Below are positions 1-64,000 of a DNA stretch of 64,000 bases, piece by piece; position 1 is the first letter of the stretch; each line of letters starts with the position of its first letter. The notes under the pieces are model-generated. The model was not told the DNA's origin and searched no databases. It saw only the letters and a program-made list of their open reading frames with translations. Origin of the DNA: Podarcis filfolensis. Taxonomy: Eukaryota. The translations under genes were made by a program, and so were the position numbers. The stretch lies in assembly GCA_964270895.1 (NCBI GenBank), contig OZ185435.1; one strand, 5' to 3'.

Positions 1-214
1 GGATATTTTCAATGGTTATTGTAGACCCAAAGTATAGACAGCAATACAATTATTCGATGCTATTACAGAGCACCAGTTAATATTTTATTCTAATGCATGA
101 CAAGGAGTCAAGTTCAAGAGTATATAAAAGTCAGCTGTTTGCCTAAAAACAAATAGCAATCTTCTCAGTTACCTAGCTATGTATTTTTTAAAACGAAACA
201 TATAATGATCTTAC

Positions 215-401
215 TTGAATGTCGTATCTTTAACTGGGATTTTATTGCAACGGACCCATTTATCTTGATCAGGGTCCAACCGTTCAACCCAATAACCAGT
301 GATAGGGCTGCCACCATCTTCATCTGGTTCTACCCAAGTCAAGGTTACAGAATCTTTAGTGATCTCAACAGGCTGAACTCGTGTCGGAGGACCTGGCGGA
401 T
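215..401 (-). CDS. TTN: Titin Fn3 exon (first half, ~I114)
   Basis: cag|ATCCG...TTCAA|gtaag; DPPGPPTRVQPVEITKDSVTLTW; 187 nt, phase 1-2. Confidence 0.95.
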
Positions 402-502
402 CTGTACAAAGAAGTAGAAAGGGGAACATTGACATACTTGCAATTCCTTGTGTGCAAATGTAATAGGAAGCACCTGTAGCAATAAATGCCATTTCATCAA
501 AT

Positions 503-912
503 TAATAATAATAATTTATTATTTATACCCCGCCCATCTGGCTCGGCTTCCCTAGCCACTCTGGGCAGCTTCCAAAAAAATATTAAAATACTGCAATACA
601 CCAAACACTAAAAGCTTCCCTAAACAGGGCTGCCTTCAGATGTCTTCTAAAAGTCTGGTAGTTGTTGTTCTCTTTGACATCTGGTGGGAGGGCGTTCCAC
701 AGGGTGGGCGCCACTACCGAAAAGGCCCTCTGCCTGGTTCCCTGTAACTTGGCTTCTCGCAGTGAGGGAACCGCCAGAAGGCCCTTGGTGCTGGACCTCA
801 GTGTCCGGGTAGAATGATGGGGGTGGAGATGCTCCTTCAGATATACTGGACTGAGGCCGTTTAGGGCTTTAAAGGTCAGCACCAACACTTTGAATTGTGC
901 TCAGAAACGTAC
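503..912 (-). mobile_element. L2-clade LINE 3' fragment
   Basis: ORF 583-888 LVLTFKALNGLSPVYL..RAFSVVAPTLWNALP..FRRHLKAALF is a typical L2/Jockey-group ORF2 C-terminus, followed by a 3'UTR and an (ATT)n-type tail. Confidence 0.8.
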
Positions 913-1130
913 AGTTGCCATGTAGAGGCTGCTTGAAACTGTCTCTTTGTGGCTGCTGCCGGTTCCACATGACAAGCAGTTTATGTGTACCAGCTTGCCA
1001 TAAATACTGACCCTTACCCACAGGCTTATCTCCATGTCACCAATGATAGTGTGGAGACAAACATTATGGTGGGGACTGACCCACATGGAGAAGTGGTACC
1101 TATCAATGCCATGCCATGTGGAGTGGCTAC

Positions 1131-1298
1131 CAGTGGCATAGCGTGGGGGGTGCAGGGGGGCCGGCCGCACTGGGCGCAACATCTGGGGGTTAGGGTTAGG
1201 GGCGCAAATCCACGGGTTTGGGGGGTGCAAATCCACAGGTTAGGGCGCGCAAATTACTTGCCTTGCCCCGGGTGCTGACAACCCACGCTACGCCACTG
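1131..1298. mobile_element. hAT-type MITE
   Basis: 17-bp TIR CAGTGGC(A/G)TAGCGTGGG; perfect 8-bp TSD GTGGCTAC at 1123-1130 and 1299-1306. Confidence 0.92.
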
Positions 1299-1384
1299 GT
1301 GGCTACCACATTATAGTTCCTAGCAGGCTCCCTTGGCAGCCATTTTGTGAGAAGCAGCCCTTTCTGTCAAGCGAATAGACTTAC

Positions 1385-1681
1385 CAAATGGATATTTAGC
1401 AACAATAGGAACGGACTGGGCTGGTTCTCCAACTCCGTACATGTTTTCTGCGCTGACTCTGAAGATGTACTCCTTAAGTGGTGTTAGGTTTGTTACTTTG
1501 AATTTTGTTTCTTTGATAGTGGATGATAGTTTGTGCCACACTTCACTGTCTGCAGCTCTTTGTTCCAGAACGTAGTTTGTGATTCTGGAGCCGCCATCGT
1601 CTCTAGGAGGATTCCAAGTCAAAGCACAAGATACGTTTGTAATGTCAGAGATATCAAATGCAGCTGGTGGGCCAGGCTTAT
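1385..1681 (-). CDS. TTN: Titin Fn3 exon (~I113)
   Basis: DKPGPPAAFDISDIT...VAKYPF; 297 nt, AG/GT. Confidence 0.96.
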
Positions 1682-1772
1682 CTGTGGAAGCATAACAGTA
1701 GTTTGAACCTCTTCTATTCAAATATTTTGTTAGGAAAACATTGAAAGTTATTTCTATGGAAACAAAACATAC

Positions 1773-2060
1773 CTAGGACATTAACTTCAACTGTAGCTGT
1801 TGCCCGACCGCTGGCATTTACGGCTTCAATAATATAGGTGCCGCTATCACTTCTCTTGCTCTCTGTTATTATGACTGTGGAATGGTTAGGTTTGGATTCA
1901 ATGGTTATTCTTTTATCGGGTCTCAGGGTCTGTTCAGCTTTTGTCCAGCTAATCCGTGGCTCGGGCTTTCCATTTACCCTTGCCGGCAGCTCTATCTTAG
2001 TTCCAGCTTTGACAGTGATTCCAGCAAGCAGTTTCACATCTAGGAAAATCTCAGGGGCCT
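1773..2060 (-). CDS. TTN: Titin Ig exon (~I112)
   Basis: EAPEIFLDVKLLAG...VEVNVL; 288 nt. Confidence 0.96.
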
Positions 2061-2193
2061 CTGATTTGAGAGAAGAATCGACATATTGTTAAAAAAGAAC
2101 ACGCAACTGTGCACAGAAGCGTTAACAGCAGAAACACATTCACCAGTGTTTTCAAGAGTATAGATTAAGTATGAGTGGGAAATCAAAAATTAC

Positions 2194-2315
2194 CCATTGC
2201 ATCCACAGCCTGGATTTCATCTGTTGGCTTGCTTGGTTTACTTGCCCCTTGCCTGTTCAGAGCCTTCACGCGATAAGCATACCATTCTCCTTCCTTAAGT
2301 TTTGTCACTTCCATT
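2194..2315 (-). CDS. TTN: Titin Fn3 exon (second half, ~I111)
   Basis: MEVTKLKEGEWYAYRVKALNRQG; 122 nt, phase 2-1. Confidence 0.94.
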
Positions 2316-2407
2316 CTGTTAATCAGAAAACAAGTTCAGCGTACTGCGTGTTTAAATGTAACCATCCAATTTTGTGAAACATTTTTCTTCATACTGCAAG
2401 CTCTTAC

Positions 2408-2585
2408 TTTGTCTCAATGACTGGCTCGCCACAGGGCTCCCATTTGTCAGTGCCACGCTGGCATTTTTCAACCAGGTAGCCTTTGATACGAGAACCGCCA
2501 TCATACTTAGGTGGATCCCATGTGAGGAAAATGGACTTAGATGTTGGATCCCTCCATTTCACATTCTCTGGTGGATCAGGCACCG
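2408..2585 (-). CDS. TTN: Titin Fn3 exon (first half, ~I111)
   Basis: VPDPPENVKWRDPTSKSIFLTWDPP; 178 nt, phase 1-2. Confidence 0.94.
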
Positions 2586-2799
2586 CTGCAAGGAGTGGGG
2601 AGGAAAAAACATGTATAATTGTCTTGCGTATAGTGTGTGCCTTATAGTGTGTCTTAGCTTTTTTAATTCTTTACTGTCTCTGGGGTGCTCTTCTCACATT
2701 GGCTGGTATCCAACAAGTACCCTGCACAACAGGAAAGACCCATTTGTGCAAGGTGGCTCCCTGATTTCTGTCAATTGAGGGTCCACTAATACTAAGCAA

Positions 2800-3155
2800 G
2801 GGACGCGGGTGGCACTGTGGGTTAAACCACAGAGCCTAGGACTTGCCGATCAGAAGGTCGGCGGTTCGAATCCCCGCGACGGGGTGAGCTCCCGTTGCTC
2901 AGTCCCTGCTCCTGCCAACCTAGCAGTTCGAAAGCATGTCAAAGTGCAAGTAGATAAATAGGTACCACTCCGGCGGGAAGGTAAACGGCGTTTCCGTGTG
3001 CTTCTCTGGTTCGCCAGAAGCGGCTTAGTCATGCTGGCCACATGACCCGGAAGCTGTATGCCAGCTCCCTCGGCCAATAAAGCGAGATGAGCGCCGCAAC
3101 CCCAGAGTCAGTCACGACTGGACCTAATGATCAGGGGTCCCTTTACTTTTTATTT
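2800..3155 (+). mobile_element. Sauria SINE, full length
   Basis: GGGACGCGGGTGGC..GGTTCGAATCC tRNA-like head, Sauria body, CCCTTTAC-type tail; flanking direct repeat TAATACTAAG (2787-2796, 3156-3165). Confidence 0.92.
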
Positions 3156-3423
3156 TAATACTAAGTAGCAGCTCTTCAGTGGGTACTGAGGGCTGCAGTG
3201 CAGAAGAGGGTGTGTGTGGATTTTTTTTTTGCACATAGTTCCAATTATGCATCTTTGGATCCAAGCCTCAGTTTTTCTAATATAACAGGTAAGTCATACC
3301 AAACCCTTATTGATTCAAACTCTGCTCCTTGCTTTCTTTCAATACTTATGTTGCATAGCACAAGTTACTATGTAAAATGCAGATATACAAAATCAATAGG
3401 AATAGTTAATTAAGAAAACTCAC

Positions 3424-3571
3424 TAGCAGGTGCCGACATGTTGACAGGCTCATCAATGTAAGCAGGCTCTCCTGGTCCACATTTGTTACATGCTGAGACC
3501 CTGAACAAATATTCTTTTCCTTGAACCAGATCTGGTACAGTGAACTCTTGGTCAAGGACGTTGTCGATCAC
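3424..3571 (-). CDS. TTN: Titin Fn3 exon (second half, ~I110)
   Basis: VIDNVLDQEFTVPDLVQGKEYLFRV; 148 nt, phase 0-1. Confidence 0.94.
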
Positions 3572-3702
3572 CTAAAAACAAGAGAGGTTCCAAGTAATTA
3601 CAGACCCCTTTTTCCCATAGCAAGCACCAGAATATTTCATACCATCTTCAGCAATACATATTAGAAATATAGGTGTTTTGGTTTTTTAAAGAAACTGTGT
3701 AC

Positions 3703-3854
3703 CTTGACCCATGTTTTGCGGCTCACTTCACGCTTTTCAATAAGATAGCCAGTCAATGGGCTTCCTCCATCATCTTCAGGAGCTTCCCAATTTAATTGGA
3801 CTGAGTTCCTAGTTATCTCTCCAATTTGTAGTTCTCTTGGTGCGCTTGGGCGAG
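3703..3854 (-). CDS. TTN: Titin Fn3 exon (first half, ~I110)
   Basis: ARPSAPRELQIGEITRNSVQLNWEAP; 152 nt, phase 1-0. Confidence 0.94.
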
Positions 3855-4187
3855 CTAAAAATAAATACCCATCATATTATAAACCAATTATTATATATAT
3901 ATATATTACTTATTCTTTCTTTGATGGAAGACTTTGGCTGTTTGGTTACACCTACTAGATTTTAATTCATGCTTAATTTTTTTAAAAAAGAAAGAAGGAT
4001 TCTTACTTCTGAGTAAGCATTCTTAGGACAGACTGTTAACTGTTAATAGCTAAGTTTATGATCTCCGTTGTATTATAGGGTTTCATAACAAAATGGTACA
4101 ATAGAAGTTGCCAACCTAGGCTCTCTTGGGAGGAAAAGCAGCACATAAATTTAATAAATAAACATGCTGCTGTTGTTTAGTACTATT

Positions 4188-4348
4188 CAGGGGTGCCAAC
4201 TTGAATAAAATATTGGGGAGGCCCAGATAAGCCCTACCCCACACAATCGAACACACGTCCATCAACTTTGGGAAGGACCATCCCCCTCAGATTTTTTTTT
4301 TTTTGGGGGGGGTGAAGAGACCTTGGGCCCTAGGAGCTGGCCCCTATG
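4188..4348. mobile_element. Degenerate hAT-type MITE
   Basis: Imperfect TIRs (caggggtgccaact / agctggcccctatg); 8-bp TSD GT(A/G)CTATT, 7/8 match. Confidence 0.6.
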
Positions 4349-4457
4349 GTGCTATTAATAACAAATTTGGCTTGTTGAAACTTTTGGATTTTACACACAT
4401 GGTTATTTACAAAACCGGTTATATACAATTCTTCAGAATATATACTGGATTGCTCAC

Positions 4458-4742
4458 CAATGACATTAACATTGATTTCTCCTGATACAGATGACACAGG
4501 GTTTTCTAATTTCAAGGTATAGATGCCTTTGTCTGGCCGTTCACTTGGGGTAATAACAAGCTCTGCAAAGGCTGCAGACGTGTCAATTTTCACCCGGTCA
4601 CCCTGTTCTAAAACTTTGTCGCCGACAGACCATGTGGCAGTTGGGACTGGATAGCCAGTAATAGGTACACGTATTTTGACGGGATCTGGAACAGTAACCT
4701 CCAGTCCATCTTTAAATCCGCTTAAGTCCATTGTAGGTCCAG
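4458..4742 (-). CDS. TTN: Titin Ig exon (~I109)
   Basis: GPTMDLSGFKDGLEV...EINVNVI; 285 nt. Confidence 0.96.
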
Positions 4743-5129
4743 CTGAAATACAAACACAAATTATGCCGATTAAAGTTATAAACTTTCTTTTTTTCTCCAC
4801 AACACCATTAAAGGGCAATTGCCTTTGGAATCTGTTTGAATGGAAAGCATTATTATAGATGCCTTCACGTGGCGTTCTATCTATTGAGAACACATCATAA
4901 AACTGTTTCATAATCTGATGAAATTAGCAATATAGAAAGGCGATATATAAGCTTGCTCCAATTTAAAGACACCTAAATGTTCAATTTAATACAATTTTTA
5001 AAAATTAAAAAATTCTGACTTGTTTAGCAATGCAGCCTTAGAGGACAAATTGTAAATGTAAAACAGTGCTACCTAGTGAATGTTAAGGGTTTCCCTCCAT
5101 TTTAGTATAGCTTAGATGAGGCCTAGAGA

Positions 5130-5246
5130 CCCTGTGGCCCTCTAGAAGTTGTTTGACTTCAACTCTAATAATCCCTGGCCTTTGGCCATACTGGCTGGAA
5201 CTGGGGTCCAACAACATCAAGAGGGCCACATGGTCTCCCCACTCCT
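5130..5246. mobile_element. Degenerate palindromic MITE (same family as 43414-43549)
   Basis: ctgtggccctctagaagttgttt...aacaacatcaagagggccacatg inverted arms; ends approximate. Confidence 0.6.
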
Positions 5247-5407
5247 GTTTTAGACTTTTACTGCAGAGAGGGGGGCTGGTTTTGGTATCCAATGTATGAG
5301 AGCAATATTAAAGTATTGTTTTTATGAACAAGCATGAATAGTCTCAGATGAGCACAACCTTTCCTTTCAAGCTGTTGACTATGGCAAGAAACTAGAATTC
5401 AACTTAC

Positions 5408-5522
5408 TATGAGGATCATCAGCAGTCAGTGGTCCAATAGCTTCAGCAGGATCTGACACACCAGCAGCATTTTCTGCAGATACTCTATAATAATACCTGG
5501 CTAGAGGTTTCAACCCAGTTAC
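5408..5522 (-). CDS. TTN: Titin Fn3 exon (second half, ~I108)
   Basis: VTGLKPLARYYYRVSAENAAG; 115 nt, phase 0-1. Confidence 0.94.
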
Positions 5523-5622
5523 CTATGAAGACAGAGGAAAATGTCATAATTAATAATCACTATTTTTTATTTTTTTAAAAAAACCTTAATAGGCATTTTA
5601 CTTCGGAAAAAGAATATGCTAC

Positions 5623-5810
5623 CTTATAATTAAGACTAGGCACAAGTTTTGCGTTGCAACGGATCCAGTTGTCTGTGTCCTCTTCGCGCCTTTCAATAAT
5701 GTAGCCCAGTACTGGGCTGCCTCCATCTTTCAAAGGAGGTTCCCATGTAAGTTTCACAGATGACATAGTTTGGTCAGAATGGTCGAGGTTAATGGGAGGA
5801 CTTGGTTTTT
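5623..5810 (-). CDS. TTN: Titin Fn3 exon (first half, ~I108)
   Basis: EKPSPPINLDHSDQT...LNYK; 188 nt, phase 1-0. Confidence 0.95.
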
Positions 5811-6012
5811 CTGCAAAACACAATGATTTGCACAATATAACAGATGGCCAGAATCAGAAGAACTATGCAACTAGTCCTACAAGTCTAGAAGGGCTACTCT
5901 TGAGTTCCTCATACAACAGTATCTTAAAGCCCATGCCAAACTGCTGTTTTGAAACTAGCAGGAATATCCAAAGTACATGTGATGTGACATAGGGGCATGT
6001 TGTGTATAGAAA

Positions 6013-6261
6013 CAATAGGCAGCAAACTTTTTCAGCTGGGGGCCGGCCCACTGTCCCTCAGACCTTGTGGGGGACGGACTATAGTTTGAAAAAAAATAAT
6101 GAACGAATTCCTATGCCCCACAAATAACCCAGAGATGCATTTTAAATAAAAGGGCACATTCTACTCATGTAAAAACATGCTGATTCCCGGACCGTCCGCG
6201 GGCCAGATTTAGAAGACGATTGGGCCAGATCCAACTCCTGGGCCTTAGTTTGCCTACCCAT
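6013..6261. mobile_element. Probable non-autonomous DNA transposon
   Basis: Degenerate TIRs (caataggcagcaaact / agtttgcctacccatg); no TSD found. Confidence 0.45.
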
Positions 6262-6614
6262 GCATTAGTGCATATGTACAAGCCTTAGAGTATGCCAAAA
6301 GTAGCTTGCTAGATTCTTGTCATAGTCTTCTACTAAATAGATGACAGTATTATTTCCATAAATCCTTCCTCATTGAACATCAACAGTGGTCCTTGCTTTA
6401 GAGCTTATGTGGAGCTTCTATTATTTTCATTTTCTGACACTGCTAATTTCTCAAAGCAACATATATAATGGTTTCTATGAAACTGAATAATAAACACTGG
6501 ACTTTTGTTTCAGATATATCAACTGATTCACTCAAGTCTTTCCTGTTTTCATATTTTATAAGCAAATGATATTATAACTATCTAGAAATATTTTCTTATC
6601 GCCTGCATACTAAC

Positions 6615-6917
6615 CAATTGGATCCATTATCTTCACCGCATGTGTAGAAGCACTAGGTTTGCCAATTCCAACCTGGTTTTGAGCTCTGACTCTGAAAAAG
6701 TATTCTTTGTTTTCCACCACATCAGTTAAGGTTCCAGCTAAGTCATGTGCTCCTGTGGTCATGGCTGGTTCCCACTTGATCGAAGCTCTGTCACGTAATT
6801 CAATGATATAGCCCGTAATCGGAGACCCTCCATCATAATCTGGGGGTTCCCAAGTAAGAGACGCACCAAATCTGTTCACATCAACAACTTGTACATTGAG
6901 AGGAGGTCCTGGGACAT
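6615..6917 (-). CDS. TTN: Titin Fn3 exon (~I107)
   Basis: DVPGPPLNVQVVDVNRFG...IMDPI; 303 nt. Confidence 0.96.
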
Positions 6918-7013
6918 CTGCAAGGTCATAAGAGATTTTTTTTTAAAAAAATGTTATTTTCCTATTCAACAGAACTTCAACAAATTCTAGTCTCCAAATA
7001 ACAATTTTCTTAC

Positions 7014-7316
7014 CAAATCTACTCTTGGCTTCCACAGGTTTGTCTGTTTCGACTGGCTCACCGGTGCCCACTCTGTTTTTCGCACTCACGCGGAAGAGAT
7101 ACTCCACGCCTCCCTTTTGAAGGCCAGTCACTGTGTATTCACAACTGTCAGCACGATCCGTTGCCAAAATCCAGGTCTTTCGTTTGACATCACGCCTTTC
7201 AACAACATACCCAGTGATTTTACTACCACCGTCACTTTCTGGTTCCTCCCAGGCAAGGCTAACTTCACCATCAAATGTCTCAGTTACTTCCAGGTTTCTA
7301 ACTGGGCCAGGGACAT
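7014..7316 (-). CDS. TTN: Titin Fn3 exon (~I106, first Fn3 of the I/A junction)
   Basis: DVPGPVRNLEVTETFDGEVSLAW...KSRF; 303 nt. Confidence 0.97.
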
Positions 7317-7504
7317 CTGGGAATAAAGCAAAAGTATGTTTACTTAAAAGAATTTGGGATTTGCTTTGGGTTTCATAAAACAATAACAACTTAGTGAGGT
7401 TCGTGGATGCATTTTCTTATTTCTCTCATCATTATATACCAATGCTTTCATTTTCTACATCAGAAAGAACAAGAACCCTTGGCCATAAGAAATGATGAGC
7501 TTAC

Positions 7505-7774
7505 CAATAACTTGAACATTGATGTGTGCTTCAGCTTGGCCATGCTTATTTTTAAGGATGATTTTGTAACTCCCTCTGTCAGTCGTCTTTGCTTCGTGAA
7601 TTCTGAAGGTGGTACTCTCAGGTGTTGTATCAACAGTAAGAGTGGGCAAGGCTTCTTCTCCCTTCAGCCACTCAGCTTCTGCTCGTGGGTAGGCATCATA
7701 TGGAACCACCATAGTCAATGGCTGCCCAACATCTACCACAAGGTTCTGATCAGCTATCTTTATTCTTGGAGCAG
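7505..7774 (-). CDS. TTN: Titin Ig exon (~I105)
   Basis: AAPRIKIADQNLVVDVG...NVQVI; 270 nt. Confidence 0.96.
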
Positions 7775-8222
7775 CTAGTAAAAAAAAAAAACCCAATGAA
7801 ATACGTTACAGAAAATCTGAAACAGAAAACAACAGCGCAGTGAGCTGTTTTGTGATTTTTAAGCAACTTTGGTGCGAAGGGAGAACCAAAATCATAACCA
7901 TTAGTAATGTTGTATAGAAACCATCTTGTCCCATTCTGGTCAGTGGGGGCACTATTGTTGCCTCCAACATACAAAGATAATTAATCTGTGCTGGGTCATT
8001 TTGACTCCTAAATGCACAGAAGCTACATTAGAAAGCTGCATAATAAAGGCTACAGAAACATGTGAGAATCATCCAACGTGATTGTAGGTTCTCATTTACA
8101 GAGCTTTTTTATTACCACTAGTAGTGTGTTAATCACTGAAATTAACACCCAGAAAAAGTATTTAAAATGTTGCATTACTCATATAAATATTATTTTATTG
8201 TTAAAAAATTTCAGAGGCTTAC

Positions 8223-8489
8223 CTGCCAGTTCTAGCTTAGCTCGAGCTTCTTTATCTTTGGCAATAAATCTATATTCTCCTTGATCGCGAGGCCTAATCT
8301 CACAGACTTGCAGCCTATGGACTTTTCCTTCACTCATCATTTGGTGTTTATCTCCCTGGACTATTATCATGTTATTTCTCAACCATTTGACTTCCACCTT
8401 ATCTTTATTCAGTTCAGCAAAGAAAAGGACATCAGAGCCAGGGGCTTCATAAATATCTTGCGGTGGTCGGATAATCTCCACAGGAATTT
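8223..8489 (-). CDS. TTN: Titin Ig exon (~I104)
   Basis: EIPVEIIRPPQD...KLELA; 267 nt. Confidence 0.96.
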
Positions 8490-8594
8490 CTGGTCAAAAT
8501 AAGAATAAAATTTAGATTGCGTTGACATACTTTTTTTTTTTTTTTTACAAAAAAATATTGAAAGGTGAAAGATAAATAGAAATTGTAAACATAC

Positions 8595-8719
8595 CCTCCA
8601 CAAAAAGTCTTGCTCTGGATCTCCTGTCATCCACACCACAGGAATACTCGCATTCATCCTCTGGCCTGCAGTCTTTTATGATTAACCTGTGTAAACTTCC
8701 ATCCTTTTCAAACTGATAC
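8595..8719 (-). CDS. TTN: Titin Ig exon (second half, ~I103)
   Basis: YQFEKDGSLHRLIIKDCRPEDECEYSCG; 125 nt, phase 2-1. Confidence 0.94.
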
Positions 8720-8824
8720 CTTTATTGCAGACAGAAAAAAAAGGATTATGTGTTAAATTCAGAGGCAAGAATCCCGACAGCAACCATAGTATACCACCAA
8801 CCAGTTAAAAGCACCACCACCTAC

Positions 8825-9233
8825 TTTTTGCCCTCTTTAATTTCTCGTCCGTTTCTGTACCACTTCACCATTGCTTTCTCTTTGGAAAGCTGGCAACTGA
8901 AGACTGCATCATCAAATTCAGTGACTGTCTGGTCCTGCAAGTGCTCAATGAAATCTGCAGGTGCCTCCGTGATAATAAGCTCTGCAGCCGACTTGTCTTG
9001 GCCAGCAGTAACAACGTACTCCCCTTCATCTATAAATCCACAGTTTTTAATGATAAGCGAATGCTTGTATTTATCCACTTTGTACAAAATGCGGCGGTCG
9101 AAGGTGACTTCTTCACCATTCTTTGTCCACTGGAGGGTTACGTTGAGGCGGTTAACCTTACACCAGAACGTGACAGACTTCTTCTCCATGGTTTCGATGT
9201 CTTGAAGAGGCTCAATAATTCTGAGGTCTTCCT
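8825..9233 (-). CDS. TTN: Titin Ig exon (~I102 plus first half of I103)
   Basis: EEDLRIIEPLQDIETMEKKSVTFWC...EIKEGK; 409 nt, phase 1-2. Confidence 0.96.
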
Positions 9234-9727
9234 CTGTTTAAGAGAGGAGTGGTTTGAAAAGTGTTGTTAATTTACATCCTCATCCAAACAGTAATTTGAC
9301 GAAAGTGAAAGCCACTTAGAATAAGAAAACACCAGGACTTTTTTCCAGCCAGAACTCAGTTCCAGAACCTCTCTCTCCCCCACCATCCCTTCCATGGGTC
9401 CTATTGTTATCCTTTTCAACTGCATATTATCTCATTGTCCATATTTTATCCATAATATTTGCTACCTTACAAGTGTTATTGCTGTCGTGCTAATGTTTTC
9501 ATCTGCTTACAGTGGTCTCCTAAATAAATTATAATTCCCCCCCTTCTTTATTTAAGTTTTGGTCTTCTTGGTTCCTGAGCTTTCCGGTCAGTTTTGCCAT
9601 TGCGGCATTGCCCAACATCTTAGTCTGCCATTCCTCTCTGGAATGGCACACCTCTCAAGTGGGCACCAAACAAGGGAGGCATTCATGGAAACTTTTTCTA
9701 GAATAACAGCCCTGGGAAAACACTTAC

Positions 9728-10006
9728 CAAGCACAGTCAAAGTAGCAGAGCTCTTTACTTGTTCTCCTCTCTTGTTTGCCAGGACTATGTTGTAGGTTGC
9801 TTGGTCATTCAAATGGGCGTCTCTAATTCTTAGAGTGTAAACTAAATCCTTATGGACCATGATGTATTTTGCGCTGTCGAATATTGCTTCTTCATCTTTG
9901 TACCACTTCGCCTTGGCACCTTCTGTATTAACCTCACAGTTAAATACAAGTTCTTCTCCCTCTCTTACTTGTTGGTCCTTCAGTGGGATGACAATTCTGA
10001 GTTTTT
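9728..10006 (-). CDS. TTN: Titin Ig exon (~I101)
   Basis: EKLRIVIPLKD...ATLTVL; 279 nt. Confidence 0.96.
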
Positions 10007-10109
10007 CTGCAATTTGAATTTGCATATTATTATTATTATGCGAATTACATCCTCACAAAGGAAATAAAAGCATGCCCACAAATGTATGAGAAAGCCCCAT
10101 AAAGCTTAC

Positions 10110-10376
10110 CGATCACTGTCAAGCGGGCTGTTGCTTTGGCTGCACCGACCATGACAGAATAAGTTCCATCGTCATCCAGAACAGACTCTTTAATGACCAG
10201 GACTCTCTTTTTGCCGTCGGAAATTATGTCATACTTATCATTGGCTTCAAGAACAGTATCATCCCTTATCCACTGTACGTCAAAGGCTTCTTTGGATACT
10301 GAGCAGACAAATTCTGCTTTTTCTCCTTCAAGTACTTCAATGTTCTGTGGCCTGGTTATAAATTCTGCTGCAAGTT
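10110..10376 (-). CDS. TTN: Titin Ig exon (~I100)
   Basis: ELAAEFITRPQNIEVLEGEKAEF...RLTVI; 267 nt. Confidence 0.95.
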
Positions 10377-10840
10377 CTGAAAAAGACGTTGGGCATATTG
10401 TTTTTTAGTTTTTGATATGGGGATAAGTAGACCACCCCCCCATCTAATTGATAACCGAAAATATTTTCAGTCAGCAAAAGATGTCTCAGACTGACTTGAC
10501 ATTGCCATGTCCTAGCATAGAGGACACAACCGTGCATATTCGGTCAATAATAAATGGGTTAAAAACCCTACTCAGCGGCACACATGTCACTAGGGCTGGG
10601 TGATATGTGGTTTTCAACATTGTGATGTATCACCAGTTAAATACCACAATATGCTGATATATCGCAATATCTGAAATAAGGAGGGAGGAGTAAATAAGAT
10701 GAAGAAGCAGCTGAGATGCATCGTCCAGCCCTACAATTGAGCAAGCTCTCATTCTGCTCCAGCTCATGCTGGAGGTGTGGATGTGGGGTGAGCTTCCTTA
10801 AACTGCTCAGCTGAGGCGCACATGCGCACACAAACACACA

Positions 10841-10883
10841 GAAGGAAGGAAGGAAGGAAGGAAGGAAGGAAGGAAGGAAGGAA
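10841..10883. repeat. (GGAA)n microsatellite
   Basis: Direct reading. Confidence 0.95.
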
Positions 10884-10949
10884 AGAGCACCTGTTCATTC
10901 ACCTCAAGGAGACACAGAAGCACCGGCTGACTTTCTGGTTTTTCAAATA

Positions 10950-11168
10950 CAGTCGTACCTTGGTTTCCGAACAGCTTATTCTAAAACGTTCTGGCTTCCG
11001 AACGCCGCAAACCCAGAAGTGAGTGTTCCAGTTTGCAAACTATTTTTGGAAGTTGAACGTCCGCCGGGGCTTCCGCAGCCAATCAGAAGCCACACTTTGG
11101 TTTCCAAACGTTTTGGAAGTCAAACGGACTTCCCGAACGGATTCCGTTTGACTTCCAAGGTACGACTG
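10950..11168. mobile_element. Tc1/mariner (Tigger-like) MITE
   Basis: Perfect 14-bp TIR CAGTCGTACCTTGG with TA on both sides. Confidence 0.92.
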
Positions 11169-11352
11169 TATTGTGAATTTTTGCATAGCACACACACACA
11201 CACAAAGTTGTGATATATTGCTGGGTCATTTATTTTGAAATGGTTACCACGATGTGGTCTAGAAACCGGTTTGGGGCGATATATCAATATAGCACCCAGC
11301 CTTACAGGTCACCTGGCAACACCTGTGAAAAATACCAAAGTAGTTTTCTTAC

Positions 11353-11619
11353 CATGAACTTTCAGCTTGCCGGTTGTCTGACTGCTAGGAAGTTTGCAGG
11401 TGTATGCTGCTGCATCGTCAAGACTAGCATTGTGGATGACCAAAATTCTCTTCCGGCCATCAGCAATCTGTTCATATCTACCACCTTCAGGCAACTCCTC
11501 ATCACCTTTGAACCAAGTTACTTCTGCATCAGGCTTGGAAACTTCACAAATCAATTTGACAGTGTCTGTTTCACTTGCTTCCACATTGGGAAGTTTTTTG
11601 GTAAAGACAGCTTCCTCTT
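11353..11619 (-). CDS. TTN: Titin Ig exon (~I99)
   Basis: EEEAVFTKKLPNVEASETDTVKL...KLKVH; 267 nt. Confidence 0.96.
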
Positions 11620-11719
11620 CTGTAAAAAGAAAAAAGAAGAAAATAGTTGTATTTGATCACAACAGTGACCAAGCCATTGCTCTTTCATGTAAATGCAACA
11701 AACTTGATTTTAGCTTTAC

Positions 11720-11888
11720 CTATCACTGTCAGCATGCCAGAGGTTCTGGCTCCTTTTGCTTCACATGCGTATTCTGCCTCATCATCAAGCAGACATTTGT
11801 TGATAACAAGTATTCTCTGGGCACCTTTAGCAATGATGTCAAACTTCTTGCCTTTTCTGATTTCAACACCATCCCTAAACCACCGTGC
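11720..11888 (-). CDS. TTN: Titin Ig exon (second part, ~I98)
   Basis: ARWFRDGVEIRKGKKFDII...MLTVI; 169 nt, phase 0-1. Confidence 0.94.
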
Positions 11889-13008
11889 CTATATTTAAAA
11901 TAGTGATAAAAATCAAGTTGAACAGAATGCAAAGAAGAGATACTGCAATATCAGCTGAAGCAGTAACTGAGAAATTGAAATATATAATTACTGACTGTAT
12001 TAGATTAAAGCATGCCTGGATGACATTTTAAGCTAAACCATAAACCAATATTCCACAGTGAATATAGATGCATTCCCTATGAACATGTCAAATGGTGCAC
12101 ATTTTATTGCAATTATTTTTCATCTAAACCCAGAAATCAGCTGTAAGCATGAGAGTATTGGGTCCATTGTTTGTTCCAATTTGGAAGCTGCACATGTGGA
12201 GATGAATTAGAAAAATTGACGATGGCGCCAATCACCTATTGGAAAGGGCATATTATTTGGCTCTATAACCAAAGTAATATATGTAGACAGAATGTACATT
12301 CAGATAGGTGTATTTTATTTTCATTGTCAGTACTGGTTTTTGTTATTAAGGTCCTGGAAGTCTGCTTACCCCTTTTAGGAGGGCAGCAGCTTTGTGGGAC
12401 GTGCAGCACTCCCCCCCCCCCACTACCTGCCAACGATGCAGGGCAGGGTGTGGTGGGCTGATCCCAGCCGGAGCGAGAGCTTCGGCTCACACTCACAACT
12501 TGAAATCATGTTCAGCGTCAGCCTGCGGAATTGGCCAATGGCAGGCTGGTATGAAGGGTTGGGTTCCCTGGGGGTGGGCGTGAGGGAACAATCAGGCTAT
12601 GAGAATCCTTAAGGACCCATGGCTCAGATCCATATTTCCATGTCGTGGCAGCCCTAAGAAAGCTGCTCAGGTGCCAATCTGATCCTTGAAAAGCAGATGG
12701 GTGGGAAGGGTGCTCAGAGGCTTTGAGGGCACCTAAGGAAATCTTTAGAGCTGAAAAAGATGAAGCTGCTCAGGCACCACGTTGGCAACTGGAGATCTAT
12801 AGTAAGGAGCTAGTGAAGGTGGGACTGAATGATGCAGACAACCTAGATCATCTTTTGGTTTGAGCTATTAGTAGACACAATTTCCACCTTCTAAATGCTT
12901 TGGGCTGCCCTAGTGACTAGAAAAATAGAAAATGTTTCCTGGTGGCTGCAATAAATGCTGTGAGATTCTGTGCAAAAGCAAATATGAAGAGACACAAACA
13001 TTACAGAC

Positions 13009-13106
13009 CTGAACATTTGGTCGGGAAATTTCACATTCAAACCGAGCAACTTCTTTTTCTTTAACTTCAATATCCGTAAGGGGCTTTGTGAACTCAACAT
13101 GAGGTG
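13009..13106 (-). CDS. TTN: Titin Ig exon (first part, ~I98)
   Basis: PPHVEFTKPLTDIEVKEKEVARFECE; 98 nt, phase 1-0. Confidence 0.93.
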
Positions 13107-13398
13107 CTATAAGGAAGAAAAAATTTCCAGTTTGAAAACGATCTCTTTTTTTCTTATCCGTGAATCTCAATTCGTAGCAATGGCCTTAGTTATAATAATT
13201 TATTCTAATAGAGTTATGATAAAGTAGAGGTTCCCACTTTTGCGGATGAAAGAAAAAGCCCAACCCACTTAAGTCAAAGGTCTGCTTGTTTTACAGCACC
13301 ATCAGTTTGACCCACCCATATATCTGCAACATGCCTACCTTTGGAATCATGCAAACAAGTATCTATGTCTTTATAAGGAAATTATGAGAAAAACTTAC

Positions 13399-13665
13399 GT
13401 TCAACGTTCAAGAAACAAGATGTCTTGAAATCTTTAGAATCACATGTGTACGTTTTAGCATCGTCCAGTGTGCAGCCGTGAATGATAAGTTTTCTGACTC
13501 TGCCATCAGCAATTATATCATATTTCTTTGTCTTGTGGATTTCTTGGCCATTCTTGAACCATTTCACTGGTGCATTTTCTCTGGATACTTCACACTCCAG
13601 AACTGCAGTAGCTTCCTCCTCTACAGTCTGGTCCTCAAGAGGCTTAGTAAACTCAACAGGTGGTT
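13399..13665 (-). CDS. TTN: Titin Ig exon (~I97)
   Basis: EPPVEFTKPLEDQTV...FLNVE; 267 nt. Confidence 0.96.
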
Positions 13666-13921
13666 CTGAGGACAGGGAGGGAAAAAACCCCACAAATCAT
13701 GTTGGTGCTACGTGCATCATTTTTTCCTCCCAAGAGATTGAAAAGCTAGCTATCATTCTGATCTTTTTAAAAGACTGAGTTATGCCCAGAAATCTTTTCA
13801 GCATTTTATGTGTAAAAAGTACTGCAGAAAAGGATCAGCCCAATCATGCACTTTGCCTAACACAGATCAGTAGTCTCTAGCATACCGCTAATGGAATAAA
13901 TTGTTACTTTTGGAAGCCTAC

Positions 13922-14045
13922 CTTTTACAAAAAGATTTGCTTGAGTTCTGAAATCCTTTGCAGTCAGTTTGACTTCTCCAGCATCTGTTAGTTTCACATC
14001 TCTTAGAACAAGGGTGTGAACTCTGCCTTCAGCACGGGGCACGAT
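13922..14045 (-). CDS. TTN: Titin Ig exon (second half, ~I96)
   Basis: IVPRAEGRVHTLVLRDVKL...LFVK; 124 nt, phase 0-1. Confidence 0.94.
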
Positions 14046-14968
14046 CTTTCAAAAAAGGAACGTTCAGGAGAATAGATTTGGTAAGAAAACATGTTGCGAC
14101 CTTATATCAAACATTTGTGTTAGCACATGTCTGTCTAAATGGGCTGGTAAACAAAGACTCCCGGTTATACACCCATGTACTTCTGGGCATGCATTGGGGC
14201 CTCTCTGATTTCTTGTTGCAATTTCAGCTCTTTGTACTGCATCAGCCGCCAAGCCCCAAAGGCCTCTAGAGTTTTGTGGGAATCGGCAGACTGAATCCAC
14301 CAGCTGATTGCTGGAACTGTAAACTTCTTCAAAGGGTTGATATAATCCAAATCAATCAAAAAGGAGAACTACAGTACGTGTATAAGAAGCTTTTCATCAT
14401 AGCTCCCCTGTCCAGCTGGGAAGAAGTCAGGAGAGACCTGGTTCTGCATGGATTATAGTCCCTTACTGGACTGGGGTAGGAGTGCCCTAAACACCATTGT
14501 TTGTGTTATCATAGGCCCATTTAAACTGATGTAGATGGGTTAATCAGAAGCAAAACATAAAATCTTGCTAACTATTAATATGAAAGTTGAAATAAAAGTT
14601 GAAATATTTATGATGCATCTAATAATGCTTCACCATTAAAATACTTTTCATGGGAACAGTAAGGATTAATCTATCCATTTAGTTAAATCTCGCTATGCTA
14701 GTTTAAATTTAATGTTTTGATTAGGCTGAATTGGCTATGGTAATTTCAAACTTGCACTAACTAGGCCTTATATTAGCAGGTATAGGTCTGTTTTCCTTTG
14801 CAAATATTCTCTGCATAAGCCTATCATTAACAGACACTCTAACGACTTAAACAGAGGATCTAAAAAAGCATGCACCAAATAATATTTCACTGAATGCAAC
14901 TTCTGCATGTGATTACTTATACTACTATATGGCTTGCTGCTAAAACATTTTAAATATTGAATGAACTG

Positions 14969-15129
14969 CATTCCAGGCTGTTCACATCTCAGCGCTAACA
15001 GCACACTTGATGAAGGGTTAAAAATAGCTGGTGAGAAATGCTCTGCGAGCAGATCTACCGAGAAAGTTATCTGGAAGCCTGCTCAAATGCCTGAAATGGA
15101 ATTTCAATCTCCTTAATCCCCTTATATGC
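14969..15129. promoter_or_regulatory. Candidate striated-muscle enhancer (TEAD, NKX2-5, MEF2, GATA, near-CArG)
   Basis: CATTCCA 14969-14975; CACTTGA 15004-15010; TTAAAAATAG 15018-15027; TTATCT 15067-15072; CCTTATATGC 15120-15129. Motif matches only. Confidence 0.5.
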
Positions 15130-15346
15130 AGAACTGGATGCCAGCTCTACATTCAGAGAAGGGAAAGAATCAGGAGATGCAAACATTCATAAACTTCCCC
15201 ACTAATATCAAAATATTACATATCCCTTTATGTTAGCACTGATACAAAACCTCCCCAACCCCTTTCACCTCTCACTTGGAAACTTTTATCTTCCACCATG
15301 TGGAAGGAACTGATTTTTCTGAATGATATTTTAGAATAGCGCCTTA

Positions 15347-15436
15347 CAGTGCAATCCTATGGATCTCTACTCAGAAGCAAGCCCCACTGAGCTCAGTGGG
15401 GCTTACTTCCAGGTAAGTATGTATAGGATTGCACTG
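15347..15436. mobile_element. About 90-bp palindromic interspersed repeat (MITE-like)
   Basis: 14-bp inverted ends CAGTGCAATCCTAT; related degenerate copies near 28023-28110, 32380-32460, 53507-53598, 55075-55120. Confidence 0.7.
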
Positions 15437-15530
15437 TCGGTCTCACAAAAGGGAGGGGTGGGAGAGAAAGAGGGAAAGAAATAGGGTTTGACACGGAAAA
15501 AGGGGAGAAGAGAAAGAATGTCTTCTGTAC

Positions 15531-15673
15531 CTTGTCACTGGGCTCCAATTTCTGTCCTTTCAAGAACCAGTCCACCACAATTCCCTCATAGGAGAGTTCG
15601 CATTCAAAGTTTGCCGTTTCACCAGCTGTTACAGTTACATCCTTCAGAGGCCTCAGCAGGCCAATTACACGTG
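15531..15673 (-). CDS. TTN: Titin Ig exon (first half, ~I96; inferred orthologue of human exon 240)
   Basis: PRVIGLLRPLKDVTVTAGETA...EPSDK; 143 nt, phase 1-0. Confidence 0.95.
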
Positions 15674-16160
15674 CTTGACGGGACGAAGAAAACATCTTCA
15701 GATTAGCCACCTGCACCTTTTACTAACTGCCATAGTGCCTTTCCCCAAGAGAGAGGGAGTATGATGTACAGAGGCTATTTAAATTCCCTGGCTAGATCTG
15801 GGCCCTTGGGGTTTTCAGGGGGAGGGTTGGTCACTAGAGATTCCCTATTTGCGGAGCCTGTTCCTTTTAAATGAAAAGATCAGCAAGAAAGCTACATTGC
15901 ATCTGTCTCCTTTGCCAAGCCCTGCATGCCTCTTGCTAGATAAGGCATGCGCCTTCCAAAATAGCAAGGTCTACAATTGGATAGAGAGACAAGTGGTCAC
16001 CAACTGTGTAGGGTGTTCCTGTCCATCAAGCTACTGGCACTTTCCACAAATGTCAGCATGGTGTTATCTCTCAGATCTTATACCCCAAATGCCAAGCACA
16101 GCAGAGAGTCCGTTTGTAATATTTTAGATTTCGTAACAACTCATTATGCTACCTTGCCAA
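15674..16160 (-). promoter_or_regulatory. Candidate Cronos internal promoter / alternative 5' end
   Basis: Intron position matches the known Cronos start by exon counting; in-frame ATG at 15695; TTTAAATA at 15776-15783; GATA motifs at 15938 and 16064; E-boxes at 15990, 16001, 16047. Confidence 0.45.
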
Positions 16161-16256
16161 TCATCCTGGAATAAGGAGGGGCGATTCCAGTGGTCTAACA
16201 ACCTGTTCTTATTAACTAATTGAAAATCTTTATGTAATACCTATCCCACGATCTAA

Positions 16257-16257
<1 letters not shown>

Positions 16258-16295
<38 letters not shown>
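16258..16295. repeat. (CTAA)n microsatellite
   Basis: Direct reading. Confidence 0.95.
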
Positions 16296-16530
16296 ATTAA
16301 AAGTATCAGAATTAACTTATAAAAAGCTTTTATAAAGAAAGAATAAGTGACACAACTATATCAAATAACTACTCCTCAACTTAAGCTCACCCGACTGTCT
16401 CTCCCTCTCATTTACTGTTCCATTAACAACAGATCACATGCCCCATTCTGACTCCCAACTTGTTTGAGTTTAGCTCAGTTACTGATGTAAAAGACAAGTG
16501 ATCTTACAGATACACTTGCAAGACACTTAC

Positions 16531-16657
16531 GTTTTACTCGAAGATTGGCAGATGATTTGGCATTGGCTGCTTGGAAGTCTACGCTACCGGCCTGGTCCAA
16601 GCGCACGTTGTAGAGTGTAAGACAGTGCCTTTTGCCTTCCTCCTTAATTTCACAGTC
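16531..16657 (-). CDS. TTN: Titin Ig exon (second half, ~I95)
   Basis: DCEIKEEGKRHCLTLYNVRLDQ...LRVK; 127 nt, phase 0-1. Confidence 0.94.
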
Positions 16658-16890
16658 CTTCCAAGAGCAAACAAATGCAAAGGTTTGTACAACGCTTAAT
16701 AGCTTTCACTTCCTTTTATCAGGTCCATATTTCTGGTATTTGGATTTTCAAAATGGTAGCAACCTTTTATTCCCCTTTGGGGACAAAACATTGTACTGGC
16801 TGCAGCTGTTTTGCAACCATGATTCTCAACATCCTGCCTCGGAGTACAAATACCAGAACAACACATTCGCTGGCATGTACATTGACAATA

Positions 16891-17116
16891 CAGTGGTACT
16901 TCGGGTTAAGAACTTAATTCATTCTGGAGGTCTGTTCTTAACCTGAAACTGTTCTTAACCTGAAGCACCACTTTAGCTAATGGGGCCTCTCGTTGCCACT
17001 GCGCCACCGCTGCATGATTTCTGTTCTCATCCTGAAGCAAAGTTCTTAACCCGAGGTAATATTTCTGGGTTAGCAGAGTCTGTAACCTGAAGCGTATGTA
17101 ACCCGAGGTACCATTG
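16891..17116. mobile_element. Tc1/mariner (Tigger-like) MITE
   Basis: TIR CA(G/A)TGGTAC(T/C)TCGGGTTA, TA flanks. Confidence 0.88.
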
Positions 17117-17884
17117 TACTTGGACCCCATTGTTCTGTATCTAATGACTGTGTGAGCGGAAGGGAGCTTGTGCAACCAATCTTTCCCCTCCCCACTGCAG
17201 CCCACTGAGCCTCAAGAAAAGCCTCTTTGGAGGGTCAGAGGCCCTCCTGAACAGCGTTGGGTGTGTTGCAGCCAGCTGCTAAAGAGTTAAAGTTGGTCAG
17301 GGCACTGTGTGCAACCCTTCCATCTGCTCACACAACCAATGACTAAACTTTTACCTCAGGCCTTGAACCACACATTGTCCAGATCAATGAGATGTTAATG
17401 TGCTAAACATGCACATTGATTTTCTGAATTGTTTACATGGGAACATTAACACCCCCCCCACATATGGCTACAACGAACCAACTGATTACAGTTATTAACT
17501 TCCAGAGGCACCTGGTACATTGCTTTAACAATTGTAACCAACATATTTTTATCAAATATTATTTACATATTACTTACAATTGCTTTTCATTACAAAAGCA
17601 ATATTCAGATTTCTAACGTTAAAACTGCTCTCCGTGAATTATATATTTTCTGTTGTGTAAATACGACACATGGATGACTACATTCTATATATTTTGCTTA
17701 ACTGCACAATATACGATTCCAGCCATTTAAATTGTGTTGATATAGAAATTATTTTCTCAGCACCCCTACAGTACTTTCTCAGATTTTCCAAAGATTTTCC
17801 AAAAGTTTATGTTCTTCCATCTGCATATTTTAGGCAATCTAAGTCTCATTTAGAAGTGGGGAAATATTTAAAAGCATTGCTTAC

Positions 17885-18024
17885 AGGCGTCTGTGTCAAG
17901 GGCTCCCCTTTCAGTTTCCAGTTAGCATGAATATCTTCCTCAGAGATTTCTGTATCAAAACGTGCAGTCTCTGTCTCAAATATTTCCACGCTATATAAGG
18001 GACGTACAATCTTAATATCACGAT
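17885..18024 (-). CDS. TTN: Titin Ig exon (first half, ~I95)
   Basis: DRDIKIVRPLYSVEIFETETARF...TQTP; 140 nt, phase 1-0. Confidence 0.94.
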
Positions 18025-18219
18025 CTGTGAAGGGGGAAAAACCACACCAATATTATTAGCTTTCATGACAATGTTGATGAGCAGGGTTCTATGACAGAAG
18101 GATCAGGAAGATTTTATTTATGTGTTTATTAAGAAGATTTATATCTTGTCTTTCGAATGAATGATCCTCAGGGCGGTTTAAAATAGAATATAATAATACA
18201 CCAGTAAGGGTGAACTTGC

Positions 18220-18486
18220 CTTCAATGTTCAGCTTAGCAGAAGTCTGATCAGTGCCGCAATCACAGGTATATTGACCAATGTCTTTCTTCAAGGCCTTCT
18301 TGAGGATGAGTATTCTCTTTTTGCCATCGGCCTTGATAATAACATTCTTAGACGGAGTTAGTTCTTGTCCGTCTTTAAACCATTTTACGGGAGCATTTGC
18401 TTTGCTAATTTCGCATTGCAAAATCACTTCGTCTTTCTCCACAGCAGTGTAATCTTGAAGCTTCCCAGTAAAATAAGGGTCCCCCT
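18220..18486 (-). CDS. TTN: Titin Ig exon (~I94), GC donor
   Basis: EGDPYFTGKLQDYTAVEKD...LNIE; 267 nt; ends GAAG|gcaagt. Confidence 0.94.
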
Positions 18487-19083
18487 CTGCAAGTCAAGGT
18501 GAATATGTGACATTCTAAGATTATTCATACATTCAAAAGTGTACCAACTTATGCAAGACAGTTCTCCTTTCAGGTAAGAGTGCTTTTTTAAGATTTTCTA
18601 TGTGCGATAAAGTTTTCTAAAAGCAAGTTTTTAAGAAACTTTAATAGAGCAAATTATTGTTATTAGGTAAAAGTAGCTGATTCTGCTTTTCATTTCCCCC
18701 CCATTTACACGGACCCGAAAGAAACGTGTTTCTGTGGTACACCACAAAGTGGTTTCTTATTTCTTCATTATTTTGATTATTTAAAAGAGATTTATACCCC
18801 GCCTTCCAGAGATCTGGATCCACAAGGCGGCTAACAACAAATTCAAAACAAACTTAGACAATACGACATCCAAAAATTTGTAGGAGGGATGACGTTTCCC
18901 AAAAAACAAGACTAAAACAAAAATAAAATGGCAGCACAAAAACTTACAGCAGAGCCATATAAAGACACTGAAAGCTATTACTGATAATTAAAAAAACAGG
19001 AAAATAGGACCATTTCAAAGTAAAGCCTGAACGACAATAACAAGCATGGGAGTTTGGAAAAAGGTCCCAACAGAAAAAAAAAC

Positions 19084-19262
19084 CATAGGAAACTGCCTTT
19101 CACCCAGTCAAACCATAGGCTCCATCTAACTTAGTACTACTGTCTACAATGGTTGGTTGTAGCTATGCAGGGTTTCAGACAGGAGTCTTTTCCAATACTA
19201 CCTGGAGAAGCAAGGGATTTAACCTGGGAGTTTTTGTGTGCAAGGCATGTGCTTTGCCACCA
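19084..19262 (-). mobile_element. Degenerate tRNA-derived squamate SINE (Squam-type; family not verified)
   Basis: Minus strand shows a tRNA-like box B (CCCAGGTTAAATCCC) and a conserved tail; related pieces at 58466-58515 and 59602-59669. Confidence 0.6.
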
Positions 19263-19289
19263 AAATATTCTTAACTGATGATTAGACTT

Positions 19290-19400
19290 GTATGTGAAAA
19301 GGATGTTCTTTTAGATATGCTGGTCCCAGACCACTTAGGCCTTTATAGGTCAGGACTAGTACTTTGTATTGTGTTACCGGAAAGAAACAGGCAGCCAATG
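19290..19400 (-). mobile_element. L2 LINE relic
   Basis: YKVLVLTYKGLSGLGPAYLKEH is paralogous to the 583-888 peptide; L2-like tail near 18765-18850. Confidence 0.6.
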
Positions 19401-19835
19401 GATGCAATGTTTTAGAAAAGGATGCAAATTCAAAGCAACAACTACAATGAAACAATGAACCAAAGGACAAATAAATAACAAAAGGATTGCTAATAGGGTA
19501 GCATGGCAGTATAACAGAACACATCAACTAGCGGCAGTCAATTGTCAGAAGCTTTCTGAAAGAGGACAGATGGCCCCCAAAAGAGGAGCTCATACGAACC
19601 TCTTCTTGAAAGCATGTTCAAAAGTATGAGGTCTGCTGCCAAGAAAGCCCTAATATGGAGGCAAATCTAGCTGTACCATAAGAATCTGGAATGGGATCTC
19701 CCCATAAGATTTAAAGAACTGCTCTGAGGAAGGGGAAGCCCATGTGAATAAAGCTTCTAAGCACATGGTTATGCTTCTAGTTGATGTTCTATCAAAGAAG
19801 AGCCATAATATAAATCAAACTCAGACCACACATAC

Positions 19836-20102
19836 CAAGGACAGTAAGTTTAGCTTCACATGATTTGCCCATAGCTTCCACTTTTATCTGAGAGGTGTCA
19901 TCAATATTGAGATCTTTGAATGTGAGCGTATGGAATTTGCCATCGTCCTTCATTGAAACAACCTTGGTGGTATGGAGCCGTTGGTCATTCTTATACCAGA
20001 TAACAGGGATATTGTCATGGGAAAGCTCAACAGTAAATTCTGCAGTCTCACGCTCCTTTGCAGTTACATCCTTGAGAGGGGTAATGAATTGAAGGCGAAT
20101 GC
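19836..20102 (-). CDS. TTN: Titin Ig exon (~I93)
   Basis: GIRLQFITPLKD...KLTVL; 267 nt. Confidence 0.96.
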
Positions 20103-20205
20103 CTAAACCACAAAAGCATCTCGTTAAAGTTAAACTGTGACGAATCAAATGACATAAATATGAAAGCCAAACACACCGTCGGGAGAACCAGAGCTACAAA
20201 CAAAC

Positions 20206-20472
20206 CTTCAATGATCAGCTTTGCACTTGTCCGTTTGTCTTCGGCCTCAAACATATATTTAGCCTCATCTTCAAAAGCCACACTCTTAATGGCAAGTGCG
20301 TGCTTTGTGCCTTCTGTTATAATTTCAAATTTCTCATCCCCTTCAAGCTCTTGGGTTCCTTTCAACCAACGGAAAGTCTTTGGTTCCCTTGATACCTCAC
20401 ATTCAAACTTCGCAGGATCCTTCTCAAAGACTTTAATGTCACTGAGAGGAGTTATGAAGATGAGAGGCAGCT
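20206..20472 (-). CDS. TTN: Titin Ig exon (~I92)
   Basis: ELPLIFITPLSD...KLIIE; 267 nt. Confidence 0.96.
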
Positions 20473-20619
20473 CTGAAATCAAACCGGGTTATTAAGAGTG
20501 TTAGACACGTGTGTGTTTGTTTTTTTATAAACTGCTCCAGCAATGGATTTTGTTGATGTTGCTGGGCATTAAGAAAACCCTGCAAGATGGGTTGGGAGTT
20601 GATGCCTTCTGAAGCCTAC

Positions 20620-20746
20620 CTTTCACTTTCAGATTTGCAGCGCTTTTCGCATTTGCAGCTTGGAAGGACACTTCTCCTGTCATATCCAGTTTGCAGTTGT
20701 AAAGAATCAAGACATGTTTCTTGCCATCTTCAATCATTTCACAATC
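20620..20746 (-). CDS. TTN: Titin I91 ('I27') second half
   Basis: DCEMIEDGKKHVLILYNCKLDMTGEVSFQAANAKSAANLKVK; 127 nt. Confidence 0.96.
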
Positions 20747-20898
20747 CTGATTTTTTTTTTATGAGGGTGAAAAAAAAAACAGATTTGTCCTAATCACTCA
20801 TGTGTTCTCTAAAACTTTCTAAGAATTGTTTTTGTGTGTTTTTCTTAAAAAAACAACACTTGTGCTGTGGTTTGCTTGTTTTTTTGAAACAGACTTAC

Positions 20899-21038
20899 AG
20901 GTGAAGCTGTTAAAGTTTCTCCCTTTAACTTCCAAATGGCATGAACATCAGGCTCAGAGATTTCGACCTCAAATCGTGCTGTTTCACCAACAAATACTTC
21001 CACTCCATAAAGAGGACGCTCTATTTTTATCATACGAG
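20899..21038 (-). CDS. TTN: Titin I91 ('I27') first half
   Basis: ARMIKIERPLYGVEVFVGETARFEVEISEPDVHAIWKLKGETLTASP; 140 nt. Confidence 0.96.
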
Positions 21039-21135
21039 CTGAAAGCAAATATGTATATATCTCAGATTTCCTTCCTTGACCAGTAAGGTGTACAATGTTT
21101 CGAAGAGTTTCTACTGAAGGAGGACAATCACTTAC

Positions 21136-21399
21136 CCTCAATCTTAACTTCAGAAATTGTCTTGTCAGTTCCACAGTTACATTCATAATTTCCCTTATCA
21201 GCATCGGTTGCTTTTTTAATTTTTAATATGCGGCGCTTGCCATCAGTCTTGATGGAGATTCTCTTGGAAGCTACAAGTTCCTCACCATCTTTAAACCATT
21301 TCACTGGCACATCTTTGCTAAGTTCACACTCCAGAATGATATCATCTTTCTCAACAGCGGTATAATCTTGCAATTTCACAACGAAATATGGGTCGGCCT
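21136..21399 (-). CDS. TTN: Titin Ig exon (~I90)
   Basis: EADPYFVVKLQDYTAVEKD...VKIE; 264 nt. Confidence 0.96.
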
Positions 21400-21574
21400 C
21401 TACAAGATATGGGTCAGGTATGAAGTGTTGTTGTATTTTTTTGAAGAGGTTAGTAATCAGAGTGAATTAGTACATGAAAAACATATATACTAAAATACAT
21501 AAAGATATGTATTTTATACATACATATAATAGATACAGATCCAACCAGTAACAAAATGTGACAACATAAATTAC

Positions 21575-21841
21575 CTAAAACCTTCAGGTTTGCCTTAGTG
21601 TGCAATGCCTTCACTTCAGCCTTGATTTCGGAGATGTCATCAAGTGTCACTTCTCTAATTTCTAATTTGTGTTTCTTCCCTTCTACAGAAATGAGAACTG
21701 TTCTGCTATTGTGGATTTTCTTATCATTTTTGTACCAGGTTACTGGCATATCTTCATGAGAAAGTTCAAAATCAAAGTGGGCTGTTTCTCCTTCCTTCAC
21801 TGTCTGATCTTTGAGTGGGGAGATAAATTTCAGCCGGACAC
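21575..21841 (-). CDS. TTN: Titin Ig exon (~I89)
   Basis: GVRLKFISPLKD...LKVL; 267 nt. Confidence 0.96.
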
Positions 21842-21941
21842 CTGAGAAAGAGGGAAAGACAATTAATGCCATCCGGTCATAACCAGCGACTGATTCTTGT
21901 TGTGACTTTTACAGTGTAATTCTTGACAGCAATGAACTTGC

Positions 21942-22205
21942 CTTCCACAAACAGTTTTGCAGTGCTTTCCTTCCCTTCGACTACAGCAGTGTACTCTCCT
22001 TCATCATCAAACTGAGAATCATTGATGACCAGAATGTGTTTTGTTCCATCTGCAATTATGTCAAATTTATCTCCAACTTTGATTATATCAGTGCCTTTAG
22101 TCCATATCACATTGGCTTCCCTGGTGAGCACACATTCAAACCTCGCCTGCCGTTTCTCTGGTACAGTCACATCTTTCAAAGGCACAGCAAAGTCCAGCTC
22201 GATTT
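21942..22205 (-). CDS. TTN: Titin Ig exon (~I88), GC donor
   Basis: EIELDFAVPLKDVTVPE...LFVE; 264 nt; ends GAAG|gcaagt. Confidence 0.94.
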
Positions 22206-22301
22206 CTGCAAATAAAGAGAATATTGAATATTTCCCCCCACATACTACGATGGCAGAAACGACAGGCTAATTGGAGACACATTTTTAGTGAAACACTTTA
22301 C

Positions 22302-22428
22302 CTTTCACTGTCAAAATAGCTGAAGTCACTGCATTCAATGCCTGGTAGAGAACCTCTCCAGCCTGGTCTAGTTTGACTTTGTGTAAGGTTAAGAAGCGTT
22401 TTCCTCCTTCGGCTCTGATCTCACAAGT
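22302..22428 (-). CDS. TTN: Titin Ig exon (second half, ~I87)
   Basis: TCEIRAEGGKRFLTLHKVKLDQAG...LTVK; 127 nt. Confidence 0.95.
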
Positions 22429-22937
22429 CTGGAGGGAAAAGATAAAAAAGTTCATGGTAACAAAAGAAAATTCTAATCAAAGCATGTTGTGTTGATTTAA
22501 AAGCAACAGCTTGTAAAGTCCTCAAAATGTGATGGCGAAGTCCTCTATGTTATTGAAGTGATCCAGGGCCAAGATATTCCTATGGTCTTCCATCCTTCTC
22601 TGAGCTAAACAAAACTTGGGGCTGTCCATAGTACTCAATAATAATCGCTCTAAAGTTCCTTGCATATGTGATAACAAAAGTCTCCTTAGGATCGCAAGTA
22701 AAACGTGACAGTGAGCTATACAGTGAGCTAGGATCAGTTGTTTAGGTTGTGTGGAGATACCCTGCTCTTGAGATTTTAAGCTTCATAATTAAAAGGTGCC
22801 TCTTTGAAAACCACACTAACGTTAACTATAAGCCCAAACGGTTCTAAATCCCTCTTTAAGGTATTCTGCAGGGCCACAATTGAGCAACATGATTATACTA
22901 TATTCAAATTCACGAGGTCTTAAATACAGATTCTTAC

Positions 22938-23077
22938 AGGTGAGGGTCTGAGTGTTTCTCCTTTCAGTTTCCATTCACCGGGGATATCGTCTTCAGAAAT
23001 CTCACAGTCAAAGTTGGCTGTTTCTTTTTCATAAATAGTAACATCTTCAATGGGCTTAAGCAGATCAACTTCACGTT
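22938..23077 (-). CDS. TTN: Titin Ig exon (first half, ~I87)
   Basis: EREVDLLKPIEDVTIYEKE...LRPSP; 140 nt. Confidence 0.95.
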
Positions 23078-23195
23078 CTGGCATTTAGAAATGAACAAAT
23101 TAATAACATATATGCAATCACAACAGTCTTGCGTGCTTTCATCTTTTTTCTTACTCCCCGGCAAATGTATTGCATCAAGATCAAAAGACACTTAC

Positions 23196-23471
23196 CACCC
23201 AGGGTCAGTTTAGCTGGGTATCTCTTCCCTTCAACTTCCACGGCATATTCTCCGAGATCTTCTGGCATGCAGTTCTTAATTTTGAGGAAGAGATGAGGTC
23301 CATCTTTTATAATTTCTGTTTTGTCATTGGGTTCAAGAGGAATCTCCTCATCTCCTTTGTACCATTTAATATTTGGTGTATCCTTCACAACATCACAAGC
23401 AAAGGTAGCAGTACCCTTTGGTTTCACATGCTGGTCTCTAATAGGCTTCACTAGCCAGTCTTTTATCACTT
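23196..23471 (-). CDS. TTN: Titin Ig exon (~I86)
   Basis: EVIKDWLVKPIRDQHV...KLTLG; 276 nt. Confidence 0.96.
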
Positions 23472-23795
23472 CTGTATAACAAATGACAAAAAAATAATAA
23501 CCATTAGAATTAGCATAATACATGTAGAGATGAGTGACAAGGGTCCTTTGTGCTATGAAAGAGAGAGAAAGGTTGCCCTTCTCTTCTTTCTAATTGTATT
23601 AAAGGGCTACCACATAGCCAAAGTGCCATGAAAACCTGGATAACACAGAATGAAATGCCTGGGCATTGCCACGTATGTTATTATTAAAAATATATAACAA
23701 AAGTGTTGAAGTGTATCTGCTTTGAATATATTTTTTAAATTAAAAAGTAGAATTTATTTTTATTTTAATTATTATTTTGCTTACTTGGAAACGCC

Positions 23796-23820
23796 TATAT
23801 ATATATATATATATATATAT
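23796..23820. repeat. (TA)n microsatellite
   Basis: Direct reading. Confidence 0.9.
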
Positions 23821-24387
23821 GCAGAAACCCAAACATATTTTTGATGGCCTCATTTTACTTCCTTCTTCTTCTTCTTCTTCTTTTTTTTTGATGGCCTCAT
23901 TTTGCTCAGAACTGCTGGAATTTGATATTATTGCTAAATATTCCTCCCCCCTGCCCTCAAATAAGATTACCCAAAGTGAGTCATGGATGACCACAGTTCT
24001 TCAGTCTTGTGAACTGAATTGGTATATTTGTTTGCACTTCTACAGAGGCAATTTTATAAACTTTGCACAGATTGATATATTTCCACCTGAAGCTGTTGGG
24101 AGTACAGCAATATGTGATATTGTGACTGAATCATTTTCTAACTGGCAATTAAATGATGAGTTCCAGTTCTAGTCAAACCAGCTCTTCACTAAAGACCTTC
24201 AGGTGATTTCAGTAGTAATTACACAATCAACTTAAGTGAAAACCAATCTTCTTAAACAGATCAGTGAAGATAGAGTAAGCATATAAGAGCAAAAATAATG
24301 CACCAGGCTTAATATTACTCAATAGAATTCCTTCATATCCTGATTTTATCCCAAGCACACACTACACAGTTTTGAAATTTAACTTAC

Positions 24388-24663
24388 CAACCACTTTCAC
24401 AGTTGACTGACAGATGAGGTCAGTATTATCCACAGTCACAGTGTATACACCTCCATCAGTGTCATCGGCATCCATGATTGTAATGGCGCGCTGCAAACCA
24501 ATAATACCCAGAGCAAATTTTCCAGATTTGTCTTTGATGATTTTCCCATCTTTTCTCCAGACCACATCTCTCTCTTTGTTCAGCTCACAACTTAGATAAA
24601 AGGGTTGCCCTTTGATGACAGTAAGCTCCTCCTCCAGAGTCTTCACGAAGCGCACTGGTAATT
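24388..24663 (-). CDS. TTN: Titin Ig exon (~I85)
   Basis: ELPVRFVKTLEEE...VKVV; 276 nt. Confidence 0.96.
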
Positions 24664-24754
24664 CTAGGGAACAGGAGAAATATTATTTGCATCTTTTCCC
24701 TGCTCCCACAAGCCAGTGGTTCCCAATTGGTTGTCCGCGGACTCCAAGGGGGTC

Positions 24755-24880
24755 ACAGAATCATAGAATTATAGCATTGGAAGGGACCACAAAGGTCTTC
24801 TAATCCAACTCTGTGCTATGCAAGGACTCAAACCCACAACCCTGAGATTAAGAGTCTCATGCTCTCATGCTCTGAGCAAT
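24755..24880 (-). mobile_element. tRNA(Lys)-derived SINE with CR1-like 3' tail
   Basis: Minus strand: AGAGCATGAGACTCTTAATCTCAGGGTTGTGGGTTTGAG (tRNA-Lys-like), then GGTCCCTTCCAA...ATTCTATGATTCT (CR1 terminus). Confidence 0.7.
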
Positions 24881-25559
24881 CTACACTTGGCGTAACCTGC
24901 ACAGGGGGTCCATGGCACCATTCACGTAACAAAAACTTACATAGAGAGGTTCCCTCCCACCCCAAAAAGCAGGGGGTTTGTGGCTTGGTTTTTGAAGTAC
25001 AGGAAGTCCACATGACTTAGCTAAATGGGAACCATTGCCATAAACTACAGTATAGAAATTTAAGCAGTCACATTAGAATGATGACTCTAACTTCAGAGAT
25101 CCACATGTGCTCATATAGACATGCTTGTCTCTTGGATCTGAGGTGGATCCTATTCATTATAGTGGTGTGACATGCATACAGAAAGCAATATTCTTCTCGG
25201 CCAGGAAATTCTGTGCACGCATCAGAGTACCTATGCCCAGAATAAATTGTCAAATTAGGGGCAAGTATATATAATTTAATTTATGAAGGAAGTCCCCGTG
25301 CCTTGCTATCACTAAAACTAAGGTTGTGTAATGAAGTAAACACACACTCCTTAGCTACTTCTGTTGTCTCCCCTGTGTTAAAATATTGATTGTAACACAC
25401 TTGGGACCAGGGACCTGTTCCATTGTGTTTTGCAAAATATTGTGCTATGGATGGCATTAATTACATCTAATTACATCTAATGCAAATAAACTGTAACTTT
25501 GGGGCATAAATAACATGTGCATAAGCAACTCAAGCCCAATTGGAGATGCCATAAAATAC

Positions 25560-25955
25560 CTTCAACAATAAGTTTTGCTGTAGAGGTCTTTTCTTTATTT
25601 CCCAGTTTCAGTACACAAGTGTATTCCCCAGCGTCTGAAAGCTGGACATCAATAATGTGGAGCTTTCTGTCTTTCCCATCAGAGAGGAACCTGTGCTTAG
25701 GACTCTCGCGGATGTTGCTGCCATCTTTCATCCAAGAGGTAATGGCAGTGGAGGGAGAGATGAGGCACTCAAAGATGGCGGAAGAGCCTACCGACTCTGC
25801 TTCTGTCAGCACTATGTCTTTAATTTCTGTAACAAACTTGAGAGGCACAGCTTTCAGCTGGTATGTGAAAGGAGGCTCATCTGGAGGTTTCTCGCCACCA
25901 CTTCCTGGTCTTAATTTCCTCCTCTCGGCATCTGCTGGCGAAGGTGTCTTTTTGG
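25560..25955 (-). CDS. TTN: Titin exon: end of PEVK plus first distal Ig (~I84)
   Basis: AKKTPSPADAERRKLRPGSGGEKPPDEPPFTYQLKAVPLKF...LIVE; 396 nt. Confidence 0.97.
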
Positions 25956-26567
25956 CTACAAGTAATATATTTAAAAGGCATATTTGTATGAATCTCACAG
26001 TTCAAGTCAGCAGAGGTGTGATGAAAGATGACAAGTCTTAGTCACAGCAGGAAAAGCATGCCGTTCTTTCTGTTCAAGTGGCAATTTGTTTACCCCTAGA
26101 ACATTTAAATCTATTCTATATACAAGCCAGTCAGTTCTGTTCTTTTGACATTCCAATCCCATTCTAGCATGACCAAGACACAAAATGCAAGGCATGGCTG
26201 TGGCATGTAGAAGCCCATCTTGGTCCTTTGTGGTTCCTGCAGACAAAGTATTGTTCTGTCCAAAGAGCAAAACCCTTCACACCTCCTTTCTTTAATTTGA
26301 TTGCAATATTCGTCCTCCCCCCCACCCCTCCACCCACCCCACTCCTGTCTATTTATTGAAGTCCAGGAATATTACATAAAAAACAGAAACAATTATTCTA
26401 GATTTTTATGTGATCCTGTTAATTTAGGCATGCTAAAGCCAATCTCTTGTTTAAAGTACCATTTGCACTTTGGGAAAATGGTTACATGAAAACATGGGGT
26501 GGCGTTCAGCTACCTTTTCCTCTGCATAGACCCAGTAAAATTAATGGACATGACTAAGTTAGGTCTA

Positions 26568-26793
26568 CAGTCAAACCTCGGTTCCCGAACGCCTCCGTTT
26601 GGAATGTTTCGGCTCCTGAACACTGAAAACCCGGAAGTAACTGTTCTGGTTTTTGAACGATTTTCGGAATCCGAACATGGTATGCAGCTTCCGTTCTGAG
26701 TTTCCTTATTGTATTTAGGCTTCCACTTTCAATTTTCAGTTGCCAAACGTTGAATGGTCTTCTGGATTACGTTCGACAACTGAGGTTTGACTG
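26568..26793. mobile_element. Tc1/mariner (Tigger-like) MITE
   Basis: TIR CAGTCAAACCTC, TA flanks. Confidence 0.88.
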
Positions 26794-27064
26794 TATTAAT
26801 TTCAATAGGTCTCTACTTTGAGTAAAATTTAGCTTACTACCACCTAGGTTCTCTGAAAGAAGAGACACTACTCATTGTACAAATGTTGACTACAAAGGGT
26901 GTGTGAGTGTCTTTGCCATTCATTTATCAAATGACTCACAGGTTTATTCTAGATAGTCAGTTATTTGGTAGTTCATAGCATAAATACTGGGACTGTTGAT
27001 CACAGTTACTATATATTTAAAGAGGCTGTGGGCGGGCAGTTTTCCATTTTATAATCTCTCTTAC

Positions 27065-27118
27065 CTTTAATAGGAAGTTTAGCCTTGCCAGCTTCCTCCT
27101 TTGGTGTAGTTTTAGGCT
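27065..27118 (-). CDS. TTN: Titin PEVK exon
   Basis: EPKTTPKEEAGKAKLPIK; 54 nt. Confidence 0.88.
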
Positions 27119-27167
27119 CTGACATAAAACAGCAACAGCAGTATTAGATAATGAAGTCCAGTTTAAA

Positions 27168-27171
<4 letters not shown>

Positions 27172-27204
<33 letters not shown>
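27172..27204. repeat. (TATC)n microsatellite
   Basis: Direct reading. Confidence 0.95.
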
Positions 27205-27463
27205 GCTATTATTTCCTCAAAGTGTTGCTTCTTCTTGCATTCATTTTACTTCTGAGAAGTTGTGCACATTCAAATGAATGAATGAATGAATGGTTTAATT
27301 CAGCCTCATTTCCCCCTCTCTTAGTAATGGTCATGTCATCCTCTTGGACCCTCAAGCCCTCCCGCTAAGTGTACCCATTTCCCCATCTGCTATCATTGAG
27401 TCCTGGGTAAAAGGTGTGTGGCAGAGACTGTATTGGGGTTATACATGTGCATGTTATTTAGGA

Positions 27464-27584
27464 CAGTGTCCATTCAAGGTTTGGGCCCAAAATGTTGTTG
27501 CACTACAACTCCCTTCACCATTGATTAAGGAAGCTGGGAGTTGTAGTCCAACCACATCTGAAGACTCGACGTTGAAGAACACTG
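27464..27584. mobile_element. Degenerate palindromic MITE
   Basis: cagtgt...actacaactccc / gggagttgtagtcc...acactg inverted arms; no TSD. Confidence 0.55.
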
Positions 27585-27800
27585 ATAGCACAACAAGATG
27601 TGATCCCTAAAGGTTCTTTAGTGAGTTGTGTATTGTAAATATATTTGTTAGTAAGAACATTTAAACTCTCTCGTGATTGTTGTGCTCATGATTACTCATA
27701 CAAAAGTTCATAGAATTGTGACGCAATCCTGCTCTTGAATATATTACAGAATAGTAATACAGTCCCGCTCTTGAATATATTACTGAAGTAATAGTCATAC

Positions 27801-27881
27801 CTGCTTTCTTTCCAACCACTGGTGTTGTTAAAGGAGCTGCTTCAGGTTTGGGTTCTGCGGGAGGCTTAGGAGATTTTAGGG
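27801..27881 (-). CDS. TTN: Titin PEVK exon
   Basis: ALKSPKPPAEPKPEAAPLTTPVVGKKA; 81 nt. Confidence 0.92.
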
Positions 27882-28466
27882 CTGTAGAAAAAGTTAATAT
27901 ATATTTACCGAGGTTGCAATCCTCAACACACATACTAGGAAAGCCACACTGAGTTAAGTGGACCTACTTCTGCACAACAATGATTAACATTATACAATAC
28001 ACATTTTTTAAAATCCTTTTAGTCTGCAATCCTACACATATTTACCTGGGAGTAAGTCCCATTGAAGGCAATGGGGCTTACTTCTGAATAGACATACATA
28101 GGCTTGCACTGCTAGTACTTCTTAGAATCATGAAATAGCTTTTCACTAGCCTTAGTTTGTCACAGAAACAGACAGTGGTATTAGCTGGGATGAATCTTTA
28201 ACAAGCAAACTTGTTGGAATGAATCTTTAACAAGCAAAACATAAGCAGAACACCACAGAATTCTCAGATGTGATTGCATAATTTACAAATGCTAAAATGT
28301 AAGACCACAGTCTGATAAAACAAGGAGTTGCACCAGCACATAAGGGCACAGGGTGGGATTCAAAAAAGCTCATGTTATATTGGTGCTCCATTGATTTTAT
28401 GCTAACACCAGAGTTAACTAGATTGGAGGAAAATGGTCTATAATCAGTGGTTTCAAAATGTCCTAC

Positions 28467-28514
28467 CTGTAGCAGGCTTTGGTTCAGGAATTGTGGCTGG
28501 TTTAGGCTCTGGAA
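28467..28514 (-). CDS. TTN: Titin PEVK exon
   Basis: VPEPKPATIPEPKPAT; 48 nt. Confidence 0.88.
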
Positions 28515-28892
28515 CTTTGAACAAAAAAAATAACAAGTAGGTCAATCAGGTTTTTTTTTTTTAACAGAACATTGCAAAACCAACAAAATGCATAAAAATA
28601 GTTGGAGAGACAAACAGCACAGTTAACAGAAGCCTTAAAGATATTCATATACTACTTCAGGGGAACAGAACTGGCTTGAACCATATAAAGACAAGTAAGA
28701 GGACATTTAATGAAGAAGAAGAAGAAATGACAAGGTACTGCATGAAGAATTAGGGAGCAGCTGGAAGAGCACGAAGATGGGAGCATTTATAGCTGGCTTG
28801 TTTTAAAGATTAGTGCAGCTCACAGACCAATATTCAAGATCAAAAGCGGTTTTAGTTGTATAAGCAATTATAAGAGCACTGCATGTTTGTAC

Positions 28893-28979
28893 CTTTTGCT
28901 GGTTCAGGCACAGGTTTTTCTTTTTCTTCCCTTTTCTTGAAAGCTGGGATCTCAGTTTTCTTCTTTTCAACCTCCGGCA
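28893..28979 (-). CDS. TTN: Titin PEVK exon
   Basis: VPEVEKKKTEIPAFKKREEKEKPVPEPAK; 87 nt. Confidence 0.92.
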
Positions 28980-29474
28980 CTTTAAAAAAATATTTGTTTT
29001 ATGCGGAAGCTGAATTCATATATTTTGACTTCCCTGATGCATTAATCGAGTTTATCCTGAGCCATGTAGCTGGTGTGATTTATTTAAAACAAATAAGAAA
29101 TAAGTTCAAAGCCTGTCAAACCACTGTATGTGGTGAAGATGAACAGCTGGGACACAATAGCAATAATGAGGAAGACAGATCAAAACAATCAATTATAGAA
29201 TATGTCAGATGTAGCTTTCTACAAGAGTTCTTACAAAGTGAAGACTGAAAAGACAGAGTGTGTTGAGGGATGGGAGAGGGAAAGTTCTTACATTACAGAT
29301 TGTGTCCCCAAATTTCTGAATATTCCAAATGGTTGGGATTTTTCTTTCCATGCTGAAGAACTATTCAAAATTCAGATGGTTTACTGTTTCAGATTCAGAA
29401 AGTATTTGTGAATATGGGGATCTAAGAAGGGTCTCCTATTGCTTAACCTCATGGCAATCTGATTTTCGCTGTAC

Positions 29475-29570
29475 CTTCAGGCTTCTTAATCTTTTCAAGA
29501 GGCTTGGGTGGAGCTTTTGGTTCCTTCTCTGGCTTAGGTTCTTCCTCTGGTTTCTTAACTGCTCTTGTGA
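29475..29570 (-). CDS. TTN: Titin PEVK exon
   Basis: VTRAVKKPEEEPKPEKEPKAPPKPLEKIKKPE; 96 nt. Confidence 0.92.
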
Positions 29571-30154
29571 CTTTAAAAGAAAAACAATTTTCTTTCAAGA
29601 ACAGTGTGATGAAGTGATGAAGAACTTTATTAATAAATGACATAGGCCAACAAATAGGCTTGGTTTTACATCTGGAGAATAGACCTCTTATTTCTCAAGG
29701 CTGATAAACTGATCACCATTTAAAATCTGCATGGTGTGATAATCTACAACCAAGTCTCCATTAAGAAGTCCTTTTTAGAATTGCAGGTGAAATCAAAGCA
29801 CCAATTACTGTATATTCAAAAGCAAAAGCAACAACATCTTTCTTTATGTTGCAAATAAAGTAGACACCTTTGAAATTCCAACTGTCTGGGAGCTTCCAGC
29901 ATCAGCTATGGTTGCTAGTAGAGCTTTCTGCCCAGAATTGGCATGTCTAGAACTAGCATTTTCTTTGAACAAGCAAAGGAGTTAACCTGCTTAAGGAAAT
30001 TGTTTATGGGCTTCTCGAGATCCTATAGTTGGATGCAGGAAGAAGCTGAAGTGTCTTAGCTATTGCAGTCAGACCTCACAATGTGGCGTTAGGACTGGAA
30101 TATCACAGCAGTGGGGTCCTCTGGTTTTTGAAAAAAGCAACACGGCTAAATTAC

Positions 30155-30232
30155 CTTTTTTCAAAACAACTTCTTCTTTAGGTGGTGGAGCGGGAGGCTC
30201 AGGTGTGGGTCTCCGTGGCTTCAGCCCAGGTG
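30155..30232 (-). CDS. TTN: Titin PEVK exon (likely orthologue of human exon 219)
   Basis: APGLKPRRPTPEPPAPPPKEEVVLKK; 78 nt. Confidence 0.9.
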
Positions 30233-30532
30233 CTTAAAATGATATTAATTTCAGAATAAGCGCACATGTAATCATCGCCATTGGGTGCTTGATGTACAAT
30301 AAGCATTTAGAACTGAAAAACCTATTATAAGAGAGCTATACCTTTCAGTTCCATTTGAATAATCACAAAACATGAAGAAATTAGCTACTTTACTTTACTT
30401 TTCTCTTTGTTAAGGTTGGTCCTCTCTTCCAAAGATACTTTATTTCAGAAGGAATTCTTTAAAAAACTAAAACAACCACCACCACGATTTTTGTTGCTAA
30501 ACTTTAATTTTTGACTTTAACTTTAGTATATA

Positions 30533-30779
30533 CAGTGGTACCTCAGTTTTTGATCATAATCCGTTCCAGAAGACTGTTCGACTTCTGAAACATTCGGAAA
30601 CTGAAACAGAAAGGGCAGCCTGAAAAATCAATGGAGAAACTTGAGGGGGGGCGGGACTCAGTGGAATCCATTTGACTTCTGAGGCACATTCAAAAATGGA
30701 AGCATTTATTTCAAGGTTTTCGGCGGTTGAAAACCGAAATGTTTGGCTTCTGAGAAGATCGAAAACTGAGGTGCCGCTG
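30533..30779. mobile_element. Tc1/mariner (Tigger-like) MITE
   Basis: TIR CAG(T/C)GG(T/C)ACCTCAGTTTT, TA flanks. Confidence 0.85.
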
Positions 30780-31027
30780 TATAATATTGTTAGTCATGAT
30801 AACAAGGCCATGATGAAGAAGCCACAGAATACTCCATCCGAAATGAAAGTATGCTTCAGTAAAAAGAAAATAGATAAAAAAGTGAATCGAGTTGAACACA
30901 AAACAACCACAGGAAGTCACACATGGAAACGGAATGAAAAATATACTACTTTGTGAAATATACTAAAAACTACAATCTAGTGCTCTTTAAGACGAGAACA
31001 AGACACAAGGGTCTGTGGGCAACTTAC

Positions 31028-31078
31028 CACATAGTGGCTGCTTGGGCTGGGGAAGGGCCTTCTTAGGATACATGCAGC
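31028..31078 (-). CDS. TTN: Candidate 51-nt PEVK-region exon
   Basis: ttcag|GCTGC...TGTG|gtaagt; phase 1-1; GCMYPKKALPQPKQPLC. Confidence 0.5.
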
Positions 31079-32563
31079 CTGAAGACTTTACATTGCTTAC
31101 TTTGGTTCTAGCATATCTGATCATACAAAAATTTGCTTTCACTGGATCTATATATACTTAGCAGAGAGGACATCCACTTCTGTTGAAATTTTAATAGATT
31201 GTGTAGCCACAACGTTCCTTCTTGACTTATTATAAAGACCCTATAATCAAGTTTTTCCCTGTGAATTTTGTGTGAAACTATTATTATAAAAGTGTGTGTG
31301 GTGGTGAGGTGGAATCTTGTTTTGGGAAGAGGATCTATTTCCCTCTGTCTTGAGATGGTGGGAAAAGAACAGATTTTTCAAAAGTAAATGCAATTCTTGT
31401 AGGACCAAATATTACTTAGGTGATAAACTTTGAAATATTAAATTATGTTTGATCTTTTCATGATGCTGTATAAGATCAGAATATTGCAAAATGTGAGATG
31501 TGGAGTAATATTTTTTATGGAACCTTTAAAAAAGCTACATATAGTTGTTTATTTTGATAATCCACTACTGATTTTCATTAGGAAGTAATAAATCTTCCTC
31601 CCTGTCTATAATGCTTTGAGTTCCATTTTCTCTATCCTTAATTCTGAATGCTAGCTATATTACATCCATGCTTGACACATGCACTTTCAAATAACTAAAT
31701 ACAATCCAAAGAACTATAAAACAAGTTTCACACACTCAGTGGGACTCTGGACTTGTGAATCTCAGACAGCAAACAAACATGCCACACATTGACTGGTGTT
31801 TGAAACCCAGGAGAGTTTCAAAAGCAGTTTGTGAGGTGACATCGTCGTCATCATTTGTTAAATTTATATCCTTTCCTTCCTCCTGAAGGAGTCCAGGGCA
31901 GCAAACACACAAAAGACAAAACAATTAATTCATCTAAAAACACCCAGTACCATTCCAATACAGATGCAGACTGGGAAAGATCTCTATTTAAAAGGCTTGT
32001 TGAAAGAGGAAGATCTTCAGTAGGTACCAAAAAGGCAACAGAGACATCACTTGTCTAATGTTTAATAGGACAGAATTCCAGTGGGTAGGTGCCAAGACAC
32101 TTAAGGCCTGATTCTTACATTATGTGGAACAAAGCTCTTGGTAAGATGGTAACTGAAGGAGGCTCTCTATCTGCAAAGCACAGTGATTGATTGAATGTAA
32201 AGGGAGGTTTTCTACACCATGCATAAGGCCTTAGAGCACAGGTAAAATTAACTGTCTGGATTGCAAACCCTAATTACAAATTTAGAAACGATATAAAAAT
32301 GAAAATCATCAGTGAGTAGGGACATTAGACCGAAAACCATTCAGACAACATTCAGTTAGACTTACATTAATATATTAACAGCGCAATCCTATACACACCT
32401 ACTCAAAAGTAAGTTTAATCAGGCTCACTCCCAGGTAAGTGGGAATAGGATGGCAGCCTAAAGACCACACTTTCAAAGAACATTATTATGTGTCAATAGG
32501 CATTAGTTATAAAACTGGGGCTTAGTAAAAGTTGTTAAATACTGTTGGGGTCGCTGCTGATAC

Positions 32564-32659
32564 CTTTAAGCTGAACCTTTTCCTCTTTAACCTCCTCTTT
32601 TGGTGGGAAAGGTACACGGGGTTTGGGTTTTTCAGGTATCTTCTTCTCCGGTTCTGGTT
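32564..32659 (-). CDS. TTN: Titin PEVK exon
   Basis: EPEPEKKIPEKPKPRVPFPPKEEVKEEKVQLK; 96 nt. Confidence 0.92.
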
Positions 32660-33113
32660 CTTTAAATGATATTGCGGTAGATTCAGTGCAAATGTAATTA
32701 TACTATATAAACCTCAGATGAAAACCATCTAATGTATCAAAGGAAATAAACTGCTTTTATAGACTCCATTCGTAAAACTCCCAGTAACGCAAGTGCAAAA
32801 ATAAACAACTCAGCTCAAAATATCTGATGGCCCATGGGTTCAAGAAAGTTTTTGAAAAAGTCATTAGTAAACTTCCAAGTCAATTAAGAGGGAAAGGTGT
32901 TTACATGGTCAAAGATAATGGGAATCACCAACACAGTTACAGAAAGCAATACAACGTAGGAAATACACGCATACAAACACACACACACAAAAATAACAAA
33001 ACAAAACATACTGGAGTGTACACATCACGGAACAAACACACCTAATTCTTACTCAGCAAGATGGAGATGGTACAAAAGAAAGTGGTATATTTCATTCACA
33101 CTTTAGTATATAC

Positions 33114-33197
33114 CTTCATCTGGAATTATCTCCTCTGTTTCTGGAATAGGAGCAGGTACTGGTTCTTCCGGTTCAATTTCCTCTGTAACTTCTGGCT
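33114..33197 (-). CDS. TTN: Titin PEVK exon (E-rich)
   Basis: EPEVTEEIEPEEPVPAPIPETEEIIPDE; 84 nt. Confidence 0.92.
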
Positions 33198-33695
33198 CTT
33201 TAAAGAATATCGACAATGAAGATAAGATTGCCATTTAAAAGATCAAATGGCAAGAAGAATTGGAGACATGTTGCACAAAATAGCGGGGACATTATTACAA
33301 CATACACATTCACAGACAAACACACCAGTGTCACAGTGTATTTTTTTACATAAATGGATGGAAGGCCCTTAAATGGATGCTTTCGTAAACAGAAATTGCA
33401 TCAGGCCTCTAGGAACCCTCTGCAGCCCTCTGCACAAAGGCCTATATATTCTGCATTTGATGGGGCTTTTGAAAAGTGTATGTCCAGATTATATTCACAC
33501 ATATTTTAAAGAAGGATTGTTGCCATCAGATTCCCAGATTTTATATATATATATACATGTGTTTTTCCCCTTCAAAGAAGTTGGGGCAGCTTTGATGGCC
33601 TGATAAGGTCCAATTTTGTACAAAGCAACTATTTGATGCAGCTGCGTTTCATTCAAATGTTCACAATTCAAATCCCTCAACATAAAGGCAATAGC

Positions 33696-33835
33696 NNNNN
33701 NNNNNNNNNNNNNNNNNNNNNNNNNNNNNNNNNNNNNNNNNNNNNNNNNNNNNNNNNNNNNNNNNNNNNNNNNNNNNNNNNNNNNNNNNNNNNNNNNNNN
33801 NNNNNNNNNNNNNNNNNNNNNNNNNNNNNNNNNNN
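33696..33835. other. Assembly gap (140 N)
   Basis: Run of N. Confidence 0.99.
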
Positions 33836-34290
33836 CCCAGGTAGACTTGCTGCTGCTGGACAAAAAAGGAAAGAAAAAGCCCAGCTTCTGATTTCTCCCT
33901 AAGGCCCCTATAAATGAGGCCAGTACTATAATTGCAACCAAAAGGGGTGCAACACCACACAGCAGAAAGATGACAAAAAGGCCAAAGCCAGTTTGTGCAA
34001 AAGGAGATAATTGAAGTATTAGCTTCAGTCTTTTATAGCAAATCAAGATTCTAAGAGTGGGTTTTCCACGGTTAGAATTGCTCGCAGCCATTGAAGACTG
34101 TGTGGCCTGAAATCTGTAATAAGGTAGAAAGGCAGACTTTAAACAGAAGGACATCATAAAGAACAGACAGTCCTCTACCACCACCACCCCGCCTTACATA
34201 TACAAACAGGACCACATAAAACGTAAGACCAAACAAAGCGGACATAGCAGTCTGGATAAGAATGACGTCGTGATTAATAGGGAGAGCTAC

Positions 34291-34374
34291 CTTCTGCAGG
34301 CAGAGGTTCCGGCTTTTTATGAACAGCAAGAGGAGCCTCTTCTTCTGGTACAGCTTTCTTAGGGACTTCAGGGA
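34291..34374 (-). CDS. TTN: Titin PEVK exon
   Basis: VPEVPKKAVPEEEAPLAVHKKPEPLPAE; 84 nt. Confidence 0.93.
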
Positions 34375-34622
34375 CTTCAAGAAATTTTAATTAGTTTTAC
34401 TTTCATGTAGGTAAAACAAACAAGGCATTAAAAGCAAAAGCGGAGCCGCTAACGGTATTGAAGTTACCTATTGTGTTTGGACACAAACACTCCCTCACCC
34501 CCATCCCCTCCCAAGTTAGGCTCAGCCTGTCATTTATACACATTAGTACGATTTACAAATCCAACAGCTGAACCAAACGCAGCAAGCAAGATAATGATTT
34601 TCTCTGTGAATGATAAAAGTAC

Positions 34623-34706
34623 CTTTTGCGGGAGGAGCTTCTGGTTTTTTAAGTGCAGCAGCTGGTTTTTTCTTTTCGGGAACAACTTTCTTGGGCTCTT
34701 CAGGCA
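34623..34706 (-). CDS. TTN: Titin PEVK exon
   Basis: VPEEPKKVVPEKKKPAAALKKPEAPPAK; 84 nt. Confidence 0.93.
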
Positions 34707-35007
34707 CTTTAAAGATAATATTTCTATTTTTACTTTGAGAATTATTGAAGTAAGAGGTACCAAGATGTTAAGAAGAGGAACGAAGAATTAAGGACGTATC
34801 AAAAGCAAGATTAATGCTACAGACAGATACATAGACGTACATCGTATCTAGAGACATACAGACTTCGTATTATACATACAGAGTTTGTATTATAAAATGA
34901 ACACTAGGTTATTTCAGTCAAGCAAAAACTATAGGAGAGACAGTACAGAAGAAGAGAGTATTTTAAGAAGAACAAAGAAATTTTCTTCTTTAGGTGTGGA
35001 CATATAC

Positions 35008-35091
35008 CTTTAGCTGGTGGCGGTTTGACTTTTTTAGCCACAGGAACTGGTACTTTCTTTTCTGGGACAGCTTTCTTGGGTACCTCAGGCA
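35008..35091 (-). CDS. TTN: Titin PEVK exon
   Basis: VPEVPKKAVPEKKVPVPVAKKVKPPPAK; 84 nt. Confidence 0.94.
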
Positions 35092-35487
35092 CTTTAAAGA
35101 TATTAGTTGGTTTGTTAAAAGACAGGGAAAAAATATATATCCATCAACCCACAGGCACATCAGACATCACCTTCATTCAGCTTCAAATGAATAATTCTTC
35201 CTGAATCTGTTTCCATTCATACATTTAAGTTGTTGTTTTTTATTTACTTTCACGTCAATTAATAATGGAAATTTCAAATTCTTGCAGGCCTAAGCAAATT
35301 GCTTTGCAGAATCAGAAAGAACCTTTCTCTCTTTCACACATCCACACACCAATGTATACACACAACAACTTTGTTTCCAAGAGCAGTTTTTCGAATTGCT
35401 CAGCAGAAAGTTGGCAAAGCAACGCTTGTCAACATTCTGCTTTAAGGAAGACATACTCTTTGTACTGGAAAAGATTATGCCATATAC

Positions 35488-36882
35488 CTTTTGCTGGTTT
35501 CTTAGGTACTTCCGTAGGCTCTCCAGGAGCAGCAATGGCTTCTGGTTCCTCAGGAGCAGCTCTAGGTGCTTCAAGTGCAAGAATGTCCTCAGACCCCTCA
35601 ATGACGTATTGTTCTGCCTCTTCCAACTCATAAGCTGCAGCGCTCTCAGGTTCCCCAAAAGCAGTTATGGGCTCTAAGTCTTGGTGGACGGAAACATGTT
35701 GCCGCTCTCTCTTTCCGATAAAAGTCTGCACCTCTCGTTCCTCTTCGTGCTCTTCGATCTCTTTAGCTGGTGGGCGTTCTGGTTTTTTGAACAAGGGTTC
35801 GGGCTTCTTGGGCGGTGCCGCAAGCTCTGGTTTTTTAGGCACAGCGGCAGGTTTCGGCTTTTTCGTCACCACGACGTGTTCCAGTTTCTTGGGAGCAGCT
35901 TCGGGTTCAGGTTTCTTAGGCGCAGCAACAGGCTTGGGTTTCTTGGGCACAAGAGCAGGCTTAGGTTCCTCAGGAGCAGCAACGACTTGGGGTTCGTCAG
36001 GGACAGCAACAGGCTCAGGTCCTGTAAGGGAAACAATGTCCTCGGACCCCTCAATGACATATTGTTCTTCTTCTTCCATCTCATAAGCTGCAGTGCTCTC
36101 AGGTTCCTCAAAAGGAGTTATGGCCTCTATGTCTAGGTGGACGGAAACATGTTGTCGCTCTCTCTTTCCAATAAAAGTCTGCACCTCTCGTTCCTCTTCG
36201 TGCTCTTCGATCTCTTTAGCTGGTGGGCGTTCTGGTTTTTTGAACAAGGGTTCTGGCTTCTGAGGCTCTGGTTTTTTAGGTACAGGAGCAAGTTTCGGCT
36301 TTTTAGGCACTGCAATAGGTTCTGGTTTCTTGGGTGCAGCTGCAGGTTCTGGCTTTTTAGCTACAGCAGTAGGCTTCGGCTTTTTTGGCACAATAGCAGG
36401 TTTTGTTTCTTCCGGAGCAGCAACGGCTTTTGGTTCTTCTGGGACAGCTTCAGGTCCTTCAAGTGAAATAATCTCCTCTGATTCCTCAATAAAGTATTGC
36501 TCAGGCTCTGTGATCTCAAAAGCTGAAGCACTCTCAGGTTCTTCAAGCGCAACTATAGCCTCTATGTCCTGGTGGACAGAAACATGTGTTCGCTCTCTGT
36601 ACCCAACAATCGTTTGCACCTCTCGTTCTTCTTCATATTCCAAGGTCTCTTTAGCAGGTGGGCGTTCTGGTTTCTTAAGTACAGCCTTTGGTGGTTTTGG
36701 CACGGCTGCAGCTTCTGGTTTCTTAGGGACAATGGTAGGCTTGGGTTTCTTAGGCACAATAGCAGGTTCATGTTCTTCGGCCACAACAGTGACGACTTCT
36801 TCTTCATACTCAACAGTGACTTTTTCTTCTTCATAAACACTAATGGTCTCTGGTTCTTCAGACACAGCAAAGCGTTCTGGCT
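35488..36882 (-). CDS. TTN: Giant PEVK exon A (1395 nt from the internal acceptor; 1455 nt with an in-frame stop from the upstream acceptor at 36942)
   Basis: 478-aa ORF 35429-36865; donor AAAG|gtatat; three internal 145-151-aa repeats; 5' boundary uncertain. Confidence 0.8.
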
Positions 36883-37263
36883 CTTTAGGTAAAACAAGAG
36901 TTACTTTTTAAACTGGCACAGTTTTCCGAAGTACTTTGGGTGCTTAAAAGAGATTAGTTTTACTTTTAAGAAGGGGCAAAAGATATGTAGCTAATATGAC
37001 GAAGAAGATTGAAACATAATGCACAATTATAACAAAATCAGCAATTGTGTGTTTGCATACTAGGACACAGAGAAAGCAGTCGTGATGAAGTTCAGCACAG
37101 CTAAGCACTTTTTCTCTCACAGACTGGACTGAACCAACAGTATTGTTTACAAAAGAAATTTTAAGCAACGGAGCACAGACAGAACAAGAATCTCCCAGAC
37201 ATCTGCTTTAAACACCCGCATCAAAACCACATTCTTTATAACTGCATTAATGCTGAAATGTAC

Positions 37264-37362
37264 CTTTAACAGGAGGAGGTTCTGGTTCCTTAAGTACAGG
37301 CTTTTTAAGCACGGGAGTTGGTTCTTTCTCTTCGACGACAGCCTTCTTGGGCACTTCTGGCA
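37264..37362 (-). CDS. TTN: Titin PEVK exon
   Basis: VPEVPKKAVVEEKEPTPVLKKPVLKEPEPPPVK; 99 nt. Confidence 0.93.
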
Positions 37363-37673
37363 CTTTAAAGATATTAGTTAATGCTTACTATTGAATTTTG
37401 AAAGCACAATGAAATGTAAAAGATGGGGAAATGTCAAAGCTTGAGATGTAAGGTGAGGGGGCATGCATGCTTTTGTGCCCAGAATCTTGTAACAACAAAC
37501 TACCATGAAGTACAATCCACTTGTACCACCAGTAGAACTATGAGGATGGAGATGCTAAGCACAGAAAGCTACTCAAAAGGATGCATGACATAGACTCATA
37601 AGGATATCCAAAAGATGATCAATGATCAAGAGAATAAGAAAAGGATGTTTTTCGCTTCAGATATAACATATAC

Positions 37674-37751
37674 CTTTAGGTGTTGGTGGTTCTTTCTTTT
37701 TGAGCGTAGGGACCTTCTCTTCAGGCACAGGTTTCTTGGGCACCTCTGGCA
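37674..37751 (-). CDS. TTN: Titin PEVK exon
   Basis: VPEVPKKPVPEEKVPTLKKKEPPTPK; 78 nt. Confidence 0.93.
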
Positions 37752-38908
37752 CTTTAAAGATATTTGATTGTTTTACTATTATTAATTCTAAATGCAACGT
37801 GCAAGATTATGAGATCAAGAAACCGCGAGACACAAAACATGACGATATACAACATTATCTACTACATAACACTGAAGATCTATCTCAGCCTCTCGCTTTT
37901 CTCTTTCATTAAAACAATCACTAATTCAGACAATGCAGATAGAAAACAAGGGTATCAAATACAAACAAAGAAAATGCATTTACAATCCCTCTGTGACAAG
38001 ATAGTATTACACCCCCACTCGTCATAAACAGTAAATCTGTAAAAAGATTGGAGTGGTTTTAGTCTTGGTTATATTTACTCTATTACTGATGACTATATAT
38101 GAACTGATAAATATTTGATAAATATTTTCTTCTGGGCCATCATATATTCCTAAAGTGTTCTCCTTAATTCTCAGAACCCAATGATATACTCAAACTGATG
38201 GTAAAATCCAAGTACATATTAATAGGATGTTCACATTAACATCCAATGACTTTAATGGATAATGAATAAGTTTATGCCTTTGACAAGAATTTTGCCACCT
38301 TATTGGAAGATGACACAACACAACTGGAAGTTTACATGTCTTCTTTGGTCTGTTGATATTTTGTATTTTGATTTATTATTGACATGCATTGCCTAGGCAT
38401 ACCACCAACTTCTTTGCGACCCACCAAGCTCAATGCAACCTAAATGTCACTGGCAGCTCATAAACCTCTGGCTTTTCTTGCTCAATGTGATCAAAAAGAC
38501 TATAAAAATGTATCTGTTTGATACGCATTCGGATTACATGTTACTTTGGGCATAATCCAGTTAAAGTTAAGCACTTTGTGCTTAATCCTTCCACTGAAAT
38601 TAATGGGACATGCATAAACTTCCTGCTCATGTTTAGTCAGAAGGAAGTCCCATGGTGTACAATGAACTTTTCTCTCAGATGTGTGCACAGAACTGTAGCC
38701 TTAAAAGTGCTTAGCTTCACCTGGATTGTGTCCAATAAATGCCACATTTCAATGGGAAGTAATAAATGAAGAAACTGAAGGCATGGGAGCAAGGCAAAAA
38801 CTGGAATCCTGCTCCATTTAAAACCCATGGGAGTTTTACTACTGATTCTATATAAGCAGCATTGTACCCAAATATTTTCACTATGATTATTTCAGAATTG
38901 ACAAATAC

Positions 38909-38980
38909 CTTTAGCAGGAGGAGGTTCTGGTTTCTTTGGTACTTTTTCTTCTGGGACAATTTTCTTGGGCACTTCAGGCA
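38909..38980 (-). CDS. TTN: Titin PEVK exon
   Basis: VPEVPKKIVPEEKVPKKPEPPPAK; 72 nt. Confidence 0.93.
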
Positions 38981-39617
38981 CTTAAAAGATATTAGTTTTG
39001 AATGTGTGATTGTCAAAGATATAAAAGAGTTGAAAACAATAAACACAAAACTTGAAAACATGACAAAAACGATATTCAAATACAATTTTCTCCACCTCTC
39101 CACAAATGCAGACAGTATATTTTCTTTATTTCATGCTATATCCCTAGTTTGTTTTTGTTTTGTTAAATGAGTCCTCCTTCCCTTTCCTGAGAAGTTATGC
39201 AGATCTCTATAACGTGTGGCAGTTTAATTGCCATCCTATTTCTTTGTCCTTCTGTTAAATTATCACAATCAATGGAAAATGAGCATAGCATTAGTAAGGG
39301 ATGGAGATACTTCCTGGTACATTCTCATTTGAATTTTCCTTAAGTATATGAACTACACAGTTTATTTTTCAGTAAATTTCTGCTGCCAGGGTTGCTGAAA
39401 ATAAATAGGTCAACAGCCTGGATGGCAGATCACTCACCAAGAGCTAAGAGTAAGCTAATAAAGAAATTATTTTATAAAATAGGCTGAAAGCCTTCTGGAT
39501 ATCTCACATGAAGAAGACATGTTGTACATCATAAGACAAAACAAGGAACACAAAGTACAACAAATACATCAGAATAAGAAGATGCTTCCATGTGACCACA
39601 ATAATGTTGACATGTAC

Positions 39618-39686
39618 CTTTAGCTGGTGGAGCTTCTGGTTCAGGCGGTTTCTTTTCTGGAACGACTTTCTTGGGAACTTCTGGCA
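39618..39686 (-). CDS. TTN: Titin PEVK exon
   Basis: VPEVPKKVVPEKKPPEPEAPPAK; 69 nt. Confidence 0.93.
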
Positions 39687-40126
39687 CTTTAAAAGACATT
39701 GGTCAGTTTTAATGTCCGATTTATTTATTTACTTTCACGAGAAATTTTATACACTGCTTGATTGTAAAAATAAAGTAAAATAAAAAACAAATCCTCAAAG
39801 GGGTTTACAAAAAAAGATAATACAATTATCGATAAGACAAATTAACAACAGTAATTTAAGACTTTTTGGAAAGGCTAAAATAACAATAAACAGATTAAAA
39901 CATGCACCAGCTTTCTAAATGTAGAAGAGATGAGCAAAACGCAAGGGAAAAACAGATAATACAAGAAACTCAAGCAGCACTCCTTAGATCTGTTCACAGA
40001 ATCGAGTGAACAGATTTGAGTTTGCCACCAAAACAGTAGAAGGAAATCCGAGGAGGTGGAGAATTTGAAAGAACTAAACATGCAAAACAATAAGAATACA
40101 AATATTCCCAAGATGCTAAGATATAC

Positions 40127-40198
40127 CTTTGGGTGCTGGAGGTTCAGGCTTTTTCACGGGTACTTTTTCTTCTGGGATTTTCTTTGGCACCTCAGGAA
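40127..40198 (-). CDS. TTN: Titin PEVK exon
   Basis: VPEVPKKIPEEKVPVKKPEPPAPK; 72 nt. Confidence 0.93.
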
Positions 40199-40478
40199 CT
40201 TCAAAGATAGTAAATTGTTTTAAGTCTTGGGCTTCAGTGATGTATGCCAGTAATTAACAAGAGCAAACAAGGGGAAGGGAAACCAACATAAAGGGCTATC
40301 TTTTTTCTAAAATACATGTGGGACACATCTTACATATGACTGCATTATGAGAAGTCATCTCAGAGGGAAAATAAGACTATTAAACATACTTTCACAAATA
40401 TTCAGTTATGTGAAAATAATGTTACATCTATAAAGCAAATCTGAAGTTCTTTGTGGCGTTTCTGGTTATGACATGTAC

Positions 40479-40562
40479 CTTTAACAGCAGGAGGCTCTGG
40501 TTTTTTAGGCTCAGGAACCTTTGCTTTTTCCTCAGGGACCACTTTCTTGGGTACTTCCGGAA
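40479..40562 (-). CDS. TTN: Titin PEVK exon
   Basis: VPEVPKKVVPEEKAKVPEPKKPEPPAVK; 84 nt. Confidence 0.93.
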
Positions 40563-40856
40563 CTTGAAGGGAAAATAATTTCATTTAAGAATGCGAATAT
40601 CAAAGAATGCGCAGAAGATACTAAGGACACATGAAAGTCGTAAAACACAGAACTTCAAAAATAAGGACAAAACTGGAGAGAACTGGTATGACACAATTAA
40701 GCTGTACAGAAGTAAGCCTCCTGTCTTTCTTTACAAATCACACAGTAGAAACACACAGATGGAAATCGATATTTTCCTGTCTCTCCCCTTGATAAAGGTT
40801 AAATATTCCTCCCAAGAGCAAACAAAGCTGTTTCATGCATTACAAGCAATACACAC

Positions 40857-40940
40857 CTTTAGCAGGTGGAGCTTCCGGTTTCTTAGGCACTTCAGCTGGT
40901 ACCTTCTTTTCCGGAACAACTTTCTTTGGCACCTCAGGCA
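40857..40940 (-). CDS. TTN: Titin PEVK exon
   Basis: VPEVPKKVVPEKKVPAEVPKKPEAPPAK; 84 nt. Confidence 0.93.
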
Positions 40941-41421
40941 CTTGAAAACATTAATATTATTTTTTTTACAACAAGTCATTTAAGAAACATACACAGTTGC
41001 AAACACACACACAACCCCAACATTAAATAGCAGCACAGATCCATCATTTGAGTTCATGGTTCCCACATCTTGTTCTTAATGTAGTGATGGCCACCAAATT
41101 GGTTGGCCTTCAAAGGGGTTCATGGGGGAATAAGGCTACCAGTGGCTACCAGTCATTATGGTTGTGTATTACTTCCAGAGTAGGGGCAGTATGCTCCTCA
41201 AAACCAGTTTTTGGGAAATCGCAAGTGAGGAGAGTGCTGTAGTGCCCATGTTCTGCTTGTGGACTTCCCATTAGCATCTATTTAGTCAGGCACTGTGACA
41301 GCCATGTGCTAGATTAGATGGGGTTTTGGTCTCTTCTTGTGTTCACCCAAATATATTTAGGTATTGCAGATATACAGTATGGTAACACCAACAGACTTCA
41401 GTTTGAAAAATGTGTACTTCT

Positions 41422-41539
41422 CAGTGCTATTTTTCTAGAAAAAGAGGTGCCAGACTTTGTTTCCTTAGAATGGCAATGGCGCCCATCTGAGAGGTGCCAG
41501 AACTGAGTTCTGGCAAGTTCCGGCTGAAAAAAAGCCCTG
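41422..41539. mobile_element. hAT-type MITE
   Basis: TIR CAG(T/G)GCT(A/T)TTTTT; 8-bp flanks 6/8 identical. Confidence 0.65.
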
Positions 41540-41581
41540 GTAGTACTAACTTGTCATTCTTTCTTTAAAAATGAGGCCTAC

Positions 41582-41665
41582 CTTTGGCAGGTGGAGGTTC
41601 TGGCTTCTTTGGCACAGCCACTGGAGCTTTTTCTTCTGGGACAGGTTTCTTTGGTACCTCAGGCA
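41582..41665 (-). CDS. TTN: Titin PEVK exon
   Basis: VPEVPKKPVPEEKAPVAVPKKPEPPPAK; 84 nt. Confidence 0.93.
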
Positions 41666-41784
41666 CTGAATAAGATTAGCTTATGTTAATGCCATGTATT
41701 CCAAAGGTAGCATATGTTAATCCTGTCACAGAATGGTAGCAGGTGGACACATAATAGCTTCAATAATGTGAACTTAAACACGTA

Positions 41785-41980
41785 CAGGGGTACCTTGGTT
41801 CTCGAATAGCTTAGTTGTCAAACAAATTGGCTCCTGAATGCTGCAAATCTCCAATGCGGCTTCCGCTTGCATGCAGGAAGCTCCTGCAGCCAATCGGAAG
41901 CTGCATCTTGGTTTTCGAATGGTTTTGGGAGTCAAATGGACTCCTGGAACGGATTAAGTTTGAGAACCAAGGTACTACTG
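41785..41980. mobile_element. Tc1/mariner (Tigger-like) MITE
   Basis: TIR CAG(G/T)(G/A)GTACCTTGGTTCTC; TA on the left flank. Confidence 0.82.
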
Positions 41981-42150
41981 AATACCATATATACAATATG
42001 ACTAATAAGTGCTATCGTTGCTGCCATGTATTCTATGTGAAGAATAATGACAAGGAAGTATGAAAGAAATGAAGTGTTGACACTGAAGGAGCAGTAAGGA
42101 ACTGATGGGATGGGAGCATCTTATTTGTTGAATTCATGAAATGCACACAC

Positions 42151-42225
42151 CTTTAGCTGCTGGCACCTCTGGCTTTTTAGGCACAACTTTCTCTTCTGGA
42201 ACAGGTTTCTTTGGTACTTCAGGCA
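42151..42225 (-). CDS. TTN: Titin PEVK exon
   Basis: VPEVPKKPVPEEKVVPKKPEVPAAK; 75 nt. Confidence 0.93.
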
Positions 42226-43413
42226 CTGTTAAAGGAAGGGTATGGATTTTGCTTACTCTTTGGTACAGGACGATACACATAACTTCTAAGACACAAATGC
42301 AAACTGAGGCTGCAGTCTAAACTCAACGCACACTAGGAAGTAAGTCCCACTGAATATTAACAAGTGACAACATTGCTCAGCTTAAAGCTGTAATCCTAGG
42401 TCCAGTTATGTTCGAATCCCATCGAATGCAGCAGCAGCCGCTTCTGAGACGTGACTGCACTGGCCATCATCTAATACACAAGGCTTTGTCTTTGAAGGCT
42501 CTCATCTGAAATGTGCCATCTCTCTGAGACAAGGTGGGCGGTGACTGGGGTAGTGGCCTTTTTGTGGAACTATTTCCCAAGGGAGGCTCACCTAGCATAC
42601 AGTCTTTTTTGCCATCATTGTTATTAACACCATCATTAACATTTAAAAAAAATAAATATTTTTTATACATAATTTAAATAGAAAGAAATAGTAAGGAAGA
42701 AAGCACAGCATTGACAAACCAGTAACAGAACAGTAAATAATTAAGCAGTTAACAATTTAATAACCGACACTACAATAAATTAATTTCAATAATAATTTTA
42801 AAAGGAAATATAATAATTTGAAATAAAGTTATAGTAGATGGGGATATTTGAATAATAATATTCAATTTATATCCTTTATCTTTAATGTATAATTTATAAT
42901 TTGAAATTTGACGGAAACCATAATTATATATTCTCATAAGATCTTTTGATGACACCCTATTTATTTCACCTGCCTGTTCACTGTTGAGGAGACTGTCTTA
43001 GTGATGCTAGTCTTATCTGCTGTTTGATCTTTCAAAATTGTTTTCTTATTTTTATGGTGACCTGTTCTAGAAATTTTGATATTAACGGCTGACTGTGAAT
43101 TTACAAACAAGCAAACAAATAAATAGTATTAGCTTAAAGGAGAACATTTCTGCCACCTTTGGTATCCAAATACCACACTTGATATGGTCTCCTAAAGTGA
43201 AGAACACATGGCATTTAGAGATGATAATGTGTAGTATAAAAAAGTAATAAGATATACACTGGCCTGGTTCATGTGACACAGTAAGCTATGCTATGGCTTA
43301 CCCGAATTGTGCAAAAGTGCAGGCTTTCAATCACCACCTTGCAACCAGTTTGCTCCTCCGTAGTCTTTTTTAGTATTACACTGCGCTGAGCTCAATCAAA
43401 GTTTAGTTTAGTG

Positions 43414-43549
43414 CAGGCTTCCTCAACCTCGGCCCTCCAGATGTTTTTGGCCTACAACTCCCATGATCCCTAGCTAGCAGGACCAGTCGTCAGGGATGCT
43501 GGGAATTGTAGTCTCAAAACATCTGGAGGGCTGAGGTTGAGAAGGCCTG
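43414..43549. mobile_element. Palindromic hAT-type MITE
   Basis: Long inverted arms (caggcttcctcaacctcggccctccagatgttt...); perfect TSD GTTTAGTG at 43406-43413 and 43550-43557. Confidence 0.9.
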
Positions 43550-43712
43550 GTTTAGTGCATTACCAGAGCCCAGACTCACTGTTAAGTGGTCTACTCACTA
43601 ACCATGAGCTGCAGCTGAGGTTTCTTCTTACCATGTCATGCAAACCAGGCCAATGCTTATCCTCCTGGACCAGCCCTAACCCACTGCTGCTTTCTGTCAA
43701 AGGGGATGTTAC

Positions 43713-43787
43713 CTTTAGCTGGAGGTGCTTCTGGAACAGCAGCTGGCACCTTCTTTTCTGGGACAACTTTTGTGGGTACCTCAGGCA
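43713..43787 (-). CDS. TTN: Titin PEVK exon
   Basis: VPEVPTKVVPEKKVPAAVPEAPPAK; 75 nt. Confidence 0.93.
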
Positions 43788-44148
43788 CTTGAAAAGAAAT
43801 AGCATCATTTTCTGTTACGTTTCAGTTTGTTAAAATGCAGGCAAAAGTGTCAGGAATAAAGAGGCGCCTTTAGAGGAATATCAGGAAGGTTAGTGGTCAA
43901 TATTAAGCAGTCACAGTTCAGGGGGAAAGCAAGTTCCATTGAAATTGATGGGGTTTTGTATCCATAACTCTCTAAATTGTAACCAAAACCTATTTGAACA
44001 TGTCCAATTAAGAAATGAAGTCAGTTTTTAGAAGACGAGGAAGAAGAAAAGACTGCAGAATTATAAATGGGGGTGGGGGGAAGTGAACCCATAACCCATT
44101 TCTTTTTCTTTTGGTAAGAATGAATGTCACCAAGACTGAGGTATATAC

Positions 44149-44232
44149 CTTTAGCAGGTGGAGGAGCTGGTTTTTTAGGCACTGCAACAGGTATTTTCTC
44201 TTCTGGCACAGCCTTCTTGGGCATCTCGGGAA
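44149..44232 (-). CDS. TTN: Titin PEVK exon
   Basis: VPEMPKKAVPEEKIPVAVPKKPAPPPAK; 84 nt. Confidence 0.93.
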
Positions 44233-45261
44233 CTTTAAAGATATTAGTACATTTTACTTTGAAGAACTGAAAATGGTTTATAACACGGCATGAAGAAGTG
44301 AAACAGATTTAGTCCCAACAGACAGAACATGACACACGGACATGGAATGACATGGACAATATTGACATTAAAATCACACGGGTGGGTATTCAATTGAAAG
44401 CAGGAGGCTGCCCTTTACATTTTATAGACATAGACCTTTTCTCAAAACAGCTATAGTTGGCGTATGAACAAGCACCACAACGTCAATTGTTGCTGAATAT
44501 TAGCTGTCCAGGTGGCAAATCTGAACAAATCATTCAAGTGACCGAAGAGAAGGCACTGGGATAAAAACTCCCCTCTATACAGGTCCTTCATTCATATATA
44601 TAAGTAGTTATCTTTTATGGGCTGATGGAAATGGTTGAACTCAACTGAACATTTGAAATATTTCAAAACACCTGCTGATATATCTGTTTTGTAAGATTAC
44701 TTCCACTGCTGTTACCTTCCTGACAGTGATTTGGGTATGTTTATTATTATTAATTATTATCATAATTAGCATTTCCCCTTTCATCCTGGCATCTGACCTC
44801 ATGTTTTATGATGTATTGTGTCATATTTGTTTATAAAGGGAAGGATGCCTATGCATCAAGCTGCAAATGGAACTTTTTAGGACACAAGATTATCAGGAAA
44901 CAAGAAGAGATAAGTTCTTTTTTTACTTTCTTTCTTACCCAGCAGAGCTTCTGTTTTTTTGCTTTTTGTCAGCACTTGTAGAACAGGTTTCTTGGATAAA
45001 CCAGATACTTCAATAAAGATATTAGACTGTGTTAACTGTACGAACTGAAGAAGCCACAATAAAGATAAATAACAGCAAGACCATGAAGACTTGACACCAA
45101 ACATTGACATTAATTAGGCACATTCACATTTACGTATGACGAGAGAAGTTGCCTGTACAAAATTTATAAACTAACATGAAACAAAAAAGATTTTTTTTCC
45201 ACAAACAAGACAAACATTTCTTAAGCCAAGAGTGTCTTTTCCCTTTGGGAATGACGTCTAC

Positions 45262-47067
45262 CTTTTAATGGTGGAGGCTCTGTTGCAGGCACAGCATAAG
45301 GGTCTTGTTTTTTAGGTTTAGCAACCATCACAGTCTCTTCTGGTATTTGAGCCTCTGCTGCTTCAAGCACAACAGCAGGCTCTGGTTTTCTGGGTTTGGA
45401 AACAGATGCCTTTTCCTCTGGCTCTTGCCACCAAACTGTTTCAGGCACCACTGTAGGTTCTGGCTCCCTGGATTTTGCTCTCTTTTCTTCTTCCACCTCA
45501 GGCTTTGCTGTTTCAAGCACCGCGGCAACTTCTGGTTCCCTGGGTTTGGTGACAGTCATCTTCTGTTTTGCCGCTGGAAGCTTTACTGTTTTAGGCACTG
45601 CAATAAGTTCTGGTTTTTTAGGTTTAGCAGCGGCTACCTCCATTTCTGGCACACGAGGTTCTGCTGATTCAAGAACAGCAATAGGTTTCGGTTTCTCAGG
45701 TTCCACAATATCTATCTCTTCTTCCAGCTCAGGCTCTGCCATTTGAGGCATGACAATGAATTCCTGTTTTCTGGGTTTGGCAACAGCCATCTTGTCTTCT
45801 GGCATGTAAGGCTCTGCTGTTTTAGGAGCCACACCAAGCTCTGTTTTTTTAGGTTTAGCAATGGTTGCCTTCTTTTCTTCCTCTTCAGGCCCTTCTAGGT
45901 CAGGCACCAAAGCAGGTTGTGGTTTTCTGGGTTTGGTGACAGCTATCTTCTGTTTTGGTGCAGGAGGCTCAGGCACCAGAGGCTCTGTTTTTTGAGGTTT
46001 AGCAACAGCTGCTTTCTTTTCTGGCACATGAAGTTCAACTGCCTCAAGAACCGAAGTGGGTTTTGCTTTCTTGAGTTCAGCAATATCTACCTCCTCTTCT
46101 TCCACTTCAGACTGTACCATCTGAGCCATGACAATGGATTCCGGTTTTCTGGGTTTGGAGACAACCATCTGCTCTTCTAGTCCTTTAGGCTCTGCTGTTT
46201 CAGGCTCCACAACAGGTCCTGGTTTTCTGGGTTCAGTGACAGCTATCTTCTGTTTTGGCACTGGAGGCTCCACTATTTTAGACACCATAATAGGTTCTGG
46301 TTTTTTAGGTTTAGCAACAGCTGCCTTCTTTTTTGGTACATGAGGTTCTACCGTCTCAAGAACTACAGCAGGTTTGGGTTCCTCAGGTTCAGCAATATCT
46401 ATCTCCTCTTCTTCCATTTCAGGCTCTACTGTTTGAGGAAACCAAACAGGTTCTGGTTTCCTAGGTTTGGAGACAGCCATCTGGTCTTCTCGCACTGGAG
46501 GCTCTGTTGTTTTAGGAACCACACCAGGTTTTGTTTTTTTAGGTTTAGCAATGATTAGCTTCTTTTCTGGCACCCCAGGCTCTTCTGTTTCAAGCTCCAC
46601 AAGAGGTTCTGGTTTTCTGGGTTTGGCAACAGCTATCTCCTGTTTTGACTCTACTGTTTTAAGCATCACAACAGGCTCTGGTTTTTTAGGTTTAGCAACG
46701 ACTTTCTTCTTTTCTGGCACATGAGGTTCGACTGCCTCATAAACTGCAACAGGTATGGGTTCCTCAGGTTCAGCAATATCTATCTCCTCTTCTTGCACTT
46801 CAGGCTCCACAATGGGTTGTGGTTTTCTGGGTTTGGCAACAAGTGGCTTCTGTTTTGGCACCTCAGGCTCTGCTGGCTTTGATACAGCAATAGGTTCTGG
46901 TTTTGTGGGTTTACGAGCAGCTGTCTTCCTTTCTGGTGCTTGAGGCTGCGTTATCTGAGATACTTCAGTAAGTTCTGCTTTTTTATGTACAGAAACTAAT
47001 TCTGTTTTTTCATGCTTTGCAATGGATATCTTCTCTTCTGCCATTCCTTTTCTGGGCACCTCAGACA
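45262..47067 (-). CDS. TTN: Giant PEVK exon B (1806 nt, 602 codons)
   Basis: tttaaag|TGTCTGAG...TTAAAAG|gtagac; open 639-aa ORF; repeated KP(R/K)KPEP and EEEIDIAEP motifs. Confidence 0.88.
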
Positions 47068-47212
47068 CTTTAAATAAAATCAATTCCCTTGTAAGAATTT
47101 TTAAACCACAAAATGCAAACAGTAGCATCAAACTGAACAAGAGCGAAATAATGAAAATATGTCACTTTTGTGACTTTGGTAGCTTTACGTTTTCCTCGAA
47201 GAGAGAATATAC

Positions 47213-47305
47213 CTTTGGGAGGTGCAACCTCACGTTTCCTAGGAATGGCAGCAGGATACCGTTCTTCCATTTCTTCTAGAAGCATTTCCTCATATGTTTC
47301 TGTAT
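47213..47305 (-). CDS. TTN: Titin PEVK exon
   Basis: DTETYEEMLLEEMEERYPAAIPRKREVAPPK; 93 nt. Confidence 0.88.
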
Positions 47306-48282
47306 CTTAAAGATATTAGTTTCTTTGAGACATGCAAAATCATACTTGTAAAAAGCATAGGACAAAAAAGACATAACCAAAGACTATGACCAACAAACAG
47401 AGAGCCCAGCCATATTTATTGTGGAATAAACTTATACTTTCCATTTAGTCACAGAAGCAGGCCTTCTTCAAGGTTAACTAATTTGAACCTTTTGCTCTGC
47501 TAGTTAGAGATGCTCAGGCTGAAAACAGATAGGAGTGCAGCAGAATTATTTGCTTAAATCTAGGTTTGCTACAATCACATATAAAGTAGGGTGCCTGTTG
47601 TTAAGAGCAAAGGGGGTGGAGGAGTGAAAGGTTCTGAAATATGCCCCTTCTGCACTCCATAAGTCTCTAAACATTTTTTGCTGGAACTCCTTTTTACCCC
47701 ACCTGGGCTCTGATTATTTTTCTGCTCTCATGGGTCATGTCTACCAGAGCAAGTTAAGGCTCACCCCTCAACTGAGCACTAGTCATGCTTTTATGGTTAG
47801 CCTCGCTATTTATAAAGTTTGGTCCCACTGAAACCAGTTCGTCTAATCTAATTAAAATCTAAGTGTTCCACCTTTCTGGTTTCTAGTTATTCCAATCTTC
47901 AGTTAAGTTCTGAAAAAAGTTTTTCATTGCTACTGAACTATCATTAACTGGATCTTATGCTATTTTCTTTTTCACCCAAGTTTTCATTTTTCTCCCTTAA
48001 TGCTTTATGAGAATGGTTTTTATTGGGCTACATCTGAGACACATGAAAGGCAGCCTAAATAATATCTAAACCTTGAAACAACCCCCCATGTGTGTCTATT
48101 GCTGCATTTGAAAATGAATTTACTTAAAGTCTATCCAATCATTAATGTGAATGGAGTGTGAATGGAGTGTGAATGGCCGATCAAATGGCCATAAACACCT
48201 TTAGTATACATGGCAACCTGGGCTTGGGCTCTGTAACATAAAGCATTGACAAGTTAGAAGACTTAATTAAAGGATTATGTAC

Positions 48283-48363
48283 CTTCATAGTGCGTAGCTT
48301 CTTTCCTAGATACTTGAACTGTTACTTGTTCCTCCGAAATGGCTTTCTTTCGTATCACAGGCA
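48283..48363 (-). CDS. TTN: Titin PEVK exon
   Basis: VPVIRKKAISEEQVTVQVSRKEATHYE; 81 nt. Confidence 0.88.
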
Positions 48364-48553
48364 CTTTAAAGATATTAGTTTGTGGCAGGAAATTAAAAAA
48401 TTTGTGAAACACATAGAAACAGACAAACTAAATAAACAGTTATTGACGTTGGCACACAACACCCCGAAATTTATGACAATGAGCTATTGTGGCACATTTA
48501 AATGCCTTGAAATTTGCTAATTCATTATCACTTTCACTGAATTGCTGTTGTAC

Positions 48554-48640
48554 CTTTAGCTGCCGGAGGTTCCAATTCTTTTGAGACCGATGGAGTAGGA
48601 ATTATTTCTCGTGAAACAGCCTTTTCTCGAATCTCAGGTG
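48554..48640 (-). CDS. TTN: Titin PEVK exon
   Basis: APEIREKAVSREIIPTPSVSKELEPPAAK; 87 nt. Confidence 0.9.
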
Positions 48641-49087
48641 CTTTAAAGATATTAGTCTTTTTTTAGAAATGTGGGCATTTTAAAATAAGAGGTTATTGCA
48701 GACCACAGACAAAACAACAGGACACACACACACATATTTCAAAGATCTTGGAAGAAATTTGACACGTATCTTCCATGATAGAATTACAGCGACGAAACAT
48801 TGCCTTATGACCAATTGAGCCTTCTGCATTCGTCTCTGCTTTGCAAGAGTGGCGATTCTAGATGAAAAGCAATATTCCTATTCCTATTCAGATTTCTAGT
48901 ACAGGTGATCTGAATTTTATCCCATTTAATTATTCCCCCTAAAATTGCATGGAATAATTTGTAATTAATTTGGCAAGAAATTCGCCTACATTGCACAAAA
49001 CACTGAATTATGCAAAAGAATAGCAGGTGGGGAAATAAAATGGCGAAATGTCTCATTTCACTGCAGTTGTAGCTAAAGGTGTGTTAC

Positions 49088-49168
49088 CTTTGATAGGCGT
49101 TGCTTCTTCTTTAGGTACAGGTGTAGGTTTCTTCTTCTCTGGCACAGCTTTCTTTGCCGCCGGAGGCA
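49088..49168 (-). CDS. TTN: Titin PEVK exon
   Basis: VPPAAKKAVPEKKKPTPVPKEEATPIK; 81 nt. Confidence 0.92.
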
Positions 49169-49310
49169 CTTTAAAGATATTAGTTTATTTTTGAGTATGT
49201 ATACAATTATGTCACACATAAGACAAAAAGGAACAGACCAACAAAGGGCCTGGATAATACAATGGTAGCTGCTTGCTTTGGGAAATTAGCGGAAGAGGTG
49301 GTGTATGTAC

Positions 49311-49394
49311 CTTTAATGGGCGGAGCTTTCTGTTTTATAGGAACACCAATGGGAGCCGTTTCTTCTGGGACAGCTTCCTCTTCCAGTTCAAGCA
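49311..49394 (-). CDS. TTN: Titin PEVK exon
   Basis: VLELEEEAVPEETAPIGVPIKQKAPPIK; 84 nt. Confidence 0.9.
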
Positions 49395-50058
49395 CTTTAA
49401 AGATATTAGTATATTTGAGACGTTTCAAAAGGACACACAAAGGACAGGTTGGGGGGGGAAATAAACAGCACACAGTGAAGACCAGCAGATCAAGAAAAAA
49501 AATGAAGTTGAAAAAAAGAATAATCCTAGAACTAAAGAAGCACAACTCATTCACGATTTGCTCTCTGACATCTATGCTGTTTCCTTTGGCTTTTAAAAGT
49601 GAAATGGCTAACAGCAGAACAGTGATTTTTTCCACAGCAGCTGAATTACTATGCTCTTCTTGACACAGTGACAACAGGCTCTGCTCCACATACTAACAAC
49701 TCAGATTCCTTCCCTTATGTCTATGTTTGGCCAAGTGCATTTGCTTCAGACTGTGGAGGTCAAATGATTGATAGGAAGCTATGCAAAGGAAATTCAGCAC
49801 TGGAGCCAGAATCCCACCCTTGGACCATATGACCTGCTACCTCACTGCAATATGTCCTCACGCCAAAACATGTGGACAATAATATTTTAAATCATGACAT
49901 ATTGATTAAGCAAAACACAGCATGATAAGCTGTTTGATATTATAAAGTCTACAAAATCAGACACCTCTTACTATTCTCAGTGCCAATTAAATTGTTAAAC
50001 TGACTGACCGGCTTTTCAAGCTTAGTTATTTTGCAAATTGAATAAAACTCTGATGTAC

Positions 50059-50142
50059 CTTCAACTGTAGCACCTTCCTTTTCTCTGGAGATAATATAAG
50101 TAACTTTTTCTTCCCGTAATGTTTTCTCATGAACTGCGGGAG
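50059..50142 (-). CDS. TTN: Titin PEVK exon
   Basis: APAVHEKTLREEKVTYIISREKEGATVE; 84 nt. Confidence 0.87.
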
Positions 50143-50640
50143 CTTTAAAGATATTAGTTTTCTCTTAGTTGGGTTTTTTTAAAAAAATTGTTATAACATC
50201 TTTAAACGCAAGACAACCATAACACAGAGAAAAGAATAACTAAACAAATTATTTTTCCATTTTAAATACTTCAGGGGCAGAATATCATTTTAATGGTTTC
50301 ATACGCAGGAAAGAAGGGGATAATGAGCAATTTAAATTTAATAAAGTGGCTTGACCGATAAAATACATTTTCTAATGTCAGCTATACCTCTTTTCCTTTA
50401 TACAATAAATGCCATCACTTTATTTAGGACATCTTCCAATCACAGCTGTTGTCAACATAGTCAACAGATTTTTGTAAGCCAAATGAAAATGTTTTCTCCA
50501 GATTTCATAGGATTTATGATACACTTGTGCCAGGAACATCTAAGGGCCTTACTGCTGTGATCTAAGTAAACATTGATGATGCAACTACACTGATGGAGAT
50601 ACACTTTTTTTTGTTCTTGCCTATTCAAAATTTCATCTAC

Positions 50641-50724
50641 CTTTTACTGTGGGAGGTTCTTCTGCTTCATAGGTAGTGATGGATACTTTTTCTTCAGGGA
50701 CGGCTCTCTTGGGAATGTCAGGCA
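50641..50724 (-). CDS. TTN: Titin PEVK exon
   Basis: VPDIPKRAVPEEKVSITTYEAEEPPTVK; 84 nt. Confidence 0.92.
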
Positions 50725-50883
50725 CTTTAAAGATAGAGCATGTACTCAAGCTTATTTGGAGAAATACACACTTCTAAAATAATGTGCACATTGCTGAAAG
50801 TTCTCTTCTGAGGCGTTAGTGATAACACCATAGACGAGAACACAGGAATGTCAACATTCTTTCTGTCTTACTACTGAATCTAC

Positions 50884-50967
50884 CTTTAGCTGGTGAAGGC
50901 TCTTTCCTTTTGGGAACAGTCTTAGGCACTTTTTCTTCAGGAACAGCTTTCTTAGGTATCTCAGGCA
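50884..50967 (-). CDS. TTN: Titin PEVK exon
   Basis: VPEIPKKAVPEEKVPKTVPKRKEPSPAK; 84 nt. Confidence 0.93.
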
Positions 50968-51184
50968 CTTTAAAGATACAATACTTTTGTTTAGTTATTT
51001 ATGAATCTTACATGAATGCTATATACATAATTACAAAAGAAGGGAACACAAAACACAAGGACACACCATGAATACATACACATACAGAACAAACACAACA
51101 TACCATTGAAGGTGTACAATACATTTATACAAAATACACAGAGAGAAGATGAAAAATACACAAGATAGTGAAGAGTGAATGTAC

Positions 51185-51262
51185 CTTTAGGTGGCGGAGT
51201 TACTTCTTTCTTAGGAACAGCAAGAGGTACTTTTTCTTCTGGTTTCTTTTTTGCTGCGGGCA
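51185..51262 (-). CDS. TTN: Titin PEVK exon
   Basis: VPAAKKKPEEKVPLAVPKKEVTPPPK; 78 nt. Confidence 0.92.
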
Positions 51263-52077
51263 CTTTAAAAACATGTATTTCTTTTAAGAGTTTGCCATTC
51301 TTTGAATTACGAATCAAGTGCAAGAATAAACAAAAGAGACTAAAAATGCCACACAAAATGACAGAAAGGGGTTTAAAAAACGACACAGACGCATAGGGGC
51401 AATATTGATTAAATGTCAAGTTCGACAGAGAAGGAAAAAAATTATCTATCCCAGTTTGTTATCTATACTGATCTGCCTTCTCTTATCTAGTTGCTTACAT
51501 ATATGGGAAACTGTTCCACTAAATGTAATGAAACTTAGGTGGTTTGGAACCACAGTCCAACTATACCCTCTCTCAAGTCCCATTCTTCCTCTGAAAATCC
51601 ACTCTGGAAGGTCTCCTCCCCTGGCAGCTGAACACACATGGTTGCCGGCTGATGGGGAATTCCCCCCAGTTGTCATGGCCATGGGTACAACTTTCTGCCC
51701 AGCGAAGCCAGGTTCACATTGACCAATCAGAGACCCAAGCTGGGGGAGTTCCTCGCTAGCTGGCCAGCACTGGCTTAACAGAACTGAGGAAAAGCTATCA
51801 GATGTATACATAGCTCATGCCCTTAGACAGTTCAACTAACAGGTTTGTATCCAACTCAGAACAGACACAGTGAAATTAATGGGCCTATGTTAGTCATGAC
51901 CTTTAATTTCATTGGGTCTGTTATGACTATGACTAACAATGGATACAACCCATAGTGACATATTAAAATTAATGTCCGATCTGCTAGTGAAAACTGAAAT
52001 GTAAGGACAACGATCACCCATAAGGGGACTTGATTTTTCAGGGTACACAAAGGAACAGATTCAGCAGCTTTATGTAC

Positions 52078-52161
52078 CTTTAGCTGGTGGAGCTTCCTCT
52101 TTTTTAGGTACAGCAACTTTTACTTTTTCTTCAGCAATGGCTCTTTTAGGCACCTCAGGCA
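52078..52161 (-). CDS. TTN: Titin PEVK exon
   Basis: VPEVPKRAIAEEKVKVAVPKKEEAPPAK; 84 nt. Confidence 0.93.
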
Positions 52162-52482
52162 CTTGAAAAACATTTTACGAAGGAGCTTTTAGTTATTTAC
52201 AAAGATACCAAATTGCCAAATTCAGAAGACTGTAATCACAATTACAGAAGAAGTCTCTAATCATTAAAGGAGGATACACCCATCATTAGCTTTTTGAACT
52301 ATTCAGTAACAGCAGCATAGTTGGTTTGACCCACTCTGGGAAACCTGTCCCTCAAATGGAGTCTTGTAAGCACAAAGGCAGGGAATACTGGGGTGGATTT
52401 TTTGGGGGAGGGGAAATTTGGGCATTCAAAAGAAGGTTCAATCTCAGGGCAGCAACAAACAACAGGTAAATGATTAATATAC

Positions 52483-52821
52483 CTATTGCTGGTGGAACCT
52501 CATACACTTCCTCATATTCTTCAATCTCCTTGGTCTCCCGAACCTCTTCATAGTACTCAAGTTCCTCCGGTTCTGGAGCTTCTTCATACTGTTCAAATTC
52601 TTCTGGAGCTTCCTCGTATTGCTCAACTTCAGGTTCTTCTGGAGCTTCTTCATATCTTTCAGGTTCTGGGGCTTCCTCATATTCTTCAGGTTCTTCACCC
52701 TCTTCTACCTGAAGAAACTCCTCAGTCTTCTCATAGGTCTCATATTTCTCATATTCTTCATAGAAGTATTTTTCGACAGTGACCTGTTCTTCAGGGATGG
52801 GTTTCTTACGTACCACAGGCA
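52483..52821 (-). CDS. TTN: Titin polyE-type PEVK exon (Tyr/Glu-rich)
   Basis: VPVVRKKPIPEE...YEEAPE x4...EVPPAI; 339 nt. Confidence 0.92.
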
Positions 52822-53300
52822 CTTTAAAGATAGCATTAATTTTTCATTATTTCAAAGACTTGCTGGTGCATAAGCATACAAAGCAAACATAGAAAGAAAA
52901 CCACCCAAAGTTATCATTATAATTACAAGAAGGGTTTTTAAAAATAAAAAAGGGATACCTGTAATGCTAGTGGCCTATAGTAATAGACTAGAAGATGTTA
53001 GAAAAGATCAGTAATAAATTCTCTTTATAAGATATTTAGAGATGCACAAAAACAAACTTAGGTAGAAGAATTTTCTTTGATTTAACAGCAGATATTTTTT
53101 CCTCAGAGATGTTAAAAAATACAGTGCTGTTTCAGGTAGGCATTTTTAAATTTACCAAGTATAAGAAAACCACACAATTCATAAAGCATGAATAAAAACG
53201 AATGCAAAAAGTTACTAACGTATATTTGACTGTGATAAAACACACATATAATTAGTAATATGAAAGAAGAACGTTATAACACAGATAAGAAGAGTTGTAC

Positions 53301-53384
53301 CTTTGGCAGGTGGAGCCTCTACTTTTTTAGGAGGAGCAGTTGCTACCTTCTTTTCAGGGACAACTTTCTTGGGTACCTCAGGCA
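53301..53384 (-). CDS. TTN: Titin PEVK exon
   Basis: VPEVPKKVVPEKKVATAPPKKVEAPPAK; 84 nt. Confidence 0.93.
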
Positions 53385-53711
53385 CTTTAAAGACATGACA
53401 CCGCTACTTTAGCTTTTATATATATATTGCACAATGTCAGTCAAACTACAAGATCACAAGCAACACAGAGACATACAAGATGACACAAATCACTATGCTG
53501 ATTTAGGATGCAATCCTATACCCATCATTTTCCTGGGTGTAAGTCCTATTGATCCCAATGGGACTTACTTCTGAGTCGAAGTGTATAGGATGGCATTGTT
53601 TAGTTGGTTCAAGTTCAAACGTAATGGGACAGCAACAACAAAAATGACTGGTTAATGCCATGATAAATGTTATCATCTTATGTATCTATAGGTATAGATT
53701 TATGGATATAC

Positions 53712-53786
53712 CTTTCTCTGGAGGAGCTGCCACCTTTTTAGGAACAGGGACTTTCTCTTCTGGGACAGGTTTGGGAACTTCAGGCA
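53712..53786 (-). CDS. TTN: Titin PEVK exon
   Basis: VPEVPKPVPEEKVPVPKKVAAPPEK; 75 nt. Confidence 0.93.
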
Positions 53787-54027
53787 CTTTAAAGAATATT
53801 GAGTTGTTTTAAGAATTTGGTCTCGAGCCAGCGCGGACAAACACATATGACATTGCAACGTTTAAGAGCTATCTATTCAGACAACTTTGCCATATTCCCA
53901 AAAGTGAACATCAGGTATGACGTACGACAAGCCTACTTTAATAGCTAATTAATTAATACAAATGGTTATCAATGTATGGACAAAAATAAAAATAAAAATT
54001 GCACACTGTTTTAAAGATTGGATATAC

Positions 54028-54102
54028 CTTTTTTGGGAGGAGCTGGGACCTTTTTGGCAACAGGAACTTTCTCCTCCGGAACAGGCTTAGGAACCTCAGG
54101 CA
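54028..54102 (-). CDS. TTN: Titin PEVK exon
   Basis: VPEVPKPVPEEKVPVAKKVPAPPKK; 75 nt. Confidence 0.93.
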
Positions 54103-54263
54103 CTTTAAAGACAGCATAGACTTAATTTAAAGCCACCGCACACACAAACATGTAAGACTTCACAGCATTGTTAGCTATGTGTTTCAATGCTCCGAGACAT
54201 AATGATAATTTCTAGACTTAAAGTAAGTGTCAAAAGCGTTCTGGTTTTGATATATGGCTATAC

Positions 54264-54338
54264 CTTTTGCTGGAGGAGACGGCACCTTTTTGGGAACGGG
54301 CACTTTCTCTTCAGGGACGGGTTTAGGAACCTCAGCCA
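54264..54338 (-). CDS. TTN: Titin PEVK exon
   Basis: VAEVPKPVPEEKVPVPKKVPSPPAK; 75 nt. Confidence 0.93.
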
Positions 54339-54702
54339 CTTAAAAAAAAATGATAGTGTTTTGAGAATATGTTTTGTTTTTTTAAAAAATCCTCAGTTCT
54401 ACCACAATACCAAGAAGCACCAAGAACAGGAAGATGTGTACAAAAAGCAAGAAATTCGCAGAACAAGAACTTCAGCAATTCAGACAATATTCTGCCGGGA
54501 AGCAGTTTTCCATACATTGCAAACAGACAAAAGTGACACAGGACAAACATGTTGTGCTATACACATTTTGAAATATTTCCTGCACACAGTTTAAATTCCC
54601 CTGAATTCACTGGCAAACAAGAAGTTTCTTTTCTCTTCTGGAAGGTCAGGTTGTTAGTACAACTGAAGAAAACATACACTAATTCCTTGTTACTCAATGT
54701 AC

Positions 54703-54786
54703 CTTTTGCTGGAGGAGGCTCCACTTTTTTGGGAACAGCTGCAGGGACTTTCTTTTCTGGGATGACTTTCTTTGGCACTTCTGGGA
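54703..54786 (-). CDS. TTN: Titin PEVK exon
   Basis: VPEVPKKVIPEKKVPAAVPKKVEPPPAK; 84 nt. Confidence 0.93.
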
Positions 54787-55212
54787 CTTTAAACACATAT
54801 TTTCGGATTAAGAATTTTGTTTTTAATCCACTTCGGAAAGAGAAACATAGCTCACGTTGGGGTTGGGGCAGGGCGGGGAGCACAAACACAGGTCACAGCA
54901 TAGACCACAATTTATGAATCTGCTTTAGGGTTTGTGTAACAGAATTTGTGACTATTCCTCTTGGAACAGCAGCCAGGCCATATCACACACTACATTTGAA
55001 ATTTTGCGGAGTTTCAAAAACAATTTGCGAAACAGTATGTGGGCCTTTGCTCGTGACAACTAAACAATGCACATCAATCCTATTCATGTTTACTTAGGAG
55101 TAAATCCCACAGTGTTCAAAGAAGTGTCGTTATACCAAATCAGATAATGAGTTAAGGTTAAGGTTAAGGAATCGGGTCTGGAGCTTTTTACAACTGGGTA
55201 CCCTGTTAAAAT

Positions 55213-55567
55213 GAGACACGGGTGGCACTGTGGGTTAAACCACAGAGCCTAGGACTTGCCGATCAGAAGGTCGGCGGTTTGAATCCCCATGATGGGGTGA
55301 GCTCCTGTTGTTCGGTCTCTGCTCCTGCCAACCTAGCAGTTTGAAAGCACATCAAAGTGCAAGTAGATAAATAGGTACCACTCTGGTGGGAAGATAAACA
55401 GCATTTCTGTGTGCTGCTCTGGTTCACCAGAAGTGGCTTAGTCATGCTGGCCACATGACCCGGAAGCTGTATGCCGGCTCCCTCGGCCAGTAAAGCGAGA
55501 TGAGTGCCGCAACCCCAGAGTCGGTCACGACTGGACCTAATGGTCAGGGGTCCCTTTACCTTTACCT
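55213..55567 (+). mobile_element. Sauria SINE, full length
   Basis: Closely similar to 2800-3155; CCTTTA tail; TSD TACCCTGTTAAA (55199-55210, 55568-55579). Confidence 0.92.
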
Positions 55568-56370
55568 TACCCTGTTAAAGGGGTTTGGGAAGGGATATTG
55601 CTGTCCAGAGGTCACATGGAGGCCAATAGGCCATAGCACCCTACTGAGAGGCAGTCCGGCGGGGAGCATCACACTTGATGCTTGTCAGGGAGTGACCAAC
55701 TATCAACAACCAGCAGGCAGGCTGGTTGATCTCAGATACCTACCCAATGTCTTCTCCAAAACCAGTTCACATGGTTTGCCTCCAACACTGGATGGCGCAC
55801 CTCTTGAGTATGGCTATGCAAATATCTTTACTTAGAAACAGTTATCTTTAAATACTTAAGTGCCATTATTTATGTCTTTAGAAATAGGTTTGTAAAATTA
55901 TTTTCAGAGGCTTTATAAAGAAAAGTGCAGCATGCAACAAGATCAAGAAAGAGAAGTATTTAGGCTGCAATTAAAAGTATGTCTGCAGTCCTATGCCCAT
56001 TCACTTGGGAGTAATCATTCATTGTCTCCAATGCTGTTTTACTGATTACCCAATGGAACTTTCCTGTTGTTTCCTCCCGCCTGCAGTGCCCCTCTGTGCA
56101 CCCTCAAAATTCACATATGGAAGTCAGGGGACTATTTGAGGAGATTTTGAGGGGTGCATGGGGAAAAGGGGGGAAAGGGAAGTCCCACTGAATGAGCAAA
56201 ACTCTGCTTGCCCAGAATTTGGTAAGCCTAGCAGAATTTATTCCTGGGTAAACATGCATAAGATCAGATTGCATGGCTTTTAGAGAACATAAAGCAAATG
56301 ACACAGATCATATTATTGTTCTTATTTTTAAAAGAGGTCTTTGATAAGGATAATGATGAGCTGAATGTAC

Positions 56371-56451
56371 CTTTTTCAGGTATAGCTTCCTCTTCTTCAG
56401 GTATATAAACAGGTGCTTCTTCTGGGACAGGCTCCTTTGGTATGTGAGGCA
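56371..56451 (-). CDS. TTN: Titin PEVK exon
   Basis: VPHIPKEPVPEEAPVYIPEEEEAIPEK; 81 nt. Confidence 0.92.
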
Positions 56452-56630
56452 CTTCAAGGATTTAATTTGAAGAATGTGATTTATGGGTTTGTTGTGACAA
56501 AGAAAGAGACAGAAATAGAAAGAGCTGACAGGCAAGGGACAACATCTATATTTGACATACACAAGCATCACATCTAAGATTAAAGAAACACATGAGATCA
56601 AGAAGACTGATTTTGACTGGGTTGATATAC

Positions 56631-56714
56631 CTTTAGCTGGTGGAGGTTCTGGTTTTTTGGGCACAGTGAGAGGCACCTTTGCTTCAGACACAGCTTTCTT
56701 GGGTATCTCAGGCA
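56631..56714 (-). CDS. TTN: Titin PEVK exon
   Basis: VPEIPKKAVSEAKVPLTVPKKPEPPPAK; 84 nt. Confidence 0.93.
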
Positions 56715-56975
56715 CTTTAAAGACACCAAGAAACAGACTTTGTATGCACATTGTATCACAAAAAAGAAAGAACAGATGTAGCAGAAGACAAAATACAAAA
56801 ACCATTCATATCTCGGGTGGGTGTGTCTGTGGTTGCAAATCTACACATCCTTGTTGATTTTGCATGGTTAATATTGCTTGTTGAAATATTCTGCACATAT
56901 CTCTGTGTTAAACCATGGGTAAAGCACTTACACATGTATGTATAATTTATATCTTTCAAATATTATTTCAGATAC

Positions 56976-57059
56976 CTTTAGGTGGAGCGGGCTCTGGTTT
57001 TTTGGGGACCGCAACAGGCACTTTCTCTTCTGGCACGGCTTTTTTCGGCACGGCCGGCA
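56976..57059 (-). CDS. TTN: Titin PEVK exon
   Basis: VPAVPKKAVPEEKVPVAVPKKPEPAPPK; 84 nt. Confidence 0.93.
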
Positions 57060-57334
57060 CTTTAAAAAGATTAATTTGCAGATTGATTTGACTCCTTCTA
57101 GTATTGAGACACCACAAAGCAAAAGAACTAAAAGAAGAATGTGCTGCATCTGAACCACAAGGGCAAGGGGATTTGCAAATCTGCTCTTAATGAAACCGCC
57201 AGGTTTTTCTCACTGATATAATGTTTCTTTAATATTTATATTTACAGGCCCACCCTCCATGGTATTGACCACCCAGGGAGAGGTACAACAAACTGCAGCC
57301 CTGCTATGTAACGTAGCAGGTCAATTGCTTACAA

Positions 57335-57476
57335 CAAGGCTCTCCAAACTTGAGTCACCAGCTGTTTTTGGATTACAATGCCCATCATCCCTAGCTAGCA
57401 GAACCAGTGGCCAGGGATGATGGGCATTGTAGTCCCAAAAAACCCCAGCTGGAAACCCAAGTTTGGGGAAACCCTG
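57335..57476. mobile_element. Palindromic hAT-type MITE (relative of 43414-43549)
   Basis: Inverted arms (ccaaactt / aagtttgg; acaatgcccatcatccct / agggatgatgggcattgt); 8-bp flanks 6/8. Confidence 0.75.
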
Positions 57477-57513
57477 GTTTAAAAGGATGACCAGGTGAAC
57501 AAGGAGATGATAC

Positions 57514-57591
57514 CTTTAGCAGGAGGAGCTTCCACCTTTTTAGGAGCAGGTACTTTCTCTTCAGGGACCACTTTCTTGGGTACTTCAGGCA
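57514..57591 (-). CDS. TTN: Titin PEVK exon
   Basis: VPEVPKKVVPEEKVPAPKKVEAPPAK; 78 nt. Confidence 0.93.
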
Positions 57592-57902
57592 CTTCAATTG
57601 AAAGAGACAGTACTTTGAGCATAGAATTTGGTTTCCGAATGAAGATGGAGAACAGTGACACAAAACACAAGAAGATTTTTTGTTGTTGAAGAAAATAAAC
57701 AAGAAGTTACATTTAACAGGATTAAAGGACTATTAACACCGTTATTGTTTTCAGTTTGCACGGCAATTTTTACCACATAAAAGTGGGTCATGACACAACA
57801 TCAACACAACAGGAAAATCTAAGTACATCATTGCAATCATCAGCCTAGTTGTAGCCTATTAGGTAAGTTTATTTGCACAAGGCAAGCCTCACACTGATTT
57901 AC

Positions 57903-57980
57903 CTTTAGCTGGTGGGGCTTCTTTTCGTTTAGGAACCGGAACCTTTTCTTCCGGGACGGGTTTCTTTGGCACCTCAGGCA
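57903..57980 (-). CDS. TTN: Titin PEVK exon
   Basis: VPEVPKKPVPEEKVPVPKRKEAPPAK; 78 nt. Confidence 0.93.
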
Positions 57981-58155
57981 CTTTAAAGATAGGGCAAGAG
58001 ATTGTTGAGGACACCACACCATTCACACAGCACATTAGAACAGAGAGTCAACAAAGGGCATGTCTACAGTTGATCCCCAGCCTACTAACGCCACTGAGCC
58101 AACAAACTTAACTGAAAGCAAGAGTTTGAGGACACCGAATGAAGAGATGATGTAC

Positions 58156-58242
58156 CTTTTGCTGGAGGAACTTCCTTCTTCTTGGGGACAGGCGCAGGAG
58201 GAGCCTTTTTCTCAGGGACGGGCTTCTTTGGTACCTCAGGCA
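58156..58242 (-). CDS. TTN: Titin PEVK exon
   Basis: VPEVPKKPVPEKKAPPAPVPKKKEVPPAK; 87 nt. Confidence 0.93.
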
Positions 58243-58517
58243 CTTGAAGGATAGGATTGTATTTAAAAGAATGGACGCACCAAGACGCACCATAAGAACA
58301 CAGCTGTATTGCAACGCTCTGACATGACCCCCGCAAGCTAAGTTAACTTAAGGAAAGTTTCTTGCTCCCTCTTCCCCCTTGCAGCCACTTGCATCCCCTA
58401 AAAGTCCTCTCTAGAGTGTTGGGGCTCCTTCCTGAATACAGTGAAATGGGGCATACATAGCTGTTTTTTTATAATCAAGCCAGACCATTGGTCCATCTAG
58501 CTCCTCACTGTCAATTA

Positions 58518-58749
58518 CAGTCGTACCTTGGATCCCGAACGCCATGGTACTCGGACATTTTGGCTCCCAAACACCGCAAACCCAGAAGTGACTGTTTCGG
58601 TTTGTGAACTATTTTGGGAACCCAAACATCTGGTGGGGCTTCAGCAGCTTCTGATTGGCTGCAGAAACTTCCTGCAGCCAATCAGAAGCCGCGCTTTGGT
58701 TTCCAAATGTTTCCAGAACGAATTCCATTCGACTTCCAAGGTATGACTG
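58518..58749. mobile_element. Tc1/mariner (Tigger-like) MITE, same subfamily as 10950-11168
   Basis: TIR CAGTC(G/A)TACCTTGGA, TA flanks. Confidence 0.9.
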
Positions 58750-58761
58750 TATAATGCCAAA

Positions 58762-59524
58762 CAGGGGGCATTCTTAGTCCTACCTGGGAAAGCGTATTCT
58801 CCTTCTCGGAGAGCACGTGTTGTGGTGGGGGCCACCAGGACACTCCAAAGTTGGGGCGGGCTAATTGACCGTTGGTCACTGATGCGATTGGGGCTTCCCT
58901 TGTTGTTGGGAAGAAGTTAATATTGCCATTTGTTGATTGACAGCTAGAAATGCTAAAACTTCTTGCACGAGGCTAGGGCTTCCTCTTTTCGCCCGTGCAT
59001 CGGATTGCTTGTCCCTCCCTCCCTAGAATAGGGTTGTTTGCTTTGACCTTGCTGTGCCTGTCATGGGGTCGTCTGCTTTGGAGCAGTGGTCTGGTAGGAA
59101 TTTTGTCCATCTGGCTGATTGGCTGGGGCCATTTGGCTTTTGCCTACTGCGTAGCAAATTGTCACAACTTGTAAGGTTCATGGTTAGGCATTGGTTTATG
59201 GTTTGGTTGGTTGAGGGGCATGGATTGGCTGTGCCTGCCCCTCTAATGCTGCTGCTGCAAGGGATTCTGTTAAAGGAATTGGGGGCTAACTATTGCTTGT
59301 CCACTCTGTCAAGGGGGCTCGGGCCACTGCAAGAGCTCCTGGCTGCATTTGGGGAGGGCTGAGGGCAGGTTCCCTGCTCCGACACTACCCCCAAGTGTAT
59401 TCCCCTATTCTGACTTTCGCATCGTGCGGAATGTCAGTCTGTCCCCCATGATGGGGGCAGATAGTCGCAACCAATGCCTAAGCAACCACTCACAAATTTG
59501 TATTTTAATGAAGTTGTGGCCAAA
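58762..59524. mobile_element. Unclassified ~760-bp GC-enriched insertion
   Basis: Flanked by the direct repeat ATAATGCCAAA (58751-58761, 59525-59535); composition differs from the AT-rich intron. Confidence 0.45.
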
Positions 59525-60333
59525 ATAATGCCAAAAATCTTAAACAAAAATTCTGTGTGATGTGTGAGTTATTGGGGTGGCCCTGGGGACCTCGACACGC
59601 AATGCCAGGGATTGAAACTGGAACCTTCTACATTCAAAGCATGTTTTACCACAAAGCCACAGTCCTTCCTCAGATGGGGTCACTGGTGCTGGGAGCGGAG
59701 AGTAATTCAAAAGCAAAGATTCAAAGTTATTTAAGGGAAGGTCATGGAGGAGAAATTTCCCATCTCCTTTATGGTTAAGATATATTGCTCGGCACATGGA
59801 GAGGGGTGGTTGGCAATGGAAGAACATGGGGACACTATCGGATGCTAAACATTTTCTTCCTGATCTCACTATTCAGTAGAGCATAGGTCAATGCTATCAG
59901 ATGTTCTGTATGTATTTTTGTAATCTATTTTACCCCCAAACTATATGCTGTTGTATTCTCTGGTTATTTACTCCCTGGGAACTGTGGTGTCACAGGGTTT
60001 TGGCACACAACTAGCTTGCTGAATTGACATTTTATTCAGCTTGGAGAAGCCTGGGTGGAAATGAAATATATTCCTGAGAGTTTTGCTAGGACTAAAGACA
60101 CTGCCTAGCGTGGACAAGCTCAGTGTTTCTGGGATATTCTCTAATTCAGCTACAGCTATTTCTACTTGCAACATGAGCTGCACCACGCACATCTCACAAC
60201 AAAGGAGAGCAAAATGAACTGAAAGCAAAAACCAAATAAATAACCAAGCAAACAAAAGCCAAATCCAAACCAAGAGCATTAAAAAATAATAATAATCCTT
60301 TCTTTGTAATGCGCTTGTAAACTGGGATGTTAC

Positions 60334-60657
60334 CTTTAGCTGGAGGAGGCGGAGGAGGTACTTCTTCCTCTTCCTCATACTCAGGAACTTCTTCATAATG
60401 AGGAACTTCCTCCTCTTCATACTGAGGTACTTCCTCCTCATATTGTGTGACTTCTTCCTCATATCGGGTTACTTCCTCCTCATAATGAGAGACTTCTTTC
60501 TCATATTGTGTGACTTCCTCCTCATATTGTGTGACTTCCTCTTCATATTGTGTGACTTCTTCCTCTTCATATTGGGGAGCCTCTTCCTCCTCTTCATATT
60601 GGGGAACTTCCACATGAACCACTTCCTTTCGAGTAACGGTCTTACGGACTTCAGGCA
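60334..60657 (-). CDS. TTN: Titin polyE-type PEVK exon with 21-nt coding minisatellite
   Basis: VPEVRKTVTRKE...(EEEVTQY)n...PPPPPAK; 324 nt. Confidence 0.93.
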
Positions 60658-60833
60658 CTTAAAAAATACGAATTTTCAAGAGTCTTAGCTAACATATAAT
60701 TAACGCATACTAAGAACCAAATTTCACTGCAATGAAAGAATCAAGCTAGGACAAGAACACTCAGATATACAGCAGCAGACAGTATACACTTATGGCACAC
60801 AAAGAGCACACATTGGCACAATATTAAATGTAC

Positions 60834-60917
60834 CTTTAGCTGGAGGTTTCTTCACTTTAGCGGCAATTGATATGGGCATTTTCTGTTTTGTGGGAATTCT
60901 CTCAGGTTCTTCGGGAA
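60834..60917 (-). CDS. TTN: Titin PEVK exon
   Basis: VPEEPERIPTKQKMPISIAAKVKKPPAK; 84 nt. Confidence 0.92.
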
Positions 60918-62044
60918 CTTTAAAGACACAGTATATTTATGTTTCAGAGCTTTGATGGTAAAGGTACAGAAGGCCATAAAGAGCAGTAGGAAATTTGACA
61001 GAAACAAACATTTATGTTGCCAGACAAATGAACAAACATTTGGACAAGATGTGGCTAACGCATAGTTGCAGGTATAGTCTTTATACATCCGTCTTCTTAC
61101 TGGTGTAGTGCATATACACCATTTTGTTGTTAGGATCAGTGGAGTCTATATGTCTATCATATTGGAAAGCTGCCCATTTCTTCAGGTGCTATTACTTAGA
61201 AATACTCTAGACAGTAATCTACAGTAATTTTTCAAGATAATACATAGGGACTTTCATTGCAAGCTGCTATGTCTGGTAAATCAAAGGGATGGAAGTCATT
61301 GAAAGTCTGGTTACATTAAGTGGGTATTATGCCAAGTCTCTGTTTAGGTTACTGACATTTTGAAGAAATTTCTACATTCTAGAAGAGATTATGTGGGAAG
61401 ATTTAAGCCTTCAGCTTTATGGGATGGGACAACTGTAGCAGTCATCCAAGCCAAAAATGAACAAACAAACCAATAATTTATGCAAGCTGTGAAATTTACT
61501 CTGTTGGAGGGTGTGGGGAGCCAAACAACCAAATGTTATCTGTGGTTTAGGCCAACAAACTGCTTCTTTTTTGCCTCACCATGAATGAAATTGAACACCC
61601 ACAGCAATTCTTACACGAATACTATCCTGCACCACTGCTTTATATCAGCGAACTTCTTTAGTGAATTAGCATTCACACTGGTTTAGTTCTAGAACTAATA
61701 ATTCTGCTAATGTAAGAAAAAGACAGATTGGGTTGTTTCCAAAGATGCACCTCCACCAATGGGAGGTGTTTTTTTTTTTTTGAGAAAGTGGAGGCTTCTG
61801 TCATCAGAACAGGGAAGGAAACATCAGTTTACACCAAATTGCCATCCCCTCTGCATCTTCCATGCCACCTCCCACAGAGCACATTTGTGGTGCAGAGGCA
61901 TGGGAGCTGCAAGAACAAGAGGGATTTGGCAAAAATCACTTTCCTCACCGTTTGGCTGATGGAAGCCTCTAATGGATCAGTAGAACACCTTTGGATACAC
62001 CTCATTTTAATATAAAAGTGAAAACTGAGGTGATACCCACATGC

Positions 62045-62134
62045 CATAGCTGTCAACGTTTCCCTTTTTTAAAGGGGAATTCCCTTATTCCGAATAGGAT
62101 TCCTCGCAAGAATAGGGAAAAGTTGACAACTATG
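62045..62134. mobile_element. 90-bp hAT-type MITE
   Basis: TIR CATAG(C/T)TGTCAAC; perfect TSD CCACATGC at 62037-62044 and 62135-62142. Confidence 0.9.
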
Positions 62135-62684
62135 CCACATGCTTCCCAAAGGCATCTCATGAAAAACTGTGAAAACAGGATGTTGGACTAGATGGGTCAT
62201 TGGCCTGATCTAGTAGGTTCATTTTACGTTCTCACCCTGCCCATTAATCTATACGGTGAATTGGTTAGGATTCCTGTTCCCCTACCCTGGTTGAGTTCAT
62301 ACCTGTATATGAAACTTCCTCCTCTGTGTGAAGAGAAACAGACATTTCTTCCGAATACCCCCAGTGCTCTTCCACAACTATTATTAAAGACAGAGTATTG
62401 AACTTTAGCATTTCTTATGGGAAACACTATTTGGGAATTTCGATAAGATTGATTAAGCAGTTACAAAACAAATGTAACTTTTATGGCAAGCCTTCTAGGT
62501 TTAAATAAAATAAAGTAAATAAATTGGGGGAGGGGAGTGCCCAAAGCAATATCCTCTCAAATGTATTTGGGGCAGAAAAAAGTATTTCCTTAATAACTTA
62601 GGGTTGGATATGGGAATTAATAGGCAGGTTGTTAGCACATTAACTACTTGTACTTTGATTTAGTTTACTTCAAAGCTTGTATAC

Positions 62685-62768
62685 CTTTTTCTGGAGGGGC
62701 TGCTTTCCTTTTGGGGACAGCAATAGATATTTTTTCTTCTGAGACAACTGTCTTTGGAACTTCTGGCA
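62685..62768 (-). CDS. TTN: Titin PEVK exon
   Basis: VPEVPKTVVSEEKISIAVPKRKAAPPEK; 84 nt. Confidence 0.93.
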
Positions 62769-63583
62769 CTTGAAAGATAGGAAATGTAAGAAAACCACGT
62801 TGTGAATTTAAAACCCTCTCTCTGAATTGTTGCTGTTGGTGGTCTTGTAAGAGGATTACAAAGAAAACTTCATAGACATTTGATATCTCAAGATTTTCTA
62901 ATACAGGAGACCAACATGACAACATAATATTAAGCAGACATACATTTAGCAAAAACTTGACTATACACTTAGATAATTAACCGGCCTGCTTTTGGTTTAT
63001 GGAATTTGCTCTTTTTCAAGAACAGAAATAGTTATTTCTTATCCAAAGGCATCATAATGTAAAATATTCACTGCAGATTTTTAAACAGAAATAATATTTA
63101 TGAAATCATTTATTTTCTTTTTTTAAAAAAATAAAGGTCCGAAAGAGTGTACACTGCAGAAAACTTTCAAGAAGGACATTAAGATTCAGGACAGCTTTTA
63201 ACAGTGACAGAGAAATGTCTCACAAAACAAGAATGCCATAAGAGGTCTAAAGCACATGGCAGTTTTGCCCACATAAAAATAATATTGCAAAAGACCTTAC
63301 AAACTACACAGTCAACACAATGAAGTGCTGCAGATCAGCAAAGGCCAGCTGCTCGAAGTTGTGCAGGCAAAGTGCCTACAGGAATTCATTAACACCAGCG
63401 TTTCAAGCATCCCAGTTTAACCATAATATTCTGCATTTATTTTGACACAGAGCAGAACATTTCTGTGAAATTTAGCCAAGTTTACTTTTTCCTTATCAGA
63501 AGCAGCTGGTTCACAACTCCAGCAGGTGCCTGTTTCTGACCTATTCAAAAGCCCTCTTGCAGAGTCAGAGAAAGCAGGTGTAC

Positions 63584-63667
63584 CTTTAGCTGGTGGAGCC
63601 ACTGCTTTCTTGGGAACTGGAACGGGGACTTTCTCCTCCGGCACAGCTTTCTTTGGCACAGCTGGCA
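63584..63667 (-). CDS. TTN: Titin PEVK exon
   Basis: VPAVPKKAVPEEKVPVPVPKKAVAPPAK; 84 nt. Confidence 0.93.
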
Positions 63668-64000
63668 CTTGAAAGATATTATTAATTTTCAGGTGACTTA
63701 AATCACGTACATGTGACACATATAAACCAGGTAACGAAACGATTCAAAGTACCGAGATCTTGACATTGTACATAAAACAAGAAAAGGTAACGCAGACTAT
63801 TTAACATAATTCGATCACTAGGGCAAAAGAAGGGATGCAAAGAGTTACCTTTGGCATACCTAAAGAAACAGGCATGCTAAAAACATTTTTTTTTGTTTGA
63901 ACAATAAATTCTTTCTCCCCCTGCTATATTCCTCTCCTATGCTATATCACAACTAGCCTTTGAAAGCTCATTCGGTTTCAAAAGTGGTTTGTTCTGCATC

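Follow-up and report, generated by a model that had tools for sequence, protein, structure and literature searches.

Cronos in other vertebrates and the titin setting of the lizard locus

The closest described systems are the Cronos units of the zebrafish, mouse, and human titin genes. The Cronos transcript is an unspliced 5' extension of an exon (PMC4720518). In zebrafish ttna the start site lies 110 nt upstream of exon e116, inside the intron, with a methionine 7 residues upstream of the exon; this initiator was probed by morpholino, and the function of the isoform in zebrafish was studied by RACE, morpholino, and mutants (PMC4720518). In mouse (exon e223) and human (exon e240) the start sites are 257 and 256 nt upstream in the intron, and the methionine is 12 residues upstream (PMC4720518). 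Mouse e223 and zebrafish ttna e116 were equated with human e240 by Zou et al. 2015 (PMC4720518). In the mouse, fast muscle and heart are rich in Cronos, and the protein is undetectable in soleus or diaphragm (Swist et al. 2020, PMC7478974). A 2024 study of human cardiomyocytes found that the level of Cronos does not depend on the intron-1 enhancer of TTN (PMC11827849), which fits a self-contained regulatory unit. Our literature search, with subscription journals outside its coverage, returned no paper linking Cronos with reptiles or birds, and no description of a Cronos upstream open reading frame (uORF) or of promoter motifs.

We analyzed a window of 64,000 nucleotides of lizard DNA (Podarcis filfolensis), by which we mean the whole stretch at its full length. 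It carries titin on the minus strand: PEVK exons are at the high coordinates, the distal tandem Ig domains follow, and the first Fn3 domains of the I/A junction come last; the exons of I96-I105 and of the first Fn3 within it appear intact. The Ig domains were counted from I84, which is placed by the exon that joins the end of the PEVK to it. On this count the I27-like domain (LYGVEVFVGETARFEVEISEPDVH...) is I91, as expected, and Ig I96 is encoded jointly by exons 15673-15531 and 14045-13922 (minus strand). We consider that the intron sequence upstream of this first exon is best explained, with a probability of about 0.8, as the predicted lizard orthologue of the internal promoter and the translation start of titin Cronos. 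The exons that surround it and the published oligonucleotides that we placed on them are the following.

16531-16657, minus strand: exon upstream, equivalent to zebrafish e115 and coding for the second half of Ig I95, used in full-length titin only (gRNA-e115 at 19/20; joint 16531|15673)
15531-15673, minus strand: first half of Ig I96, orthologue of zebrafish ttna e116, mouse e223, and human e240 (oligonucleotide mapping, spliced contigs, domain count)
13922-14045, minus strand: exon that follows, coding for the second half of Ig I96 (sequence; contigs with the joint 15531|14045)
16657-16638: zebrafish gRNA-e115, 19/20, encoding CEIKEE
15605-15586: zebrafish gRNA-e116, 16/20, encoding CELSYE
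15676-15657: mouse e223 primer, 17/20, encoding PRVIGL
13956-13937: mouse e224 primer, 17/20

The exon begins at 15673, just after the AG of the acceptor (15675-15674); from there the minus strand reads C|CA CGT GTA and encodes PRVIGLL. The borders 16531|15673 and 15531|14045 are backed by spliced contigs of a related species. A preliminary description of this DNA had reached 15531-15673 as the exon-240 orthologue by counting exons. We tested the orthology separately from any counting, by mapping on the window the zebrafish and mouse oligonucleotides of supplementary file 1B of PMC4720518. The zebrafish gRNAs e114-e116 and the mouse e223 and e224 primers are collinear on exons 18052-17849, 16657-16531, 15673-15531, and 14045-13922. 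Since the published oligonucleotides map there, exon 15673-15531 is the orthologue of e116 and e223, and hence of human e240; the counting was correct and is now independently backed. An RNA contig of a relative differs from the window at 7 of the 143 positions of this exon and at none of the 127 and 124 positions of the neighboring exons, which could be chance, a mix of alleles, or faster change in this exon.

Conserved non-coding sequence around the exon

The mechanical ORF 15695-15396, used as the query of a word search, gave 115 short ORFs from vertebrate genomic contigs that cross the same acceptor. From these we drew loci of squamate type (L001-L003), of other sauropsid type (L004-L006), of mouse (L007), and of a cyprinid (L008). 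The labels of L001-L006 were inferred from similarity, and the four squamate-type sequences discussed below are the window and L001-L003. L007 was identified as mouse by the exact presence of a mouse-specific primer, and the cyprinid locus carries the zebrafish Cronos primer (22/22). An amphibian-type group (P0079) consists of ORF translations only and owes its label to the RLIGLL signature that it has in common with a Staurois parvus protein.

The roughly 380 nt of intron that precede the exon (16052-15674) match the exon itself in conservation across the four squamate-type sequences, the three sauropsid-type ones, mouse, and the cyprinid. In an 8-way alignment, the identity of this proximal intron to the seven other sequences is 0.7-0.93, level with the exon, and it drops above 16075. 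When 6.5 kb of the window (19000-12500) were compared with each locus by blastn, the matches were the exons and just two non-coding blocks, 16052-15674 and 15138-14949. The core promoter matches mouse with 70% identity over 177 nt (E 9e-16). Compared with shuffled sequences, the non-coding local alignment has z scores of 112 (sauropsid-type), 54 (mouse), and 16 (cyprinid), and conservation is absent from the distal half of the same intron (shuffle z <=2.4). This unconserved distal part contains a (TTAG)n microsatellite at 16249-16305. The preliminary description had proposed aligning this intron with human TTN intron 239 and the zebrafish ttna equivalent; the sequence is conserved in the alignment with mouse and the cyprinid, and the mapped mouse start falls in the same intron. 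It is because of this conservation that the finding exceeds chance, the motifs alone being weak. All matches of an Rfam scan of 14700-16700 are far below the gathering scores, so that no known RNA gene accounts for the conservation. The plus strand has mechanical ORFs with TTG starts only, none of them credible. A scan for promoters and terminators of bacterial type, a method inapplicable to a vertebrate gene, found nothing. The conserved core promoter and its blocks are given here, the blocks being common to fish, lizard, and mouse.

15910-16052, minus strand: conserved core promoter (alignments, block list, blastn, shuffle z)
16028-16019, minus strand: TGATGGACAG, PBX/MEIS-like (TGATTGACAG in fish; TGAT(G/T)GACAG)
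15995-15990, minus strand: CACTTG E-box
15980-15976, minus strand: CCAAT
15967-15955, minus strand: TTGCTATTTTGGA, CArG/MEF2-like
15948-15936, minus strand: ATGCCTTATCTAG, GATA/TATA-like, some 30 nt ahead of the start site (in fish, CCATATATAG)
minus strand: TTGGCA promoter block
15898-15909, minus strand: GAGACAGATGCA, homologue of the mouse Cronos start site, including the E-box CAGATG (match of mouse primer mm_altprom_f)

The names PBX/MEIS, NF-Y, SRF/MEF2, GATA/TBP, and bHLH that can be put on these blocks denote resemblances to consensus sequences.

The start site itself was located with the mouse start-site primer mm_altprom_f, which matches 15909-15886 at 20 of its 24 bases, the first 12 being identical; its next best match on either strand of the window is 17/24. 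The same primer has an exact match at L007:2781; from there to the beginning of the exon at 3038 is 257 nt, the RACE distance given in PMC4720518. L007 is thereby shown to be mouse, and the primer to begin, at its 5' end, with the RACE start site. The mouse start site thus has its lizard homologue at 15909, 236 nt upstream of the exon, and the predicted lizard start lies nearby. The start-site block is among the best-conserved blocks. Hence, the earlier placement of a promoter within 15674-16160 agrees with the position of the homologue of the mouse RACE start.

The likeness extends to both kinds of described system. Mouse and human use the same intron and exon, and have the start-site block GAGACAGATGCA, the upstream blocks, and an upstream ATG (uATG) in Kozak context. 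In zebrafish, TGAT(T/G)GACAG, CCAAT, TTATTTT, and the TATA-like box are collinear with those of the lizard. There are also differences. At the position of the lizard's GATA-type TTATCT there is a true TATATA in the fish and TTATGT in the mouse. The zebrafish start is 110 nt upstream of the exon, whereas for the lizard homologue of the mammalian start the distance is 236 nt; compared with mammals, the lizard has a leader shorter by 21 nt, because non-squamates carry a 22-nt insertion.

Direct reading of the sequence finds all the features listed in the preliminary description on the minus strand where it had placed them. The GATA cores are at 15943-15938 and 16068-16064, the E-boxes at 15995-15990 (CACTTG), 16006-16001 (CAGTTG), and 16052-16047 (CATTTG), and CTATTTT at 15964-15958. 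All of these GATA sites and E-boxes exist, but conservation of the GATA site at 16064 and of the E-box at 16047 is limited to some squamate-type sequences. The E-boxes number 7, whereas pieces of equal length from the window have 2.8 +/- 1.7, and 3% of these pieces reach 7; GATA sites are not enriched relative to such pieces, and 15674-16160 has no strict MEF2 site. Since the E-boxes alone are mildly enriched, we dropped motif enrichment as an argument. The sequence TTTAAATAG (15783-15775), put forward earlier as TATA/MEF2-like, is present, but the homologous start site stands about 126 nt upstream of it. Because of this position, TTTAAATAG is probably leader and not a TATA box, and it is fully conserved in squamate-type sequences only. 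A better candidate for a TATA-like element would be CCTTATCTAG at about -30, where the fish has CCATATATAG.

The second conserved non-coding block lies beyond the exon.

14949-15138, minus strand: module of conserved non-coding sequence in the following intron (alignment; blastn with every amniote locus)

From lizard to mouse this module has an invariant CTATTTTTAA (a perfect MEF2 consensus), AGATAAC, and AAGTG, and the sauropsid-type sequences also have GGAATG. Its blastn match to mouse has an E-value of 2.5e-10, so that the mouse resembles the lizard in this downstream MEF2/GATA/AAGTG module as well. From its sequence, the module is probably a companion enhancer of muscle-like type for the Cronos promoter, a link to Cronos that we infer. 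An interspersed repeat occupies 15315-15516 of the intron. The raw-read RNA found on it consists of partial fits running into unrelated sequence, and therefore comes from copies elsewhere and not from titin.

The predicted start codon, its extension, and the upstream reading frame

Between the homologue of the start site and the exon we distinguish the following features.

15674-15909, minus strand: predicted Cronos 5' leader with N-terminal extension, contiguous with the exon and conserved throughout (mouse/zebrafish architecture)
15698-15733, minus strand: upstream ORF MAVSKRCRWLI-stop, 11 codons, with A at -3 and G at +4
15706-15702, minus strand: branch point CTAAT, shared, along with the polypyrimidine tract, with the splicing of full-length titin
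15674-15695, minus strand: Cronos-specific coding extension, MFSSSRQ and the first base of the straddling Ala codon (sequence; conservation)

The ATG at 15695-15693 is in frame with the exon and gives MFSSSRQ-A-RVIGLL, in a frame that is open back to 15719. The preliminary description had pointed to this codon, and it stands 7 codons and 1 nt from the exon, as does the zebrafish Cronos initiator, which likewise lies in the intron next to e116. The zebrafish N-terminus, MSSPESK, and the predicted lizard one, MFSSSRQ, are both rich in Ser. All four squamate-type sequences have an ATG at -22 nt followed by an open frame; the other sauropsid-type sequences have the ATG at -22 or -19 nt, and the cyprinid has it at -22. 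Gaps within the extension are of 3 nt or multiples of 3. An in-frame ATG with an open frame precedes 13% of random AG sites, and 1% have it at exactly -7 codons.

Over the wider set of vertebrate ORFs, the nearest in-frame methionine is 5-7 residues upstream in 67 of the 115 and 12 residues upstream in 31, although ORF callers begin at a start codon by construction, which biases these hits towards a Met start. As a partial control for this bias, about three quarters of the 21 ORFs that extend further keep a Met at 5-7 residues. The group of 31 is of mammal type, with MS(N/D)P(K/E)LFPSSRKA. The Met 5-7 codons upstream is found in shark, teleost, amphibian-type, and sauropsid-type sequences, with mammals at -12, and an elephant-shark UniRef model (P0095) begins at this Met with MFSPTSKA and continues by splicing into the next exon. 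Mammals start at the Met 12 residues upstream (mouse MSNTRHFVSSRKA), in contrast to the predicted -7 of the lizard. The codon corresponding to the mammalian -12 is GTG in the lizard (15710-15708), and the mammalian -7 position holds Leu or Phe. The simplest reading of these sequences would be an ancestral Met at -7 that shifted to -12 in mammals.

Several further ORFs bear on the same positions. The sauropsid-type sequences have GTG at the place of the mammalian -12 ATG, and mammals are without the -7 ATG (P0010, P0022, P0032). The mammal-type ORF P0010 (MSDPEMFSSSRKA) has both the -12 and the -7 Met. Fish-type ORFs with ARSVGL... or ARSIGV... cross the same acceptor and have Val, Ile, or no Met at -7 (P0093, P0101, P0105, P0106, P0109, P0110, and P0114). 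These may belong to a titin paralogue without a Cronos start.

The extension is rich in Ser, Pro, and Phe in every lineage because it is a translated polypyrimidine tract. Its overlap with this tract and the branch point explains part of the conservation of the last 40 nt, with the exception of the ATG and the open frame.

The uORF ends just before the main start codon: in the lizard its stop is 2 nt before the ATG at 15695. Its own ATG at 15733 is invariant in 8 amniote sequences, and a uORF of 5-13 codons is found at the homologous place in 9 of 9 species, the cyprinid included, so that zebrafish and lizard are also alike in having a short uORF. Across these nine, from cyprinid to mouse, the uORF keeps its ATG, which stands in a strong Kozak context. 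A start at 15909 would leave three upstream ATGs in the leader, two within 12 nt of the cap and the one at 15733. On this sequence evidence, a role of the uORF in translational control is plausible.

Transcripts, alternative explanations, and significance

A search of sequencing runs gave none registered as muscle RNA from this species, and none registered as RNA that contains the stretch. Four sequencing runs of unrecorded tissue and stage were compared with 13800-16800: two probable RNA assemblies of a relative and two raw-read RNA runs. Each assembly has one spliced titin contig, joining 16657-16531, 15673-15531, and 14045-13922, at depths of 37 and 30. The leader has zero depth over 15719-16526 in both of these probable RNA assemblies, in contigs that drop rare forms. 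Other intron pieces of depth around 3 were assembled in the same two runs. The two raw-read runs have almost no titin, one read spanning 16531|15673. Hence, of the step in coverage and intron-derived reads upstream of 15673 that had been anticipated, the assemblies of this relative have the canonical splice only, and leader transcripts were probably below about one tenth of full-length titin in the sampled assemblies. This negative is weak, since tissue and stage are unrecorded and mouse Cronos is not detectable as protein in soleus or diaphragm (PMC7478974).

The stretch is almost certainly, judging from homology, the lizard orthologue of the Cronos internal promoter, leader, and start codon. 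That this promoter is active in lizards is likely, because the ATG and the frame are under purifying selection in the squamate-type sequences. The main interpretation is supported by homology rather than by expression, and the finding is real but expected. Under it, RNA polymerase II would initiate inside the intron near 15909 in muscle cells, driven by the core promoter 16052-15910 and probably aided by the MEF2/GATA/NKX-type module 15138-14949. As there would be no upstream donor, the acceptor at 15674/15673 would go unused in the Cronos transcript, and about 236 nt of intron would in consequence become a leader contiguous with exon 15673-15531. Ribosomes would reach the uORF 15733-15698 and then initiate at the ATG at 15695. 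The product would consist of MFSSSRQA, a complete Ig I96, I97-I105, and the portions of titin that lie in the A-band and the M-band, without the Z-disc and spring regions.

The alternative that survives best is that the block serves as an enhancer of the main titin promoter, or controls the splicing of exon 15673-15531, and that squamates have no Cronos. Typical muscle-enhancer motifs and a GCATG in the block are compatible with such functions, the last 40 nt are needed for splicing regardless, and the two assemblies that contain titin have no coverage of the leader. However, neither function requires the ATG to stand at a constant distance, the frame to be open, or gaps to come in multiples of 3, and yet all this is kept in 4 of 4 squamate-type sequences; the homologue of the mapped mouse start is, moreover, among the best-conserved blocks. 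We regard this explanation as unlikely.

Much less probable still is a separate first exon, suggested in the preliminary description, that would run from ACC-ATG at 16059 (MLTFVESA) to a GT donor at 16034 and be spliced to exon 15673. The ATG and the GT exist and the phase fits, but the ATG is found in three squamate-type sequences only and is missing from L002, the other sauropsid-type sequences, mouse, and fish. We rejected this exon since it is unconserved beyond these three sequences, lies upstream of the core promoter, and has no 16035-15673 joint in the contigs. Finally, a chance cluster of motifs with a chance ATG in an ordinary intron, which motif counts near background except for the E-boxes and the share of random AG sites with an in-frame ATG (13%) might suggest, is refuted by z scores of 16-54 to fish and mouse in an intron that is otherwise unconserved, and by the specific match of the mouse start-site primer, so that its probability is negligible.

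With an orthologous Cronos promoter as the preferred explanation, the squamate-, sauropsid-, shark-, and amphibian-type sequences indicate that the isoform would date to early jawed vertebrates. A broader and more tentative proposal, which we hold to be possible and somewhat short of an even chance, is that the Cronos unit is an ancient module of jawed vertebrates. It would comprise a core promoter with blocks in fixed order (PBX/MEIS-like, CCAAT, A/T-rich box, TATA/GATA-like box, start-site E-box), a downstream MEF2/GATA/NKX-type enhancer, and a uORF that gates translation and whose start codon is kept from teleosts to mammals. Its Met, ancestrally at -7 as in shark, teleosts, and amphibian-type and sauropsid-type sequences, would have moved to -12 in mammals.

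Cronos is already known as a system explicitly described as conserved, and the footprint, the uORF, the shift of the Met, and the downstream module are modest new detail. Truncations of titin past the point that Cronos marks cause the severest cardiomyopathy, and its experimental mapping has been confined to zebrafish, mouse, and human. The phylogenetic footprint, with its blocks, uORF, and downstream MEF2/GATA module, could guide work on the regulation of Cronos. For the annotation of this lizard genome, the result provides a predicted alternative first exon and N-terminus for TTN.
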